From the NCBI GenBank assembly GCA_963664405.1, contig OY761158.1, positions 2,336,001-2,400,000 on the forward strand: a stretch of DNA of 64,000 bases, in the 5' to 3' direction. The position numbers were made by a program, and so were the translations under genes. The stretch is from Thermoanaerobaculia bacterium (GTDB lineage: Bacteria; Acidobacteriota; Thermoanaerobaculia; Multivoradales; Multivoraceae). The notes beneath the pieces were generated by a model. It searched no databases. It saw nothing but the letters and a program-made list of their open reading frames with translations, and was not told the origin of the DNA. Shown here piece by piece: positions 1 through 64,000 of the stretch. Numbering within the stretch: the stretch's first letter is position 1; every line of letters begins with the position of its first letter.

Positions 1-224
1 ACCGGCCCGATGTCGTGATCTACGGCGACAGTCACGTCGAAGCCATCGACACTTTCGAGGGAGTGCTGTGCGTGAATCCGGGCTCGCCGACCCTCCCGCA
101 CAATCTGAATACCCAGCTCGGCACCCTTGGTTTCCTCGAGATCGATCGAGGGGAGCCGAAAGCGTCGATCTGGCGCCTCACCGAGACCTCGATCGAGCCT
201 TTCGACTGGCGAACCTGGCGGTGA
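1..224 (+). CDS. YfcE/MJ0936-type metallophosphoesterase, C-terminal part (starts before window)
   Basis: PDVVIYGDSH...VNPGSPT matches the calcineurin-like GHxH and NPGS motifs. Confidence 0.75.
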   Translation, partial: RPDVVIYGDSHVEAIDTFEGVLCVNPGSPTLPHNLNTQLGTLGFLEIDRGEPKASIWRLTETSIEPFDWRTWR

Positions 225-946
225 GACGCGCACTGAGAATCGTCCACACTTCGGACGTCCATCTGCAACCGAGGAGCGCCAGCGACAGCGACTCGTCGTC
301 GATCGAGGAAACGGCCTTCATCCAGATCGTCGATCACGTCCTCGAAGAGAAGGCCGACGCCCTGCTCGTCGCCGGCGACCTCTTCGACTCCAATCGAGTC
401 GGAGAAGACGAGTTCGGCTTCGTCGAGACCCAACTTCGGCGCCTGTCTTGCCCGGTCGCGCTGATACCCGGTAATCACGACTGCTTCGACGAGCAATCGA
501 TCTATCGTCGTTTCGACTTCCGCACCGTGGGGCCCCACGTCCACCCTCTAACCGCCGAGGAAGGCGAAATCATCCGTCTCCCCGACCTCGAGCTGACTGT
601 TTGGGGGAAGGGGCTTGTCGAGCACGAGCCGGCGAACAGACCGATGGCCGGCTTATCGGACCCTGACCCCGGGCACTGGTTCGTGGGGATGGCACACGGC
701 TTCGTCGTGCCGGATCGCCGCGAGCTGCGGTCTTCGCTGATTACGCCGGACGAGATTGCCGACTCGGGGCTCGACTATCTCGCCCTCGGCCACATCCACG
801 TCTTTCGAGATGTGTCCGAGGGACCAACGCGAGCCTGTTACCCAGGCGCTCCCAGAACCGCTCACGGCCCCCAGACCGTGAGACTCGCGATGGTGAGTCT
901 CGACCCGTTCAGTGGTGTCGCGGTCGAAGAGCGAAATCTCGACTAG
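221..946 (+). CDS. SbcD/Mre11-like metallophosphoesterase (nuclease domain only)
   Basis: Motifs HTSDVHL, AGDLFD, PGNHD, LGHIH, YPG. GTG at 221 overlaps the upstream TGA. The stop TAG coincides with the MITE terminus. Confidence 0.8.
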   Translation: MRRALRIVHTSDVHLQPRSASDSDSSSIEETAFIQIVDHVLEEKADALLVAGDLFDSNRVGEDEFGFVETQLRRLSCPVALIPGNHDCFDEQSIYRRFDFRTVGPHVHPLTAEEGEIIRLPDLELTVWGKGLVEHEPANRPMAGLSDPDPGHWFVGMAHGFVVPDRRELRSSLITPDEIADSGLDYLALGHIHVFRDVSEGPTRACYPGAPRTAHGPQTVRLAMVSLDPFSGVAVEERNLD

Positions 947-1107
947 ACCAGCGTTTCCAAAGTTCGTGCACATAGCTCGAGGTCATTCTGTTCGCTGGCT
1001 AGGCGCGCCGACGCAGGCATATTGGGCAATATGTCGAGGAGGCGAAACGCCGCCAGCGGGCAGAAGGGGCCGAGATATGTGCGGGAACTTTGGAAACGCT
1101 GGTCTAG
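943..1107. mobile_element. CTAG-bounded MITE/REP-like hairpin element, copy 1
   Basis: Perfect 23-bp terminal inverted repeat CTAGACCAGCGTTTCCAAAGTTC, extending to about 32 bp with 2 mismatches. An inverted copy lies at 58560-58736. Confidence 0.85.
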
Positions 1108-1145
1108 TACGCGCGGCCACCTAGGCAGTCACCTGTTTGCAGGGT

Positions 1146-1805
1146 CTAGTCGCGCCATCGCCATAGCCACTCCCAGAACCCCCAGGGGTAGCTCGACTCC
1201 CCCAGCACCTTGTGGTGGCGCACTACCGCGTCAGGGGTCACAACGAAGAAGACGAGCCAGCTGCCCTTGAGCAACTGAGCGATCCACGGTGGCGATTGTG
1301 CACCGACCATCCCGCCGGCCATTGTCGTGATCGAGACGAAAGCGATCGCAAGGATGATCACCGCATACTCGAGGAAGAGCGACTGCTGGGTCGTAACCTC
1401 TTCACTGACTCCATAGGAATCCGCCAGCCACCGTTTGATCCAGCCCGGAAGAAGGCCGATCACGGGATAGAAAAAGGGGAAGAAGACCGACAGGCGGCGG
1501 GCCGAGGCCTGGGCTCGAAGCACTTCGTCCCTGTCTTTGACGAAGGCCTCGTCATATTCGACGACGTGACCCGCGATGTCCTCGAAATCTTCGGTCCAGG
1601 GCACGAGCCGATAGCGGAACCTGCCCGCCGCTTTCTCTTTGTGAGTCAAGAAGTACTTCTGCCCTTGAAAGTGAATGGCGGTCCGGCGAAAGTCGCGCAC
1701 ATCCCAGTTCGGCATGTCGACAGTCGAAGAAACGACCAGGCCCTCGCCGGCCTCGATTACGCGGTCACTACCGAGGCGTTGCACCTTCTGACTCAAGGTC
1801 GACAT
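1146..1805 (-). CDS. Hypothetical membrane protein
   Basis: 219-aa ORF with RBS GGAG, a soluble N-terminal half and about 3 hydrophobic segments. Confidence 0.7.
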   Translation of the reverse strand: MSTLSQKVQRLGSDRVIEAGEGLVVSSTVDMPNWDVRDFRRTAIHFQGQKYFLTHKEKAAGRFRYRLVPWTEDFEDIAGHVVEYDEAFVKDRDEVLRAQASARRLSVFFPFFYPVIGLLPGWIKRWLADSYGVSEEVTTQQSLFLEYAVIILAIAFVSITTMAGGMVGAQSPPWIAQLLKGSWLVFFVVTPDAVVRHHKVLGESSYPWGFWEWLWRWRD

Positions 1806-1861
1806 CTCCTGCTTCGCGATATCTTACGCGGCAGCGGCAAAAGAGCCGCGGAGGAGTAGCA

Positions 1862-2881
1862 GTGATTCCCAGGTCGACCCGGCAGAACGTCCCATGGATC
1901 CTCACGGTGGCCCTAGCCGTAGGAGGCTGCAGCGCGCCGGTTGCTGATGCACCGTCGCGCTCCGCGGCCGAAACGGCGCGTCTCCACTTCATCATTCCCG
2001 GCGCCCCTGGAGGGGGATGGGACGGAACCGCGCGCGGCGTTGGCGAGGCGTTGGCGAAGTCGCGACTGGTCTCTTCGGTCTCCTTCGAGAATCTCTCCGG
2101 AGGAGGAGGCGGCAGGGCCATGGCCCACCTCATCGCCACCGCACAACGCCAGCAGGGGACCCTGATGGTGTCGTCGACACCGATCGTTCTCAGCTCGCTG
2201 CGCGGTCGCATGGCCCAGTCGTGGCGCGACCTCACTCCGATCGCAGCAGTGATCGGCGACTACATAACCTTCGTCGTGCGGCGCGACTCGGAGTGGCGAT
2301 CCTGGGGCCAGGTGGTGACGGCCCTCAGCGAGGACCCACGCAGCCTGAAATTCGCCGGCGGCTCCGTTCTTGGCGGCACCGACCACCTGGTCACCGCCCT
2401 CGCTTGGCAGGCCTCGGGCCTCGACCCGAAAGGTCTCGCCTACGTCCCCTACGACGCCGGCGGCAAAGCGATGGCGGCGCTCCTTTCAGGTGAGACTCCC
2501 CTCCTCACCACCGGCCTCGGCGAAGCGATCGAAGCCTGGCGCGCCGGCCTCGTTCACATACTCGCCATCACCGCCGCAGAGCGGTCACCCGAAGCCCCCG
2601 AGGTTCCGACCCTTGGCGAGCTCGGAGCCGACCTCCAATTTGTCAACTGGCGGGGCTTCTTCGCCGCGCCGGGACTCGAAGCGCAACAGATCGCCGCACG
2701 AGTGGATCTCCTCGAGCGCATGCTGAGCACTCCCGAGTGGGAAGAGGTCCGCCGCCGCAACGGATGGGTCGAGATCTTCCGATCAGGGCACGAGTTCACC
2801 GCCTACCTCGAAGCGCAGGAGAAAGAGCTAGCCGACCTTCTCAACGCCCTCGAGCCGGTGCACGGGGACGGCATCTCGTAG
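1862..2881 (+). CDS. tctC: Tripartite tricarboxylate transporter substrate-binding protein
   Basis: Lipoprotein signal, PGAPGGGWDGTAR, ENLSGGGG, YVPYDAGG and NWRGFFA motifs. Confidence 0.9.
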   Translation: MIPRSTRQNVPWILTVALAVGGCSAPVADAPSRSAAETARLHFIIPGAPGGGWDGTARGVGEALAKSRLVSSVSFENLSGGGGGRAMAHLIATAQRQQGTLMVSSTPIVLSSLRGRMAQSWRDLTPIAAVIGDYITFVVRRDSEWRSWGQVVTALSEDPRSLKFAGGSVLGGTDHLVTALAWQASGLDPKGLAYVPYDAGGKAMAALLSGETPLLTTGLGEAIEAWRAGLVHILAITAAERSPEAPEVPTLGELGADLQFVNWRGFFAAPGLEAQQIAARVDLLERMLSTPEWEEVRRRNGWVEIFRSGHEFTAYLEAQEKELADLLNALEPVHGDGIS

Positions 2882-3137
2882 TCTGCTCTGCGGCGGGGCG
2901 CCGGAACGCCAGCCTCCGCCTCCGCGGCGTAGTCTGATCGCATTCCCCTTCCGCAACGTAGAAAAGAGTGAGGTCCCACACATTCCGCGCGCTTTGACGG
3001 ACAGTATCGGTGGAGTCAGGGAGTTAAAGAATGCCTAAGAACCTGTTATCAATGTGCAGCTCATTCACCCGGCGCCGGAGCCCTTGGTAGCAGAGGTGCT
3101 CGCGAGAATCCTTCCTCTTCTTTCTCCAACCTAATCC

Positions 3138-3500
3138 ATGCCCATCTCGCTGAAACGAGCCTACGAAGCCCCTTCGCGATCCGATGGGTTCCGCATTCTC
3201 GTCGAGCGGCTGTGGCCCCGGGGGGTCAAGAAGCAGAACGCCAAGATCGACCTTTGGCTCAAGGAGGTTGCTCCCTCGACTGAGCTGCGGAAGTGGTTCA
3301 ACCACGAACCCGACAAGTGGGCGGAGTTCAAGCGCCGATACTTTGAAGAGCTACAGTCCCGGCCGGAGTCACTCCAGACTCTTCGCGAACAGGTTCGAGC
3401 GGGCGAAGTCACTTTCGTCTTCTCCTCGCGAGAGCTACGCTTCAATAATGCGGTCGCTCTCAAAGAATTTATGGAGAAGCATGGGCCGGAGGAGCTTTAG
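3138..3500 (+). CDS. DUF488/YeaO family protein
   Basis: KRAYE...DGFRILVERLWPRGVKK...WLKEVAPSTELRKWFNH...NNAVAL signature. Confidence 0.9.
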   Translation: MPISLKRAYEAPSRSDGFRILVERLWPRGVKKQNAKIDLWLKEVAPSTELRKWFNHEPDKWAEFKRRYFEELQSRPESLQTLREQVRAGEVTFVFSSRELRFNNAVALKEFMEKHGPEEL

Positions 3501-3505
3501 GAAGA

Positions 3506-3976
3506 ATGACAACGGCTGACATCGAGATCCGCCGCGAAGAGCTCGCCTCACAGGTCGCGACGGACCTCATCTCCGCCCTCAACGAAGAGCTTTCGTCCCT
3601 TTACCCCGAAGCAGGAGCCAACCACTTTCGGCTGGACCATGAAGAGGTCACCGAAGGAAGGGGGGCCTTCCTGGTGGCCTACCATCTCGATGAGCCAGTC
3701 GGTTGTGGAGCCATACGTCGGCTCGGTGCGGACACGGCCGAGCTCAAACGCATGTTCGTCAAAACCACCGCTCGCGGGCTGGGCGTGGGTCGCGCGATGC
3801 TCGAGGCTCTGGAGAGAGAGGCACTTGGTCTCGGGGTCGAACGGATCGTTCTGGAGACCGGCCAGCGGCAGCTCGAAGCCATCAGCCTCTATGAGGGCTC
3901 GGGATTTCAGCCGATACCTCGCTTTGGCGAGTATCTCGCTTCACCGCTGAGCCTGTGTATGGAGAAGCGCCTCTGA
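3506..3976 (+). CDS. GNAT family N-acetyltransferase
   Basis: GCGA, ELKRMFV, ARGLGVG and LETG...AISLY motifs. Confidence 0.9.
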   Translation: MTTADIEIRREELASQVATDLISALNEELSSLYPEAGANHFRLDHEEVTEGRGAFLVAYHLDEPVGCGAIRRLGADTAELKRMFVKTTARGLGVGRAMLEALEREALGLGVERIVLETGQRQLEAISLYEGSGFQPIPRFGEYLASPLSLCMEKRL

Positions 3977-4425
3977 GCTCGCAGCGAGGGGCAGCTCTCT
4001 TCTTTCTCGCTCTGTCGGTGGCGTATGGAGTCGTAGCGCTCGATATCGAGACCGGCATGGCGGGTGCGCAGGCAGCTTGGAGCGCTCGCACGGTTCCACT
4101 CATCCTTGCAAGTGCGGGGTGCCTTGTTTCATTGCTTCTTCTCTACTCAGGCAACGACGCCAAAACAGAATGGTCCGGGGATTGGTCACGAGCTCTCCGG
4201 CTCTGCGCGCTCACCGCACTCTATGCACTCCTTCTCCCCCGCATCGGCTTCTTCGCCGCCACCACGGCCTTTCTCGCAATCGGCTTCCGTACCCTCGGTG
4301 AGCGACGTCCGCGAGTCCTTCTCGCCGTGCCCGCGTCTGTCGCCCTCGTGCTCCTCGTATTACTCAGAGTCGCCCTCGGGGTCTACCTCCCCGAGCCGCT
4401 CCTCGAGATGCTCGCCCGGCGATGA
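3955..4425 (+). CDS. tctB: Tripartite tricarboxylate transporter small membrane subunit (start uncertain)
   Basis: About 4-5 TM segments, IGFF motif, LGVYLP C-terminus; coupled to tctA by an ATGA overlap. Confidence 0.75.
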   Translation: MYGEAPLSSQRGAALFFLALSVAYGVVALDIETGMAGAQAAWSARTVPLILASAGCLVSLLLLYSGNDAKTEWSGDWSRALRLCALTALYALLLPRIGFFAATTAFLAIGFRTLGERRPRVLLAVPASVALVLLVLLRVALGVYLPEPLLEMLARR

Positions 4426-5903
4426 TCGAAGGCATTCTTCAGGGCCTCGCCACCGCTCTCCAGCCCCTAAACCTGGCGATGGTGGTCCTGGGCTGCGGCG
4501 CCGGCACCGTCATCGGCATGATCCCTGGGCTCGGACCCATCACCGCCATCGCCATCATGATCCCGATCACCTACGGCCTCGATCCGGCCACGGGACTCAT
4601 TCTCATGGCCGGGGTCTATTACGGCGCCATCTTCGGCGGCTCGACCTCATCGATCCTGCTCAACGCTCCAGGGGTCGCAGGCACTGTCGCCACGGCTTTC
4701 GACGGCCATCCTCTGGCGCTCAAAGGAGAGGCCGGAAAGGCCCTGGCAGTGGCCGCCTACGCCTCGTTCACAGGCGGCACACTTGCCGCAGTTTTTCTAC
4801 TCGTCGCCGCTCCTGCGCTCGCCGCGGTTGCCCTCGGCTTTCATTCTCCTGACTACTTCGCGCTCGCCGTCCTCGCTCTCGCCTCGGTGTCGGCATTCGC
4901 CGGCGGTGGCCAGCTACTCAAGGCGGCGATGATGGTCGTCGTCGGCCTGATGCTGGCAACCGTGGGGCAAGACACTTCCTCCGATGTCCCTCGCTTCACC
5001 TTTGGCAGCGTGGAGCTTCTCGACGGGCTCAGTTTTCTGCTTCTAGCCATGGCGACCTTCGCCCTTTCCGAAGCGCTTCTCGCCGTCCTCCGCCCCGAGC
5101 GCTGGGGAGCGGCAAGCAAGGCGCCATCCGGACTCGCGTCGCTCCGCTTGAGCCGAAGCGAGGTGCGCGAGGTGGCAGCTCCCATCGCACGCTCTTCGGT
5201 GCTCGGATTCCTGGTTGGGGTCCTGCCCGGCGCTGGTGCGACTCTGGCATCGTTCCTCGCCTACGCGATGGAGCGCAATCTGGCCCCCGAAAGTGAGCAG
5301 AAGAAGTTCGGCACCGGTTCGCTTCGCGGCCTCGCCGCACCCGAAGCCGCCAATAACGCCGCCTGCTCGGGCTCTTTCGTGCCGCTCCTCACCCTGGGCG
5401 TGCCGGGCTCGGCGACAACCGCGATCATGCTCGGCGCCCTGCTCTCACACGGCATCCAGCCGGGTCCGCGCCTCTTGGTCGATCGACCCGAGGTGTTCTG
5501 GTCGGTCATCGTTTCCATGTATCTGGGGAATGTGGTTTTACTGGTTCTCAACCTTCCTCTCATTCCCTGGCTCGCTCGGCTGCTTCAGGTGCCCCGCCCG
5601 ATCATGCTGCCGATGATCCTCTTCTTCTCGGTGATCGGCGTCTATCTCGTCTCCCTCAGCCCCTTCGACATTCTCCTCATGGTTGGTATCGGGCTCGCGG
5701 CTACTCTGCTGCGCCTGCTCGACTATCCTCTGCCACCACTTCTTCTCGCCTTCGTTCTCGGACCGATGCTGGAAGAGAACCTGCGCAGGTCGCTCATCCT
5801 CTACGACGGATCGTTCTCCTTCGTATGGCAGCGACCGACCACCCTGTCGATCCTGCTCCTCACCCTCGGCCTGTGCGCCTGGCGCCTCCGGCCTAGGTGT
5901 TGA
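4422..5903 (+). CDS. tctA: Tripartite tricarboxylate transporter large permease; extreme C-terminus replaced by the IS481 end
   Basis: IPGLGP, YYGAIFGGS, TAFDGHPLA, APEAANNA, LGVPGS and GPMLEENLRRSL motifs. The stop lies inside the IS481 terminal TGTTGA. Confidence 0.92.
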   Translation: MIEGILQGLATALQPLNLAMVVLGCGAGTVIGMIPGLGPITAIAIMIPITYGLDPATGLILMAGVYYGAIFGGSTSSILLNAPGVAGTVATAFDGHPLALKGEAGKALAVAAYASFTGGTLAAVFLLVAAPALAAVALGFHSPDYFALAVLALASVSAFAGGGQLLKAAMMVVVGLMLATVGQDTSSDVPRFTFGSVELLDGLSFLLLAMATFALSEALLAVLRPERWGAASKAPSGLASLRLSRSEVREVAAPIARSSVLGFLVGVLPGAGATLASFLAYAMERNLAPESEQKKFGTGSLRGLAAPEAANNAACSGSFVPLLTLGVPGSATTAIMLGALLSHGIQPGPRLLVDRPEVFWSVIVSMYLGNVVLLVLNLPLIPWLARLLQVPRPIMLPMILFFSVIGVYLVSLSPFDILLMVGIGLAATLLRLLDYPLPPLLLAFVLGPMLEENLRRSLILYDGSFSFVWQRPTTLSILLLTLGLCAWRLRPRC

Positions 5904-6093
5904 TTCCCACAGCGTTGTTCAGTTCGAGCCTGGCGTTAGGCGGTCGTCCGCCGAGGGCTGAGTGGGCTCGATGTTGGTTGTAGAAGTGGAGATATCTGGG
6001 TAAGAGATCGGAGCGCTCGCGCGAGGAGTGGAAGGTGAAGGCGTAGGCCCACTCTCGTTGGAGGGTTTGGATGAATCTCTCGGCTTTCCCGTT
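5893..6093 (-). mobile_element. IS481-family remnant (right end plus transposase C-terminus)
   Basis: NGKAERFIQTLQREWAY...YNQHRAHSALGGRPP. The end begins TGT at 5898, next to CCTAGG, an NCTAGN-type target that supplies the TAG stop. Confidence 0.85.
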
Positions 6094-6386
6094 GGGCTCA
6101 ATGGTCGAATGCACCCGATACAGATTGTGAGCAACGACGTTTTCGGGTAACCCATCCGTTCCACCCGCTGTTGGGGCGTGAGTACGAGCTGGCTCACTAT
6201 CGCCAGTGCTGGGGCGAGGACCGGGTCTTCTACCTGGATGAATGCGAGGAGCTACGCTCCCTTCCAGCGCGTTGGACGAGTGCGGTGGCCGAGGACCCCG
6301 TGGTTGTCCTCTCCGCAGGCAGATCGATGTACCGCTTGGCCGACCTGCTCGAGCTCGCCAAGCTGACCCGGGAGAGCGAGCGATGA
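6093..6386 (+). CDS. DUF5372 (Y4bD/Y4pK-like) protein, 5' end missing in the integrated state
   Basis: FRVTHPFHPLLGREYEL...WGEDRVFY...SLPARWT...DP...GRS..RLADLLEL. The frame is open back to the element boundary with no ATG/GTG before the conserved THPFHP motif. Confidence 0.75.
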   Translation, partial: WAQWSNAPDTDCEQRRFRVTHPFHPLLGREYELAHYRQCWGEDRVFYLDECEELRSLPARWTSAVAEDPVVVLSAGRSMYRLADLLELAKLTRESER

Positions 6387-6419
6387 AGAGCTGCGCGAGG
6401 ACGGTTGAGGGGCACCGTG

Positions 6420-6583
6420 CGTAAAGGAGATTATGCCGTGAATGTAATCACAATTATGTCGGGAAGAGTGCCGGAGTGTGACCAGGAGTGTAGAGATAGG
6501 CCAATTTAATGCACGATCTATCGGTACTCTCTTGGTGGACACCCCTTGACAGAGGATCCATGAGAGGCATAATTAGAATTACA
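6420..6583. promoter_or_regulatory. Three GTAA-N5-ATTATG boxes (two direct, one inverted)
   Basis: cGTAAaggagATTATGcc at 6420, TGTAAtcacaATTATGtc at 6443, and the reverse complement ggCATAATtagaaTTACA at 6566-6583. Confidence 0.6.
6546..6573 (+). promoter_or_regulatory. sigma70-like promoter of the HTH-ORF-LSR operon
   Basis: TTGACA (6546-6551), 16-bp spacer, CATAAT (6568-6573); GAGGAG RBS before ATG 6602. Confidence 0.65.
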
Positions 6584-6601
6584 TTCCATGAGGAGACGAT
6601 C

Positions 6602-7069
6602 ATGCCGCGACGCAGACCCGACCCGAAAGCCGAGGCCCTCCGTCAACGAGGGTGCCTTCATCCCCAGCCGGAGAAGGTCTCGGACGATTTGTTCACCTCG
6701 AGCGAGTTCTTCGACCCTCGAGACCTCGTGCAGGTCAAGTACGAGATGCTGCGCCGTGTCCGGGTGGACAGACACACGGTGAGCCGGAGCGCGGCAAGCT
6801 TCGGGTTGTCGCGCCCATCCTTCTACCACGCCCAGGTGGTTTACGAAGAAGGCGGCCTACCCGCGTTGCTGCCAAGAAAGCCGGGGCCGCGCCGCGCCCA
6901 CAAGCTATCCGAGGAGGTCGTCGAGGCCCTGCACGACAGGCTGGAGGGGGAGCCGGACGCAGATGCAACCGCCCTGGCCGAGTGGGTGCAGAAGCGCTTT
7001 GGCATCTCGATCCATCCGCGCAGCATTGAGCGAGCCCTGGCTCGCCAGGAAAAAAAACGCCGGCCATGA
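6602..7069 (+). CDS. Helix-turn-helix protein of the LSR element
   Basis: FFDPRDLVQVKYEMLR, AASFGLSRPSFY (HTH), LLPRKPGPR, FGISIHPRSIERAL (second HTH-like segment); RBS present. Confidence 0.85.
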   Translation: MPRRRPDPKAEALRQRGCLHPQPEKVSDDLFTSSEFFDPRDLVQVKYEMLRRVRVDRHTVSRSAASFGLSRPSFYHAQVVYEEGGLPALLPRKPGPRRAHKLSEEVVEALHDRLEGEPDADATALAEWVQKRFGISIHPRSIERALARQEKKRRP

Positions 7070-7353
7070 GCGCGACACGCCAGCAGAACGCTCCGGCCCA
7101 TGTCGCTCGCTACGAGGAGCTCCGAGGACATGCGGCGAAGCGGCAGCTCCTATCGGTTCGGTTCGGCTTGGCCGTTCTCCTGCGACAAGGGCTGGCCGCT
7201 TGGGTTGAACAGGGGTCCAAGATGCCCGCGCCGACCCCGGCACCGTCCGCCGAGATAGCCAGGCCGTCCGCACTGCCTCACGATACGAGCGCGGATCTGA
7301 TCAACGTGCTGGCCGCCATGGCTCTCAGCCATCTACAGGAGAACCACGCATGA
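7066..7353 (+). CDS. Small accessory protein of the LSR element
   Basis: YEELR...GLAVLLRQGLAAW...LINVLAAMAL; ATGA overlaps on both sides. Confidence 0.75.
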   Translation: MSATRQQNAPAHVARYEELRGHAAKRQLLSVRFGLAVLLRQGLAAWVEQGSKMPAPTPAPSAEIARPSALPHDTSADLINVLAAMALSHLQENHA

Positions 7354-9443
7354 GCGCAAGCGCCCACCAGAAAGTGACCCCAAGCCACCTGCGACGCGAT
7401 GCGTACCTGTATGTTCGCCAGTCGACCGTGCGCCAGGTGTTCGAGAATACGGAGAGCACGAGACGCCAGTACGCGTTGCGAGAGCGCGCGGTGGCGATGG
7501 GATGGCCCATCGAGCGAGTCATCGTGATCGACTCCGACCTGGGTAAGTCCGCAGCTTCCAGCGTCGACCGCGAGGGCTTTCAGAAGCTCGTCGGCGAGGT
7601 CGGTATGGGCCGAGCCGGGATCGTTCTCGGGCTGGAGGTTTCGCGCCTGGCACGCAATAGCACGGACTGGCATCGACTGCTGGAGATCTGCGCGCTGACC
7701 GACACGCTGATCCTTGACGAGGACGGGGTCTACAGCCCGAGTGATTTCAACGATCGCCTTCTGCTCGGGCTCAAGGGCACGATGAGCGAGGCGGAGCTTC
7801 ACGTGATGCGGGCTCGGCTGCGCGGAGGCATTCTGAATCAGGCGCGCCGAGGTGCGCTGCAAACCCCGTTACCCGTCGGCCTACTCTACGACCCGACCGG
7901 CAACGTGGTGTTAGATCCCGACGGCCAGGTCCAACGGAGCTTCGAGCACCTGTTCGAGACCTTCGAGCGTATGGGCTCGGCCTCGGCGACGGTCAAACAC
8001 TTCCGCGAGCAAGGCTTGCGGTTTCCGCGCCGGCCGCGCTTCGGCCCCCACAAGGGAGAGCTGTTGTGGGAGTCGTTGCGCCACTGGCGCGTCCTGAGGG
8101 TGCTGCACAATCCCCGCTACGCTGGCGCTTTCTGTTTCGGTCGCACTCACACGCAAAAGCGCGTCAACGGCACCATCGAGGTCAAGTCGCTTCCGCGTGA
8201 GGAGTGGACCGCGCTGTTGCTCGACGCGCACCCCGGTTACATTCCCTGGGAACAATTCGAAGAAAACCTGAGACGACTACGAGACAACGCCCAGGCCCAC
8301 GGCCGAGACCGGCGCAAGAGCCCACCGCGCGAGGGGCCAGCGCTGGTGCAGGGCTTGGTCCTCTGCGGCGTTTGTGGCCATCGGATGACGGTCCGCTATC
8401 ACACGCGCAGGGGCACTCAGTGGCCCGAGTACGTCTGCCAGCGCGAGGGCATCGACACCGCGACACCCAAGTGTCAGTCGATCCCGGGCAAGGGCATCGA
8501 TCGGGCCATCGGAGAGCTGCTTGTGGAGACGGTTACGCCTGTGACTCTGGAGGTTGCACTGAAAGTCCAGGTCGAGCTCGATGCACGGATCCACGAGGCC
8601 GATTCCCTGCGGCGCCAGCACGTACAGCGAGCTCGACAGGAGGCTGACTTGGCTCGGCGTCGCTTCATGGAGGTCGATCCGGGGAACCGCCTCGTGGTGG
8701 ATGTCCTCGAGGCCGAGTGGAACGAGAGGCTGCGCGGGCTGCACGACGCACAGGAGGAGCTCGAGCAGCGCCGCCAGCAAGATCACCAACAGCTCGGCGA
8801 CCAGCAACGAGAAGAGATCCTCGCCCTCGCCACCGACTTCCCGCGGTTGTGGAACGACCCGAAGACGCCTCAACGCGAGCGCAAGCGCATGGTGCGCTTG
8901 CTCATCGAGGACGTCACCTTGACGAAGGGCGACGAGATCGTTGTCGGTGTCCGCTTCCGAGGTGGCGCGACACGAAGTCTCAAACTGCCCATTCCGCCGA
9001 CAGCATGGGAGTTACGCCAAACCTCGAAACAGGTCGTTGCCGAGATTGATACCCTGCTTGATGACTACACCGAGGCCGAGATTGCGAGCATCCTCAACGA
9101 CAGAGGCCATCTCTCCGGAGAGGGCAAACGATTTCACGCCGGCATCGTCCGGCGACTGCGCCGTGACTACGACATCAAGAAGAGGTACGACCGACTGCGT
9201 GAGGGGGGAATGCTTACCCTCGAAGAGATGGCTGACCTACTGGGTGTCGCGACCCACACGGTGAAGACATGGCGCAACCACGGCCTGCTGCGTGCCCATG
9301 CCTACAACGACAAGAACGAGTGCCTCTACGAGCATCCCGGCGACGACCCGCCCGTCAAAATGCAGGGCCGAAAACTCTCGAAACGACGGCGCCGCCTCGA
9401 CGTCGAACCGAACCCTACGGAGGAGGTGCAGTGTGAAGCGTAG
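7350..9443 (+). CDS. Large serine recombinase (resolvase, recombinase, zinc ribbon, coiled coil, C-terminal HTHs)
   Basis: AYLYVRQST catalytic Ser motif, DSDLGKS, EVSRLARN, LHNPRYAG, CGVCG...YVC...KC zinc ribbon; 697 aa. Confidence 0.95.
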   Translation: MSASAHQKVTPSHLRRDAYLYVRQSTVRQVFENTESTRRQYALRERAVAMGWPIERVIVIDSDLGKSAASSVDREGFQKLVGEVGMGRAGIVLGLEVSRLARNSTDWHRLLEICALTDTLILDEDGVYSPSDFNDRLLLGLKGTMSEAELHVMRARLRGGILNQARRGALQTPLPVGLLYDPTGNVVLDPDGQVQRSFEHLFETFERMGSASATVKHFREQGLRFPRRPRFGPHKGELLWESLRHWRVLRVLHNPRYAGAFCFGRTHTQKRVNGTIEVKSLPREEWTALLLDAHPGYIPWEQFEENLRRLRDNAQAHGRDRRKSPPREGPALVQGLVLCGVCGHRMTVRYHTRRGTQWPEYVCQREGIDTATPKCQSIPGKGIDRAIGELLVETVTPVTLEVALKVQVELDARIHEADSLRRQHVQRARQEADLARRRFMEVDPGNRLVVDVLEAEWNERLRGLHDAQEELEQRRQQDHQQLGDQQREEILALATDFPRLWNDPKTPQRERKRMVRLLIEDVTLTKGDEIVVGVRFRGGATRSLKLPIPPTAWELRQTSKQVVAEIDTLLDDYTEAEIASILNDRGHLSGEGKRFHAGIVRRLRRDYDIKKRYDRLREGGMLTLEEMADLLGVATHTVKTWRNHGLLRAHAYNDKNECLYEHPGDDPPVKMQGRKLSKRRRRLDVEPNPTEEVQCEA

Positions 9444-9448
9444 CCCTT

Positions 9449-10215
9449 GGTGCGAGGCCGGCCCCGGCGGGGCTCCTCAACATCCGGCGGCGGCGGATCC
9501 TGCTTCTTCGCCTCGGCCTCCAGCTCCGCCTTGGCCGCACGGATCTTCGCCAGACGCTGCTTCTTGTTCACCACCCAGTCCGGCAGCTCATCGTCGCGCT
9601 TGTCTTCGCCGAACTCCGAGTCCTCGGTTGTCGACGGCGTCGGCTCTCTCCAGCCACTCTGCGACTTGCGCCGCCAGCTCCGCCTCAGCCTTCTGCATCC
9701 GCGCGTAGCTCATCGCCTTGTGCTTCGAAGCGTTGGCGCGCACCTTCGTCCCGTCCAGAGCCACGTGACCCAAACGGACCAAACCCGCCCCTTGCGGCAC
9801 AGCTGCAGGACCTGCACGAACAGCTCCCCAAGCGCCTGCAAATGACGCTGACGGAACAAGTTGATCGTGCGAAAGTCCGGCTGCTGCAACGCCGTCACGG
9901 CCATGAAATCCACCCGCTGCTCGCAGGCCTGGGCCAGGCGACGAGACGAGTACACCCCTTGCGTGTAGCCGTACACCAGCAGCGCCGTCATCATCCTTGG
10001 GTCGTACGGAGGAAAACCACGCTCTTCCGTGTAGCTATCCAAAATACCCGACAGGTCCAGCGACTCACGCACCGTCTCCCGTACGAAATGCGCCACGTGG
10101 CCCGCAGACACCAGCTCCTGCACCGATGGCGGCAGCAACCAGATCTGATCCACATCCCACGATCGAAAGGTCTTAGCCATGCCCCAACCTAAACATACCC
10201 CTCGATGTCTTGGAC
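9449..10215 (-). mobile_element. IS1182-family transposase remnant (N-terminal half, two frameshifts)
   Basis: ATG 10180; LLPPSVQE, GFPPYDPRMM, SSRRLAQAC, PDFRTI, ALDGTKVRANASKHKAMSY and RLAKIRAAK spread over three frames. Confidence 0.88.
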
Positions 10216-10353
10216 CTGCCCCTCTTCGCTCGCCAGACGAACTGCCTGCTTCTTGAACTCTCGATCGAATCGCCGTCGCTTCGAACTCATTCGAACACCT
10301 CCTCGGCCCATTCTCAGGCCAATCTCGGTGTCCACCAGACCCGCTACGGCTCA
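10216..10353 (-). mobile_element. IS3-family left-end fragment, copy 1
   Basis: IRL TGAGCCGTAGCGGGTCTGGTGGACACC and orfA start MSSKRRRFDREFKKQAVRL; near-identical to 15000-15137. Confidence 0.8.
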
Positions 10354-10450
10354 AGGTGCCCTCCGCGAACTCACCCGTTTCTAGAAAGTGATCTCGCGCC
10401 TCGTTGATGGCGTAGGGATCGAGCTCGCCGTGCAGCTCATGGAACCGACG
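10354..10450 (-). repeat. Duplicated gene fragment, paralogous to 13723-13819
   Basis: 97-bp alignment with about 10 mismatches by eye; both copies encode RRF..LHGELDP..INEARDHFLET.EFAEGT. Confidence 0.75.
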
Positions 10451-10672
10451 TACTGAAACTGCCAAAACGCCTCTTCGAAGCCAACTAAGCGCGGTTTCTC
10501 GTAACCGGTAACACGGGGCGACGGCTCGCAGCGATGCCGAGGTAGCGGAGTTGAAGCACCGCCGAGATCTGCTGGGCAGGTACTTCAGCGAGGAGAAGTA
10601 AAGAGCGGCGACATCCCTGGTGCCATTGTACGAAGAGCTCGTCGCAGAGCTGCGGCAAGCGCTCATCCCGTC

Positions 10673-12916
10673 TCACCACAACGAGAGGTCCGCTACGGCC
10701 TCCGGATTCAAGTAAGCCAGTACCCCGAGAACCACCACCAGCAGCACGGCGATCAGGGCAAGAATCCGCCCCCGCCTGGACCGTGCCACTTCGATTTCGG
10801 CGAGAAAACCGGCGATGAGATCGCGACGTCTCTTGACCGCGTCTTTGGGCAACTCCAGCCTGTGGGTGAAGAGTCGGCCCAAACGTCGCGTCAGCTTCAT
10901 GCGGAAGTTCACCGCCCAACCCGCCGCTTCCAGCAGGGCGCTCATGTCGCGCGATCGCAGTTTCAGGTAGCCCAGAAGTCCGCTCGAGAGCATGACGATG
11001 CTTACCAGGGCCAGAACCACCGCCCCCAGGTGCAAAGGATTCACTTCCGAGAGGGTCTTGACAATGAACGCCAACGAGGAGCCCACTGCGGCGAAAGCAA
11101 GGCCGCCACCGAGCAACAGGTCGCGAACCGAGGTTTTCTGAGCCGGGGCAGCGGCGGTGGAAGGCTCTTTTTTTCCTGCAGGTGTGGCGGCCATTTCCCC
11201 CAGGCCTGCTTCTGTGGCCTCTTCGATCGATTCAGTCTGTCTTGCGGCGATCTGCTCCACCATCTGCGCGGCCAGTCCTCCGATTCGCTGAAACGGTGCT
11301 TTCACCGCCTCCCACAGGCTGATGGGATTCTCCACGACTTCCACGACGAGCGCGTCCCATTCGCGCTCCTCGATGTCGAAGAAGACGCCTCGTTTACCGA
11401 CGGAAATACCGCCTCGCTCGCCCGCCGTTACCGCCACGACGAGCTCGAACTTCTCACGATGTGTGGAAGTTATTACCTTGGAGGTGATCTCGGCGTACAT
11501 GAGGAACATACGGCTCATCTCGGCGATCTTCCTATGCTCGGAGCGGTTCTTCACCTTCATGCTGAACGCTAGCTCGCGACCGTCGATGACCAACGTGCCT
11601 TCCTCGAAAAGGGAGCGCCGATTGGGGTCATACAGCCGGGAGAAGTTCACGAAGTTGTTCGCGAGCTCCAGGAGCCAGCGCTGCAGCAGGCAGAGCTTCT
11701 CCACCGTGGCGATTTGCTCGAGGTGATCTCTGACGGTCAGGTCACGCTCGATGAGCACCTCCGCTTCCTTCGGCAGCTCGCCTTCGAGGTAGGCGGTCAG
11801 TCTTTCTTCTCCGAGAGACTCGATCTCGTCTCTCGGCTTCGCCTCAATCCAGGCTTTGTGCGGCTCGAAAAGAGCCTTCACCATTTCCCAGTCTTTGCGG
11901 GTGAGCTTCTCCACATCCGTTCCCAGGGCTCGCTTCAGGACCTTGTCTCGGAGCTCCCAGACCCGTTCTTCATAACAAGGATTGAGGCCGCTATTCAGGT
12001 TCAATTCCCCGGCTGCGTTCGGACGACTGAGCGGAGCCGTGCTCAATCTCTTTTCGATGGCGAGGGCGTTCTCGAGGTCGAATTCCTCGAGCTCGACCAC
12101 GTTCAGCTCGAATCGGCCCGCCGCACGAGGCTCTACTCTCAACAAGTCGCATTGCCAAAAGAACTGCTCGAGCTTCGCTTCGAGAACGAAGACGATGGCG
12201 GTCGCTTCGGGAGTGACATCGCCCCACCTCGAGAGCTCCGAGCTGCGTTGCTCGCCTGCCGCCGTCTGCTTTCCCTCGACCATCCAATCCCGCATGGCTC
12301 GCGCGCGATCGAGAAAGCGCTGGAGCTGTTCCTTACCGTATCCGATCTTCCCGGAAGCGTCCTCGAGTTCCCCCGCGTATTTGACGACATCCGCGCAGAA
12401 TGCCCGGGTGCTTTCGGATTCGATATCAACCAGCGGCACGATGCCGTCTCCGTTCGGGAAGACGCGAGCGTTGCCGGCGCGAAAGGCGCGAATCTGCTCG
12501 AGGGAGATTTCCTTGCTCCCTGGCCTCTCGAGTTGTTCCAGAATCCATTTGCAAGCTTCTTGCAGCTCGCGGCCTTCCGAGTGGGTGGTGTCCAGGTCGT
12601 CGAGACGCAGAACGTCGCTCTGCTGGGTGGCACCCTCGCGGTTGCTGAAGAAGTGAAACAGGCACTGCTGCGCATCTTTCAGGTCTTGGGTGCGGATGCG
12701 TCCGGTCGCATCGGGGTCGAGACACTTCAGCACGGCGGGATCGCAGCGAAAACAGCCAACCGGCGCGCTCGTTGCCGCCCACCTCGACTCTCTCAGTTTC
12801 GCCAGAGCCGCGAGGTCCTCGGCCGTTTGCAGACGCAGCTGGAATATGCCGCCGTAGTTCTCAAATACCATAAAGTTCAAATCTGCACTTCCACAGCCTA
12901 CCTCAGCATCATCCAC
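10673..12916 (-). CDS. Conserved hypothetical membrane protein with EF-hand-like loop (alternative start ATG 12871)
   Basis: Long ORF; LDPDATGRIR and FPNGDGIV loops, GKRGVFFD, ENPISLWEA, 3 C-terminal TM helices. Confidence 0.8.
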   Translation of the reverse strand: MDDAEVGCGSADLNFMVFENYGGIFQLRLQTAEDLAALAKLRESRWAATSAPVGCFRCDPAVLKCLDPDATGRIRTQDLKDAQQCLFHFFSNREGATQQSDVLRLDDLDTTHSEGRELQEACKWILEQLERPGSKEISLEQIRAFRAGNARVFPNGDGIVPLVDIESESTRAFCADVVKYAGELEDASGKIGYGKEQLQRFLDRARAMRDWMVEGKQTAAGEQRSSELSRWGDVTPEATAIVFVLEAKLEQFFWQCDLLRVEPRAAGRFELNVVELEEFDLENALAIEKRLSTAPLSRPNAAGELNLNSGLNPCYEERVWELRDKVLKRALGTDVEKLTRKDWEMVKALFEPHKAWIEAKPRDEIESLGEERLTAYLEGELPKEAEVLIERDLTVRDHLEQIATVEKLCLLQRWLLELANNFVNFSRLYDPNRRSLFEEGTLVIDGRELAFSMKVKNRSEHRKIAEMSRMFLMYAEITSKVITSTHREKFELVVAVTAGERGGISVGKRGVFFDIEEREWDALVVEVVENPISLWEAVKAPFQRIGGLAAQMVEQIAARQTESIEEATEAGLGEMAATPAGKKEPSTAAAPAQKTSVRDLLLGGGLAFAAVGSSLAFIVKTLSEVNPLHLGAVVLALVSIVMLSSGLLGYLKLRSRDMSALLEAAGWAVNFRMKLTRRLGRLFTHRLELPKDAVKRRRDLIAGFLAEIEVARSRRGRILALIAVLLVVVLGVLAYLNPEAVADLSLW

Positions 12917-13099
12917 AGATATGCGTAGGTCAACGCGCCCGTGTAGGCACGCTGCTTGAGGTTGGCCCGCCCTCGGTGTTCTCGTAGTAGCAAACCGGCT
13001 TTCCCATGTCGGTCATCCTGGCCACCATCTTGCGCGCGTGGCCGGGGTGGACCCGGTCATCGCGTTTATTGGTCCAGAAGAAGACCCTGGGAGGCCCGC

Positions 13100-13366
13100 G
13101 CTCACGAGCCCCCTTCGGAGAACTTTGCGAGCACCTTGGCTCGCCAGTTCTGAACCAGGATCACTCGCTCCTCCTCGGCCTCTTCTGCCGCCTGGATCAT
13201 GAGGAAGCGACCGTCGGGGTGGACGGCGTAGTTCTGGAAGCGTCCGGGCAAGCGCAGGTAACACGAAGAGTGGCTCGGGACGCCGGGTGACGAGGCGCTC
13301 GCCGGAGATCTCGATCGGGAGCGTCATCATTGATCCGTCTTTCAAGTAGTAGATTGGCTCAGCCAT
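13100..13366 (-). pseudogene. C-terminal remnant of an acidobacterial TolB/PD40 beta-propeller (kinase-associated type) protein
   Basis: IYYLKDGSMM...PEPLF, then in another frame NYAVHPDGRFLMIQ...VILVQNW, a typical C-terminus for this family. Confidence 0.55.
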
Positions 13367-13486
13367 TGCTGCTTGCTCCTGTCTGCGCGTGTCTCTTTTG
13401 CTCGCGCTTCTATTATCTCACGCCGATTACCGGTTCTTGGGGTGCCAGTTGGCTCCAGAAGCGGGCGGCTGACTCGCCGGGACGCC

Positions 13487-13885
13487 TTAGGTCCAGGCCG
13501 GCTTCGAAGGGCCAAGATGGATGCGTTGAACCAAGGCCTGGTAGCCGGGCGGGTCGTCTTTCGGTAGATCGGCGGTCAGCCGATAACGCATCGCATCTTC
13601 GAGCACACGGCGCGGATCGACTTCGCTGGAGATCTGGGCTCCCGATTCTGGGACCACCGTCACGAGGTCGGTGGCGATGAGAAAGAGCAGGACCTTGTAG
13701 ACGTACTCCGCGACCGCGGGAGAGGTGCCCTCCGCGAACTCAGCCGTTTCTAGAAAGTGATCTCGCGCCTCGTTGATTTCGTGCGGATCGAGCTCACCGT
13801 GCAGCGCACGGAAGCGTCGCTCTATGCTTCGAACCCGCAGCAAAGAGGCGGAGGAGAAGGTCCTACCCAGTAGCGCCTTGGCCAC
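13487..13885 (-). pseudogene. Hypothetical protein fragment
   Basis: Shares a coding-like 97-bp block with 10354-10450; no convincing start. Confidence 0.45.
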
Positions 13886-13943
13886 CGCCCAGTTTGCGGA
13901 GAGGTTCTAGAATGGCCTCTCTGGCATTCGACACAGCAACACC

Positions 13944-14240
13944 ATGGTACGCCCCGGGCTCATCGATCGTAGAGGACTTCTTCATTGGGCCACGAGCATC
14001 AGCGCACGGGGTGAGTTCCCGAGGTTCGTGCGCAAGCTGATCCTCGAGACCGGACATGATGTGGTGCGGCTTGGCTTCCCCGCTGGGGAGGGCGTCTCAT
14101 CGGGGGGATGGGACGGTACTGTCGTGTCAGAGAGGGCAACGCCTTTCATTCCTCAGGGTATGTCGCTTTGGGAAGTCTCGGTGGACGAGCGCGTCGGATC
14201 CAAGGCAGATAGCGACTACGAGAAACGCAAGTCGACTCCC
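13944..14240 (+). pseudogene. Truncated N-terminus of a PD-(D/E)XK nuclease-like large protein
   Basis: FPRFVRKLI...FPAGEGVSSGGWDG...LWEVS...KADSDYEKR, then runs into IS3 sequence near 14235. Confidence 0.55.
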
Positions 14241-15137
14241 TCGATCCGAGTGATGCAGGAGACCTCGGCCGGGTCGACGCCGGCGAACAGCGTTCTCGAG
14301 TGCTTCAAGGGGGAGCGAACGATCCAAGCTCAATGACAGCGACCAACCCACCACGAAGCGCGAGTACAGATCCAGCAACACCGCCAGATAGAGCCATCCT
14401 TCGCGGGTTCGCAGATAGGTGATATCGCCCGCCCAAACGGTGTCGGGGGTCGCAACGAAGAAGTCTTGCGCCAACAGGTTCGGGGCAACCGGATCCGAAT
14501 GCTCCGAGTCCGTTGTCGTCTTGAACCGCCGGGCTTTCTTGCCGGCGAGCCCATCGTCGCGCATCAGCCGAGCTACACGGTGCCGACCGCAGCTCTCTCC
14601 ATCCTCGCGCAGATCGGCATGAATCCTCGACGAACCGTAGCTGCCACGGCTTCGATGGTGGAAAGCACGGATCTTGGCAAGCAGACGGCGATCCTCCCGG
14701 CTCCGGGTGCTCTCAGGGCGAGAACACCAGGCGTAGTAGCCGCTTCGCGACACGGCAAGGACCCGACACATCACGCGCACCGAGAACTCCTGGACGTGCT
14801 CATGAACGAACCGGAACTTCATCGCCGGCGCTCCGAGAAGATCGCCACCGCTTTTTTTAGAATGTCGCGCTCTTCTCTCACCCGACGAAGGTCTCGACGC
14901 AGGCGAGCCATGTCCTCGTCACGAGCGCGCCCCTCGCCCGGAAACGCACGCTCTCCTTCCTCGTCGAAGACCCTCTTCCAGCGACGAAGCAGCTCCGCTC
15001 TGCCCCTCTTCGCTCGCCAGACGAACTGCCTGAGTCTTGAACTCTCGATCGAATCGCCGTCGCTTCGAACTCATTCGAACACCTCCTCGGCCCATTCTCA
15101 GGCCAATCTCGGTGTCCACCAAACCCGCTACGGCTCA
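14232..15137 (-). mobile_element. IS3-family element, truncated (IRL, deleted orfA, partial orfB)
   Basis: IRL at 15137; orfA ends ERDILKKAVAIF with an A7G slippery site at 14851-14858; orfB VSRSGYYAW, YGSSRI, WAGDITY, LHHSDRGS, then cut. Confidence 0.9.
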
Positions 15138-15423
15138 ACCCCGGCCAGTAACAAACGTGCGACACTTCGATAACGTCGATCTGTCATTTTCGGCTCCTCA
15201 TATTCCTTGAAAGTTTGGTGACGACGTCGAGCGCTCTCATTGGCAAGGGCGCTCCGACTCTCGATCCGTCTCTACCTTCTCCCTACGCAGAGGAGGCCGA
15301 TTCAGGATGAAGCGGGATGAAGAGACTGAGAGATCGCGATCGAGGGCGGCGGCATCAAGGCGGGAGTGGTAGCGTTGGCTGGCCCATTCAACACCGCCCG
15401 AGGGGCAGACCAGGAGCGCCCAA

Positions 15424-16701
15424 ATGAGCAGCCGCCTATCAGCCATCGTCCTTTCGCTCTCGGGCGCCCTTCTCGGAATCGGGCCGCTGGTCGCCCTGGC
15501 CGAGCTTCCCCCGTGCGACGCCGACAACGGCGGAATCCAACTGCCGGAAGGCTTCTGTGCCTTGGTGGTGGCGGACGATCTGGGTGCCGCTCGTCACCTG
15601 ATCGCAGCTCCCAACGGCGATCTCTTCGTCGCGATCAGGAACCAGCGCGAGCCGGGCGCGATTGTCGCACTGCGCGACACCGACGGGGACGGCAGAGCCG
15701 ATGTCCAAGAGCGCTTCGGCGACGACGGCGGCACCAGCATCCGGCTGCACAAGGGCTATCTCTATGTCGGTCGCACATCGGCCATCGTCAGATACCCGAT
15801 GACTCCGGGCAAGCTCGTTCCAGACGGGCCGGCAGAGGTCTTGGTAACTTTACCCGTCCAGAGGGCACACGCTGCCAAAGGGTTCGCCTTTGACGGAAAG
15901 GGCAGCATGTTCGTCAACGTCGGTGCGCCATCGAACGCCTGCCAGGACCCCGATCGCAAAGAGGGCGTGCCGGGGCAGGATCCATGCCCGCTGCTCGAGA
16001 AGCACGGCGGCATCTGGCGCTACGACGAGGCCAAGCCAGGGCAGGCCCATGATCCCGCCAAGCGATTCGCCACCGGCATGCGACAGAACTTCGCCATGGA
16101 CTGGCACCCGACGCGGGGCGGGCTCTATTTGGTGCAGCACGGGCGTGACCAGCTCAATACTCTGTGGCCCGACCTCTTCACGGCGGAGCAGAACGCGGAA
16201 CTTCCAGCCGAGGAGTTTCTTCGAGTCGAAGAAGGTTCGAACTTCGGCTGGCCCTACTGCTACTACGACTGGCAGCAGGGCAAACGGATGCTGCAACCGG
16301 AGTACGGAGGCGACGGCAAGACCGTAGGACGCTGCGATCAGTATCCGCTTCCGCTGATCGGCTTCCCAGGACACTGGGCGCCAAACGATCTGCGTTTCTA
16401 CAACGGCTCGCAATTCCCCGAGAAGTACCACGGCGGAGCCTTCATCGTCTTCCATGGATCATGGAACCGAGCTCCCCTACCGCAGGGAGGCTTCAACGTG
16501 GCCTTCGTCCCGTTCAAAGACGGCCGTCCTACCAACGGCGAGTACGAAATCTTCGCCGACGGCTTTGCCGGCGGAACGATCGTCGATCGTGACAGGGCCA
16601 CCTACAGGCCCTCGGGCATCGCAGTCGGACCGGACGGGAGCCTTTACATCGCCAACGACAAGACCGGCCGGATCTGGCGCGTCGTATACCGAGGACGGTA
16701 G
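15424..16701 (+). CDS. PQQ-dependent sugar/sorbosone dehydrogenase family protein
   Basis: Signal peptide, LPEGF, DTDGDGRAD, NFGWPYCY, HWAP, FHGSWNR, GRIWRV. Confidence 0.88.
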   Translation: MSSRLSAIVLSLSGALLGIGPLVALAELPPCDADNGGIQLPEGFCALVVADDLGAARHLIAAPNGDLFVAIRNQREPGAIVALRDTDGDGRADVQERFGDDGGTSIRLHKGYLYVGRTSAIVRYPMTPGKLVPDGPAEVLVTLPVQRAHAAKGFAFDGKGSMFVNVGAPSNACQDPDRKEGVPGQDPCPLLEKHGGIWRYDEAKPGQAHDPAKRFATGMRQNFAMDWHPTRGGLYLVQHGRDQLNTLWPDLFTAEQNAELPAEEFLRVEEGSNFGWPYCYYDWQQGKRMLQPEYGGDGKTVGRCDQYPLPLIGFPGHWAPNDLRFYNGSQFPEKYHGGAFIVFHGSWNRAPLPQGGFNVAFVPFKDGRPTNGEYEIFADGFAGGTIVDRDRATYRPSGIAVGPDGSLYIANDKTGRIWRVVYRGR

Positions 16702-16742
16702 AGTCGCCGCCATCCGAAAACAAGAGAAGAGAGAGAGGCCCC

Positions 16743-17567
16743 ATGAAGCGAAGAACTCTACCCAGGGCACTGCTCACCACTGTCGCGATCGCCTTCGCGC
16801 TGACTCTCTGTATGAGAGGGCTCGAGGTCGGAGGAAGCGCCGAAGCAGCCACGATGAAACAAGAGCTCTACGAGCTCCGTGCCTACCGGGTCGCCGACGC
16901 CGGAAAGCAGGGAATCCTCCTTCGCTACCTCGAAAAGGGGCTCGTTCCGGCTCTCAACCGTGCCGGTATCGATCGCGTCGGAGTCTTCACCTCTGTCGAG
17001 GATCCCGAAGCGGATACCGAGGATCTCTCGGTCTACATGATCCTCCCTTTCGCGAGCGCTGACGCCTTCGTCGGGATACGCGGAAAGCTGGCGGCAGACA
17101 CCCAAAACACCGATGCGGCGGCCGAGTACTACGCCCAGCCCAAGGAGGCACCGATGTACACGCGGGTCGAGAACTGGCTGATGAAGGCTTTCGTCGGAAT
17201 GCCGGTTATGGAGCTGCCCAAGGAGGCGGCGGCCGGCGAGCCTCGCATCTATGAGGTCAGGATCTACGAGAGTTATAACAGCGAGATGGCGCGACTCAAG
17301 GTCGAGATGTTCAATAGCGGCGAGATCGAAGTCATGCGAGAGGTCGGACTGGCTCCGCTCCTCTATGGTGAGACTCTGACCGGGAACAATCTCCCCAATT
17401 TGATCTATATCCTCTCAGCGCCCGACATGAAATCGCACCAGGAGCATTGGAAGGCCTTCGGGCCTCACCCCGAATGGCAGCGCCTACGCGGAATGGAGAA
17501 ATACAAGGGGACAGTCTCGAAAATCGTCAACTTCTTCATCGAACCTACCGACTTCTCTCAGATCTGA
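16743..17567 (+). CDS. NIPSNAP family protein (two domains, exported)
   Basis: YELRAY and YEVRIYES repeats, KVEMFNSGEI, PNLIY, WKAF..HPEW, PTDFSQI. Confidence 0.85.
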   Translation: MKRRTLPRALLTTVAIAFALTLCMRGLEVGGSAEAATMKQELYELRAYRVADAGKQGILLRYLEKGLVPALNRAGIDRVGVFTSVEDPEADTEDLSVYMILPFASADAFVGIRGKLAADTQNTDAAAEYYAQPKEAPMYTRVENWLMKAFVGMPVMELPKEAAAGEPRIYEVRIYESYNSEMARLKVEMFNSGEIEVMREVGLAPLLYGETLTGNNLPNLIYILSAPDMKSHQEHWKAFGPHPEWQRLRGMEKYKGTVSKIVNFFIEPTDFSQI

Positions 17568-18406
17568 TGCCGCAGCTCGACGTTCTTCTCGACGGGCTCA
17601 CCTTTCCCGAGGGGCCGCGCTGGCACCAGAATCGCCTCTTCTTCTCCGACTTCTTCAGCCACCGAGTGGTGGCGGTAGACCAGTCGGGCGTGAGTGAGAC
17701 GATCTGCGAAGTTCCCAACCAGCCCTCGGGGCTGGGGTGGCTTCCCGACGGCAGGATGTTGGTGGTCTCGATGCTCGATCGGCGACTCATGCGCCTGGAC
17801 GGCGACGATCTCGTCGAGGCGGCGGACCTATCTGGGCTGGCGCCATTTACTTGCAACGACATGGTTGTCGACGCGGAAGGCCGGGCTTACGTCGGGAACT
17901 TCGGCTTCGATCTTTTTGCCGGGGAGGAGCCTTGCACCACCTGTCTCATCCGCGTTGATCCGGACGGGACGGCCAAGATCGTCGCTAACGATGTGTTCTT
18001 CCCGAACGGCTCGGTGATCACGCCCGACGGCACCACTCTGATCGTCGGCGAGAGTCGAGGGCAGCGTCTCAGCGCCTGGGAAGTGAGCGCGAACGGCGAT
18101 CTCGAAAAGCGAAGATTGTGGGCGGATCTGGGACAGAACATACCCGACGGCATATGTCTCGACGCCGAAGGGTGTGTATGGTCGGCGGACCCCCACCATA
18201 ACGAAGTGATCCGCGTCCGAGAAGGCGGAGAGGTCTTGCAGCGCGTCTCCACCGACCGAGGCGCCTACGCCTGCATGTTGGGGGGCGAGAATCGCAAGAC
18301 CCTCTTCGTGTGCACCAGCAAGCACTCCGGACCCGAAGCCGCCAAGCAGCTCAGTGGCCGCATCGAGTACTGCCGAGTCGAAGTGCCCGGCGCCGGCCTC
18401 CCCTGA
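17567..18406 (+). CDS. SMP-30/gluconolactonase/LRE family protein
   Basis: FPEGPRW, PSGLGWLPDG, NDMVVD, FPNGSVITPDG, PDGICLDAEG; TGATG overlap. Confidence 0.9.
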   Translation: MPQLDVLLDGLTFPEGPRWHQNRLFFSDFFSHRVVAVDQSGVSETICEVPNQPSGLGWLPDGRMLVVSMLDRRLMRLDGDDLVEAADLSGLAPFTCNDMVVDAEGRAYVGNFGFDLFAGEEPCTTCLIRVDPDGTAKIVANDVFFPNGSVITPDGTTLIVGESRGQRLSAWEVSANGDLEKRRLWADLGQNIPDGICLDAEGCVWSADPHHNEVIRVREGGEVLQRVSTDRGAYACMLGGENRKTLFVCTSKHSGPEAAKQLSGRIEYCRVEVPGAGLP

Positions 18407-18455
18407 GGCGATCTGCTTCGACGGTCGGTGGCGCAAGGCCGGCCTCTTTCTGTGA

Positions 18456-19294
18456 CTAACCAAGGGCGTCTACTTGGTGTAAGTGGATGTCGGTTTGGGG
18501 GTAAGGAATCGAGCATCCGGCTGCCTCGAGGCCCTCTTTGACGCGGCGGTGGAGGTCGCAACGGAGTGACCAGTAGTCTTGCCTTCGGCACCAGGGGCGC
18601 GCCAAGAGATTCACCGAAGAATCGGCGAGCTCGCTGACCACCACGCTCGGAGCCGGCTCAGCCAATACCCGATCATCGTCTGCGAGGGTGCGCTCCAGGA
18701 AGCGAATCGCCTCACCGAAATCATCCGTATATGAGATGCCGACCGTGAGGTCGAGACGGCGGGTGGGGTTGATCGAGTAATTCTTCACCGTCTTCCCATA
18801 GATCAGCGAGTTGGGCGCCACAACTCGTATGTTGTCCGAGGTATTCAGCGACGACAAGAAGATCCCGACCTCTTCAACGGTGCCACTCACTCCGCCTGCT
18901 TCGATAAAGTCGCCTACTTTGAAGGGGCGAAAGACGAGGAGCATGATCCCTGAGGCGAAATTCGACAGCGTGCCCTGAAGCGCCAGGCCCACTGCGAAGC
19001 TCCCGGCTCCGAGGACAGCGACGATCGACGTCGTCTCGATACCGAAGACGCCAAGCACCGCAAGGACGACGAAGATCAACGTCGCCCAATAGACCAGGCT
19101 TGTAACAAAGATCTCGAGCGTCTGGTCGAGTCGGTTCGCTGGAACAGGCGGCGGAGGCTCCGCCGAACCGCGGCGGCGAATACCCAACCTCCCACCAATA
19201 GGGCCGCCGCGGCTGCCACGCGGAGGCCCCAGTAGGTGAGTAGCTCACGACTGTTGGTGAGTACCGAGGCAAGATCGAGCGTATTGCTTTCCAT
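18456..19294 (-). pseudogene. mscS: Small-conductance mechanosensitive channel, frameshifted near 19133
   Basis: N-terminus MESNTLDL... in one frame; GLALQGTLSNFASG, RPFKVGDFI and IPYPQ in another. Confidence 0.85.
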
Positions 19295-19455
19295 TCTCTT
19301 CTCCTTGTTGACTGAGGACCCGCGCACCCAAACCTTGTCGACTAAGAAGGCGCTGGGGTCGTTTTTGGAAGACTCATGGGAATCTCGCCAGGTAACTTGC
19401 TCCCCGTTGGCAGGTGGGATAGAAAGCGAGAGCCCTAGATCGGGAAGACCCTCCC

Positions 19456-21558
19456 ATGACAGCAACGATCACCAAGCCCATCTTTAGCAGCCTTGCCGCT
19501 CTGGTAATGGCCTTGGCGATGAGCTCGCAGCTGCCGGCACAGTTTCCCGACCGACACGTCGACCTCGCCACGCTCTCGACTGACAGCGGTTCTCTTCTGC
19601 GAGCGCACGGATACACCTCGACAGGGGCGAGCGGCGTTCCGGTCGCGGGGGGTGTCGACCTCGACGGAGACGGTTTCCAAGACACGGCCTTCGCGGCGAT
19701 GCGTGCGTCTCCCTTCGGTCGTAACGAGGCGGGCGAGATCTATGCGGTCTTCGGCGACGGAACGCTCAGCGGCGCCCTCGACACCGCGGTGCCCCAGAAG
19801 CGGGTCCTGAGAATCGCCGGCAGCGCGAGTCACGAGAACGCCGGTAGCGAGTTATGGATGGAAGACGTCACCGGGGACGGGCTTGGCGACCTGCTGATCT
19901 GTCGTCAGAATCTCACCCCATCGGGGCGCACGGGCGCCGGCGGGTTGACCGTCCTGGTGGGAGGCTCCTGGATGCGCGAGCACGCGAACACACTCCAGCT
20001 TCTCGACCTCGACTCGCCTCCCGCCGCCGCGGTGATAACCACTGTGCTCGGCAGCGCCATACGCGAGCGCCTTGGAATCTGGGCTCGCACCGGAGATGTG
20101 ACCGGCGACGGCCTCGCCGACATCCTAGTCGGAGCCGATCAGTACGGGACCAGCCACAGTGGCGCCGCCTACCTGATTCGCGGCGGGCCACACCTGGCCG
20201 GTGGCGGCGTGTTGGACCTGGCCGATTTCGGTAATGGTGGACTGCCAGCCGCCTTCGCCGGTACCGTCGCTCGCATCCTCCCGCCGGCGGACTCGGATGA
20301 GTTTCACTTCGGAGCCACTGTGCAGATAGCGGACCTCGACGGCAACGGACGCGCCGAAGTTCTAGTTGCAGCGGCGTTGAACCGAGCAGGTGCCGCCTTA
20401 GCGCCACTCGGCGACACCTTCGCCCACGCCAGCGGCGGCTCGGCCAAAGGAACCCTCTATATCGGTTGGGATGAAGCTTTCGAGGGGAACTGGGAGGAAG
20501 GCTTCACCCGGACCATCAACGAGCCCCCAACGCTCGCTACCGTCATAGTCGGCGGAATCAGCAACAGGTCCTTCTCGGAAGAGATCCTCGGGGGACTCGA
20601 CTATGACTCGAACGGTACGGCGGATCTCTTTGTCGGAGACATCGTCGGCAACGGTCCCAACGGGCCCAATTCAGGCCTCGGATACGTCTTCTTCGACGCC
20701 GCAGATCTCCGTGGAAAGCTCTTCAGTGTCGACAACCCCCCAGAGGGGGTCGTCATGAGCACGATTTACGGACCAGGCGCAGGAACGATAAGCAGCGACA
20801 CCGCCGCCCACGGCGACTTCGACGGAGACGAGATCGCCGACCTGGCTATCGCCTCGCCTCACCACCATCCACTCGGACGCATCAGTGCCGGCACTGTTCA
20901 TATCCTCTCCGGCAAGGCCGGCGGCTGGCCCGCGATCATCGACCTGGCGGTCGGTGCCCTACCGCCTACGGCGCTGCTCAGCATCACCGAGATCGACGGT
21001 GCCAAGGGCACAAGCGGCAGTAGCCGCGGCGACACTCTGGCCTACTCGGCGGCCGCCGGCGACCTCGATGGCGACGGCTGCATGGACCTCATCATCAACG
21101 AGATGTTGGGGAATGGCGTTGCGCCCTCGGCGGTAGACGTCGGCAACCTGATCGTGGTCGGAGGAGAAGCTCTCGGCTGTATGCCGCCTCCCGGCGGCGG
21201 GGAGCCCTGTGTTGCCGGCGCGCACACCTTGTGTCTCAACGAAGACAGATTTCGAGTCGAGGTCGACTGGCGAGACTTCGCTCTGCGTGAGGGGCCGGGC
21301 AGAACCGTCCCCTTCGGATCCAACGACTCGGGCCTCTTCGAGTTCTTCCACGTAGGGAATTGGGAGATGCTCATCAAGGTCCTGGACGGCTGTACGATCA
21401 ACAATCACTTCTGGGTCTTCTTCGCTGCCGCCACCAACGTCGAGTTCACGGTGACGGTCACCGACACCGAGTCGGGCGACGTTCGGACCTACTTCAACCC
21501 GCTAGGCAGGGTTGCTGAAGCGGTTACCGAGACGGCGGCGTTTGCGACATGCCCTTGA
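19456..21558 (+). CDS. Secreted FG-GAP repeat protein with Cys-bounded C-terminal domain
   Basis: Signal peptide; repeated D-x-D/T-G-D-G-x-x-D loops; C-terminus LCLNEDRFRVEVDW...KVLDGC...FWVF...TNVEF...AFATCP. Confidence 0.85.
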   Translation: MTATITKPIFSSLAALVMALAMSSQLPAQFPDRHVDLATLSTDSGSLLRAHGYTSTGASGVPVAGGVDLDGDGFQDTAFAAMRASPFGRNEAGEIYAVFGDGTLSGALDTAVPQKRVLRIAGSASHENAGSELWMEDVTGDGLGDLLICRQNLTPSGRTGAGGLTVLVGGSWMREHANTLQLLDLDSPPAAAVITTVLGSAIRERLGIWARTGDVTGDGLADILVGADQYGTSHSGAAYLIRGGPHLAGGGVLDLADFGNGGLPAAFAGTVARILPPADSDEFHFGATVQIADLDGNGRAEVLVAAALNRAGAALAPLGDTFAHASGGSAKGTLYIGWDEAFEGNWEEGFTRTINEPPTLATVIVGGISNRSFSEEILGGLDYDSNGTADLFVGDIVGNGPNGPNSGLGYVFFDAADLRGKLFSVDNPPEGVVMSTIYGPGAGTISSDTAAHGDFDGDEIADLAIASPHHHPLGRISAGTVHILSGKAGGWPAIIDLAVGALPPTALLSITEIDGAKGTSGSSRGDTLAYSAAAGDLDGDGCMDLIINEMLGNGVAPSAVDVGNLIVVGGEALGCMPPPGGGEPCVAGAHTLCLNEDRFRVEVDWRDFALREGPGRTVPFGSNDSGLFEFFHVGNWEMLIKVLDGCTINNHFWVFFAAATNVEFTVTVTDTESGDVRTYFNPLGRVAEAVTETAAFATCP

Positions 21559-23704
21559 GGTGGCCTTTGATCCCCAGCTCTAGTGCAACGTACCCCAAGC
21601 TCCTCAGCGCCTCCAGCTCCGGCCCGACTAGCTCGCTGGTCTCGTCGGTGAGCCCGAGTCGCTCTCTGATCTCGGCGTGGGCGATGCGCAGCTCTTCGAG
21701 ACGCGACTTCGCCATCGCGATCGACGCGTCGTCGACGGCGCGGGGCGCTCGCTCCAGCGGGTCCTCTTCGAGCGAGAAGAGCTCGCGCTCATCCGTCGTC
21801 AACGCTTCGATATATTTGAGGCCATCGACTACCACCGAGTGCCGCTCTCCGTAGTAGAGCACCCCTGAGCCGAGAATCGGAGCGGACGCCAGCTCTTCGG
21901 TGATCTCGCCGCGGAGGAACGGCACCAGACTCGGCGAAGTAAAAATCCTATCCTCGCCGGCGACTCCGGCCAGCTCGAGCAAAGTCGGAGTCAGGCTCTC
22001 TGTCGACACGTCGACATCGATCCGACGCCCAGGAGCCGAAACCTGTGCCCGACTCCCTCTCGGCAACTTGAAGATCAACGGTACCCGGACCAGCTCCTCG
22101 TAGAGAGTATGGCCATGTTCGACGCTGCCATGTTCCCAGAACTCCTCCCCGTGGTCGCTGGTCACGACGATCAGGCTATCGTCCCACAGACCCTGGTCAC
22201 GCACCGCGTCGAGCACCTCACCGAGGCTCGCATCTACGAACCGGGTCTCCGCCTCGTAGAGCCGCCGGACCCAGGCCTTCTCCTCTTCGTCGAGGCGCAA
22301 TTGGCCGGCGCGCACTTGACGCCAAGCGTCGAAGCGGGCCCCGACACCGGGATCGAGCTCTTGGGGCAGATACTCCGTTGGGGGCTCGTAGGGTTGATGG
22401 GGATCGAAGTAGTGGAGCCAGACCAGCAGTGACTCGTCGCCACGGCGTGTCTTGATCGCCTGGATCGCGAGCCTGGTGAGGTGGCGCGTCGAGCCGTCCC
22501 GCGGCACGCCGAGGACATGCAGCAGGAGCGATCCGAAGGAGAGCACCCGGAACTCGAAGAAGGGAAAGAAAAGATACTCGTCAAAGCCCTGCGCGATGTT
22601 CGAGCTGGGCATGAGGTGGGGATTGGTTCCCACTCCGACCGTACGATAGCCAGCCTCCTGTAGGGCCTCCGAGAAGGTGGTCACGCGATCAGGCAGGGTC
22701 GAGACCGGACGCACAACACCGTGGACAAGAGGAGAGAGCCCGGTGAAGAGCGACGACATCGAGGATCGGGTCCAAGGCCCCGGAGACCGCGCCCTTGAGA
22801 AAGCAATGCCCTCCTGCGACAGCCGGTCTAGGTTCGGAGTCAAGGCCATCCCGTCGCGCCGGGCGCCGACAACGTCGTGGCGGAGGGTGTCGATGGTGAT
22901 CAGAAGGATGAGGGCTGGCCGGTCCGTCGCCGGCGAGCCACGCCCTGCCAACGCCGCGCTTGCCAAGGGCTGCAGTAGCGGCGAGAGGAGGAGCACAATT
23001 GCGGCGCCGGCCGGAACGGCGATGGGAACTCTTTCCTTCCCGGAAACGGAGCGCCGCCTCGCCCAAGACCCGCCTGCTGCCAAGGACAGCAACCAGACCC
23101 CGACAAGGAACGAACCGACTAGCCACGATTCGTCCCAGCCGGGTCTGCTCCGCCACGCCGAAAGTAGGAGCACGGCCTCCGCGCTCAGCAGTGCCGCCAC
23201 CACTAACTTGGTGTCGTCGAGGAGCCACCGAGCCTGGGCACGATAGATCGACAGCGCACTCGCCCCACCGGCGAACAGCACCAACGCGACGAGAGCTGTG
23301 CTGAGCACCCAGAGCGACGTCGAGTCCCCGGACTCCACCAGCGACTCATGGGCCGCCCGTTCCTGAAGAGCCGTGGGAACTGCGATCGAGACGAGGACCG
23401 CCATTATTCCCAAGCCACCTCCTGCAGCGCGTCGCAGAGACTCGGATCGTCGACGCAGAGAGGCTTGGGTAGCGACAAAGAGACCACCGACGACGACCAG
23501 AGCCCCTGCAAGTCCCACTGCGAGCGACACCGAAGTGGCTTTCCCGCCCTGCAAGTCGCCAATCGTCAGAAAGAGACTCACTGCCACGTTGCAGCAGGCT
23601 GCCACCAGGCAATAGCAAAGAAGGGGCGAAAGCCTCATCCGCCGCCATCCTATCCGCCTCAGCCGCCACGCCCTCCAAACTGTTACCCACGTACTCGGCT
23701 CCAT
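21524..23704 (-). CDS. Membrane-anchored sulfatase-like (alkaline phosphatase superfamily) protein
   Basis: Multi-TM N-terminus; ITIDTLR, WTRSSMSSLFTG, HYFDPHQPY, TSDHGEEF..HG..HG, LRSLGY. Confidence 0.85.
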   Translation of the reverse strand: MEPSTWVTVWRAWRLRRIGWRRMRLSPLLCYCLVAACCNVAVSLFLTIGDLQGGKATSVSLAVGLAGALVVVGGLFVATQASLRRRSESLRRAAGGGLGIMAVLVSIAVPTALQERAAHESLVESGDSTSLWVLSTALVALVLFAGGASALSIYRAQARWLLDDTKLVVAALLSAEAVLLLSAWRSRPGWDESWLVGSFLVGVWLLSLAAGGSWARRRSVSGKERVPIAVPAGAAIVLLLSPLLQPLASAALAGRGSPATDRPALILLITIDTLRHDVVGARRDGMALTPNLDRLSQEGIAFSRARSPGPWTRSSMSSLFTGLSPLVHGVVRPVSTLPDRVTTFSEALQEAGYRTVGVGTNPHLMPSSNIAQGFDEYLFFPFFEFRVLSFGSLLLHVLGVPRDGSTRHLTRLAIQAIKTRRGDESLLVWLHYFDPHQPYEPPTEYLPQELDPGVGARFDAWRQVRAGQLRLDEEEKAWVRRLYEAETRFVDASLGEVLDAVRDQGLWDDSLIVVTSDHGEEFWEHGSVEHGHTLYEELVRVPLIFKLPRGSRAQVSAPGRRIDVDVSTESLTPTLLELAGVAGEDRIFTSPSLVPFLRGEITEELASAPILGSGVLYYGERHSVVVDGLKYIEALTTDERELFSLEEDPLERAPRAVDDASIAMAKSRLEELRIAHAEIRERLGLTDETSELVGPELEALRSLGYVALELGIKGHLKGMSQTPPSR

Positions 23705-23776
23705 CTGAATCTGTACTTGTTTCGGCCTCGGTGCAAAGATTGACTTTGCAGCCAGACAGCCGAAAGGAAGGAAACG

Positions 23777-24184
23777 ATGAGAATCCCGTTATTTCAGGTC
23801 GATACCTTCAGCTCAAAGCCGTTCAGTGGCAACCCGGCGGCGGTCTGCCCTCTAACCGAGTGGTTGGCCGATGACCTCATGCAGTCGATCGCACTGGAGA
23901 ACAATCTCTCGGAGACCGCCTTCTTCATGCCGAAAGAAGACGGCTATCACCTGCGTTGGTTCACTCCCGTAACCGAAGTCGCCCTCTGCGGCCACGCTAC
24001 AGTGGCCGCCGCCCACTGCACCCTGGCTCCCTACTGGGTCGGCCAATTGGGACGCAACCTTCTACAGGCGCGCCAGATCTCGTCCCGCGGCGGGGACCTC
24101 CTCGTCGAATCGGCCGGCGACAGAGTCCGGATCACTGGAGCCTGTGTCGACTACCTCGAGGGCAGCCTGCACCTGCAAGGGTGA
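23777..24184 (+). pseudogene. PhzF family protein with large in-frame internal deletion
   Basis: GNPAAVC, NLSETAF and WFTP..EV.LCGHAT joined directly to AHCTLAPYW...SSRGG; only 135 aa. Confidence 0.8.
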
Positions 24185-24194
24185 GCGCGACCGG

Positions 24195-24953
24195 CTAGCT
24201 CACGATCCTGCCGTCCGACAGCTGGACGACCTTCTTGGTGTGCTCTGCGATCTCGCTTTCGTGGGTTACGACGATCACGGTCGTGCCCGCCACCGACAGC
24301 TCATCGAAGAGCCGCATGATGTCCTCGGCGGTCTTCGAATCGAGATTGCCCGTCGGCTCGTCCGCCAGCAGGATCGAGGGAGCGTTGACGAGAGCTCTGG
24401 CGATCGCCACACGCTGGCGCTGCCCACCTGAGAGCTCATTCGGCCGGTGACCGACTCGATCCGCAAGGCCCACTCGCTCGAGCGCCTCGGTGGCGCGTCG
24501 ACGCCGCTCCTGCAACTTGAGGTCGCTGTATTCGAGTGGGACCTCGACATTACTCCGTGCATCAAGCCTCGGCAGAAGGTTGAAGCTCTGAAAAACGAAA
24601 CCGATCGCCTCGTTGCGCAAGGCGGAAAGAGTGTCATCTTCGAGGTCGTGAACCGGCAAACCGCCGAGTCTGTAGCTTCCCTCCGTCGGGGTATCGAGGC
24701 AGCCGATGATGTTCATCAGCGTCGATTTTCCGCTACCCGAGGTGCCGGAGATGGCTACGTAGTCACCCGACGCCAGCTCCAAGTCGATCCCATCGAGCGC
24801 GCGTATCTCGCTGCCACCGACTCGATAGACCTTATGGATATCCCGCAGCTCGATGAGCGTCTCGCTCACGCCTTCGGGAACGGCGAGACGATCCGGCAAG
24901 ATTGCCGATCCGGCGCTCGGTCTGCTCATTTCGCTACTCATAACGGAGGGCAT
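24195..24953 (-). CDS. ABC transporter ATP-binding protein (LolD/MacB type; start uncertain)
   Basis: GTSGSGKST, IGFVFQSFNL, LSGGQRQRV, LADEPTGNLD, VTHE. Confidence 0.9.
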   Translation of the reverse strand: MPSVMSSEMSRPSAGSAILPDRLAVPEGVSETLIELRDIHKVYRVGGSEIRALDGIDLELASGDYVAISGTSGSGKSTLMNIIGCLDTPTEGSYRLGGLPVHDLEDDTLSALRNEAIGFVFQSFNLLPRLDARSNVEVPLEYSDLKLQERRRRATEALERVGLADRVGHRPNELSGGQRQRVAIARALVNAPSILLADEPTGNLDSKTAEDIMRLFDELSVAGTTVIVVTHESEIAEHTKKVVQLSDGRIVS

Positions 24954-25104
24954 CGATCGGATCGACCCATCTCGATGAGTCCCGGGTCGATGTCCCGCCC
25001 GCGGCAAGAGGGCCATAATAGAGAGCTTGGCAAGTGCCGTACCATTCTCCTACCAAGCTACGGGCATACTGATATGACCGCCTAGAACCTCGTGGAGGAG
25101 ACGC

Positions 25105-25425
25105 ATGAAAGTAATCGCGGACATCTGTGTAGTTCCCATCGGTGTGGGAGTGTCGGTGTCGCGCTATATAGCGGTCTGCGAGACCGTACTGGAGGAAGCC
25201 GGTCTGAGGCCGCGACTCCACGCCTACGGCACCAATGTCGAAGGAGAGTGGGAAGAGGTGTTCGCGGCAATCAAGGCTTGTCACGAAAGGGTCCACGAGA
25301 TGGGGGCACCGCGGATCTCTTCGACTCTGCGCTTCGGCACCCGCATCGATCGTGACCAGACCCTGGAGGAGAAGGTTCGCAGCGTCGAGGAGAGGTTAGG
25401 GCAAGATTCACCTCGATTGCCGTGA
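25105..25425 (+). CDS. MTH1187/thiamine-binding family protein
   Basis: VVPIGVGVSVSRYI, HAYGTNVEGEW, GAPRI, GTRIDR; RBS GGAGGAG. Confidence 0.88.
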   Translation: MKVIADICVVPIGVGVSVSRYIAVCETVLEEAGLRPRLHAYGTNVEGEWEEVFAAIKACHERVHEMGAPRISSTLRFGTRIDRDQTLEEKVRSVEERLGQDSPRLP

Positions 25426-26908
25426 GCAGGGCACGCCGGTCAGCCGGTAAAGCAAGAAATCGTCGCCACTGACCAGCTCTTCGAACTGCGCGCCGAAGAC
25501 CGAGTCTGCCGGTCTCAGCTCGCGCGGCCTCGAGTGCCTAACGAGGAAGAAGCATGCCCCCCATTCTCGCAAGTGGCGGCCTAGAGCCTCGGAGTCCTCG
25601 AGTACGGCCAGGACCCGCGAGAAGCGATTCGGCCCCCGCCAATCGCCCAAAAACCGGCCGTCGGCGTAGTAGCGAAGGTTCTCTGCAAAGAGCCCGTAGA
25701 CGGTGTAGTCGCTGCCCTCGAGATCGTTCATTGCCGCGATTGCGGCGTAGCCGGGAAGCTGCCGCTCCAAGTAGTTGCTGCGCTGGGCACCGCTGACAGG
25801 TACTCCTCCCCGCTCAAAGATCTTGTAGCCGGCATAGAGAGGCCCGGGGGCCACGAGAAGCAGGGTCGAGAGCGGAAGGGCAAACTTCCGAAGCCAGCTC
25901 TTTCGAGCGAAGGGCGCTATGACCCCGACTTCCGGCAATTTGACCAGTGTCGCGGCAAGAACGACATTCAGAACCGGCAGCACGGTAACCAGATACCGTA
26001 TATCGCGGCCCACGGCAAGCCAGAAAAGGGCGTAGGCCGCCACCAGCACCACTAGGCCTCGTGTCCGCCGGTCGAGTAGGGCGAACGGGGCACAGAGAGG
26101 TATCAGGAACAGATAAGCCGGCGAGAGCGGCGCCGACCAGTTGTACTCACCGCGATCGAAGACCGCGGTAAATGGCACAAGAGCCAAGTGAGGAAGACCG
26201 CGGACGATCCTGGAGATGTGATTCTCCGCGACCTGACGCACAGCCTCGGAGCCGGAGCTGGTAGTGACCGCGGCCACAATCTGTTCGCCCTCTGTACTTC
26301 CCCATGCACTGGTTCCGAACAGGGGCGTGTAGAACGGGAATACCGGATTGCCGGTATGGTAGACGATCCACAGGTACCAAGGCGCCAGGCCGACGAGCGC
26401 AGTGATCGTGAAGTACCCGATCGGCTTCAGGTCGCGGGCCTTCGAGGCCCGAATCGCGATCATCAGCCAGAAGGCAGCGAGAAAGAACAGACCCAAGTAC
26501 TTGGCACCCGCGCCCAGACCGGCAAAGGCGCCGGCGAGACACAACCAACGTGGATCAGCCGTACGCGCCCAGCGCTCCCAAGCGTTCAGAGCGGCGGTCA
26601 CGAAGAGAGCGAGCGTGATGTCGATATACGCGCTGGTCCCGAGCGACACGACAAGCGGATTGCCCAGCCACAGCGCGGCGGCCAAAACCCCAGCCCCACG
26701 ACCGTAGAACCGGCCCCAGTCCAGCAGCAAGCCCGCGGTCAGAAGCATCGCGAGCCCGATAAGGCCCCATCCGAGCGTACCCGCTAGGGGCCCACCGGTA
26801 TCGGTCCCGATCGATCGACACGGACCGAAGAGCGGCTTCGCCAAAGATCCACGCGCTGGTCGCGATCGCTAGGGCGCTGGCGAAGTGGGATGCCAGAAAG
26901 AAGAGCAC
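25408..26908 (-). pseudogene. GT-C (ArnT/PMT-like) membrane glycosyltransferase, frameshifted near 26815
   Basis: Many TM segments, AYID, GAKY.G, TGNPVFPF, RYL; the N-terminal hydrophobic segment lies in a different frame. Confidence 0.6.
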
Positions 26909-26910
26909 TA

Positions 26911-28302
26911 TCAGTCAACGTACCCCATCGCCCGCAACGCATCCAGATTGTCGTCTGCTCCTCCGTCCGCGTCGACGGGGGGATTCGCGCGAGTCCATCC
27001 GCGCAGCTCGGCCCGCAACCGACGGAGCTCCTCCCTGCGCTCTTCAGCCAGGTTTCTCTCCTCCCCGGGATCCGCGACGAGATCGAAGAGTCGCAGACGC
27101 TCGGGATCCGCTGCCCCGTCACGGCTGGTGCGAGCGAGGAGCCGCCAGCGCCCATCCTGCACGCTGAGGTGACGCCGGGTCGGCGTACCCGCCTCGGAGA
27201 AGGCATATCGAAATGAACCGTTGTCGGCTTCCGGCTCTTGCCGCGAGGGCGCCAGGAGGGTGAGCAGGCTCCGGCCTTCCAGATCTCGAGGCGCGGATCC
27301 GGGCGCGGCAATCTCCGCCAAGGTCGGAAAGAGGTCAAGCAGCTCAACCGGGCTCGAGATGCGCTCGCCGGCGGCAAGAACACCTGGGAAGGACACGATC
27401 AGAGGGACATGAGCGCAGACGTTGTACGGAACGCCGCTATGTCGGAAGTAGGTCTCGTGCTCGCCGAGGGCCTCGCCGTGATCGGAGGTGAAGACCACGA
27501 GCGCTTCGTCGAGCAGGCCGAGGTCCCTGGCAAAGCTCAAGATCTCGCCGATGTGGCGATCCGCCACCTGGATATTGGCATCGTACTGTGCAACATAATG
27601 ACCCAGGCGGCGCTCGTCGCCGAGAGCTCTGGCGCGGCTGAGACGACCCTCGACTACCTCATCACCTTGATCGAGGGCGTCGCCGAGAAAGGGGTTCTCG
27701 ACCCCGTCCGGGAGGATGTAGGGAGTGTGAGGATCGGAGTAGTGGATCCAAACAAAGAGCTTGTCGGCGTCGACGTGGCGCTTGAGCTGGGAACGTGCCA
27801 AGGCGTTCACCAGGGGTGCCTGCACCCTCGGCCGGTTCGCGATCGGGTCGTCGGTCGACGGCTGAGAGCTCCAGGTTTCGAGGTATTCGTCAAAGCCTTG
27901 ATCCCAGCCTAGATCGCCCTCCAGAATCGGGTTCGAAACCGTTGCGAGGGTGGTGAAACCGGCCTCCTGAAGAGTCTCCGGGAGGGTCCTGAACGAGGCC
28001 TCCAAACGCGCCGCGGCTCGATGGGTCAGTCCAGAGGTGCGTGGGTAGAGACCCGTGAATATGGACGCGAACGACGGCGTAGTCTTGGGCCACTGGGCGA
28101 TCGCTCTCTCGAAGACCGTACCGCTTGCGGCAAGCTCATCGAGATTAGGCGAGGTAGCCCTGGGGTACCCGAAGTGGCCGAGATGATCGGCGCGGAGCGT
28201 ATCGACGGTGATGAAGAAAATCCGCCTGGGAACAGGCAGAGCTTCAGGCGGTCGAGCACACCCCAGGATGCCGAGAAGGAGAAGCGAGATCCAACGGAGC
28301 AA
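26911..28302 (-). CDS. Sulfatase-like lipoprotein
   Basis: Lipobox ILGC; ITVDTLRADH, PKTTPSFASIFTG, HYSDPHTPY, TSDHGE, LRAMGYVD. Confidence 0.88.
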   Translation of the reverse strand: MLRWISLLLLGILGCARPPEALPVPRRIFFITVDTLRADHLGHFGYPRATSPNLDELAASGTVFERAIAQWPKTTPSFASIFTGLYPRTSGLTHRAAARLEASFRTLPETLQEAGFTTLATVSNPILEGDLGWDQGFDEYLETWSSQPSTDDPIANRPRVQAPLVNALARSQLKRHVDADKLFVWIHYSDPHTPYILPDGVENPFLGDALDQGDEVVEGRLSRARALGDERRLGHYVAQYDANIQVADRHIGEILSFARDLGLLDEALVVFTSDHGEALGEHETYFRHSGVPYNVCAHVPLIVSFPGVLAAGERISSPVELLDLFPTLAEIAAPGSAPRDLEGRSLLTLLAPSRQEPEADNGSFRYAFSEAGTPTRRHLSVQDGRWRLLARTSRDGAADPERLRLFDLVADPGEERNLAEERREELRRLRAELRGWTRANPPVDADGGADDNLDALRAMGYVD

Positions 28303-28313
28303 GCCTCACCTGT

Positions 28314-29699
28314 TCACGGTCGGAGCTCGAACAACAGATCGCTGTACTCCCAGCCGAGGGACGGCACGTGGATTTCGAAGAGCGGGTCGGAGAACTTCAT
28401 CTCCCACTTCCCCTGCAGGGTGTCGATCGGTCCGGTGATCGCCTTCGATATATCGACCTTGATGCTGCCGCCGCCGCTGATAGTCAGGCGCCAGATGCCC
28501 GCCTTCGCATCGTAGCGGTACGTAACCCTGTAGGTAGCCCCCTTTGACAGCGAGGCCGAAGTCCCTTTCTTGGAGGTCACACCCTTGCTGAGATCAATGG
28601 TAATGGCGTTGGTGACGACGTTCTTACCCGGACCGCGGGCAGTGGTAAAGGCATAGGTGTCGCCGTTGAAGGAACCGTTCCTGGAGATCGAGAAAATTCG
28701 GTGAATTCCGTCGCGTTGCTTGCTGTACCAGCCTCCGTGCTTGACCTCGAAGCTGACAAAGATCTCTGAATAGCTCCGGTTCGCGGGCACACCGATATTC
28801 TGTGTCAGTAGTGGCCGACTCGCGCTGGGAGCGAAAAACTTGCCACCGCGGGTAAAGCGAAAGACCTTGGTCGCGGGTGTCGGGCCGCCGCCGGATGGCC
28901 CGTCCGGTTCCGGTTCCGGATCGGGGTCGGGACCCGGTGTCGTTCCCGGACTGCCCAGTACGAAGGCATCCTCGAGGCTCGATGAGGGGGTGTTGAAGCC
29001 CACGTAGCCAGGAGCGAGGCCTACCGTACGACCAAAGACGAAATAGTTCTGGTCACACGAAATCTCGATTCTCACGTCAGAGACCGGCGAGTTGCCCGCC
29101 AAACCCCCTGGGACATTGGGGAAAAAGTCGAAGGAGAGAGGCGAGACCAAGAGTCCAAATGTCGGGCCGAGCTGCGTTCCATCGGAGGCATAGCCGGCCG
29201 CGTTGCAAACAGTCTCCACTCCGCCAAGATTGATCAGCCCGAAATCGCCCAGGAAATCGGGGGAAGACATCAGCGATGCCACCTCGGTAGCTATGCCGCC
29301 GGGAATCAAGTTGGTAACGTCGATGACCGGCACTTGTGCGCCCCGAACCTGGGTCGATCCGTCGGCCGTTTTCAGCCGCGCCGAGACCCGCAACAGTGGA
29401 GAGCCCTGGAATTGAAGGAGCCCTACTCCCGGGGGTCCCATGACCACTCTCGTTTTCCCAGCACCGACAGCGATCGGACCGAAGGGCTCTCCCTCTTGTA
29501 GGGTCCCGTCGCTACCCTCCTCGAGAACGAGGCCGATGAAGACTCGGGTGACCTCGTCATGGTTGGCGATGCTCAATTGGAGCGAAGTTCCATCACCCGG
29601 CAAGGAGGTCATGGGGATGTAGACCACCTGGGCGACGCAGATAGAGGGCAGAACGATCGCGGCCAAGATCGCCACCAGCCAGGTTCGCTTTAAATGCAT
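28314..29699 (-). CDS. Secreted hypothetical protein with Pro-rich linker
   Basis: Signal peptide; two beta-rich domains separated by PGPDPDPEPEPDGP. Confidence 0.75.
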   Translation of the reverse strand: MHLKRTWLVAILAAIVLPSICVAQVVYIPMTSLPGDGTSLQLSIANHDEVTRVFIGLVLEEGSDGTLQEGEPFGPIAVGAGKTRVVMGPPGVGLLQFQGSPLLRVSARLKTADGSTQVRGAQVPVIDVTNLIPGGIATEVASLMSSPDFLGDFGLINLGGVETVCNAAGYASDGTQLGPTFGLLVSPLSFDFFPNVPGGLAGNSPVSDVRIEISCDQNYFVFGRTVGLAPGYVGFNTPSSSLEDAFVLGSPGTTPGPDPDPEPEPDGPSGGGPTPATKVFRFTRGGKFFAPSASRPLLTQNIGVPANRSYSEIFVSFEVKHGGWYSKQRDGIHRIFSISRNGSFNGDTYAFTTARGPGKNVVTNAITIDLSKGVTSKKGTSASLSKGATYRVTYRYDAKAGIWRLTISGGGSIKVDISKAITGPIDTLQGKWEMKFSDPLFEIHVPSLGWEYSDLLFELRP

Positions 29700-29829
29700 T
29701 GGAGCCCTCGTCGGTTGGTCCCGAGACAGGGGAAGTTTACCTTAGTAGCAGGGAAGCACAAATACCCTTGATAAAAGACTTTTTCCAACATCGGGCAAAC
29801 AAGAACAACTTGATCGAGCCACTCTTGCA

Positions 29830-30270
29830 TCACCGAGCCAGCCTCGGAAACATCGCCGGTTGATGAAAGTCGGGACTCAGCCCCGGCAGTGGGTGAGCGG
29901 CCAGATATCGGCGCCGCTCGCCCTGGCCGTGGATCGCGAACGCGTTCGCCCGCCAGGGGCGTCCGGGTAGGTGGTCGGCATCGAGAGTCGCGTTTCCACT
30001 CCAGCGATTCTCTTTCTTTTCGGCAGAGAAGTCGAGGTAGCGCGTAGCATCGTCGTCCGCCGCCAGAAAGAGCTCCACGACCTCGAAGTTCCAAAGACCT
30101 TCGGTCGACTCCGGCGGCCCTGAGGGAGGCGGGTCGCTCCAAAAGGGGGCTTCTACTGCGAGTTGGAGACGACGATCATCCCAAGACAGGTCGATCGACG
30201 CCTGCAGGTCTGCGTCGACCGCAGCACCGCTCCAGGATTTTCCAATGAGTAGGCGGGCTTCGCTCATCAT
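29830..30270 (-). CDS. C4orf33/UPF0462-like protein, possibly internally deleted
   Basis: APFWSDPP, LWNFEVVELF, NAFAIHG and PDFH motifs recalled from the UPF0462 family. Confidence 0.55.
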   Translation of the reverse strand: MMSEARLLIGKSWSGAAVDADLQASIDLSWDDRRLQLAVEAPFWSDPPPSGPPESTEGLWNFEVVELFLAADDDATRYLDFSAEKKENRWSGNATLDADHLPGRPWRANAFAIHGQGERRRYLAAHPLPGLSPDFHQPAMFPRLAR

Positions 30271-30491
30271 CACTCGCGTCTTGTGGCCCACTCGGTGGAT
30301 GGACGCAGTCGGCTTCGACGCCAAAAGAAGCAATGCAGAAAACTGAATCGGGGCGACGGGTTCAGTTTATTGGACTACCGCTATCCAAGAAAGTGAACAA
30401 CTCACCTCTCTCCGCTATTCCAACTCTCTGAGGAAGGCGACAGGCCCTTTCAAATCAGCCCTTTGCGGATCTCGATCGTGGAGTTGCATGC

Positions 30492-30507
30492 TGGCACCAA
30501 ACCTGCT
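30492..30507 (+). promoter_or_regulatory. Putative sigma54 (-24/-12) promoter for the TonB receptor
   Basis: TGGCAC-CAAAC-CTGCT versus consensus TGGCAC-N5-TTGC, about 170 bp upstream of ATG 30674. Confidence 0.5.
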
Positions 30508-30673
30508 CTGTTAGTTCCTAACATATCCCGTTATCAGAGGTCGAGTAAAGAATGACGACCTCGTGGATGGCTGTCGGTGGGGCTCCATCGGAGCCGATAT
30601 TAATTTGACCTGGCACGTGTCCGGCTTCCGGAATGAGGTCGCAGAGCCAGGATCACTTACGAGAGGAGAAAGA

Positions 30674-33600
30674 ATGAAAGGTGCAGCAGTTGGAGCTCTG
30701 GCCTTCCTTTTAGTCACCCCGATAGCCGTCGCGGATACGCCCGTGACCGGCATTGTGGCCGGTAAGGTCACGGACGCGAGCGATACGACCCTTCCCGGCG
30801 TGACCGTGAGCATCGAGGGCGATCGCGGCAAGACAACGGTCTTCACCGAGGACGACGGCACCTTCCGCTTCGTCCTTCTGCCGCCCGGCTCGTATCTGGT
30901 ACGAGCGGAGCTGTCCGGCTTCGGCGCCAGCCAGGGAACGGCCCAGCTCTCAGCGGGAGGCAGGGTTCAGCTCGACCTCAAGCTGGCACTGGAGACCGCA
31001 GAGACCATCACCGTCACCTCGGAGGCCCCAGTCATCGACCGCTTTGAAGTGACCGCGGGCGGGACGGTGTCGCACGAGGTCTCCTAGATGGTGACCTCTT
31101 CCAACGCCACCTATTGGTCAGTTGTAGCGGTGATGCCGGGGGTTTCCCAGGACGGCGATCTCACTGACGACCAGGCCGTTGTCAATGGATCTCGCTTTAC
31201 CGAGAGCAGTGTCTTCATCGACGGTGTCGACACCACCTACGCGCGCCGCGGCGGCTCCCGCATGTGGCTTCCGGATGTGTCCACTACCGAGGTCAGCATG
31301 CAGTCGGCCGGCTCCAGCGCCGAGTTCGGCCGGGCCGTGGGCTCGACCACCAGCGTCATCACCAAGTCGGGCACCAATGTCTTCCACGGCGAGGCGAGCT
31401 TCTTGCACCAGGAAGGAAACTGGGTGTCGGAGTACAGCGAGCATCCGGAGCTCCTCGGTCGCGAGAGCTGCCTCGAAGCTTTCGCTCGCAACGACCCCGC
31501 GGACCTCGCCAACCGGCCCAACTGCACCGCGGACTTCTTCGTGCGCAGTCCCGAGGAAAAGGATCTTTCGACGGACACGGTCCAGAGTGCCTTGGGCGGC
31601 CCCATCGCGAAAGACAAGGCGTGGTTTTTTCTCTCCTTCGGCCAGATCGATAGTTTCACCGCCAGGAAAACCTTCGCCGGGGACCTCGTCCGGCTCAGTG
31701 CCGAGATCGATTCCAAGATGGTCAAGCTGAACTTCCAGCCCGCTCCTTCACACTCCCTCAACGCCTCCTACATCGGAACGCCGATGAGACTCCCGTTCCT
31801 TCTCGGCACCCTTCCTGCGGATAAGTACGGCGCGACCATCCACGATTTCGGCGGCGATCTGGTCAACCTCACCTGGAATTGGTCGCAATCGTCGAAGCTG
31901 TTTCTCGAGACCAAGATCGCAGCTCAAGCATCGGACGAGGACAAGTACCTCAACGCCGGCGATGGCCTCTCTCTCGATTCGGCAATCGCCGAAAAACAGC
32001 AGGACCCCCGCTACCCCGGCAACCCGGCCGCCGGTCAAGCCTGGCCGGGGAACAACTTCTCCGCCTACTTCGACGGGCTCGGAGAGGATCATCAGTGGAA
32101 CGGCTGGTGGCTCGACAACGGCTTCGGCACCAATGAATACCCGCGCGATCAGTTCAATACCAAGCTCACCTGGTTCGCCAAGGAGCACGACGTCATGTTC
32201 GGGCTCGACTGGCAGGAGACCCAGTGGGACCAGGACCTTCAGCACAACGACACGTATACCGGCCCGATCTTCGATGCCTTCTCGGCAACCGGCTTCGAGA
32301 GCTGCAGCCTCATCTTCGGCAACGTCTGCACCTATTTTGATGTGAGTCCACCTGAGTTTGAAGGGCAGTCCCCGATCGCAGGCAGTTCTAGTGAGAATGT
32401 CGCCTTCTTCGTCCGCGACCGGTTCTCGGCCGGCGATCACTGGGCGTTCAACCTCGGTTTCAGAGTGGAGGACCAGAGCCACACTAACGACGTCGGCCGC
32501 ACTGTGATCGACTCCACCGATGTGGCTCCGCGCCTCCAGGTCACCTACGACGTCCATGGCGACGGCAAAATGCTCGCCAGTGTCAATGTCGGGCGGACCT
32601 ACCAGCACCTCGGCCTCGACATCACCAACTCGTTTCTGCTCGAAGGGTGGAATGGAGTCAACGCCTATGACCAGTTCGTCGCTTGCGAAGGCTTCGACCG
32701 TTTCTTCTTGCCATTCTGCGCCTTCTACGGGGATGGATACACTGTCCCCATAGCCAGACTTCGCCCAGGCACCATGTGGCAGCAGGTGGATGCCGGAATC
32801 TTCGATGTCGACATCGACCCCTATTACAAAGACGAGATCGTCCTCGGCTTCGAGTGGAGCGTCACTCGCAACTGGCTCTTAGACGTCAAGGGGATCTACT
32901 ACGAGCTCGGCAACCCCATCGGCTCGACCGAGCAGATACTGCCCAACGGCGACATCTTCCTGCTCACCGAGAACTACAAAGACTACCCCAAGGTCCTCGG
33001 TAGTCTGGGCGTCGTCGACCCCCAGGTGTTGGCGAACTTCGAAGAGGGGGTACGAGAGTACGAGGCCATCCAGCTTCAGTTCAACCGCCGCTACCGCAAC
33101 AATTGGGCCCTCTATAACAACATCACCATCCAGGATGCGACGGGGCACTACCATGGCGGTCTGTTCGACGACACTACCGCCAGCTACGGTGAGTCCCTCC
33201 AGGCGACGCTTCAACCGTTCCACATCGACGAGTGTCAGGCGCTGCAGGACGGCGTGCCCCCCACCCTCACGAATCCTTTTAATCAGCCGCGCACCCATCC
33301 AGTCGACTGCGCTGCCGCTCTGGGCCCCCACCTCGGACAGCCGCTCTCCACCATCAACCGCTACGGTTCTCTGCCCGAGGTCCACGACGTGGTGATCAAG
33401 AGCTTCGGCTTCAAGAATTGGTTCCTGGGTGGCAGCGACAAGCACATTCTGAGTATCGGCGGCTTCTTCGCGTGGGAGTCCGGCAAGCCTTGGGAGCGGA
33501 CCGAGAGTCTCGAGTTTGCCCTCGGTTGTGACATCGACGGCTTTCTGTGCACCCCGGAACAAAACACCTTCGACAACGATGTCACTGTCTATCTGCAAGA

Positions 33601-33829
33601 GCGCGGGTCGCAATCGGCGTTCAACGAGGTCTGGGATCTCGACCTTTTCGGCACCTGGACCTTCCCGATCCAAAACCGGCTGACCGGGAACATACGGCTC
33701 GAAGTCAACAATCTCTTCGACGAGCAGAAGCTGCAGAGGATCTCGGGTCGGGGCGAGGTCGGTACCTCGCGAGAGATCAGCTACCAGAATCCACGTGAGT
33801 TCCGCATGTTGGTCGGATTCGGTTTCTAG
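30674..33829 (+). CDS. TonB-dependent receptor (Oar-like, carboxypeptidase-regulatory N-domain) with in-frame TAG at 31085-31087
   Basis: RBS GAGGAG and signal peptide; LPGVTV, ETITVT, FIDGVD, ITKSGTN.FHG, LGGPI.KDKAWFF, APRL; ends in Phe. Both ORFs are in the same frame. Confidence 0.85.
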
Positions 33830-33842
33830 CGCGGAAGATTAA

Positions 33843-35684
33843 GTGCCTCAGGCCGGTCTCGGTGAGGCCGGCCTGGTACCTTCCGCCGCGGCTAGCCCTG
33901 TCCGCAGGCCTACGCTACGATGCCTGGTCTTGGTGTACGGGCGGACCATAGATTACAGACTTGCTTTCTCGCTGACCTTGGGCGTGGCCTGCATGGCAGG
34001 GTGCGCAACGGACCTCGGTCCTGACGGGACGAGCAGCTCGGCGCCGTCCGTGGTGGCCGACTCTGTCTCGTCCGGGTCTATCGCCACACCTCTCTTCACC
34101 GAGGTGACGTCGGATCTCGGCGTTGATTTCGAGCACCACGTGGGCTCGCATCAGAGATACATGATGCCGGCGGTGATGGGGGGTGGAGCAGCGGTCTTCG
34201 ACTACGACGACGACGGAGACCTCGATCTCTACCTCGTCGATTCGGGTCAGGTTCCGCGGCCGGAGGCGGTAGGGATTGCTACCTCGAACCGCCTCTACCG
34301 CCGAGAGGCCGGAGGTAATTTTACCGATGTGACCGCCGCCTCCGGCCTTGGAGAACCCGGCTACGGCATGGGCTGCGCCGTGGGGGACATCGACAACGAC
34401 GGTGACCTCGACCTCTACGTCACCAACTGGGGCGCCGACGTTCTCTATCGCAATCGGGGCGACGGCACCTTTGAAGACACGACGGCGGAGGCGGGGGTTG
34501 GCGACCGCGGCTGGTCCACGTCGGCAACCTTTTTCGACTACGACCGCGACGGCTACCTCGATCTCTTCGTCGCCCGCTACGTCAAGGACGACCCCAGCCA
34601 CATCTGTGTCGACGAGAGTGGCCGTCGGGAGTATTGCGGTCCCACTGCCTTCCCCGGAGTTGCCGACCTCCTCTATCGCAATCTGGGGGGCAGCCGATTC
34701 CAGGAAGAGAGCACTCTGGCGGGCCTGGCAACCGTGCAGGACGCCGGCCTCGGGGTCGTCGCCGCGGACTTCGACGACGATGGCTGGATCGACCTCTACG
34801 TCGCCAACGACGCCGATGCCAACAACCTGTGGCTGAATCAGGGAGACGGCACCTTCGTCGACAGTGCGATCGTTCTCGGCGCCGCCTACAATCTGCACGG
34901 CCTTTCCGAAGCGGGCATGGGAGTGACCGCCGGCGACGGCGACGGCGACGGCGATCTCGATCTCTTCGTCACTCACCTCATCGAAGAGACCAACACCTAC
35001 TACAGGAATATGGGGGGTGCCGGCTTCCAGGACGCCACCGCCGCGGTCAAGCTGGGTCTCGCGGGAATCAACTACACCGGCTTCGGCACGGCCTTTTTCG
35101 ACTACGACAATGACGGCGACTTGGATCTCGCGGTGGTCAACGGAGGGGTGAAGCGACGTTCCTCTTCTTTAGCCGGAGGTGAGGGCTTCTGGGGCGCCTA
35201 CGTAGAGCCGAACCAACTCTTCGCCAATCAAGGCGACGGCACCTTCGAGGACGCGAGTGCACAGGCAGGCTCCTACGCCACCGAGCTCGAGCTCAGCCGT
35301 GGCTTTGTGCCCGCCGATTTCGACGGCGACGGCGACCTCGATGTCCTGGTGACCAACCTCGGGGGTCCCGCACGTCTCTATCGCAACCAGGCCAGCGGAG
35401 GCCACTGGCTCGAGATCCGTCCGTTCCTCCCCAACCTCCGACGAGAGGCGGTGGGAGCCAAGGTCACTATCTTCACCGAGGCCGGCCGCTACGTACGCCA
35501 CTCCATTCCGCCGGGCGGCTACCTGACCAGCGGCCACGCTCGTATCCATCTCGGCCTCGGAGAAACAGATCGGATCCTCCGTTTCGAGGTTCGCTGGCCG
35601 AGCGGAGACGTCGAGACCTTCACAGGCGGCGAGGCGGATCGTGTCGTCGAGCTGCTCAAGGGAAGCGGCGTGAGCACACCATGA
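33843..35684 (+). CDS. CRTAC1 family protein (FG-GAP/VCBS plus ASPIC-UnbV); true start probably further downstream
   Basis: Repeated DYDxDGDLDL; C-terminal GAKV...GYL...HLGLG...VRWPSG; lipobox-like MAGC. Confidence 0.9.
   Translation: MPQAGLGEAGLVPSAAASPVRRPTLRCLVLVYGRTIDYRLAFSLTLGVACMAGCATDLGPDGTSSSAPSVVADSVSSGSIATPLFTEVTSDLGVDFEHHVGSHQRYMMPAVMGGGAAVFDYDDDGDLDLYLVDSGQVPRPEAVGIATSNRLYRREAGGNFTDVTAASGLGEPGYGMGCAVGDIDNDGDLDLYVTNWGADVLYRNRGDGTFEDTTAEAGVGDRGWSTSATFFDYDRDGYLDLFVARYVKDDPSHICVDESGRREYCGPTAFPGVADLLYRNLGGSRFQEESTLAGLATVQDAGLGVVAADFDDDGWIDLYVANDADANNLWLNQGDGTFVDSAIVLGAAYNLHGLSEAGMGVTAGDGDGDGDLDLFVTHLIEETNTYYRNMGGAGFQDATAAVKLGLAGINYTGFGTAFFDYDNDGDLDLAVVNGGVKRRSSSLAGGEGFWGAYVEPNQLFANQGDGTFEDASAQAGSYATELELSRGFVPADFDGDGDLDVLVTNLGGPARLYRNQASGGHWLEIRPFLPNLRREAVGAKVTIFTEAGRYVRHSIPPGGYLTSGHARIHLGLGETDRILRFEVRWPSGDVETFTGGEADRVVELLKGSGVSTP
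33849..33875. terminator. GC-rich hairpin after the TonB receptor gene
   Basis: CAGGCCGGTCTC-GGT-GAGGCCGGCCTG; no U-tract. Confidence 0.4.
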
Positions 35685-37396
35685 TCTACCGCAGACTCAC
35701 TCTCCCGCCGGCCCTGCTTCTGCTCCTGCTGTGTAGCTGCAGCGGTCCTGAAGCTGAGATCCCTGTCCCCGACCTCAGTGCCGCCGAGCCTCGGGTCCGC
35801 GAGCGGATCACTCGGCTGGGAGACGAGGTCCACACAGCGCCGCGGGATGGCGAGGGCTGGGGAGCCTACGGGAAAGCCCTCGAAGCTCACGGTTTTCTCG
35901 AGCCGGCACAGATCGCCTACGGTCACGCGATCGAGCTCGACCCCGACGACTTTCGCTGGCCGTATTTTCTTGCCGCCCTCCTCGACGCTACCGATCCAAC
36001 TACCGCCGTCGTCTGGTATCTCCGCGCCATCGCTCTCGATCCCGACTACGCACCGGCCCGCATTCGAATCGCGCAGACACTCGAGAAGCTGGCGCGCGAC
36101 GACGAGGCCTGGGAGCAATACCTGAGAGCCTCCGATCTCGAGCCCGACAACCCCTTCGGCCCCCTGGGTCTGGGCCAGATCGCTTTACGGCGTAACGACC
36201 TCGAGAGGGCCCTCCACGAGATCGAGCGAGCCTATGAGATCGATCCCGAGATCCACGCGGTAGTAGCCGCTCTGGCCCAAGCCCTCCATCGCTCCGGCGA
36301 GCTCGGGCGGGCCCAAAGCCTGGCGCAAGGAGCAGCGGAGCTACCGCGCATCACCTATCGGCGCGATCCTCGCCGGGCGGAGATTCAAAGTGAGGCGGTG
36401 GATGCGAGGAGCCATCTGAGAAGAGCGGTGACCTACCGCGATGTCGGACAGCTCGAGCAGGCACTGCGGGAGGCCCAGGCCGGTCTCGCGGTCTCCCCTG
36501 ACCTCGCTGAAGGCCACTACCTTGCCGCCGAGATCCATGCCCGGCTGGGCGACCACGATGCTGCGAGGGCGGCCGCGAGCCGGGGTCTCGAGCTGGCCCC
36601 CGACCGCGCCGGAGGACGAGCCGAGCTCGCCAAGGCCCTCCACGCTCTCGGCCGCTACGACGAAGCCGAGCGCGAGGCCCTGCTCGCCCTCGAGTCGGAC
36701 CCGAGCGCCGCCACGATGGAGGTCATCGTCGCCGAAGCGCTGGCTCGGAAGGGCCAGCTCGAGGCGGCAATCGAGCGCCTCCAAGTCGCCGTACCGGCGC
36801 GCCCAGAGGAGACATCGTGGGCCCGCATGCTAGCCGGAGTCCTGACCGACGCCGAGCGACCGGAAGAAGCAAGAGAAGTGCTCGAAGGGCTGATCGAGAG
36901 CCATCCCCAGCTCGCCGAGGCCTGGACCGACCTCGGCTTCGTCACCCTCCGGCTCGGCAACAATCGTCAGGCGCTGGCCGCCTTCGAGCGTGCCGCCACT
37001 TTCGACCCTACGCCTCGCGATACCCTGCCCGGCCTGGTCCAGACCCTGCTTCTCACCAGCGGGCCAGAGGTTGCGGAACGACGCATGGAAGCCAGGCTAG
37101 AAGAGCGGCCCGCCGACCACTCGGCGCGGCTGCTATTCGCCGACCTCTTGGCTGGCCGCAATCGCTTCGAGGAAGCGACCGTCCAAATTCAGCGCGTGCT
37201 CGAACAGGTTCCGCGGCGCGCCGACGCCTGGATTCAGCTCGGCTACGTGAATCTTCACAACCGGCGCCCCGAAGAGGCTACGGCGGCCTTCGAGCACGCT
37301 CAGAAAATCGCACCTGCCCCCGAGGTTCGGGCCGCCGCCGCTCGGGGAGCGGCCGAGGCTCGCGCAGCGCTCGACCGCGGCACAGGGCCGCGCTGA
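35681..37396 (+). CDS. Tetratricopeptide repeat lipoprotein
   Basis: Lipobox-like CSC; tandem TPRs (AIELDP, AIALDP, LEPDN); ATGA overlap. Confidence 0.88.
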   Translation: MIYRRLTLPPALLLLLLCSCSGPEAEIPVPDLSAAEPRVRERITRLGDEVHTAPRDGEGWGAYGKALEAHGFLEPAQIAYGHAIELDPDDFRWPYFLAALLDATDPTTAVVWYLRAIALDPDYAPARIRIAQTLEKLARDDEAWEQYLRASDLEPDNPFGPLGLGQIALRRNDLERALHEIERAYEIDPEIHAVVAALAQALHRSGELGRAQSLAQGAAELPRITYRRDPRRAEIQSEAVDARSHLRRAVTYRDVGQLEQALREAQAGLAVSPDLAEGHYLAAEIHARLGDHDAARAAASRGLELAPDRAGGRAELAKALHALGRYDEAEREALLALESDPSAATMEVIVAEALARKGQLEAAIERLQVAVPARPEETSWARMLAGVLTDAERPEEAREVLEGLIESHPQLAEAWTDLGFVTLRLGNNRQALAAFERAATFDPTPRDTLPGLVQTLLLTSGPEVAERRMEARLEERPADHSARLLFADLLAGRNRFEEATVQIQRVLEQVPRRADAWIQLGYVNLHNRRPEEATAAFEHAQKIAPAPEVRAAAARGAAEARAALDRGTGPR

Positions 37397-37397
37397 C

Positions 37398-39212
37398 TCA
37401 GTCCATCCCTACCTGAAGCTCTTTTCTCAGAGAAGACCCCAAGCCGGCAACCTGGTCCCACAGAGCAACCGCAACCTTCTGCTCTCCCGCCGGCAGTCGC
37501 AGGTCGACTCGGGCACCGAAGAGCTGTTCGCGAGCCTTCTCCACATCGCTCGCCGGGATGCGGAGCGGAGGGATCTCGACCGCTTGGGCAGGCAGAATGC
37601 GACCTGAGGAAGTGCGCAACACCACCGCCATTTCCGCTCGACCTTCGTAGATGCCCCCCTGCTCATCCAAGCTGAGCTTGGAGATGGGGATGCTCACCAT
37701 CAGCTGCACATCGTAACTACCGTCGTCGCGCTCCGCCTGGCTCGAGATCGCCACCGTGACCTCGAGAGGATTCTCCCCGACCTCGAGAATCAACGCCGCC
37801 AGGGCGCGATCCGAGAGCGGGTCGGGCGAAGAGCGGTAGAAGTACTCTTCACGATGCCGGACCTTGAGGCCCTTTGGCTTGAGCCGGACCCGAAGGTCGT
37901 GGAGGCTGCCGTCCTGGTGAGCTTTCGGAGTAAAACCGAGCGAGTAGTAAGAATCGAGATCGGCCATTGCAGAGGCGAGAAAGCCGGCGACATCCTTGCC
38001 GCTGGCAAACACATCACCCCCGGTTGCCTCGGCCATCAGGCTGAGTGACTCCTTCATATCGGAGATCCTTCTCCGCGACCCGATCTGACCGTCCTCGTCG
38101 AGACGAGCCCCAGCCGCATCGATCGCGGGCGCCTTTATAGGGTAGAAGGTGACCCGACTGCTATTGGCCATGGCCGCGAGTCGCTCGATCTGGGGGGCGG
38201 CGCTGAATTTCTCGACCGCCTCCTGGAGCCGGGTCACACTCGACGAGCCCACGCCCCCCAGTCCTCCTTCCGCCCCGAAGACCGCGTTAGCCCCATCGCT
38301 GGCGGCCGGCCCTCCGGTGCCGCCCCGGCCCTGGAGAGTGGCGACCAGGCGGTCGGCGGGCCTCATCGCCAACCCGTCGCTGACGTAGAAGATGGTCTTG
38401 CGCCCGGGTACTCCGGCGAGTGCGTCGACGAAGGCGCTGAGGGCATCGACCGTCATCGCGACATTCTGATGCACTCCTTGCGCGTAGCCTTGCAGCTGTA
38501 ATATCGAGCTGTCGAAGGACTGCGAGGCCATTCTGCGCTCCTGACCGCCGCCCCCAAGGAGGCTGAGCATCTCCTGCACGTTGTCCGCAGTAGCTCGCTT
38601 GAGTGCGTCACTCCCGGCCGCCTCGCCCCGCCCAGCGCGCAGATCGGCCAGTGCGGCCTGCACTTCGGAGTACTCCGCGGTGAGGCTCTGGCGGAGGTGA
38701 AAAGTGCCGTCGAAAGAGCAGACCATGACCGGAACGTCGCCCGCCGCCATCTCATGCTCGAGAAAGCTCTCGAGAGTCGTGAGCACGCCATCCCGATTGG
38801 CCGCCCTCAAATTGAAGTCGTCGATATAGATCAGTAAGGAGATGGGCTCTGCCGACGAGGAGTCAGCGGCACCGGCGACGAAGAAATTCGTCACCTTCAC
38901 CTTCTTCTTGTCTTCGCGGATCTCGAAGTCGGCCGCGGTGAGATCAGTGACCGGGCTCCCCTTCTTGTCAGTGACGAGAACGTCGACGTTGACGACCTTA
39001 ACGTCCAAGGACTCGGAGAAGGTCGCGGCGGCTTGTTGGGCCGACGCACTCAAGCCCTGAGCGCCGATCAGAACTAAAATGCAGGCGGCCTGAGCCCTGA
39101 GAAGAGAAGCGAATGTCTCCAAGGTTGAAGCGATCGTATCAGGCAATGCGGCAGCAACCCGATCAGGGAACGGCGAGCGCAAGGGCCAGCACCAGATCGG
39201 CCAAGGCGGCAA
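37398..39212 (-). CDS. Acidobacterial VWA-domain protein (start uncertain)
   Basis: VVNVDVLVTDKKG.PVTDL...DF, PGRKTIFYVSDG, AEATGG, YYSLGF. Confidence 0.85.
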   Translation of the reverse strand: MPPWPIWCWPLRSPFPDRVAAALPDTIASTLETFASLLRAQAACILVLIGAQGLSASAQQAAATFSESLDVKVVNVDVLVTDKKGSPVTDLTAADFEIREDKKKVKVTNFFVAGAADSSSAEPISLLIYIDDFNLRAANRDGVLTTLESFLEHEMAAGDVPVMVCSFDGTFHLRQSLTAEYSEVQAALADLRAGRGEAAGSDALKRATADNVQEMLSLLGGGGQERRMASQSFDSSILQLQGYAQGVHQNVAMTVDALSAFVDALAGVPGRKTIFYVSDGLAMRPADRLVATLQGRGGTGGPAASDGANAVFGAEGGLGGVGSSSVTRLQEAVEKFSAAPQIERLAAMANSSRVTFYPIKAPAIDAAGARLDEDGQIGSRRRISDMKESLSLMAEATGGDVFASGKDVAGFLASAMADLDSYYSLGFTPKAHQDGSLHDLRVRLKPKGLKVRHREEYFYRSSPDPLSDRALAALILEVGENPLEVTVAISSQAERDDGSYDVQLMVSIPISKLSLDEQGGIYEGRAEMAVVLRTSSGRILPAQAVEIPPLRIPASDVEKAREQLFGARVDLRLPAGEQKVAVALWDQVAGLGSSLRKELQVGMD

Positions 39213-41268
39213 GATCGCGCAGATCGAGCACCTCCGCCGGGGAGTGGCTGTAGCGGCCCGGCCACCCGAGACCCGCGTTCGGAGCCCCCCAGAAGGTGAA
39301 GGCCATTCCGTCGGTGCCGCCCTGAGTCAGACCGAGCTGCACCTCCAAACCGGCCTCCCGAGCGATCGCCAGATTGCGCTCCAATTCGCTCGCCGGCACC
39401 ATGCTGGTGTTCTCGATCGACCGCAGCACCGGTCCGCCGCCCAGAGGGGCGTAAGCGAAATGCGGGGACTCGAGCGGTGTATCGGAGGAAACGAAGGTGT
39501 CGACGCTATAGACCCGTCGCGACGATGTGCCGTAGCGGCGGGCTAGCGCAGCAGCGCCGACGAGACCGCCCTCCTCCTGAACCGACCAGACAAAGAGCAG
39601 CCGGTGATCCAGGGCCTCCGGGTCGATGGCCTTGATCGCCAGTAGGAGCGCGGTGGTACCCGCGCGATCATCCAGGGAGCGGGAGGTGTAACGGAAGCGA
39701 CCTAGCCGATGCCCCTCTTTGTAGCCGGTGACTCCCATTCCCGAGCGCACGCCCGCCCTGCGGAGCTCTTCACCATCGAGCCCGAACCATGCCGCCACCG
39801 CGTCCGGCCGGTAGGAACCGCTGCGATCGCTGCGAGTGAGGAAGACCCCACTCAGCTCTTCGAAGCTGGACGCCGATGCGTTTTCGCGACCGGGATCCAG
39901 CTGGAGCCGCGCCGGCTGACCCTCCCACGCCGACAGGACGACACCGCCTCTCCTTGTGAGGCGCACCGTCCCGTCGGCTTCGATCGACTCGATCTCAAAA
40001 CCGACCTCGTCCATGTGAGCAATGAACACCGTCGCCTCGCCCTCGGGCCCTGCCGCAACCCACACATTGCCCAACTCGTCCGTCTCGGCGCGCTCCCGCG
40101 CCCACGCCGGAAGCTCCGAGAGGACGATGGCTCGCACCGGCCCCTCATGCCCCGGTACCGCGGGGGTCTCGGCGAGCCGATCGAGAAGCCGGTGCACCTC
40201 TCGGAGCTTGTCGCTATCGGGGCTCGCGGCGGGCGAGTCGGCAGGGCCTTCGAGTGGAAGCGGGCGAGACGGAGCCTGCACCCACCCCGGGGATTCGGTC
40301 TCCGAAACGCCCCCCGCGGCACCAACCCTCGCGACGAGATTGCGTGCTTCGGCAACGTCGATCCGCTCCATCAGAGCGCCGGGATCCTCGACCGCGGGGA
40401 CCAACAAATGTACCGACTCGAGCCCCGAGGAACGGAGGACGGGAGCGAGGCGGCCGAGCTCCTCCGGGCGCACCTCGTGGTCCTCCCGCGCCCCCTGACC
40501 GCCATCCACGAGAATCAATTCGTCGATCGCGCCCAAGCGCGCGATCGCACCGCCAAGGCCGACCCAACCAAAGACTCGCTGTGTGCTCAGAATCCAGGTG
40601 GTCGTGCCATCCCTCACCGACGACCCGGACGCCGCCACGAGAGCCGCACAGCCGACTCGGCCGCCCGCCCCAGGGCCTGCAACGACATCATCGAAGGACC
40701 AGGCGGGTAGATGTCGGATCACCGGATCGAGCAGTCGAATCCCCAGATCGTCGACCTCCTCGCGTGATGCGGCACCGACATCGACCCACAGATCATCGGC
40801 CGTCCTGATCCGCGTCTCGTGGCGATGCTGCTCCGCGAAGTGTCCATTCGCGATGGCAACGACGCCGAGGCGAGGCCCGGATCGAGTCAGCACCCGCACT
40901 TGCTGCCCCTCGTGAAGCTGATCCCAATAGGGGTGTCCGGTGCCGCCACCGATGTGATGGAGTCGCAGGTAGCCGTCGTCGGTCACCTGACTCGCCGCGA
41001 AGGCATGGGCGTCGAGCCCGCAAGCGACAACGCGGTGGGGGTGACCCTCCCCCACCGTTTTCAGAAGATTGCCGTTGCGGTCGACCCGCCAGCCCGGAAC
41101 TAGGTTCTGTAGAGGCCCTGTCGCGAGATGCTCGTGCCCGGTGGGGGCGTCGAGAGCCACCCACGAAGCCAGGATCGCGGCCTCCGGCGAAGCAGCCCCC
41201 CGCGAACCCGACGCCTGGATCGCAACCAGCAGCACAACGAGGCCAAGGGCTCGACGAGACTCGTTCAT
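39163..41268 (-). CDS. Exported M42-family aminopeptidase with duplicated domain
   Basis: C-terminal domain has PGHE, AHMDE, LDDRAG, QEE, GGTDG and YSHS; N-terminal copy is degenerate. Confidence 0.85.
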
Positions 41269-42290
41269 GAGAGCGCGGGAACCAAGTGGCAGGCGGCCTG
41301 GCGCCCCGGACCGATCTGGACCAGCGAGGGCACCTCGCTCCGGCAGCGATCTTCCGCCTCCGGACAGCGAGGGTGGAAGGGGCAGCCGGGAGGGGGATTC
41401 TGTGGACTCGGCACGTCGCCGCCGAGCACGATCCTACGCCTCGCCCGCTCGACCACGGGATCGGGAATCGGCACCGCCGAGATCAAAGCCTTGGTGTACG
41501 GGTGTTTCGGGTCTCGATAGATCGAAGCGGCGTCGGCAACCTCGACGATTCGCCCCAGATACATGACCGCGATGCGATCGCTGATGTGACGCACAGCGGC
41601 GAGATCGTGGGCGATGAAGAGATAGGTGAGGCCCAGGTCTCGTTGCAGAGTCTCCATCAGATTCAGAACCTGCGCCTGAATCGACACATCGAGGGCGCTG
41701 ATGGGCTCGTCGGCGACGATCAGCTCAGGCTCCAGAGCCAGAGCTCTGGCGATCCCGATTCGCTGACGCTGGCCGCCGGAGAACTCGTGAGGGTAGCGCC
41801 GGATATAGCGCGGGTCCATACCCACTCGCTCCATCAGCTCCTGCACCCGCCGCCGCAGCTCACGACCTCCGGCAATGTCGAAGGTGCGCAGCGGCTCACC
41901 GACGATTCCCTCGACCGTCATCCTTGGGTTGAGACTCGCGTAGGGGTCCTGAAAAATCATCTGCATGCGTTGGCGAAGCTCGCGCAGCTCCGAGGTCCAT
42001 ACCCAGCGCCCGAAGCGACGCTCCCACTCTTTGGTGAGCTCGATACCGTCAAAGCTCACCTCCCCCCCGGTCGGTCGCTCGAGTTGCAGAATGCCACGCC
42101 CGGTCGTCGACTTACCGCACCCCGATTCTCCGACCAAGCCCAGGGTCTCACCCGCAAAGACGTCGAGATCCACTCCATCCACCGCTCTGACCGCCGCTCC
42201 GCTCCGACGCAGCAGTGAGCCCGAGCTCACTGGAAAGTGAACCTCGAGCCCCCGCACCGAAAGCAGAGCGTCGTCGTTATGCGGCGTCAA
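41265..42290 (-). CDS. oppF: Oligopeptide ABC transporter ATP-binding protein
   Basis: [44 protein letters not shown]. Confidence 0.92.
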
Positions 42291-43282
42291 GCGGGCCCCT
42301 CCCCACCAGGCTCTGTGAGGTCCCAACACGCGGCCCATCGATGCTCGCCCCGACGAACCACTTCAGGGTATTCGCTACGACAACGATCGAGCACACGAGA
42401 ACAGCGAGGATGAAAAGGGCAGCCCGAGGGGAGATCCATGGGATGCGGAGGCAGCCCCGGGATCGGCACCAGCTCGTCGGTCTTCTCCTCGTCGAGGCGG
42501 GGCACGCTGCGTAGCAGTCCCCGAGTATAAGGATGCAGCGGATCCGCAAAGAGATCTTCAGTTCTCCCTTCCTCCACCACGCGGCCGCCGTACATGACCA
42601 AAACTCGATCGGTCATTCCCGCCACTACACCGAGATCATGAGTGATGAGAATTACGCTGGTGCCGAGATCTCTCTGCAGATCGGCGATGAGCTCGAGGAT
42701 CTGCGCCTGAATGGTGACGTCGAGTGCGGTGGTGGGCTCATCGGCGATGAGAAGCTCAGGCTTGCACAGCAACGCCATCGCGATCATCACCCGCTGTCGC
42801 ATGCCGCCGGAGAATTGATGAGGGTAGTCACGGGCGCGCTCGGCCGCATCGGCGATGCCGACGCGCTCCAGCATCTCTACCGCTCGAGACCGTGCCTGTA
42901 GCCGGCTGAGTCCCTCATGCAGCTCGAGAACTTCGGTGAGTTGGCGCTCGACCGTTAGGAAGGGATTGAGCGAGGTCATCGGGTCTTGAAAAATCATCGC
43001 CACGTGGTTGCCCCGCAGCTCTTTGAGGCGCGCGGCCGATGCGTGCAGAACCTCGATGTCGCCAAAGTCGACACGCCCCCCGGCAAACTCACCCGGCGGT
43101 TGAGGGATGAGCCCCATTAGCGAGAGCGCCGTCACCGACTTGCCGCAGCCCGACTCACCCACGATCCCCAGCGTCTCTCCCGGCTCGAGATCGAAGGAAA
43201 CTCCGTCGACCGCTTTCACCAGGCCGTCATCGGTTCGAAAGTAGGTACGCAGATCGCGCACTTGCAGGATCGGCGAGCTCAT
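42287..43282 (-). CDS. oppD: Oligopeptide ABC transporter ATP-binding protein
   Basis: [39 protein letters not shown]. Confidence 0.92.
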
Positions 43283-44406
43283 CAGGTTTTCATCTGCGGG
43301 TCGAGGGCATCACGCAAGCCATCGCCAAGGAAGCTGAGGCCGAAGAGCAGCACTGCCAACATACTTCCCGGAAAAACCAGCGTCCACCAGAACACCAGCA
43401 TCTGATTCGCCCCTTCGTTGATCAACCAACCGAGACTCGCATTCGGCGGCTGCACCCCAAGCCCGAGGAAAGAGAGAAAGGCCTCTTGGCGAATCATGGT
43501 CGGAATGGTGAGGGTGAAGTAGATGATCACCGGACCCAGCGCGTTGGGAATCAGATGACGCCAGACAATGCTCCCTCCCTTCACCCCCAGAGAGCGAGCT
43601 GCCTGCACGAACTCTCGCTCTTTGAGACTGAGGATCTGCCCTCGCACGATGCGCGCGGTCATCAGCCAGCCCACCGCACCGAGGGCGACGAAGATCAGCC
43701 ACAGATGCTTGCCGAATACGGTGACCAGAATGATGACGAAGAACATGTAGGGCAGCGAGTACATGATGTCGACAAAACGCATCAAGAGAGCGTCGACCCG
43801 CCCCCCCATATAGCCACTGACGGCCCCCACCAGAATGCCGATGGTGGCCGAAACAACGGCGGCCAGCAGCCCTACCATCAGGCTAACCTGCCCCCCTTTG
43901 AAGATGCGAGTCGCGAGGTCACGGCCATGAAAGTCGGTACCGAGCCAGTGAGGACCCTCGCTCACGGCGCCCTTGATTGCCGTACATTGGCGGCAGATCC
44001 GAAAGCCATCGACATTCTGGTAGACGATGCCTCGCCGGACGAGGGTGAGCTCGCGGCCCTCCCGGAGATCGTCCGCCCCCGGCAGGTCGGCCGCCTCCAC
44101 ATCGCCAAGCGGCGTCCGCACTACAAGCCTCCCCCCGCCGGCTTGCACCAGCTTCCCCGCCAGTAGGGTGTGGGAAAAGAAGCTCGGGGGCTGCGCCCCG
44201 TAGGCTAGATTCTGATGATCGAAAGTGTGCCCCCAGAGCAAGCGGGTCAAAGTCGGCCCGAGGAGACAGGCAGCGACAAGAAAGAGAAGCACCAGGACGC
44301 TGAGCACAGCAAGTCGGTTCTTGCGCAATCGCTTCCAGGCATCGGCCCAGAGTGACGTTCCCGCTACCAGCTCGGAGCGCTCAACGCTTGCCTCGACGGT
44401 CGTCAT
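43282..44406 (-). CDS. oppC: Oligopeptide ABC transporter permease
   Basis: [45 protein letters not shown]; ATG 44406 overlaps the oppB stop. Confidence 0.9.
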
Positions 44407-45323
44407 GGGTCGTAGCGGATGCGAGGGTCGAGGAATCCGTACACCAGGTCGACGACCAAATTCATAGTGAGCAGAAAGACCGAATAGAGAAGAACGATGC
44501 CCATCACCAAGAAGTAGTCGCGGTTGAAGGCGGCATCGACGAGGTAGGGCCCGATCCCGGGGGTCGCAAAGATCTTCTCGATCACCACACTGCCGACGAA
44601 CACATTCGCCGTCGCCGGGCCCAGGAAGGTGACCACCGGCAACAGCCCACCCTTGAGCATGTGCCGCCAGGTGATCACAAGCTCGCCCAGGCCCTTGGCG
44701 CGAGCGGTGCGCACGAAGTCCGAGCGCACCACCTCCAACATGCCTCCGCGGGTAAGGCGGGCGATATAGGCGGCGTAGGCCGTCCCCAGGGTGATCCCCG
44801 GCAAGATGATGTGCCGCCAGGTTCCCCACAGGCCGGGCGGCAAGAGGTAGAGACTGAGCGAGAAGACCAATATCAGCAGCGGGCCGAGCACGAAGGTGGG
44901 GAGGCTGATCCCGACCATCGCCACCGCCATCGCTCCGTGGTCCCAGGCGGTGTTCTGGCGCAAGGCGCCGATGATGCCCCCATTGACGCCGAGCAGCAGA
45001 GCCCAGAGCAGCGCGACAGCCCCCAGCTGCAAAGTGACGGGAAAGCCGAGAGCGATGATCTCGCCGACCGACATCTGGGGATACTTGGTCGACATCCCCA
45101 AGTCGAAGCGCAACAGATTCCCGAGGTACATGCGGTACTGCACCACTAGTGGCTTGTCGAAGCCGTACTTGGCCTCGAGGTCACGAAGCACCTCGGGCGG
45201 AATGGCGCGCTCACTGTCGAAGGGATTGCCGGGTGCCAGCCGAATAATGAAGAACGAGACCGTGACGATGACGAAGAGGGTGGGAACGAGCTGGAGGACT
45301 CGTCGAAGCGCGAAGCGGCCCAT
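44403..45323 (-). CDS. oppB: Oligopeptide ABC transporter permease
   Basis: LAPGNPF, YGFDKP, FVRTARAKGL, EKIF..PGIG, NRDY, LDPRIR. Confidence 0.93.
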   Translation of the reverse strand: MGRFALRRVLQLVPTLFVIVTVSFFIIRLAPGNPFDSERAIPPEVLRDLEAKYGFDKPLVVQYRMYLGNLLRFDLGMSTKYPQMSVGEIIALGFPVTLQLGAVALLWALLLGVNGGIIGALRQNTAWDHGAMAVAMVGISLPTFVLGPLLILVFSLSLYLLPPGLWGTWRHIILPGITLGTAYAAYIARLTRGGMLEVVRSDFVRTARAKGLGELVITWRHMLKGGLLPVVTFLGPATANVFVGSVVIEKIFATPGIGPYLVDAAFNRDYFLVMGIVLLYSVFLLTMNLVVDLVYGFLDPRIRYDP

Positions 45324-45344
45324 GATTCAGAGCAGAGCGAGCAT

Positions 45345-47267
45345 CTAGGTGAAGGGGTAGTGAGCGGGCGGTGGGTCGGGGAGGGGCTCCTCTGGCACGC
45401 CCTCATACCAGCGCTCGTCGATCCAGAACCACTTCCACGCATGCTTGTCCTGGTAGTTCCCCCAATAACCCTTGAGGTAAGGCTTTAGCACCGTGCTCTT
45501 GGTGTAGATGTAGATCGGCAGCAGCGGGGTGGCATCGCGAAGCATCTCCTCAGCCTCTCGAAACAGAGCCAGACGCTTGGCAGGATCGGGGTTGGTGTTG
45601 GCCGACAGGAGCAGATCGTCGTACTCGCGCGAGGACCACAGAGAGTGGTTGTTGCCGTTGTGGGCGCTGAGCAGCTCGAGGTAGGTGTAGGGGTCAGCGT
45701 AGTCCATGATCCATCCCATCCGCGCGATCTGGAAGTTCATCATCTGCTGGTTCTTCAGATAGACCTTCCACTCCTGGTTCTCGATCGTGACTTCCACGCC
45801 CAGATGCTCCTTCCACATCTGCTGCAGGGCCTCCGCGATCTGCCGATGCCCTTCGGAAGTGTTGTAGATGAGAGTGATCGCCGGCACGTCGCTTCCGTTC
45901 TCGTAGCCGGCCTCGCGGAGCATGGCGCGCGCGCCCTCGGGGTCGAAGATGGGAGTAGCAAGGCCTTCATAGCCGGCCAGACCCGGCGGGACCAGGTCCG
46001 CGGTCGGGGTCTGATCGGCCTGGGCGACATTATCGACGATCGACTGGCGGTCGACGGCCATCGACAGAGCACGACGGAGCTTCGGATTGTCCATGGGGGG
46101 CGCTTGGGTATTGATCCAGTAGAAGTAGACCGAGCCGTAGGGGTAGCGCTGAAAGTCCTCGAAAGGCTCGAGATACGACATGAACTCCGAAGGCAGTGAC
46201 GAGTTGCGGCCGATCCAGTCGAGCTCACCGGCACGATAGAGGTTGAGAGTGGTGTTGTAGCTCTCGACCAAGAAGAGTCGCACCCTTGCGATCCGGATCT
46301 TCTCCTCTTCCCAGTAGAGAGGATTCTTCTCGAAGTAGTAGAAATAGCGGAAGTGATGATCCTTGAGTAAGTACGGACCGTTGGTGATGATGTGCTCCGG
46401 CTTGGTCCACAGCTCCGGGTTTACACCCTCCTTCTCCAAGCGCTCGAGTAGATGGCGCGGCACCGGTAGGAAGGTGTAGAAAGTCATCAGATTGATGAAG
46501 TAGGGGACCGGCCCCTCCAAGCGTGCTTCGAGAGTCAGATCATCGAGGGCCCGTACCCCGACTAGAGACTCGTCGGCAACCCGCACCGCGAGGCGGGAGC
46601 CGCCGATCGAATGGCCGTCGAGGGCATCGATGGCTCTATCGCGAAACTCGGGCCGCTGCTCGTCTTCGCCGCCAAGAAATACCAGAGCACCGGGCTCCGG
46701 CCAGTCGGTCATCTGCACTCGATCGATCGGCGCAATCTCGTCGAAGAGATCGGCGACGCGAGCGGGGGTGTCGTCAGCGTGGAGCTCCCACGGCAGACCG
46801 CGAATGAACAAGGCCCGCTGACTGACAGCCGCGCCATTCTTGAGCACGTAGAGCATGCTCGAATACTTGGAACCCGTCGCCGGATCCAGCACCCGCCTCC
46901 AAGACCAGGCGAAGTCCTCCGCCGTCAGCTCAACGCCATCGGACCACTGCGAGGGACGCAGATGGAAGGTGAAGCGAGTGCCGCCGTCGGAGACTTCCCA
47001 GCGACGAGCGATGTCAGGCATCGGCTGGAGGTCCACCGGATGGGGTTGGGCAAGGCCGGAGAAGAGGTTCCAGACGATCGAGCTGCCGGCGCTATCCGAG
47101 AGCTTCCCGGGGTCGAGGTACTCGGGCTCGCTCGAATTATTCAGCCAGATCTCATCCGGTGGATGGGCGGGACGAACCGTGCCGAAATAGTCCTCGTGAC
47201 CGTGGGGGGAACAGGCGGCAACGAAGGCCAATAGAAAGACGCCGTACCTGAGCCTTCCGGGCAACAT
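45345..47267 (-). CDS. oppA: Oligopeptide ABC transporter substrate-binding lipoprotein
   Basis: Lipobox VAAC; EPEYLDP, WSDG..LTAEDF, NGPY, LRRALSMAVDR, GWIMDY.DP. Confidence 0.9.
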   Translation of the reverse strand: MLPGRLRYGVFLLAFVAACSPHGHEDYFGTVRPAHPPDEIWLNNSSEPEYLDPGKLSDSAGSSIVWNLFSGLAQPHPVDLQPMPDIARRWEVSDGGTRFTFHLRPSQWSDGVELTAEDFAWSWRRVLDPATGSKYSSMLYVLKNGAAVSQRALFIRGLPWELHADDTPARVADLFDEIAPIDRVQMTDWPEPGALVFLGGEDEQRPEFRDRAIDALDGHSIGGSRLAVRVADESLVGVRALDDLTLEARLEGPVPYFINLMTFYTFLPVPRHLLERLEKEGVNPELWTKPEHIITNGPYLLKDHHFRYFYYFEKNPLYWEEEKIRIARVRLFLVESYNTTLNLYRAGELDWIGRNSSLPSEFMSYLEPFEDFQRYPYGSVYFYWINTQAPPMDNPKLRRALSMAVDRQSIVDNVAQADQTPTADLVPPGLAGYEGLATPIFDPEGARAMLREAGYENGSDVPAITLIYNTSEGHRQIAEALQQMWKEHLGVEVTIENQEWKVYLKNQQMMNFQIARMGWIMDYADPYTYLELLSAHNGNNHSLWSSREYDDLLLSANTNPDPAKRLALFREAEEMLRDATPLLPIYIYTKSTVLKPYLKGYWGNYQDKHAWKWFWIDERWYEGVPEEPLPDPPPAHYPFT

Positions 47268-47282
47268 CTGGAGAAGCCTAAC

Positions 47283-47323
47283 CTAGACCAGCGTTTCCGA
47301 AGTTCGTGTACAGAGCGGTCTAG
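47283..47323. mobile_element. Internally deleted copy of the CTAG MITE (41 bp)
   Basis: CTAGACCAGCGTTTCCGAAGTTCGTGTACA...GGTCTAG between the divergent oppA and RND adaptor genes. Confidence 0.75.
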
Positions 47324-47348
47324 CGAGGGATTCGACTATCATCGCTCG

Positions 47349-48464
47349 GTGATCGCTCGAATTCCACTCCTCGTCGGCCTTCTGGCAGCTTCGCAGATCT
47401 CCTGCGGCGGCGAGACCGAACGCCCCCCGGGCGGAGGAGCAGAACCGGGCTCCGGGCAACGCCAGCCGCCCCCCGTGGCCGTGCAGGTCTTCACCGCAGA
47501 GCAAGTCGACGTACCTGACACCCTGGTCGCAGTCGGCTCGCTGCAGAGCCCTGAGACGACCACCGTCTCGGCCGACATCTCCGGTCTACTGGTTCATCTC
47601 GACACGCCGGAAGGACGCGTCGTGTCGCAGGGGCACCTCCTGGCGCGACTCGACGACTCGGTGCCCCAAGCGACCCTTCGAGTCGCCGAGGCGAGAGAAA
47701 AGAACGCGCGCTCCGAGATCGAAAGAGTGACGCCGCTACTCGCTGATGGCGTGGTTCCACGGCAGACCTACGATGCCGCGGTGGCCGAGATGGAGACCAG
47801 CGAGGGCCTGCTCGAAGAAGCACGTATTCGCCTCGCCAAGACCGAAGTCAGGGCTCCATTCGGCGGAGTCATTTCTCTCCAGACCGCCCAGCGCGGCCAG
47901 CATGTCGACTCCGGAGAGGCGATCGTCCGGCTGACTCAGGTAGATCCTCTGGAGCTGGCCTTCACGGTCCCCGAGAGCGAGGCGGGACGAGTGTCGGTGG
48001 GTCAGCACCTGGAAGGCCGAGTGGGCCGCTGCGGTGAAGCCTTCGAAGGCACCGTCGAGGCCCTCGACCCTGCCGTCGACCGAGCCACCCGAACCCTCTC
48101 GGTTCAAGCTCGGGTGCCCAATCGTGGGGGCACTCTCCGGCCAGGCATGTCGGCGCGAGTGAGACTAGCCATCGGCACCAGCGCCAGAGCCATCCTCATT
48201 CCTCGAGAGGCGCTGATCCGCCAAGGTACGCGCTATCTGGTGTTCATCGTCGAGGAAGGCGGAGCCGTCGCCACCCGCGAAGTCGTACCCGGCGAGTTTC
48301 TGGTCGACAAAGTAGACATCCGCGGCGGTCTCGAGCCCGGCGAACAGGTGGTGGTAGCGGGGCATCAGAAACTGGGACCAGGATCAAAGGTACAACCGAG
48401 CCCCTGGAAGCCGGTCGAAAACCCGATCCTCAGCCTCGGGGACACCAGCGAAGACTGCATCTGA
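47349..48464 (+). CDS. RND efflux periplasmic adaptor (MFP)
   Basis: Lipoprotein signal, VRAPFGG, LRPGMSA, GL.PGEQVVVAG. Confidence 0.9.
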   Translation: MIARIPLLVGLLAASQISCGGETERPPGGGAEPGSGQRQPPPVAVQVFTAEQVDVPDTLVAVGSLQSPETTTVSADISGLLVHLDTPEGRVVSQGHLLARLDDSVPQATLRVAEAREKNARSEIERVTPLLADGVVPRQTYDAAVAEMETSEGLLEEARIRLAKTEVRAPFGGVISLQTAQRGQHVDSGEAIVRLTQVDPLELAFTVPESEAGRVSVGQHLEGRVGRCGEAFEGTVEALDPAVDRATRTLSVQARVPNRGGTLRPGMSARVRLAIGTSARAILIPREALIRQGTRYLVFIVEEGGAVATREVVPGEFLVDKVDIRGGLEPGEQVVVAGHQKLGPGSKVQPSPWKPVENPILSLGDTSEDCI

Positions 48465-48505
48465 CTCCTCCGGGTTCTCCGGCGGCGATCGTTGTCGCCG
48501 GGGCC

Positions 48506-48629
48506 GGTCGCAGGGGGGGTCTTGGGGGCCGGGTTGCTTCGCGCTTCGGATGAGGCCTGATGGTGAAGCACTCTTGTGGTCTAAGAGTTATGCTTCGCAA
48601 CCCGGCCCCCAAGACCCCTGTTTGCGACC
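48506..48629. repeat. Long inverted-repeat (REP/MITE-like) element
   Basis: Perfect 22-bp arms GGGGTCTTGGGGGCCGGGTTGC and GCAACCCGGCCCCCAAGACCCC, plus outer GGTCGCA/TGCGACC. Confidence 0.7.
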
Positions 48630-49167
48630 TGCGTCCCTGCCCCAACGAGAGCGGATCCCGGAGGAGTCGAGACTTGACGGTGGGTAATCAGATCGGTCTC
48701 GCCGACGACCGCCTGAATCAGATTAGGTCGCCATGGGTGGTGGCAATCAACTCCGGCCGCGGGCGAAAGCGCCGATCCGATCTATTGCCTGGCCGCCTTG
48801 GGCGAGCATGGGAAGGACTGGAATACGTGGATCATGTCTTCCCACTCCCCGAGGGCCACGGCGACGCCGGCGGCATCTAGCTTCTCGGCCAGTTTGCGGC
48901 CTGCGTCCCTGCCCTAACGAGAGCGGATTCCGGAGGAGTCGAGACTTGACGGTGGGTAATCAGATCGGTCTCGCCGATGACCGCCTGATTCAGATGAGAG
49001 TCGCCGTGGGTGGTGGCAATCAACTCTGGCCACGGATGAAATCGCCGATCCGATCTATTGCTTGGCCGCTTTCGGCGAGCATAGGGAAGGATTGAAATAC
49101 ATGGATCATGTCTTCCCACTCCTCGAGGGCTACGGCGACGCCGGCGGCCTCTAGCTTCTCGGCCAGT
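48621..49167. repeat. Imperfect tandem duplication (about 272-bp unit) of the esterase 3' end and downstream DNA
   Basis: 48621-48892 aligns with 48893-49167, with scattered substitutions and indels. Confidence 0.85.
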
Positions 49168-49907
49168 CGGGTGGAGTCGGAGAGCAGGATCTCGGCAGTG
49201 CCGACCTGGATCAGAAAGGGAGGCAAGCCTGCCAGGTCGGCGAAGAGAGGGGAAGCAAGCTCCGTCTTGGGGTCAGCGCCATCTAAATAGGCTTGGCTCA
49301 TCAGCTGCAGAGCCTCGGCCGCGACCATGGGATCTTCACCTGCCTTGGTTTGTACCGACTCTCCGCTTCCACTGAGGTCGACCCAGGGGGACAGCGCGAC
49401 CGCGGCGCTCGGCATCGCGAGGCCTTGCTCACGCAGCTGTAGGAGTGTGGCAACGGTCAGACCGCCGCCGGCAGAGTCTCCAGCGATGGCGCAGCGCGAA
49501 GCCTCGACTCCCTGCTCGAGCAGCCACTTCCAAGCAGTTACAGAGTCTTCGACGGCAGCCGGGAAGGGGTCTTCAGGGGCGAGGCGATAGTCGACGCCAA
49601 GGACTCGTGCTTCCGTGGCGCGAGCGATTCGCTGCATCATGTGGCGGTGGGTGTTGATCGAGCCCAGGGCGTAGCCGCCACCGTGAAGATAAAAGACGAC
49701 GCGAGCCGGCTCGACTCCGGGAGTCGCGATCCACTCGACCGGAACCCGGCCGGCCATGTCCGGTTCACAGCTGACATCGTCAGGCAGCCAAAGAACGTTC
49801 TGCATCGCTTCCATACCGGCGCGACGCTGCGCCCAGGTCAGATCCTGCCGGCTGGGCCTGGCGGCCAGGGCCTTGACAACTCGCTCCAGAGCATCGCTCT
49901 TCGCCAT
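49020..49907 (-). CDS. Alpha/beta hydrolase (HSL-family esterase)
   Basis: HGGGY, DYRLAPE, GDSAGG, SPWVDL, HVF. Confidence 0.93.
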   Translation of the reverse strand: MAKSDALERVVKALAARPSRQDLTWAQRRAGMEAMQNVLWLPDDVSCEPDMAGRVPVEWIATPGVEPARVVFYLHGGGYALGSINTHRHMMQRIARATEARVLGVDYRLAPEDPFPAAVEDSVTAWKWLLEQGVEASRCAIAGDSAGGGLTVATLLQLREQGLAMPSAAVALSPWVDLSGSGESVQTKAGEDPMVAAEALQLMSQAYLDGADPKTELASPLFADLAGLPPFLIQVGTAEILLSDSTRLAEKLEAAGVAVALEEWEDMIHVFQSFPMLAESGQAIDRIGDFIRGQS

Positions 49908-49979
49908 CTATCGACCTCCTCGACCCGCCATCCTAGTCGAGTGCCGCTCGACTCTCCACTGCTAAGATCACCGCTGCCC

Positions 49980-50627
49980 ATGTACACAGGCATTGTCCAA
50001 GCGTCGTGCGCAGTAGCCTCGGTAACCGATCGACCCGGCCAGCGCACTCTCGGCATAGAGCTCCCCGAGGATCTCCTGCGAGGCCTCACGGTCGGCGCCA
50101 GCGTCGGCCTCGATGGGGTCTGCATGACGGTCACTTCGATCCTCGCGGAGGTGGTGAGCTTCGACGCCATCCAAGAAACCCTGGATCGCACCACTCTCGG
50201 CGGCATCGAGGTCGGAGACCTCCTCAACGTGGAGCGCTCGGCTCTGGCCGGGGCCGAGATCGGCGGTCACGAGATCTCGGGGCACATCGACGGCACCGTC
50301 GAAGTAGTCGGTGTCGAGGAGCCCGAAGGCAACTGCATCCTCACCATGAGGGCACCGCAGGAGTTCCTCCGCTACCTCTTTCCCAAGGGATTCGCCGCTC
50401 TCAACGGTTGCAGTCTGACGGTCGTCGACGTCGACCGCGAAGCTGCGACCTTCACGGTGCACCTGATTCCCGAGACCTTGCGGGTCACCACCTTCGACAC
50501 CAAACAAGTCGGAGATCGGGTCAATTTCGAGATCGAGCGGCGTACCCAGGTAATTGTCGATACGGTGCGAGGGCTCTTCAGGGAGTACCTGAATAGCGGC
50601 GAGCTCGCCAAGTTCGCAGCGACCTAG
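49980..50627 (+). CDS. ribE: Riboflavin synthase (alpha chain)
   Basis: MYTGIV, GASVGLDGVCMTV, ETLDRTTLG, GGHEISGHIDG, NGCSLTV, LIPETL. Confidence 0.92.
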   Translation: MYTGIVQASCAVASVTDRPGQRTLGIELPEDLLRGLTVGASVGLDGVCMTVTSILAEVVSFDAIQETLDRTTLGGIEVGDLLNVERSALAGAEIGGHEISGHIDGTVEVVGVEEPEGNCILTMRAPQEFLRYLFPKGFAALNGCSLTVVDVDREAATFTVHLIPETLRVTTFDTKQVGDRVNFEIERRTQVIVDTVRGLFREYLNSGELAKFAAT

Positions 50628-50640
50628 AGCACGAGCGTAG

Positions 50641-53600
50641 ATGCGCATCTCCGATCTCTCCATCCGGCGCCCGGTGATGGCCACGGTGCTCAATCTGTTG
50701 ATCTTGGTCGCCGGTGGTGTCGCCTATTTCACACTCGAGGTGCGCGAGTACCCTGACGTCGAGTACCCGGTCATCTCCATCAACACGCTCTACTTCGGCG
50801 CCAGCCCGCAGACCATCGAAGCCACCATCACGGAGCCGCTCGAACAAGTGCTCAACGGCATGGACGGCGTTCGCAGCATCACCTCGAGCAGCGCCTTCAG
50901 TGTCAGCACCATCAACGTGGAGTTCGAGGCCGGCCGCGACATCGATCTCGCCACCACCGACGTCTCCAACTCGATCCAGCAGGCGCTGGGTGATCTGCCC
51001 CAAGAGGCCGAGCGACCGGTCGTGATCAAGTCGAGCTCCGAGTCCGGCTCGATCATGTATCTGAGCTTGGAGGGCGGAGGCCTGAACAGCATCGATCGTA
51101 CTGATGTCGCTGACCGCATGGTCAAGACTTCACTGCAGCTGATACCGGGAGTCTCTTCGGTGCGCGTCATGGGCGAGCTCTACGCCATGCGGGTCTGGCT
51201 CGACCCGGCGAAGATGGCGGCGCGAGGGGTCGATCCCGCCGATGTTCGCCAAGCCATCCTAGAGAACAACCTCCAGGTCCCCGCCGGAGAGGTCGAGGGT
51301 GCAGCACGCAAGTTCACTCTCAACCTCGACGCCCAGATCGACGATCCCAGGGTCTACGAACGATTGGTCATCCGCCGCGACGGCGAGCGGATCGTCCGCA
51401 TCGGCGACGTCGGCTGGGTCGAGCTCGGGGCCGACGACTACCGCAAGATCTCCAGACACAACGGTGAAGAGACAACCGCCGTCGGCATCAATCGCCAGTC
51501 GCGAGCCAACGAGCTCGAGGTCTCGGACGCTGTGCAGGCGAAGCTCGCCGACATTCGGCCGTCCCTACCCGAGGGTATGGACATCAAGGTCTCCACCGAC
51601 TTCACCCTCTTCGTCAGAGAGACTCTGCGTCAGGTCTGGGAGACCCTGGCTATCGTCTTCGCCCTGGTGGTGCTGGTGAACCTCTTCTTCCTGCGCTCGA
51701 AGACCACCACCATTATCACTTCGGTCGCGATCCCGATCTCCTTGATCGGTACCTTCGCGGTGGTGAAGATCGCGGGCTTCTCGATCAATGCCCTGACCCT
51801 GCTCGCCCTGGTGTTGGTCATCGGCATGCTGGTAGACGACTCGATCGTAGTGATGGAGAACATCTATCGGCGTCAAGAGCTCGGAGAGCCGCCGATGCTT
51901 GCCGCTCGCAACGGGACTCGTGAAGTGGGTTTCCCGGTCATCGCAACTACCGCGGCGGTGGTGGCGGTCCTGGTGCCGCTTGCGATGATGTCGGGCAACA
52001 CCGGCCAGCTCTTCCGTGAGTTCGCTCTTACCATGGCCGCGGCGGTGATCATCTCGACCTTCGTCGCCCTGACCGTGGTGCCGATGGCGTGCTCGCGCTT
52101 CTTGAATGTCTCCCAGAAACACGGTCTGGTCTGGCGAGTCATCGAGGGCATATTGCGCGCCGCGGTCGGCGCCTACAGTCGAGGGCTGGAGATCTGCCTC
52201 CGTCACCGCTTCTCGGTGGCCTTGGTCTTTCTGCTGGTTCTCGCCGGCACGGTGTGGATGGTTCAGGTGATACCGAAGACACTGGTGCCGGTCGAAGATC
52301 GCGGCGTCATCATGACCTTTGTCCGCGCGCCGCAAGGCTCTACCGCGGCCTACACCGACGCCGCGATGAAGCAGGTGGAGGCGATATTCTTAGAGGTGCC
52401 GGAAGTGCAGAGCTTCTTTGCGATCGTCTCGATGGGCTTCTTCGGCCCCGGCGACACTTCGCAAGGCATTGTCTTCAGCCACCTCAGGCCCTGGTCCGAG
52501 CGTGAGCGAAGGCAGCAAGACATCGTCGCCGAGCTCCGTCCGAAGATGATGGCCATTCCCGAGGCTCTGGTTTTCCCCTCCAATCCGTCGTCTCTGGGGC
52601 AGAGCTTTCGTAACGCCGACATTCAGGTGGCTCTCAAGAGTCCCAACGCCGACCTCGAAGAGTTCGGTCAGGTGTCGGAGGCGCTCGTGCAGCGCCTACG
52701 CAATGATCCCGCGCTGTCCAACGTCGATACCAATATGCGCCTCGACAACCCCCAGCTCGACATCGTCATCGATCGCGAGCGCGCTTCCGATCTGGGGATC
52801 TCGGTATCGAGAGTGGCCGAAGCGCTGCGGCTTCTGGTGTCGCAGGGACGCACTGACGATTTCATCCTGCGCGCGCGTCAGTACGACGTGGTGATGGCGC
52901 TCGCGTCGCGATACCGATCGATCCCCGAGCAGCTCGGCGAGATCCATCTTCGCGCCGGTGACGGCACCATGGTGCCGCTGTCCTCGCTCGCCGCCGCGGT
53001 ACCCACCATCGCCCCTGCCATCCTGAGTCACTTCGATCTACAGCGGGCCGTAACCCTCAGCGCCAACCTCTCCCCAGGATTCTCCATGGGAGAGGCTCTG
53101 GATCGTATCTCGACCGCTCTCGACGAAGTGATGCCGGAGGGCTTCACCATGGCTCTTTCCGGGGCCTCGCGCGAGTTTGTCGACTCCGCCGGCACCATCT
53201 ACGTCACTTTCGGCATCGCCCTTCTGATCATCTACCTGGTGTTGGCGGCTCAGTTCGAGAGTTTCCTGCATCCGCTGACCGTCATGCTGAGCGTGCCACT
53301 CGCCACCCTGGGGGCCCTCGCCGCGCTCCAAATGTTGGGCCACACTCTGAATATCTACAGCGCCATCGGCCTCATCCTGCTGGTCGGGCTGGTGACCAAG
53401 AACTCGATTCTGCTGGTCGACTTCGCCAATCAGGAGCGTGCACGTGGCAAGGGCCTCTTGGAATCGCTGCGTAGCGCGGGAAGTACTCGCTTCCGCCCCA
53501 TCCTGATGACCAGCATGACCTCGATATTGGGCGCCCTCCCTCTGGCGTTGGCGACCGGTGCGGGAGCCGAGAGTCGGCGCCCGATCGGAGCCGCTGTCGT

Positions 53601-53736
53601 CGGCGGCCTGCTCTTCTCCACCGTCTTCACTCTGCTGATGATTCCGGCGATCCACTATCTGGTCGTGCGGATCGCCCAGAAGTTGCATATCAATACGATC
53701 CCACCGCTGATCGAGCTGGAAGCTGTGGAGCGGTGA
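50641..53736 (+). CDS. RND efflux permease (AcrB/MexF-like)
   Basis: IRRPV, GMLVDDSIVVMENI, LFREFA, LAAQFES, KNSILLVDFA, RFRPILMT; 1031 aa. Confidence 0.95.
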   Translation: MRISDLSIRRPVMATVLNLLILVAGGVAYFTLEVREYPDVEYPVISINTLYFGASPQTIEATITEPLEQVLNGMDGVRSITSSSAFSVSTINVEFEAGRDIDLATTDVSNSIQQALGDLPQEAERPVVIKSSSESGSIMYLSLEGGGLNSIDRTDVADRMVKTSLQLIPGVSSVRVMGELYAMRVWLDPAKMAARGVDPADVRQAILENNLQVPAGEVEGAARKFTLNLDAQIDDPRVYERLVIRRDGERIVRIGDVGWVELGADDYRKISRHNGEETTAVGINRQSRANELEVSDAVQAKLADIRPSLPEGMDIKVSTDFTLFVRETLRQVWETLAIVFALVVLVNLFFLRSKTTTIITSVAIPISLIGTFAVVKIAGFSINALTLLALVLVIGMLVDDSIVVMENIYRRQELGEPPMLAARNGTREVGFPVIATTAAVVAVLVPLAMMSGNTGQLFREFALTMAAAVIISTFVALTVVPMACSRFLNVSQKHGLVWRVIEGILRAAVGAYSRGLEICLRHRFSVALVFLLVLAGTVWMVQVIPKTLVPVEDRGVIMTFVRAPQGSTAAYTDAAMKQVEAIFLEVPEVQSFFAIVSMGFFGPGDTSQGIVFSHLRPWSERERRQQDIVAELRPKMMAIPEALVFPSNPSSLGQSFRNADIQVALKSPNADLEEFGQVSEALVQRLRNDPALSNVDTNMRLDNPQLDIVIDRERASDLGISVSRVAEALRLLVSQGRTDDFILRARQYDVVMALASRYRSIPEQLGEIHLRAGDGTMVPLSSLAAAVPTIAPAILSHFDLQRAVTLSANLSPGFSMGEALDRISTALDEVMPEGFTMALSGASREFVDSAGTIYVTFGIALLIIYLVLAAQFESFLHPLTVMLSVPLATLGALAALQMLGHTLNIYSAIGLILLVGLVTKNSILLVDFANQERARGKGLLESLRSAGSTRFRPILMTSMTSILGALPLALATGAGAESRRPIGAAVVGGLLFSTVFTLLMIPAIHYLVVRIAQKLHINTIPPLIELEAVER

Positions 53737-53751
53737 CCCGGGCCCCTCTTT

Positions 53752-54336
53752 GTGGCAATGGACACGGACAAGTCGGCCGAGTATTCACCCATGCTCCGAA
53801 GCGAACGTCTAGTCCTGAGGGAGTTCCGTGACCAGGACTTTGACGCGGTACATGCGTACGCGGTCGATCCAGATGTCGTCCGCTACATGCCGTGGGGGCC
53901 GAACTCGGAGGCCGAGACCCGGGATTTTCTCGAGCGAGCTCAGTCGTACACCGAGATGGAACCGCGAGTCGAGTTCGAGCTCGCCGTCGTGGGTGCGGAC
54001 TCGGGGCAACTCATTGGCGGTATCGGGATTCACGCCGATGGGACCAATGCCATGTTGGGCTACTGTCTCGCGAAGCCGGCATGGAGCAAGGGGTACGCTA
54101 CGGAAGCAGCCCGAGTCGTGACAGGTTTCGGCTTCGAGAAGTTGAGCGCCCACCGGATCTGGGCAAGCTGCGACCCGGACAACACCGCATCCATCGGTGT
54201 GCTGACGAAACTCGGGATGACCAGAGAAGGACGCCGACGGCAGGATTGTCGAATCCGCGGTGAGTGGCGAGACTCCCTCTTGTTCTCGATTCTCGATGAC
54301 GAGTGGGCACGGCCAAACGAAACCGATACCGGCTGA
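53752..54336 (+). CDS. GNAT acetyltransferase (RimJ/RimL type)
   Basis: SERLVLR, WSKGYATEA, N.ASI.VL.KLGM..EG. Confidence 0.88.
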   Translation: MAMDTDKSAEYSPMLRSERLVLREFRDQDFDAVHAYAVDPDVVRYMPWGPNSEAETRDFLERAQSYTEMEPRVEFELAVVGADSGQLIGGIGIHADGTNAMLGYCLAKPAWSKGYATEAARVVTGFGFEKLSAHRIWASCDPDNTASIGVLTKLGMTREGRRRQDCRIRGEWRDSLLFSILDDEWARPNETDTG

Positions 54337-54442
54337 CCTCGCCGCGGCGCCCTCGTTTGTCGAGCGGGCCTTCGTCGATCGTGTGCGCGAGCGAATCTGC
54401 AGACTATGAGGACACTGGCAGGGAACGCCAGGAGTCGGACCG

Positions 54443-54471
54443 TAGACGTTTTGACGTTAAGACGCTAAAAT
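54443..54471 (+). promoter_or_regulatory. Toxin-antitoxin promoter/operator
   Basis: TAGACG, 17-bp spacer, TAAAAT; three GACG(T/C)T repeats at 8-bp period (54445, 54453, 54461). Confidence 0.55.
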
Positions 54472-54477
54472 GACCCC

Positions 54478-54711
54478 ATGTCAGCCGCACAAAAAAGAGC
54501 AACCGTCTATTTTGACGCCGATCTTCACCGTGCGCTACGAGTGAAGGCAGCGGAGACGGACAGCAACATCTCCGAGCTTGTCAACGATGCGGTCAAGTTA
54601 ACCCTCGCAGAAGACGCGGAGGACTTGGCGGTCTTTGAAGAACGCGCTATCGAGCCGAACCTACGCTTTGAAGACGTAGTCAAGGACCTGAAGCAGCGTG
54701 GCAAGATTTGA
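54478..54711 (+). CDS. Ribbon-helix-helix (CopG-like) antitoxin
   Basis: KRATVYFD.DLHRALRVKAAE...SELVN; acidic C-terminus; overlaps the toxin gene. Confidence 0.85.
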   Translation: MSAAQKRATVYFDADLHRALRVKAAETDSNISELVNDAVKLTLAEDAEDLAVFEERAIEPNLRFEDVVKDLKQRGKI

Positions 54712-54967
54712 GCTCCTCATCAAGCCCTCCGCGGCCAAAGAGCTCGAATCGCTTCCTCGCAAGAAAGATCGGCAGCGAATAGCCGAGAGGATCGGCCGGC
54801 TCACCGACGATCCGCGCCCGCCGGGATGCCAGAAGCTCTCAGGTCGAGACCGCTACCGAATACGCCAAGGCGTCTACCGCATCGTGTACTCGATTCAAGA
54901 CAAGCAGTTGATCGTTGTCGTCATCAAAATCGGCCATCGCAAGGACGTCTATCGGGGAGCACCCTAA
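54698..54967 (+). CDS. relE: RelE/ParE family toxin
   Basis: PSAAKELE.LP, PRPPGCQKL, YRIRQGVYRIVY, IGHRKDVY. Confidence 0.88.
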   Translation: MARFELLIKPSAAKELESLPRKKDRQRIAERIGRLTDDPRPPGCQKLSGRDRYRIRQGVYRIVYSIQDKQLIVVVIKIGHRKDVYRGAP

Positions 54968-54971
54968 CCAA

Positions 54972-55778
54972 GTGCCAGCTCGCACTAGAGTCCTGCTCGC
55001 CGTTGTTCTCGGCACCCACGGGGTACAGATCTCCTCTCTAGAGACTCCTCCTAACCCAGCCCGGGCCGAATCGGTGACGATCGAATACGTAGCCCACGCG
55101 TGTTTTCGTTTCACCTCTCCCGACGGAGCTAGAGTGCTTGTCGATCCATTCGCCAGCAGAGTCTGGATCGGGTACGACTTTCCTCCCGGCATCGACGCCG
55201 ACACCGTTCTCATCACCCATCCGCATTACGATCACGACGGTGGTGTCTCGGTCGATCGTCGGCCGCCTTGGGCAGAGGGGGCCACGGTACTGCGAGAGCC
55301 AGGCCTCCACGATGAGGGTGGTTTCAGGATCCTGGGCATTCGTGGCAAGCACGCGGACCCGTGGGGAAAGGAGTTCGGACAGACCAACACCGTCTGGCTA
55401 CTCGAGGCGGCCGGCCTCCGAATCGCCCACCTGGGAGACAACGGGCCACTATCCAGGGATGCCATAGACAAGCTCGGCAAGGTCGACATCCTCCTCGTAC
55501 CCATCGATTCCAAGTTCCACATCCTCCAGCGAGACGAGATCCGGGCGATTCTCGAGGAAATGTCTCCCAGAATTGTCATCCCCATGCACTATCGACACCC
55601 CGATCTCGAATCGGACGATTCCGCGCCAGAAGACCTGGGGGATATCGACGGCTGGCTGCGGCAGCGCGAGCGTGTGCGCCGGCTCGCTTCGCACGAGATC
55701 CGGATCTCTCCCGACGATCTACCGGCGGAGCAGGAGATTCTAGTGCTCCAGCACTGGCCAGCGATTCAACGGCAGTGA
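54972..55778 (+). CDS. MBL-fold metallo-hydrolase (exported)
   Basis: HACF, VDPF, THPHYDH, HLGD, IPMHY. Confidence 0.85.
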   Translation: MPARTRVLLAVVLGTHGVQISSLETPPNPARAESVTIEYVAHACFRFTSPDGARVLVDPFASRVWIGYDFPPGIDADTVLITHPHYDHDGGVSVDRRPPWAEGATVLREPGLHDEGGFRILGIRGKHADPWGKEFGQTNTVWLLEAAGLRIAHLGDNGPLSRDAIDKLGKVDILLVPIDSKFHILQRDEIRAILEEMSPRIVIPMHYRHPDLESDDSAPEDLGDIDGWLRQRERVRRLASHEIRISPDDLPAEQEILVLQHWPAIQRQ

Positions 55779-55833
55779 GCCATCTCTTCCCCATCGACAC
55801 TGGTAGCTTCTCAGCTGAGAAGAGCAACCAGAC

Positions 55834-56520
55834 ATGAAATCGGAAGAAGAGCTCCTCCTCGAGCAGAAGGCCTACTACCGCGCCAGATCGGCGGAGTATG
55901 ACGACTGGTTCTACCGACGAGACCGCTTCTACAAAGGCGAAGACCACAAAGCGCGTTGGGAGGGTGAAGTTCAGATCCTGCGATCCGCTCTCGACCACCA
56001 ATCGCCGAGCGGCACGATCCTCGAGCTCGCATGCGGAACCGGCATTTGGACCCAAGAGCTGGCTCGCTACGCAGAGAGTCTCGACGTCGTCGACTCATCG
56101 CCTGAAGTTCTGGAGATCTGCAAGTCGAAGATCCAGCACCCGAGGATCACTTTTCATTGCAGTGACATCTTTGATTGGGCTCCGCAGAGAAAATACGACT
56201 TCGTTTTCTTCTCTTTCTGGCTCTCCCACGTTCCACCTTCGCGATTCGCTCCGTTTTGGAAGAAGGTCCGAGCTGCTCTCGACCCTGGAGGAGCCGTCTT
56301 CTTCCTCGACAACGCGCAGAACCTCGGAGCGCCCACAGACCAGCAGCCGCGCTCCGAGGATGATTGGCTGGCTCGCCGCGACCTCCGAGACGGACGCGAG
56401 TTCGATATCGTCAAGATCTTCTACGAACCGTCCGAATTGGAGGAGCAACTCCGATCGCTTGGTTGGACTTGCCGGGTTAGGAGGACGGACAGTTTCTTTA
56501 TCTATGGCGAGGCATCGTGA
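55834..56520 (+). CDS. Class I SAM-dependent methyltransferase
   Basis: LELACGTG, VDSSPE, FWLSHVP. Confidence 0.88.
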   Translation: MKSEEELLLEQKAYYRARSAEYDDWFYRRDRFYKGEDHKARWEGEVQILRSALDHQSPSGTILELACGTGIWTQELARYAESLDVVDSSPEVLEICKSKIQHPRITFHCSDIFDWAPQRKYDFVFFSFWLSHVPPSRFAPFWKKVRAALDPGGAVFFLDNAQNLGAPTDQQPRSEDDWLARRDLRDGREFDIVKIFYEPSELEEQLRSLGWTCRVRRTDSFFIYGEAS

Positions 56521-57251
56521 CGCCTGCGATCAGCGCACGTCGGCCAGCCCTCAACCTCAGTGGGTCCGTGATGGCTGTTCCCGGCTCAATCCTCTTTGAC
56601 CTCGACAACACACTCAACGATCGAAGGGGTGCGATCGATCGTTATTGCAAAGCCTTCCTCGACGAGTTCGGGTCCCAGCTCCTAGAGGAACCAAACCTTG
56701 CGAGCTTGCTAGCCGAGGCGGATCAGGGTGGGTACAGCGAAACCCGATCCGCGGACATCTGTCGCCTCTTGCCCTGGCGATCGATCCCGACGCCTGAAGC
56801 CATCCACTCTCACTGGCGAATTCACTTTCCGCGGTCGACAGTTCCGTGCCCCGGACTCATCGAAACACTCGATTTCATGCGTCGACAGCAGATCAAGCTT
56901 GCAATCGTGACTAACGGCGGGCTCGAGGGCCAGAGGACAAAGATCGGATTGCTGGGTATTCAGGATTTCTTCGACACTGTCGTCATCTCGGGAGCCGTAG
57001 GCTTTGGCAAGCCGGACAGGCGGATATTCGAGCTCGCACTCTCTGAAATAGGAAGCCAAGCGCAGCAAGCTTGGTTCGTCGGAGATCACCCGCGCAATGA
57101 CATCCTTGGAGCCGAGTCCGCCGGCCTCACGCCGATCTGGATGTCCGGCCGCCATCCCTGGCCGAGTGAAGTGCCAGAGCCTCAGATGCAGATCTCCGCT
57201 CTCCCCGAATTGGTTGCCCTGATCGAGGCTGCCGCCTCAGGAGGTGGGTGA
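56517..57251 (+). CDS. HAD family hydrolase
   Basis: FDLDNTL, VTNG, KPDRRIF, VGDH..NDI.GA. Confidence 0.9.
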   Translation: MTPAISARRPALNLSGSVMAVPGSILFDLDNTLNDRRGAIDRYCKAFLDEFGSQLLEEPNLASLLAEADQGGYSETRSADICRLLPWRSIPTPEAIHSHWRIHFPRSTVPCPGLIETLDFMRRQQIKLAIVTNGGLEGQRTKIGLLGIQDFFDTVVISGAVGFGKPDRRIFELALSEIGSQAQQAWFVGDHPRNDILGAESAGLTPIWMSGRHPWPSEVPEPQMQISALPELVALIEAAASGGG

Positions 57252-57254
57252 ACG

Positions 57255-58013
57255 TTGCCTCCCAGCCTAGACTACGACCCCATCTCCCCGGTCTACGACG
57301 CGAGATACCGGTTCGGTGGGCCAGCGGGGGTTTTGAACGGCCTTCGGCAGCTAACGCGCTCTGGAGATGTGCGGAGGATCGCCGAGATCGGCTGCGGCAC
57401 CGGGCACTGGCTAGGCGAGTTGGAGAGCCTCGGGTGGACGTGTGGTCTCGATCTGTCGATGGGCATGCTGCGCAAGGCACAAGACAAGCTATGCGAGAGC
57501 CGGCTGCTCCGCGCAGACGCCCATCGTATTCCCCTCGAGTCGGAATCGATGGATCTGCTGTACTGCGTCAACGCACTTCATCACTTTACCGATCCGAGCG
57601 CAGTTATTGCGGAGACGGCAAGAGTCCTTCGAAAATCGGGCACTCTTGCCGTCGTGGGGATGGACCCACAGAGGGATGGAGACCAATGGTATTTATACGA
57701 CTTCTTTCCCGGAACGTTGGAGACAGACAAAGCCCGCTACCCCTCTACCCAGCAGATCGCATCTTGGATGAAGGGTTCAGGGCTGTCGGAGACCAGAAGC
57801 CGCGCGGCGGCGCGCATTCGGAATAGCACACGCGGAGAGGGCGTATTCGCAGACCCTATCCTCCATAAGAGCGGCACGTCCCAGCTGACGCTGCTCACCG
57901 ACGAGGCGTTTCGCGCCGGCATGACGCGCATCAGGTCGGCGATCGAAGACAATCCGACTGCGGTCTTCTCGACCGATGTGACACTGCATCTGACTGTGGG
58001 AAAACAACCGTGA
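57255..58013 (+). CDS. Class I SAM-dependent methyltransferase
   Basis: EIGCGTG, GLDLS..ML, ADA..IP, RVLR..G. Confidence 0.88.
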   Translation: MPPSLDYDPISPVYDARYRFGGPAGVLNGLRQLTRSGDVRRIAEIGCGTGHWLGELESLGWTCGLDLSMGMLRKAQDKLCESRLLRADAHRIPLESESMDLLYCVNALHHFTDPSAVIAETARVLRKSGTLAVVGMDPQRDGDQWYLYDFFPGTLETDKARYPSTQQIASWMKGSGLSETRSRAAARIRNSTRGEGVFADPILHKSGTSQLTLLTDEAFRAGMTRIRSAIEDNPTAVFSTDVTLHLTVGKQP

Positions 58014-58103
58014 CGCACGCGCAGGAACGTCGCCTTGAAGCGAACACTGAACCACGAAGGGAAGAGTGAGCGTGAAGCGCCACGGCTCAGGAAGGCGGCA
58101 GCT

Positions 58104-58214
58104 TTGAAAGTCGGCGTTCTTGCCTCGCATCACGGCACCACGCTTCAGTGCGCCGTCCTCGGCCCCAAAAGGGAACTAGCTTTCGGAATGACATTCATCG
58201 TTTTCGAAAGCTAG
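58104..58214 (+). pseudogene. Possible purN (GAR formyltransferase) N-terminal remnant
   Basis: LKVGVLASHHGTTLQ resembles PurN VLASG.GSNLQ; similarity ends after about 15 codons. Confidence 0.4.
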
Positions 58215-58218
58215 CCGA

Positions 58219-58333
58219 CCGGCCGTTCAGGGTGCCCCAGATCGCCGCAGCGCAGGAGCGAGGCGACGCAGGCGTACTCTGGCGTACTCCTAGGAGCCGA
58301 GCGACCCTTCACTCTGGCTGGCTGGATGGCCGG
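58219..58333. repeat. Degenerate hairpin element related to the MITE core
   Basis: Arms CCGGCCGTTCAG and CTGGATGGCCGG; core GACGCAGG-[short IR]-AGGAG as in the MITE. Confidence 0.45.
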
Positions 58334-58559
58334 AGGAAATCCGAATGCGCCGTCCTCGGCGCCATGTTCCGCATCCGGAGGAAGTGATACCGATCACTTC
58401 CGTAGGATGCGACGAGCACGCGGTGAGGTGGGGTGCCCTGGACGGCCGGCGCTACCAGTCGAAGGTCACATAACCCAGCGCACGACGCTCGAGCAGGTCG
58501 CCATAAGCGATCTCGAACTGCAAGAAGAACTACGGTTCCTGCCACTCAAACGGATGGAG

Positions 58560-58736
58560 CTAGACCAGCGTTTCCAAAGTTCGCGCACAGATCTCGGCCC
58601 CTTCTGCTCGCTGGCGGCGTTGGCTAGGCGCCCCCCCGCTCCTCGACATATTCCCAATATGCCTGCGTCGGTGCGCCTTGCCAGCAAACAGAATGACCTC
58701 GAGCTATGTACACGAACTTTGGAAACACTGGTCTAG
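58560..58736. mobile_element. CTAG-bounded MITE/REP-like hairpin element, copy 2 (inverted)
   Basis: Same terminal inverted repeats as 943-1107; the reverse complement aligns along the whole length apart from a central insert of about 12 bp. Confidence 0.85.
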
Positions 58737-59251
58737 TAGCTACCCATCTCGAGCACGGCCGAGGCCAGCTCGTTGATCTCGTCACCCATTCGATGCACAG
58801 CCTTGACCGTCAGGTAGTAGCGATTCCCTCTACCCCCGGAGCAAGGAGGCAGATAAGCGCCGGCCTTGTCCCAGTTCGGCGCCTTGTGCTCCATGGCGAC
58901 AAAGAAGGGAGCCTCGAGGTCGCTCGTATGACCTGGTGCCCGTGGCACTGTGACCTCGGTCGTCCCTGAAGAGAGCGAGAACCCGACCTTGCCATGGCCA
59001 CCGTTATCCATCGCGGCTACGGACCCATCGCTGAACTCGAGCACCAGAGCATTGGCCTTGTCCGGGATTCCGCTCACCTCGAGCTCGGGAGTCTTGCCTG
59101 CACCGCCGAACTTCTGGCACTGCTCTCCCTCCGGCACCTTTGCACCGTCCCAAACCGGATCGCTGAAAGAAGCCGAGAAATCGCCGGCGGCGAGTGGCGC
59201 GGACAGGATGAGAGCCGAGACGAGAACTAAGAGCTGAGAATGACGAAACAT
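58733..59251 (-). CDS. Exported YbhB/YbcL (PEBP)-like protein
   Basis: Signal peptide; TPEL...IP..A..LVL, GGHG, YLPPCSGGRG..Y.LTVKA. Confidence 0.7.
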   Translation of the reverse strand: MFRHSQLLVLVSALILSAPLAAGDFSASFSDPVWDGAKVPEGEQCQKFGGAGKTPELEVSGIPDKANALVLEFSDGSVAAMDNGGHGKVGFSLSSGTTEVTVPRAPGHTSDLEAPFFVAMEHKAPNWDKAGAYLPPCSGGRGNRYYLTVKAVHRMGDEINELASAVLEMGSY

Positions 59252-59278
59252 GGCTTCCTCCTCGGAAGTGGCTTGGGA

Positions 59279-60376
59279 CTAAATGACACCTAGCTCGACC
59301 AACGAATCACCGGTGTCCTTGAGAGTCTCGAGTACTGTGTGGGTCTCGAGACCCAGCTCGTTGATCGCTTTGGTGCATTTCGCAAGCGGCTGGTTGGGCG
59401 TGGGCGGTGGCTGGTAGTCGCCGCCTACATTACGGTCGGGGTAGAGCTCCCGCAAAGTATCGATGAGCTCTCGGACTGTCAGCTCACCGGACGCATCCGT
59501 CGCCACCAGCATGTAGCGCGAGCCGTTCCGAGCCACGCCACTGGTTGCGGCCAGGCGCTGCGCCTGTGCGATGTCGCGCACATCAATGATATTCCACAAC
59601 ATGTTGGGGCGACCTTCGTGACCACCCTCGCCCTGGAGCATCAGCCCGATGCGGCGTTGCCATCCGGTGTTCTGTGACTTTCCCAAGATCGGGCCGAGCA
59701 CATGGCAGGGGTTGATCGAGACCACGTCGATTCCGAACTCTTCCCCGAAGGAGTAGGCGTACCGCTCGGCTTCGACCTTGCCCATCGCATAGGGTTGCCG
59801 CTCGAGAGTCCAAAGCTTGTGGACCTTGCCGGTCCGCGGGCTGGTGACGGTCCACCTGGCCTCGATCGTCTCGTAAGGACCAGGGCCGGCCCAGTCGTCG
59901 TCTTTGTACTCGTAGCCGCTGGCGTCGCTCCCGCCTTCCCCCACGCCCATCACCGCTGCCGTCGAAGAGGTGTAGACGACACGCTTCACGGTTCCAGCCT
60001 TGCGACAGGACTCGAGAACCCCCTTGGTGGTCGTCATACAACCATCGAAGGTTCGCTGGGGGTTGCGCTCTCCATAGGTCGGATCGCTGCCGAGATCGGC
60101 GGCGACGTGGAAGACGGCAACGCAACCGGCAAAGACGTCGTCATAGGCACCCTCATTTGCCTTGAACAGGTCACAGGAGAAGACCTCCAAGCTTCCCGAC
60201 CCCTTGCCGTTCATCGCCAACAGATACGACACTTTGTCTTCGCGACTGGCGTCGCGGACGCAGGCACGAATCGTGTATCCGGCTTCCACCAGATTCTTGG
60301 TGACGTGAGATCCGATGTAGCCCGAAGCGCCGGTCACGGCGACGGGTCCTTCAGAGGGTCCGGAGATCGGGGGCAT
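59279..60376 (-). CDS. NAD-dependent epimerase/dehydratase (dihydroflavonol reductase-like SDR)
   Basis: VTGASGYIG, FHVA, YTSSTAAV, YAMGK, IDVRDIA. Confidence 0.88.
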   Translation of the reverse strand: MPPISGPSEGPVAVTGASGYIGSHVTKNLVEAGYTIRACVRDASREDKVSYLLAMNGKGSGSLEVFSCDLFKANEGAYDDVFAGCVAVFHVAADLGSDPTYGERNPQRTFDGCMTTTKGVLESCRKAGTVKRVVYTSSTAAVMGVGEGGSDASGYEYKDDDWAGPGPYETIEARWTVTSPRTGKVHKLWTLERQPYAMGKVEAERYAYSFGEEFGIDVVSINPCHVLGPILGKSQNTGWQRRIGLMLQGEGGHEGRPNMLWNIIDVRDIAQAQRLAATSGVARNGSRYMLVATDASGELTVRELIDTLRELYPDRNVGGDYQPPPTPNQPLAKCTKAINELGLETHTVLETLKDTGDSLVELGVI

Positions 60377-60468
60377 GGCCAGGTTTCCTTTCTTCGTCAG
60401 CTCACACTTCTATCACGAGCCGACCCCATCGCGATCAGCGACCAACCCAGACCCCCGCTCGCACGGCA

Positions 60469-62418
60469 TCAGGGAAGCGAGAGTGCGATGAGGCCCGCGT
60501 CCCCACCACCCCCTCGGGCGAAGGCGATGTACTGCTTGCCCCCGGCCAGGTAGCTCATCGGAGTCCCGGACGGAGTCCCTTCGATCATGAGCTCGTGGAC
60601 GACCTCGCCGGTCTTCTTGTCGAAGGCGCGGAAGTAGGAGTCGCCACCCGTAGCGCCGAAGATCTCGGGAACCGCGCCCTGGGCGAGAAAGAGCAAGCTC
60701 TTGGTGAGAAGTGGCCCGCCGCCGTAGGTCATTCCCCCCACCGGTCCGGGGTCCGGAATTCCCATTTCGATCAGTTCCTGACGAATGCCCTCGCCGTGAG
60801 GAACCTGCCAGGCGATCTCGCCGGTACCCAGATCGATCGCGGTGATCCGACCATAGGGGGGCTTGGTGAGTGGGAGACCGCGAGGACCCTCGAGCCGACG
60901 CACCCCTGCCGGCCGCCCTCGCACATAGCGAAAGTTGGAGCGCGCCGGGTCGGGCTCGTTGAGGCCGACAAAGATCGGACTGGTGTTCGACGGCACGTAG
61001 AGAGTGCCGGTATCGACGTCGACCGCCGCGCCCATCCAGTTCGCGCCGCCGCCCCAGCCCGGCAGTTGAATCGTACCGTTATTGGTCTCGGTGATGACCG
61101 TCGGCGGCGTGAACATCGGTCCCACGGTGTAACTCTCGAGGATCTCCAACGCCTCCGCCCGCAGCTCCGGCGTAAAGTCGATGAGGTGGTCACGGATGTC
61201 GCCCTGATAGTCGAAGGCGGGCGGCTTGGTCGGGAAGGGCTGGGTCGGGGACGCCTGCTCACCCGGGACGTCGCTCTTCGGCGCCGCACGCTCTTCGATT
61301 GGCCAGATCGGCTCCCCCGTGACCCGGTCGAAGACGTAAGTGAAGGCCTGCTTGGTCACCACCGCCACCCCTTTGACGGCTTTGCCATTCACCACCGTAT
61401 CGAAGAGCGTCGGCGCGGCCGGGATGTCGTAGTCCCACAGTCCGTGGTGAATCAATTGGTAGTGCCACACCAGCTCGCCGGTCTCCGCCTTGACGCAGAC
61501 GATCGACTCCGCGAAGACGTTGTCGCCGGACCGGTGCCCGCCGTACCAATCGTTGGTCGGGGTGCCGAAGGGAAGGTAGATCAGGCCGAGCTCGGTGTCG
61601 GCGGTCATATTGGTCCACACATTGGCGTTGCCCGAATAGTCGGCGGACCCGTCGAGCCAAGTGTCATAGCCCGTCTGGCCGGGAAGTGGTGGGTTGTGGA
61701 AGGTCCACACCAACTCGCCCGAGCGCACGTCGAAAGCACGCACATCCCCGGGCGGCATCTCCTTGCGTACAGGACCGTCCATGATCGACGAGCCGACCAC
61801 GACCACATTGCCGACGACCAGCGGCGAGGACACGTTGCCGATGTTGCGACGGTTCGGGGTGCGGCGGAGAGTCGCGGCCAGATCGACTCGGCCCCCTTCG
61901 CCAAAGCTCTCGATCGGCTTCCCGGTCTTGGCGTCGATCGCCCACAGACTCGCGTCGCCACTGGGCTGCAGGATCCGCTCCTCTTCCCCATCGGTCCAAT
62001 AGCCGACGCCACGGCTATTGAAGCCGAGGTTGGTTGGGCGCCCAGCCTCTCGGCTCTTGGTGTCGAAGGTCCAGAGGGTCTCGCCGCTCTTCGCGTCGAT
62101 CGAGGCCACGAAGCCCAGCGAAGTATTGATGAAGAGACGGCCGCCAACCATCAGCGGAGTCGACTTGAAGGAGGCCGGTTGCGAGCGGCGATCCTCACCA
62201 GCGGCTCCGTTGTCCGGAGAGTCCCAGGTCCAAGCGACTTCGAGATTCTTGACATTGTCGGCGTTGATCTGATCGAGCGCCGTGTACTGAGTCGAACCGT
62301 GGTCTCCGTGGTAGGAGACCCACTCTCCGTTGGGGGCGCCGTGCTGGGCAAACAGCGGCAGGGTCGAAAACAGCAGGGCCCACGAAGCGGAGGCACTCCA
62401 GCGGATCGCTTTCTTCAC
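60469..62418 (-). CDS. PQQ-dependent (glucose/quinate-type) dehydrogenase, exported
   Basis: LDQINADNVKNL..AW, RAFDVRSG.LVW, HHGLWDYD, PTQPFP, GGGANW, KPPYG, TPMSY..GKQY; GTG start with RBS. Confidence 0.92.
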   Translation of the reverse strand: MKKAIRWSASASWALLFSTLPLFAQHGAPNGEWVSYHGDHGSTQYTALDQINADNVKNLEVAWTWDSPDNGAAGEDRRSQPASFKSTPLMVGGRLFINTSLGFVASIDAKSGETLWTFDTKSREAGRPTNLGFNSRGVGYWTDGEEERILQPSGDASLWAIDAKTGKPIESFGEGGRVDLAATLRRTPNRRNIGNVSSPLVVGNVVVVGSSIMDGPVRKEMPPGDVRAFDVRSGELVWTFHNPPLPGQTGYDTWLDGSADYSGNANVWTNMTADTELGLIYLPFGTPTNDWYGGHRSGDNVFAESIVCVKAETGELVWHYQLIHHGLWDYDIPAAPTLFDTVVNGKAVKGVAVVTKQAFTYVFDRVTGEPIWPIEERAAPKSDVPGEQASPTQPFPTKPPAFDYQGDIRDHLIDFTPELRAEALEILESYTVGPMFTPPTVITETNNGTIQLPGWGGGANWMGAAVDVDTGTLYVPSNTSPIFVGLNEPDPARSNFRYVRGRPAGVRRLEGPRGLPLTKPPYGRITAIDLGTGEIAWQVPHGEGIRQELIEMGIPDPGPVGGMTYGGGPLLTKSLLFLAQGAVPEIFGATGGDSYFRAFDKKTGEVVHELMIEGTPSGTPMSYLAGGKQYIAFARGGGGDAGLIALSLP

Positions 62419-62521
62419 ACGAGACTCCTCTTGGCCAGCAGGCTCCGGAACCGGCACCCTATCGAAACGAGCGGCGGCTCACCACCGCTGGCAATTTCGG
62501 CAGGATGTGGCCGGGAGTCGG

Positions 62522-63793
62522 TCAGGAGACCGCGATCGATTGACGGGACGGCGAGGTCGCACCGGCGAGATAAGTGGACAGGTGCGAGCTCAGGTCGCGC
62601 GCGTCGTCCTCGGCGCCGTTGATGAAGCTGGACTTGCGCCGTCGTAGAAACGGCAAGCCAAGGGCGTAGAGACCCGGCGCCTCAACCACACCGCCCTCAT
62701 GGCGCAGACGACCCTTTCGGTCAAGCACCGGCACGTCGAGCCAACGATAGTCGGGGCGGAACCCGGTTGCCCAGAGGATCGAAGTGATCTCGCCACTGGT
62801 GAGGTCGAGATCGAGCCTTGCAGGCTCAGGTACTCGTGTCGGCTCGAAGGGCGCCCGCGCCTCGCTGCCGACTCCATGACCATTGCCGTCGGCCCACTCG
62901 TCGAAGGTGTCGAGCAAGCGCTCCATCTTCAGATCGGCGAGCGCGCACTGATTGCGTAGCCCGCCGGAAAACTGTGCCTTACCGTCTCGGATCCCCGCCA
63001 GCCGACCCACCACCTTCACTCCGGCATCGGTCAGCCCGTTGAGGTCGAGGGTCGAGCGCTCGGGCGTACCCACCAGCTGCGGCGAGGGGACGCCTCGAGC
63101 CCGGACGATGTCGTCGACTTCGTCGTAACGTTGGTCCCAGACGCCGGCGGCGTCCATCCACCAGAGCACGTCGCGGCCGCGGTAGGTCCTGGGCATACGA
63201 ACGTGCTCTCCAACCGACAGTGTCACCGGGCGGCCAGAGCGATGAATCTCTTCGGCCAGCTGCAAGCCGGTGGCGGAAGCGCCGACCACCATCACGCCGC
63301 CGTCGGGCAAACTCTCAGGATTGGAATAGGCCATCGGCGTTACGCACTCGATTTACCGCGGCACTTCGACACTGACCGCCGGTACGATCGGAATGTTGCA
63401 TGCACCGCTGGCCAGAACAACGGATCGGCTGTGCCAATTGCCGTTCTCCGTGGCCACCTGGTAGCCGTCGTCGGTCCGAGAAACCGACGTCACCGTGGTA
63501 TTGGTTCGCACGGGCGCGTCCACCGCCTGGGCGTAGCTCGAGACAAAGTCGACCACCTCGGCCACGGCCATGAAGCCGTCTGAATCGGTCCCTTCATAGC
63601 CATGGCCGGGAAGTCGGGTTTGCCAGTTCGGAGTGAGCAAGCGCAACGAATCCCAGCGCTCTTTGCGCCACGAGTTGGCGACCTCGCCGCGCTCGAGGAC
63701 CACGTGGTCGATCGAGCGCTCGGTGAGACAGGAGCTCATCGCCAGCCCGGCGTGACCGGCACCGATGATGACTGTGTTTACGTTGCTCGACAT
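62522..63793 (-). pseudogene. Flavin-dependent oxidoreductase (FMO-like), frameshifted near 63355
   Basis: IIGAGHAG and ERWDSLRLLTPNW in one frame; VVGASATG and WATGFRPDY in another. Confidence 0.85.
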
Positions 63794-63830
63794 CTGGCTC
63801 GTCCTCCGCGGACGCCTCCAACCGCAATCT

Positions 63831-64000
63831 TCACTTATTGACCTCAACCGTCACATTGGTCGGGTTGGTCATGATGTCGAAGACCGCCGAGCGCTTCTGG
63901 GACTGCGCGACCAGCGCTTCGATGTCTTTCTGCGACGCATCGGCATCGATGTCGAAGCTGACCTTGACGTCGTCGTAGCCGTTGCGAACTTCTTTGTCGG
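63831..64000 (-). CDS. OsmC family protein, C-terminal part (runs off window)
   Basis: VRNGYDDVKVSFDIDADA...LVAQSQKRSAVFDIMTNPT.V. Confidence 0.75.
   Translation of the reverse strand, partial: DKEVRNGYDDVKVSFDIDADASQKDIEALVAQSQKRSAVFDIMTNPTNVTVEVNK

Follow-up and report, generated by a model that had tools for sequence, protein, structure and literature searches.

A DUF5372 gene split at the attachment site of a bacterial large-serine-recombinase element and its homologs

Described systems and the present element

In the SSV1-type "suicidal" integrases of archaeal viruses and plasmids, the attachment (att) site lies inside an element gene, integration splits this gene, and the circle alone carries it intact. 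A review likens this split to directionality control and states that the arrangement is found only in archaea (PMC8371274). The element described here, a 3357-bp insertion-sequence-like large-serine-recombinase (LSR) element at positions 6092–9448 of the window (the whole 64,000-nucleotide stretch of DNA analysed), resembles these systems in having its att site within one of its own genes. Unlike them, where the split gene encodes a tyrosine integrase, the element is bacterial, its serine LSR is intact, and a small accessory gene (DUF5372) is split; the split parts start signals from the body of the gene and does not yield two protein halves. Identity with the suicidal integrases was rejected: the crossover does lie in an element gene, as this identity requires, and the split integrase is missing, the LSR open reading frame (ORF) being intact.

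Mycobacteriophage BPs and its relatives, with their integration-dependent immunity, provide another parallel: attP lies in a regulatory gene, the integrated and free forms yield different products, and topology serves as the state signal (PMC4557955). Integration of BPs alters the C-terminus of the repressor, and both forms are translated. In contrast, the integrated form of DUF5372 appears to be left without any start.

Circle-junction promoters (Tn4451/Tn4453 with TnpX; IS911, IS30, and IS110-type elements) activate a mobility function once the ends are joined. State-dependent promoter switching is described for ICEKp1 (PMC13023037). The present element differs from circle-junction promoters, as its own promoter is internal and constant, and it is a translation start and coding sequence that would be assembled instead.

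The LSR directionality factors phiC31 gp3, Bxb1 gp47, and SPbeta SprB are small cofactors acting at the zinc-ribbon/coiled-coil base of the recombinase, as DUF5372 is predicted to do (PMC11722253, PMC5814800), but they have no sequence or fold relation to DUF5372. Known factors are products of the integrated prophage and drive excision, whereas DUF5372 is intact only after excision; to our knowledge, no directionality factor is described that is not made from the integrated state or does not push towards excision. Finally, the element is similar to the serine "transposases" and multi-targeting LSRs (TnpX, TndX; the DUF4368 clade), where an LSR moves a small element via a circle into many TT-core sites (PMC10083194). 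Unlike these, the element LSR lacks DUF4368, uses sites that are not AT-rich but lie at one motif position of DDE transposase genes, and travels with three conserved accessory genes. No literature on DUF5372, on an LSR targeting transposase genes, or on the corresponding NGR234 genes was found in a search that did not cover subscription journals and supplementary files.

Element boundaries and anatomy of the split gene

The genome carries five copies of the element, 99–100% identical and each bounded by TT, and similarity among them stops exactly at both TT dinucleotides, which fixes the element ends independently. In the window copy, the core TT is located at 6092–6093 and 9447–9448; the left end reads TT, GGGCT (6094–6098), 11 nt, and TGCACC (6111–6116), and the right end reads GGTGCA (9425–9430), 11 nt, AGCCC (9442–9446), and TT. 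Once joined, the ends (GGTGCA–16 nt–TT–16 nt–TGCACC) form imperfect inverted half-sites around the core, as required of an attP site, and the spacing of the half-sites (core, 16 nt, and a TGCACC-like sequence) is repeated in homologous elements. In each of the unoccupied sites (22 IS21-like copies and one further IS copy) the flanks overlap by exactly 2 nt; a single TT in these paralogous sister sites versus TT on both sides of occupied ones is what is expected of an LSR with a 2-bp core. The element is thus bounded by a conservative LSR crossover at a 2-bp TT core. One homologous element has a TA core, with the junction frame still intact.

The left-flank target half begins at the Asn codon of an N-G-K-A-E-R-F motif, and a second copy of the element (L002) has this flank too, its insertion into the gene being clean. 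The right-flank gene differs from the left-flank one, and hence the window copy has hybrid flanks; no identical intact copy of the right-flank gene was found in the genome. As a separate observation, the element family inserts antisense into catalytic-motif codons of DDE transposase genes, with insertions at one protein-motif position in rve, IS66, and IS630-like transposase genes and at sites that are not AT-rich.

The reading frame entering the element at its left end matches PF17342 (DUF5372) with 73.1 bits at a gathering cut-off of 25 over model positions 1–73 of 78, and model position 1 aligns at nt 6147, 5' of every in-element start in the window. The frame, whose codons begin at positions divisible by 3, is open between stops at 6072–6074 and 6384–6386, and contains no ATG, GTG, or TTG before TTG 6171, which follows the conserved motif. 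At the right end, which overlaps the last LSR codons, a Shine–Dalgarno-like sequence (GAGGTG; AGGAGGT at 9421–9427) is followed 5 nt later by GTG 9433–9435, still within the LSR ORF. Joining the ends in silico yields an in-frame ORF of 102 aa with the core TT as the third position of codon 5 and the first position of codon 6, the same placement being seen in 52/52 loci. The crossover point separates codon 5 from codon 6 of the DUF5372 coding sequence, and integration splits the gene.

The 19-nt inverted repeat (arms 6440–6458 and 6568–6586) surrounds a sigma-70-type promoter, TTGACA–16–CATAAT at 6546–6573, with 11 of 12 consensus matches. Its score reaches 10 of 12 or more in 37 out of 48 elements; it is the only conserved promoter of the element and is located downstream of DUF5372. 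A circle-junction promoter, with the –35 and –10 boxes brought together by the ends, was considered and rejected, the conserved promoter being wholly internal; this rejection rests on that promoter, without a scan of the joined ends for others.

Of the genes downstream, the helix-turn-helix (HTH) protein resembles the N-terminal DNA-binding part of IS630/IS481 transposases, the NCBIfam models of both families matching it below cut-off and only over the N-terminal ~110 model positions; it is likely a regulator or a site-binding factor. The 95-aa ORF has no Pfam or NCBIfam match, and a similar-sized gene occupies its position in plasmid copies. The LSR has the domains expected of this class (Resolvase, 2.5e-17; Recombinase, 3.9e-11; Zn_ribbon_recom, 2.2e-7), and its ORF is intact in integrated copies. 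Its Ser-25, which is part of R-Q-S-T and shows at least 90% conservation across 35 sequences, is, as inferred from position, the catalytic nucleophile. The 3.3-kb element contains no replication gene.

Because no start within the element is conserved and the only conserved promoter is downstream, we infer from the anatomy that DUF5372 has neither promoter nor start when integrated; on the circle it would be the last cistron, translationally coupled to the LSR, since its start overlaps the LSR stop. The initial annotation, made from the sequence alone, had described a TT-flanked element with inverted half-sites, and every letter and coordinate given there matched the sequence; the split it proposed (an open left frame, AGGAGGT and GTG at the right end, a 102-aa junction ORF) held as well. 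Its claim that the circle is the sole source of the protein is still inferred from anatomy, and its interpretation is supported overall.

Table 1. Features of the element and its flanks (window coordinates).
Feature	Coordinates	Strand	Details
Left flank, 3' fragment of IS481-like (rve) transposase gene	5893..6091	-	Pfam rve_3, E 4.9e-13
Element left end	6092..6116	+	Core TT and P' half-site; encodes DUF5372 codons 6–13; copy identity begins here
DUF5372 gene body	6093..6386	+	97 codons and stop; lacks its own ribosome site and start codon; PF17342
Regulatory region	6440..6586	+	19-nt inverted repeat and sigma-70-type promoter
HTH protein, 155 aa	6602..7069	+	Pfam HTH_32, HTH_29, HTH_28
95-aa ORF	7066..7353	+	Start overlaps HTH stop; stop overlaps LSR start
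LSR, 697 aa	7350..9443	+	Pfam Resolvase, Recombinase, Zn_ribbon_recom; 30 homologous loci; alignment A2
Element right end	9421..9448	+	Shine–Dalgarno-like site, GTG start, four more DUF5372 codons, P half-site, core TT
Right flank, IS1182-like transposase gene fragment (DUF772)	9449..10666	-	Pfam DUF772

Conservation of the split and the search for other starts

The 30 homologous LSR loci were collected for comparison; an in-frame junction ORF of 101–119 aa is present in all 52 loci with both ends, and 48 non-redundant elements were used for codon statistics. The ORF starts with GTG in 28 of these elements and with ATG in 20. In the set gathered by LSR homology alone, ATG or GTG is found 14 nt before the core in 23 out of 23 right ends, and the arrangement is kept in all four complete plasmid copies, from NGR234 (pNGR234a), S. 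meliloti, Burkholderia, and Rhodococcus, which were located through DUF5372 homology. The metagenome loci (from L037 on) were retrieved by means of a pattern fixing RTG and GAGGTGCA, and do not provide independent support for those letters. Recurring in all homologous elements examined, the split arrangement is more than chance. Two caveats apply: frame conservation is partly automatic, as the att arms tolerate no indels, and right-end conservation is ambiguous when taken alone, since three constraints overlap there, from the C-terminus of the LSR, from the P arm of the att site, and from the proposed start with its ribosome site.

Codon-level data bear on both ends. Junction codon 2 encodes Lys (AAG or AAA) in 48/48 elements, codon 4 Ser in 40 and Asn in seven, and codon 5 Pro in 47; no stop occurs in junction codons 1–40 of any of the 48, and the same frame upstream does carry stops. 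With the G/A alternation at the first start position, the LSR codon that overlaps it encodes either Cys or Tyr. The LSR stop varies in position (it may precede the start, form part of ATGA, lie 8 nt further on, or be located in the flank), and therefore the LSR frame is not what holds the right-end stretch: Met/Val-Lys-x-x-Pro is retained while the length of the LSR tail changes. In the DUF5372 gene of the 48 elements, third-position entropy is 1.45 versus 0.82 and 0.78, typical of coding sequence, the third-position excess being weak in codons 14–21; this shows that the protein is under purifying selection, and therefore a reliable start must exist somewhere.

Within the element, no alternative start is conserved. 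In 32 out of 52 loci, the stretch from the core to the conserved motif contains no ATG, GTG, or TTG, and the other loci have solely TTG at codon 9, GTG at Val-24, or scattered others; among the 48 elements, this interval has no conserved column of start or near-start codons. An in-frame flank start before a stop exists in 12/52 loci and is absent in 40/52, differing between targets. The 120 listed database proteins have starts of assorted kinds (TTG, GTG, or in the flank), gene callers taking whichever exists, and nine longer database proteins read in from the flanks.

The test proposed in the initial annotation, that ribosome site, start, and frame be kept across the junction of homologs, was thus passed by the loci, right ends, and plasmid copies alike. 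It named three outcomes that would refute its reading; two of them, loss of frame in homologs and a conserved internal start of DUF5372, were tested, and neither occurred. A remembered likeness to a Rhizobium NGR234 module held for gene content and order, the y4b names being absent from the table compared.

The third such outcome, that no circles form, is addressed only indirectly by assembled data, and no junction was seen in contigs. A pattern for the right end joined to the left end had no matches in metagenome contigs, while the right-end-only control pattern returned at least 120 stretches, in none of which (0/120) the right end continued directly into the left end; the genome itself has no junctions versus five right ends. 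None of the 120 near-length database proteins listed (of 443 matches) and none of the nine longer ones begins with the junction residues. With no junction in any assembled data, circle formation and expression from circles are inferred.

Possible role of DUF5372 and competing explanations

The DUF5372–LSR complex model scored 0.69, and the best of three controls 0.00; in calibration, 58 of 80 solved complexes and two of 110 mismatched pairs attained this mark. Runs agreed in at least 82% of contacts, with the partner pLDDT at least 67. We used our own alignments, and thus the calibration counts hold only roughly; the score is model confidence and no measurement. In the model, DUF5372 contributes the near-invariant HPFHPL motif and the C-terminal helix, and the LSR residues 338–343, 394–413, and 482–541, including invariant residues of alignment A2. 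DUF5372 is thereby predicted, without binding data, to sit at the LSR zinc ribbon (DBD2) and coiled-coil base, where known directionality factors bind. Its fold, a generic small beta-barrel with a C-terminal helix, has no significant PDB match (best Foldseek E 9.3e-3). The directionality or integration cofactor role suggested initially gains support from this passed model; switching of LSR reactions is inferred, with no assays.

Taken as a whole, the data are likely best explained by a split DUF5372 that reports the excised state to the LSR. The boundaries, the 2-bp core, the split anatomy, its conservation, the promoter position, and the gene order are shown; circle formation, translation of the junction ORF, LSR binding, and the direction of the effect are inferred. 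In this view, the promoter of the integrated element would drive the HTH protein, the 95-aa ORF, and the LSR, with DUF5372 lacking promoter, ribosome site, and start, as integration would leave the ribosome site, the start, and the first five codons at the right end and the other 97 codons at the left one. Recombination of attL with attR would free a circle (attP) on which DUF5372 becomes the last cistron of the LSR operon. DUF5372 may then bind the LSR, signal the excised state, and either turn the LSR towards integrating the circle, which does not replicate, or block the reverse reaction; reintegration would split the gene again, and the signal would decay. The integration-promoting direction is a guess that we would not quite bet on, because a canonical directionality factor promotes excision, a role ill-suited to a factor produced only once excision has occurred.

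The alternative that survives best, although unlikely, has the same anatomy and differs solely in the sign of the effect: DUF5372 would be a canonical directionality factor that promotes attL × attR excision and inhibits integration, a rare first excision supplying integrated copies in trans in a feed-forward burst. It is favored by the predicted binding site, common to known directionality factors, by the five genome copies that could respond in trans, and by the fact that LSRs without a cofactor are normally integration-only (PMC5814800, PMC11722253). However, it leaves the first excision unexplained, and the circle would suppress its own reintegration, at a cost to an element of 3.3 kb without a replication gene.

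Less plausible still is that the right-end start and Shine–Dalgarno-like motif are by-products of att and LSR C-terminal constraints, DUF5372 being translated from integrated copies via non-canonical initiation or flank starts. The stretch indeed overlaps the P half-site and the LSR tail, some loci have in-frame flank starts, the longer database proteins come from flanks, and gene callers find some start in many copies. On the other hand, flank starts are missing in most loci and vary by target, no start or near-start column is conserved between the core and the motif, DUF5372 is upstream of the only conserved promoter, Met/Val-Lys-x-x-Pro is constant despite the variable LSR tail, and purifying selection demands a reliable start.

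Finally, a real junction ORF encoding a transcriptional regulator, e.g., one shutting off the operon on the circle via the inverted repeats, and not an LSR cofactor, agrees with the repeat around the conserved promoter and with the generic fold lacking a significant PDB match, but is very unlikely, given that the element already encodes an HTH protein fit for the regulator role and that the LSR complex model passed with all controls at 0.00 and uses conserved residues of both partners.

Returning to DUF5372 as a reporter of the excised state, a bolder reading is possible: a widespread bacterial family of 3.3-kb LSR elements that parasitises transposons, homing just upstream of the catalytic Glu codon in DDE transposase genes, and that carries a topology-sensing "inverse" directionality factor, made only from the circle, which licenses integration and is destroyed by the integration it licenses.

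The choice that LSRs make between integrating and excising is actively studied, both structurally and for engineering. A conserved cofactor gene existing only in the excised state would, if true, represent a new logic of control, would open this choice to direct tests with four small genes and a pair of short att sites, and would explain the inconsistent database starts of DUF5372 proteins, the real start being 3.3 kb away. For programmable integration, the recognition of such a loosely conserved site by an LSR is of interest, and the target preference of the family suggests that some mobile DNA forms a class inactivating other transposons.

Element boundaries, gene order and the DUF5372 start

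The TT core of the large-serine-recombinase (LSR) element is followed at the left end by GGGCT, 11 nt and TGCACC, and is preceded at the right end by GGTGCA, 11 nt and AGCCC. The source genome, a single 6.78-Mb contig, holds five copies of the element with 99–100% identity, and the similarity among them stops exactly at both TT. The IS21-like target of one copy (L004) is found in 22 further copies without the element and the target of another (L005) in one; in each of these empty targets the left flank overlaps the right one by exactly 2 nt, the hallmark of conservative crossover at a 2-bp core. Thus, the att core is fixed independently of the reasoning in the initial annotation.

Coordinates of the element, its signals and its surroundings (window positions)
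Feature	Position	Strand	Remark
Left core TT	6092–6093		
DUF5372 body	6093–6386	+	first gene in element order
19-nt inverted repeat	6440–6458, 6568–6586		likely operator pair
Promoter TTGACA-16-CATAAT	6546–6573		11/12 match
HTH protein	6602–7069	+	second gene
95-aa ORF	7066–7353	+	third gene
LSR, 697-aa ORF	7350–9443	+	fourth gene
AGGAGGT	9421–9427		
GTG	9433		5 nt after AGGAGGT
Right core TT	9447–9448		
IS481-like left flank	5893–6091		
IS1182-like right flank	9449–10666		
Successive transposase ORFs	9326–9574, 9588–9800	−	apparent parts of one transposase
Apparent frameshift	9560–9600 region	−	IS1182-like gene
Repeated ~40-nt stretch	10475–10518		likely end of IS21-like IS

The stops and starts of the HTH, 95-aa ORF and LSR genes overlap. 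Similarity of the HTH protein to the IS630 and IS481 transposase models is confined to their N-terminal ~110 positions. The protein is a DNA-binding domain of transposase type lacking the catalytic domain, and the element carrying it targets transposase genes.

The DUF5372 frame is open from a stop at 6072 to the stop at 6384–6386, its earliest ATG, GTG or TTG being a TTG at 6171. Since position 1 of the Pfam model PF17342, which matches DUF5372 with 73.1 bits, aligns at nt 6147, the conserved domain begins upstream of every start within the element. The AGGAGGT motif and the GTG lie at the opposite end, within the last codons of the LSR ORF; when the right end is joined to the left one, as on the excised circle (attP), DUF5372 is the last cistron, its start overlapping the LSR stop. 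All statements of the initial annotation on the ends, the core, AGGAGGT, GTG and the open frame held on the window sequence.

The promoter lies between DUF5372 and the HTH gene and scores at least 10/12 in 37 of 48 elements, hence integrated DUF5372 is upstream of the sole conserved promoter. This promoter is bracketed by the inverted repeat, the second arm of which overlaps the −10 box, and the two arms likely form an operator pair. Many homologues have a TTACA motif after the −10 box.

Conservation of the split gene and the search for its junction

Three differently gathered collections of loci were compared. LSR homology yielded 30 loci from many phyla, with 41–94% identity over the best-matching segment; the right end is present in 23 of them, and in all 23 an ATG or GTG lies 14 nt before the core and is preceded by a purine-rich GAGGTG-like motif. 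The joined frame was checked by hand in the most distant loci (L019, L020, L021, and L026), and it is kept even in L020 (contig CAVONV010000022.1), which has a TA core at both ends instead of TT. Being palindromic, the TA core would not alone set the orientation.

The search of plasmids by DUF5372 homology gave 134 records, five of which were examined. The element is complete in four of them (pNGR234a and plasmids of S. meliloti, Burkholderia, and Rhodococcus), each of which has a Shine–Dalgarno-like motif and a GTG or ATG whose frame continues across the joined ends; the remaining record, from Streptomyces, is truncated. The likeness to the NGR234 genes noted in the initial annotation was confirmed, as the plasmid carries the same four-gene module.

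The third collection comprises at least 120 stretches retrieved from metagenome contigs with a right-end pattern. These loci cannot support RTG and GAGGTGCA, because the search pattern fixed those letters, and still contribute left ends, frames, and targets. Eight loci (L073, L100, L104, L123, L127, L139, L142, and L155) were dropped for lack of the H-x-F/Y/L-H-P motif in their tblastn hits; L022 and L166 are degenerate copies.

In all collections combined, the left end was found in 58 loci, six of them without the right end on the contig, and each of the 52 loci with both ends has an in-frame junction ORF of 101–119 aa. No ATG, GTG or TTG occurs between the core and the conserved motif in 32 of these 52 loci, the remaining ones having TTG at codon 9, GTG at Val-24, or scattered other starts; the flank supplies an in-frame start in 12 of the 52, and these starts differ by target. 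The 120 database DUF5372 proteins examined start at whichever codon is available, yielding 94-aa, 79-aa, and flank-extended forms.

One may ask whether the junction is coding or is conserved only as an att site. Against coding, codons 6–13 coincide with the P′ half-site, the third-position excess of codons 14–21 is only weak, and conservation of the frame is partly automatic where the att arms tolerate no indels. In 48 non-redundant elements (four of the five copies from the source genome being left out as redundant), codon 2 is always Lys (AAG or AAA), Pro occupies codon 5 in 47, and codon 4 encodes Ser in 40 and Asn in seven; none of them has a stop in codons 1–40 of the junction ORF, whereas stops do occur farther upstream in the same frame, which is not that of the LSR. 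The first position of the start codon is exclusively G or A, a swap that changes Cys to Tyr in the overlapping LSR frame. The LSR stop precedes the start in L019 and L036, falls inside ATGA in L020, L021, and L027, lies 8 nt later in the window copy, and is in the flank in L023 and L035; since its position varies, the LSR tail is not what holds the right-end stretch. On the left side, the core and the His codon are invariably 61 nt apart (64 nt in elements of the NGR234 type), and the position entropies of codons 26–75 (0.82, 0.78, and 1.45) are typical of a protein under selection.

The initial annotation had claimed that the DUF5372 ORF is completed only when the element circularises, and had proposed the frame across the junction of homologues as a test. 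The RBS-like motif, the start, and the frame are all kept, and thus the circle-only interpretation is supported by comparative anatomy; that the circle forms and that the junction ORF is translated is still inferred, as is the direction of its effect.

The junction itself was not seen. The junction pattern had no matches in metagenome contigs, in which the right-end control retrieved at least 120 stretches, and none of 120 metagenome right ends is followed by a left end; the source genome has five right ends and no junctions. Among 443 protein matches near the query length, none of the 120 examined begins with the junction residues. Two scans were uninformative: no right-to-left joint was found in Logan contigs of four runs, such contigs dropping rare variants, and viral contigs contained neither the junction nor the right-end control. 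The nine longer DUF5372 proteins include no LSR fusion; all are read-ins from the flanks, an IS91-type gene being the source in one case.

Six contigs of 3350–3412 bases (L008, L048, L059, L062, L083, and L140) end within a few bases of the element ends; with no end overlap seen, they look like collapsed repeats, as a multi-copy element is expected to give, rather than circles. In runs X1–X3 and X5, which contain the element, there is in addition a second, diverged left end of DUF5372 type, with loose ends at window position 6131; it is absent from the assembled genome.

Target sites and flanks

All insertions are antisense to the interrupted gene. Among 138 distinct right flanks, 121 have an antisense frame open over 30 codons or more, and in 103 this reading places Pro three codons ahead of the core, with SPWQ, SPNL, SPQA, GNPYD, and ARGNE as typical endings; most of 47 distinct left flanks start with N/K-x-x-x-E-R. 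Five out of ten long target fragments scanned match rve, the model ending at the insertion point in four of these five; one of the others has an IS66 DDE domain, and four have only transposase-type HTH domains (E ≤ 1e-5). Thus, in DDE transposases of several IS families, the insertion site of these elements is a few codons before the catalytic Glu. The insertion point is a single motif position, between P-x-x and N/K-x-x-x-E-R (window 6080–6093 and 9447–9480; loci L002–L156), and rve (IS3, IS21, and IS481 types), IS66, and IS630-like genes are among the targets. At the DNA level, conservation outside the core is limited to about four positions: T-12 (89%), C-11 (91%), G+9 (84%), and G+10 (77%).

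Two of the five copies in the source genome have flanks from different genes, namely, the window copy (IS481-like left, IS1182-like right) and L003 (IS21-like left, IS3-like right). Such hybrid flanks possibly reflect recombination between copies or the use of pseudo-sites. By-eye comparison of the window right flank with the true IS481 right flank shows ~17 of the first 23 bases alike. No identical intact copy of the IS1182-like flank was found in the source genome, and this flank may be a pseudo-site or reflect a later deletion; the IS481-like left flank occurs there twice, occupied in both cases. The IS21-like target flank occurs in 24 copies, 22 of them (e.g., C1:52218-52719) intact and unoccupied, hence many apparently suitable sites are unused; the remaining two carry the clean insertion L004 and the hybrid L003.

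On the right of the element, the IS1182-like gene is apparently frameshifted, two adjacent ORFs seeming to carry successive parts of one transposase. The repeated ~40-nt stretch matches more than 20 places in the source genome at ~90% identity and is likely an end of the IS21-like IS, because each match sits ~1.7 kb from an IS21-like copy.

Predicted DUF5372–LSR complex, known systems and proposed mechanism

The structure of DUF5372 modelled from a 50-sequence alignment (pLDDT 82.2) has five strands followed by two helices, the initial 12 residues being disordered. Foldseek found nothing in PDB at E ≤ 0.001; the best matches are small barrels of ribosomal protein eS4 and NdhS, and we take DUF5372 to be a generic SH3/KOW-like barrel.

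The modelled complex of DUF5372 with the LSR passed with a score of 0.69, the best of three controls scoring 0.00; contact agreement between runs was at least 82%, and partner pLDDT at least 67. In calibration, this mark is reached by 58 of 80 solved complexes and two of 110 mismatched pairs, and these counts hold only roughly, since custom alignments were used. According to the model, the near-invariant HPFHPL motif and the C-terminal helix of DUF5372 face LSR residues 338–343, 394–413, and 482–541, namely, the zinc ribbon and, at the base of the coiled coil, its outgoing and returning segments, invariant residues included. A predicted binding site near the coiled-coil base is common to known directionality factors (PMC11722253 and PMC5814800). 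The model supports binding of DUF5372 to the LSR, and does not show it.

The closest logic is that of the SSV1-type integrase gene split by integration, an arrangement stated to be exclusive to archaea, where the split gene is that of the integrase itself (PMC8371274). Next closest are integration-dependent immunity in mycobacteriophages (PMC4557955) and, likewise, the circle-junction promoters of Tn4451 and several IS families. In contrast to those systems, here the serine recombinase stays intact and the promoter is constant, the element's own feature being that the translation start is parted from the body of the cofactor gene. In the literature searched, we found no paper on DUF5372, on the NGR234 genes of the module, or on LSRs targeting transposase genes, the latter not being mentioned in the relevant passages of PMC10083194.

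In the proposed mechanism, the operon of the integrated element would yield the HTH protein, the 95-aa protein, and the LSR, and no DUF5372. Recombination of attL with attR would produce a circle with the complete DUF5372 gene; the protein enabling the first excision, if any, is not identified by this mechanism. On the circle, DUF5372 would be made alongside the LSR and may bind it at the site controlling the coiled-coil trajectory. As an alternative to an integration-promoting direction, DUF5372 could be a canonical excision factor acting in trans on other copies, which is consistent with the predicted binding site and inconsistent with the element life cycle. The most coherent reading is that DUF5372 favours attP × attB or blocks the reverse reaction, because the circle, having no replication gene, must reinsert; we put this direction forward only tentatively, the odds being slightly against it. 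Under this integration-promoting reading, integration would split the DUF5372 gene again and thereby switch DUF5372 off.
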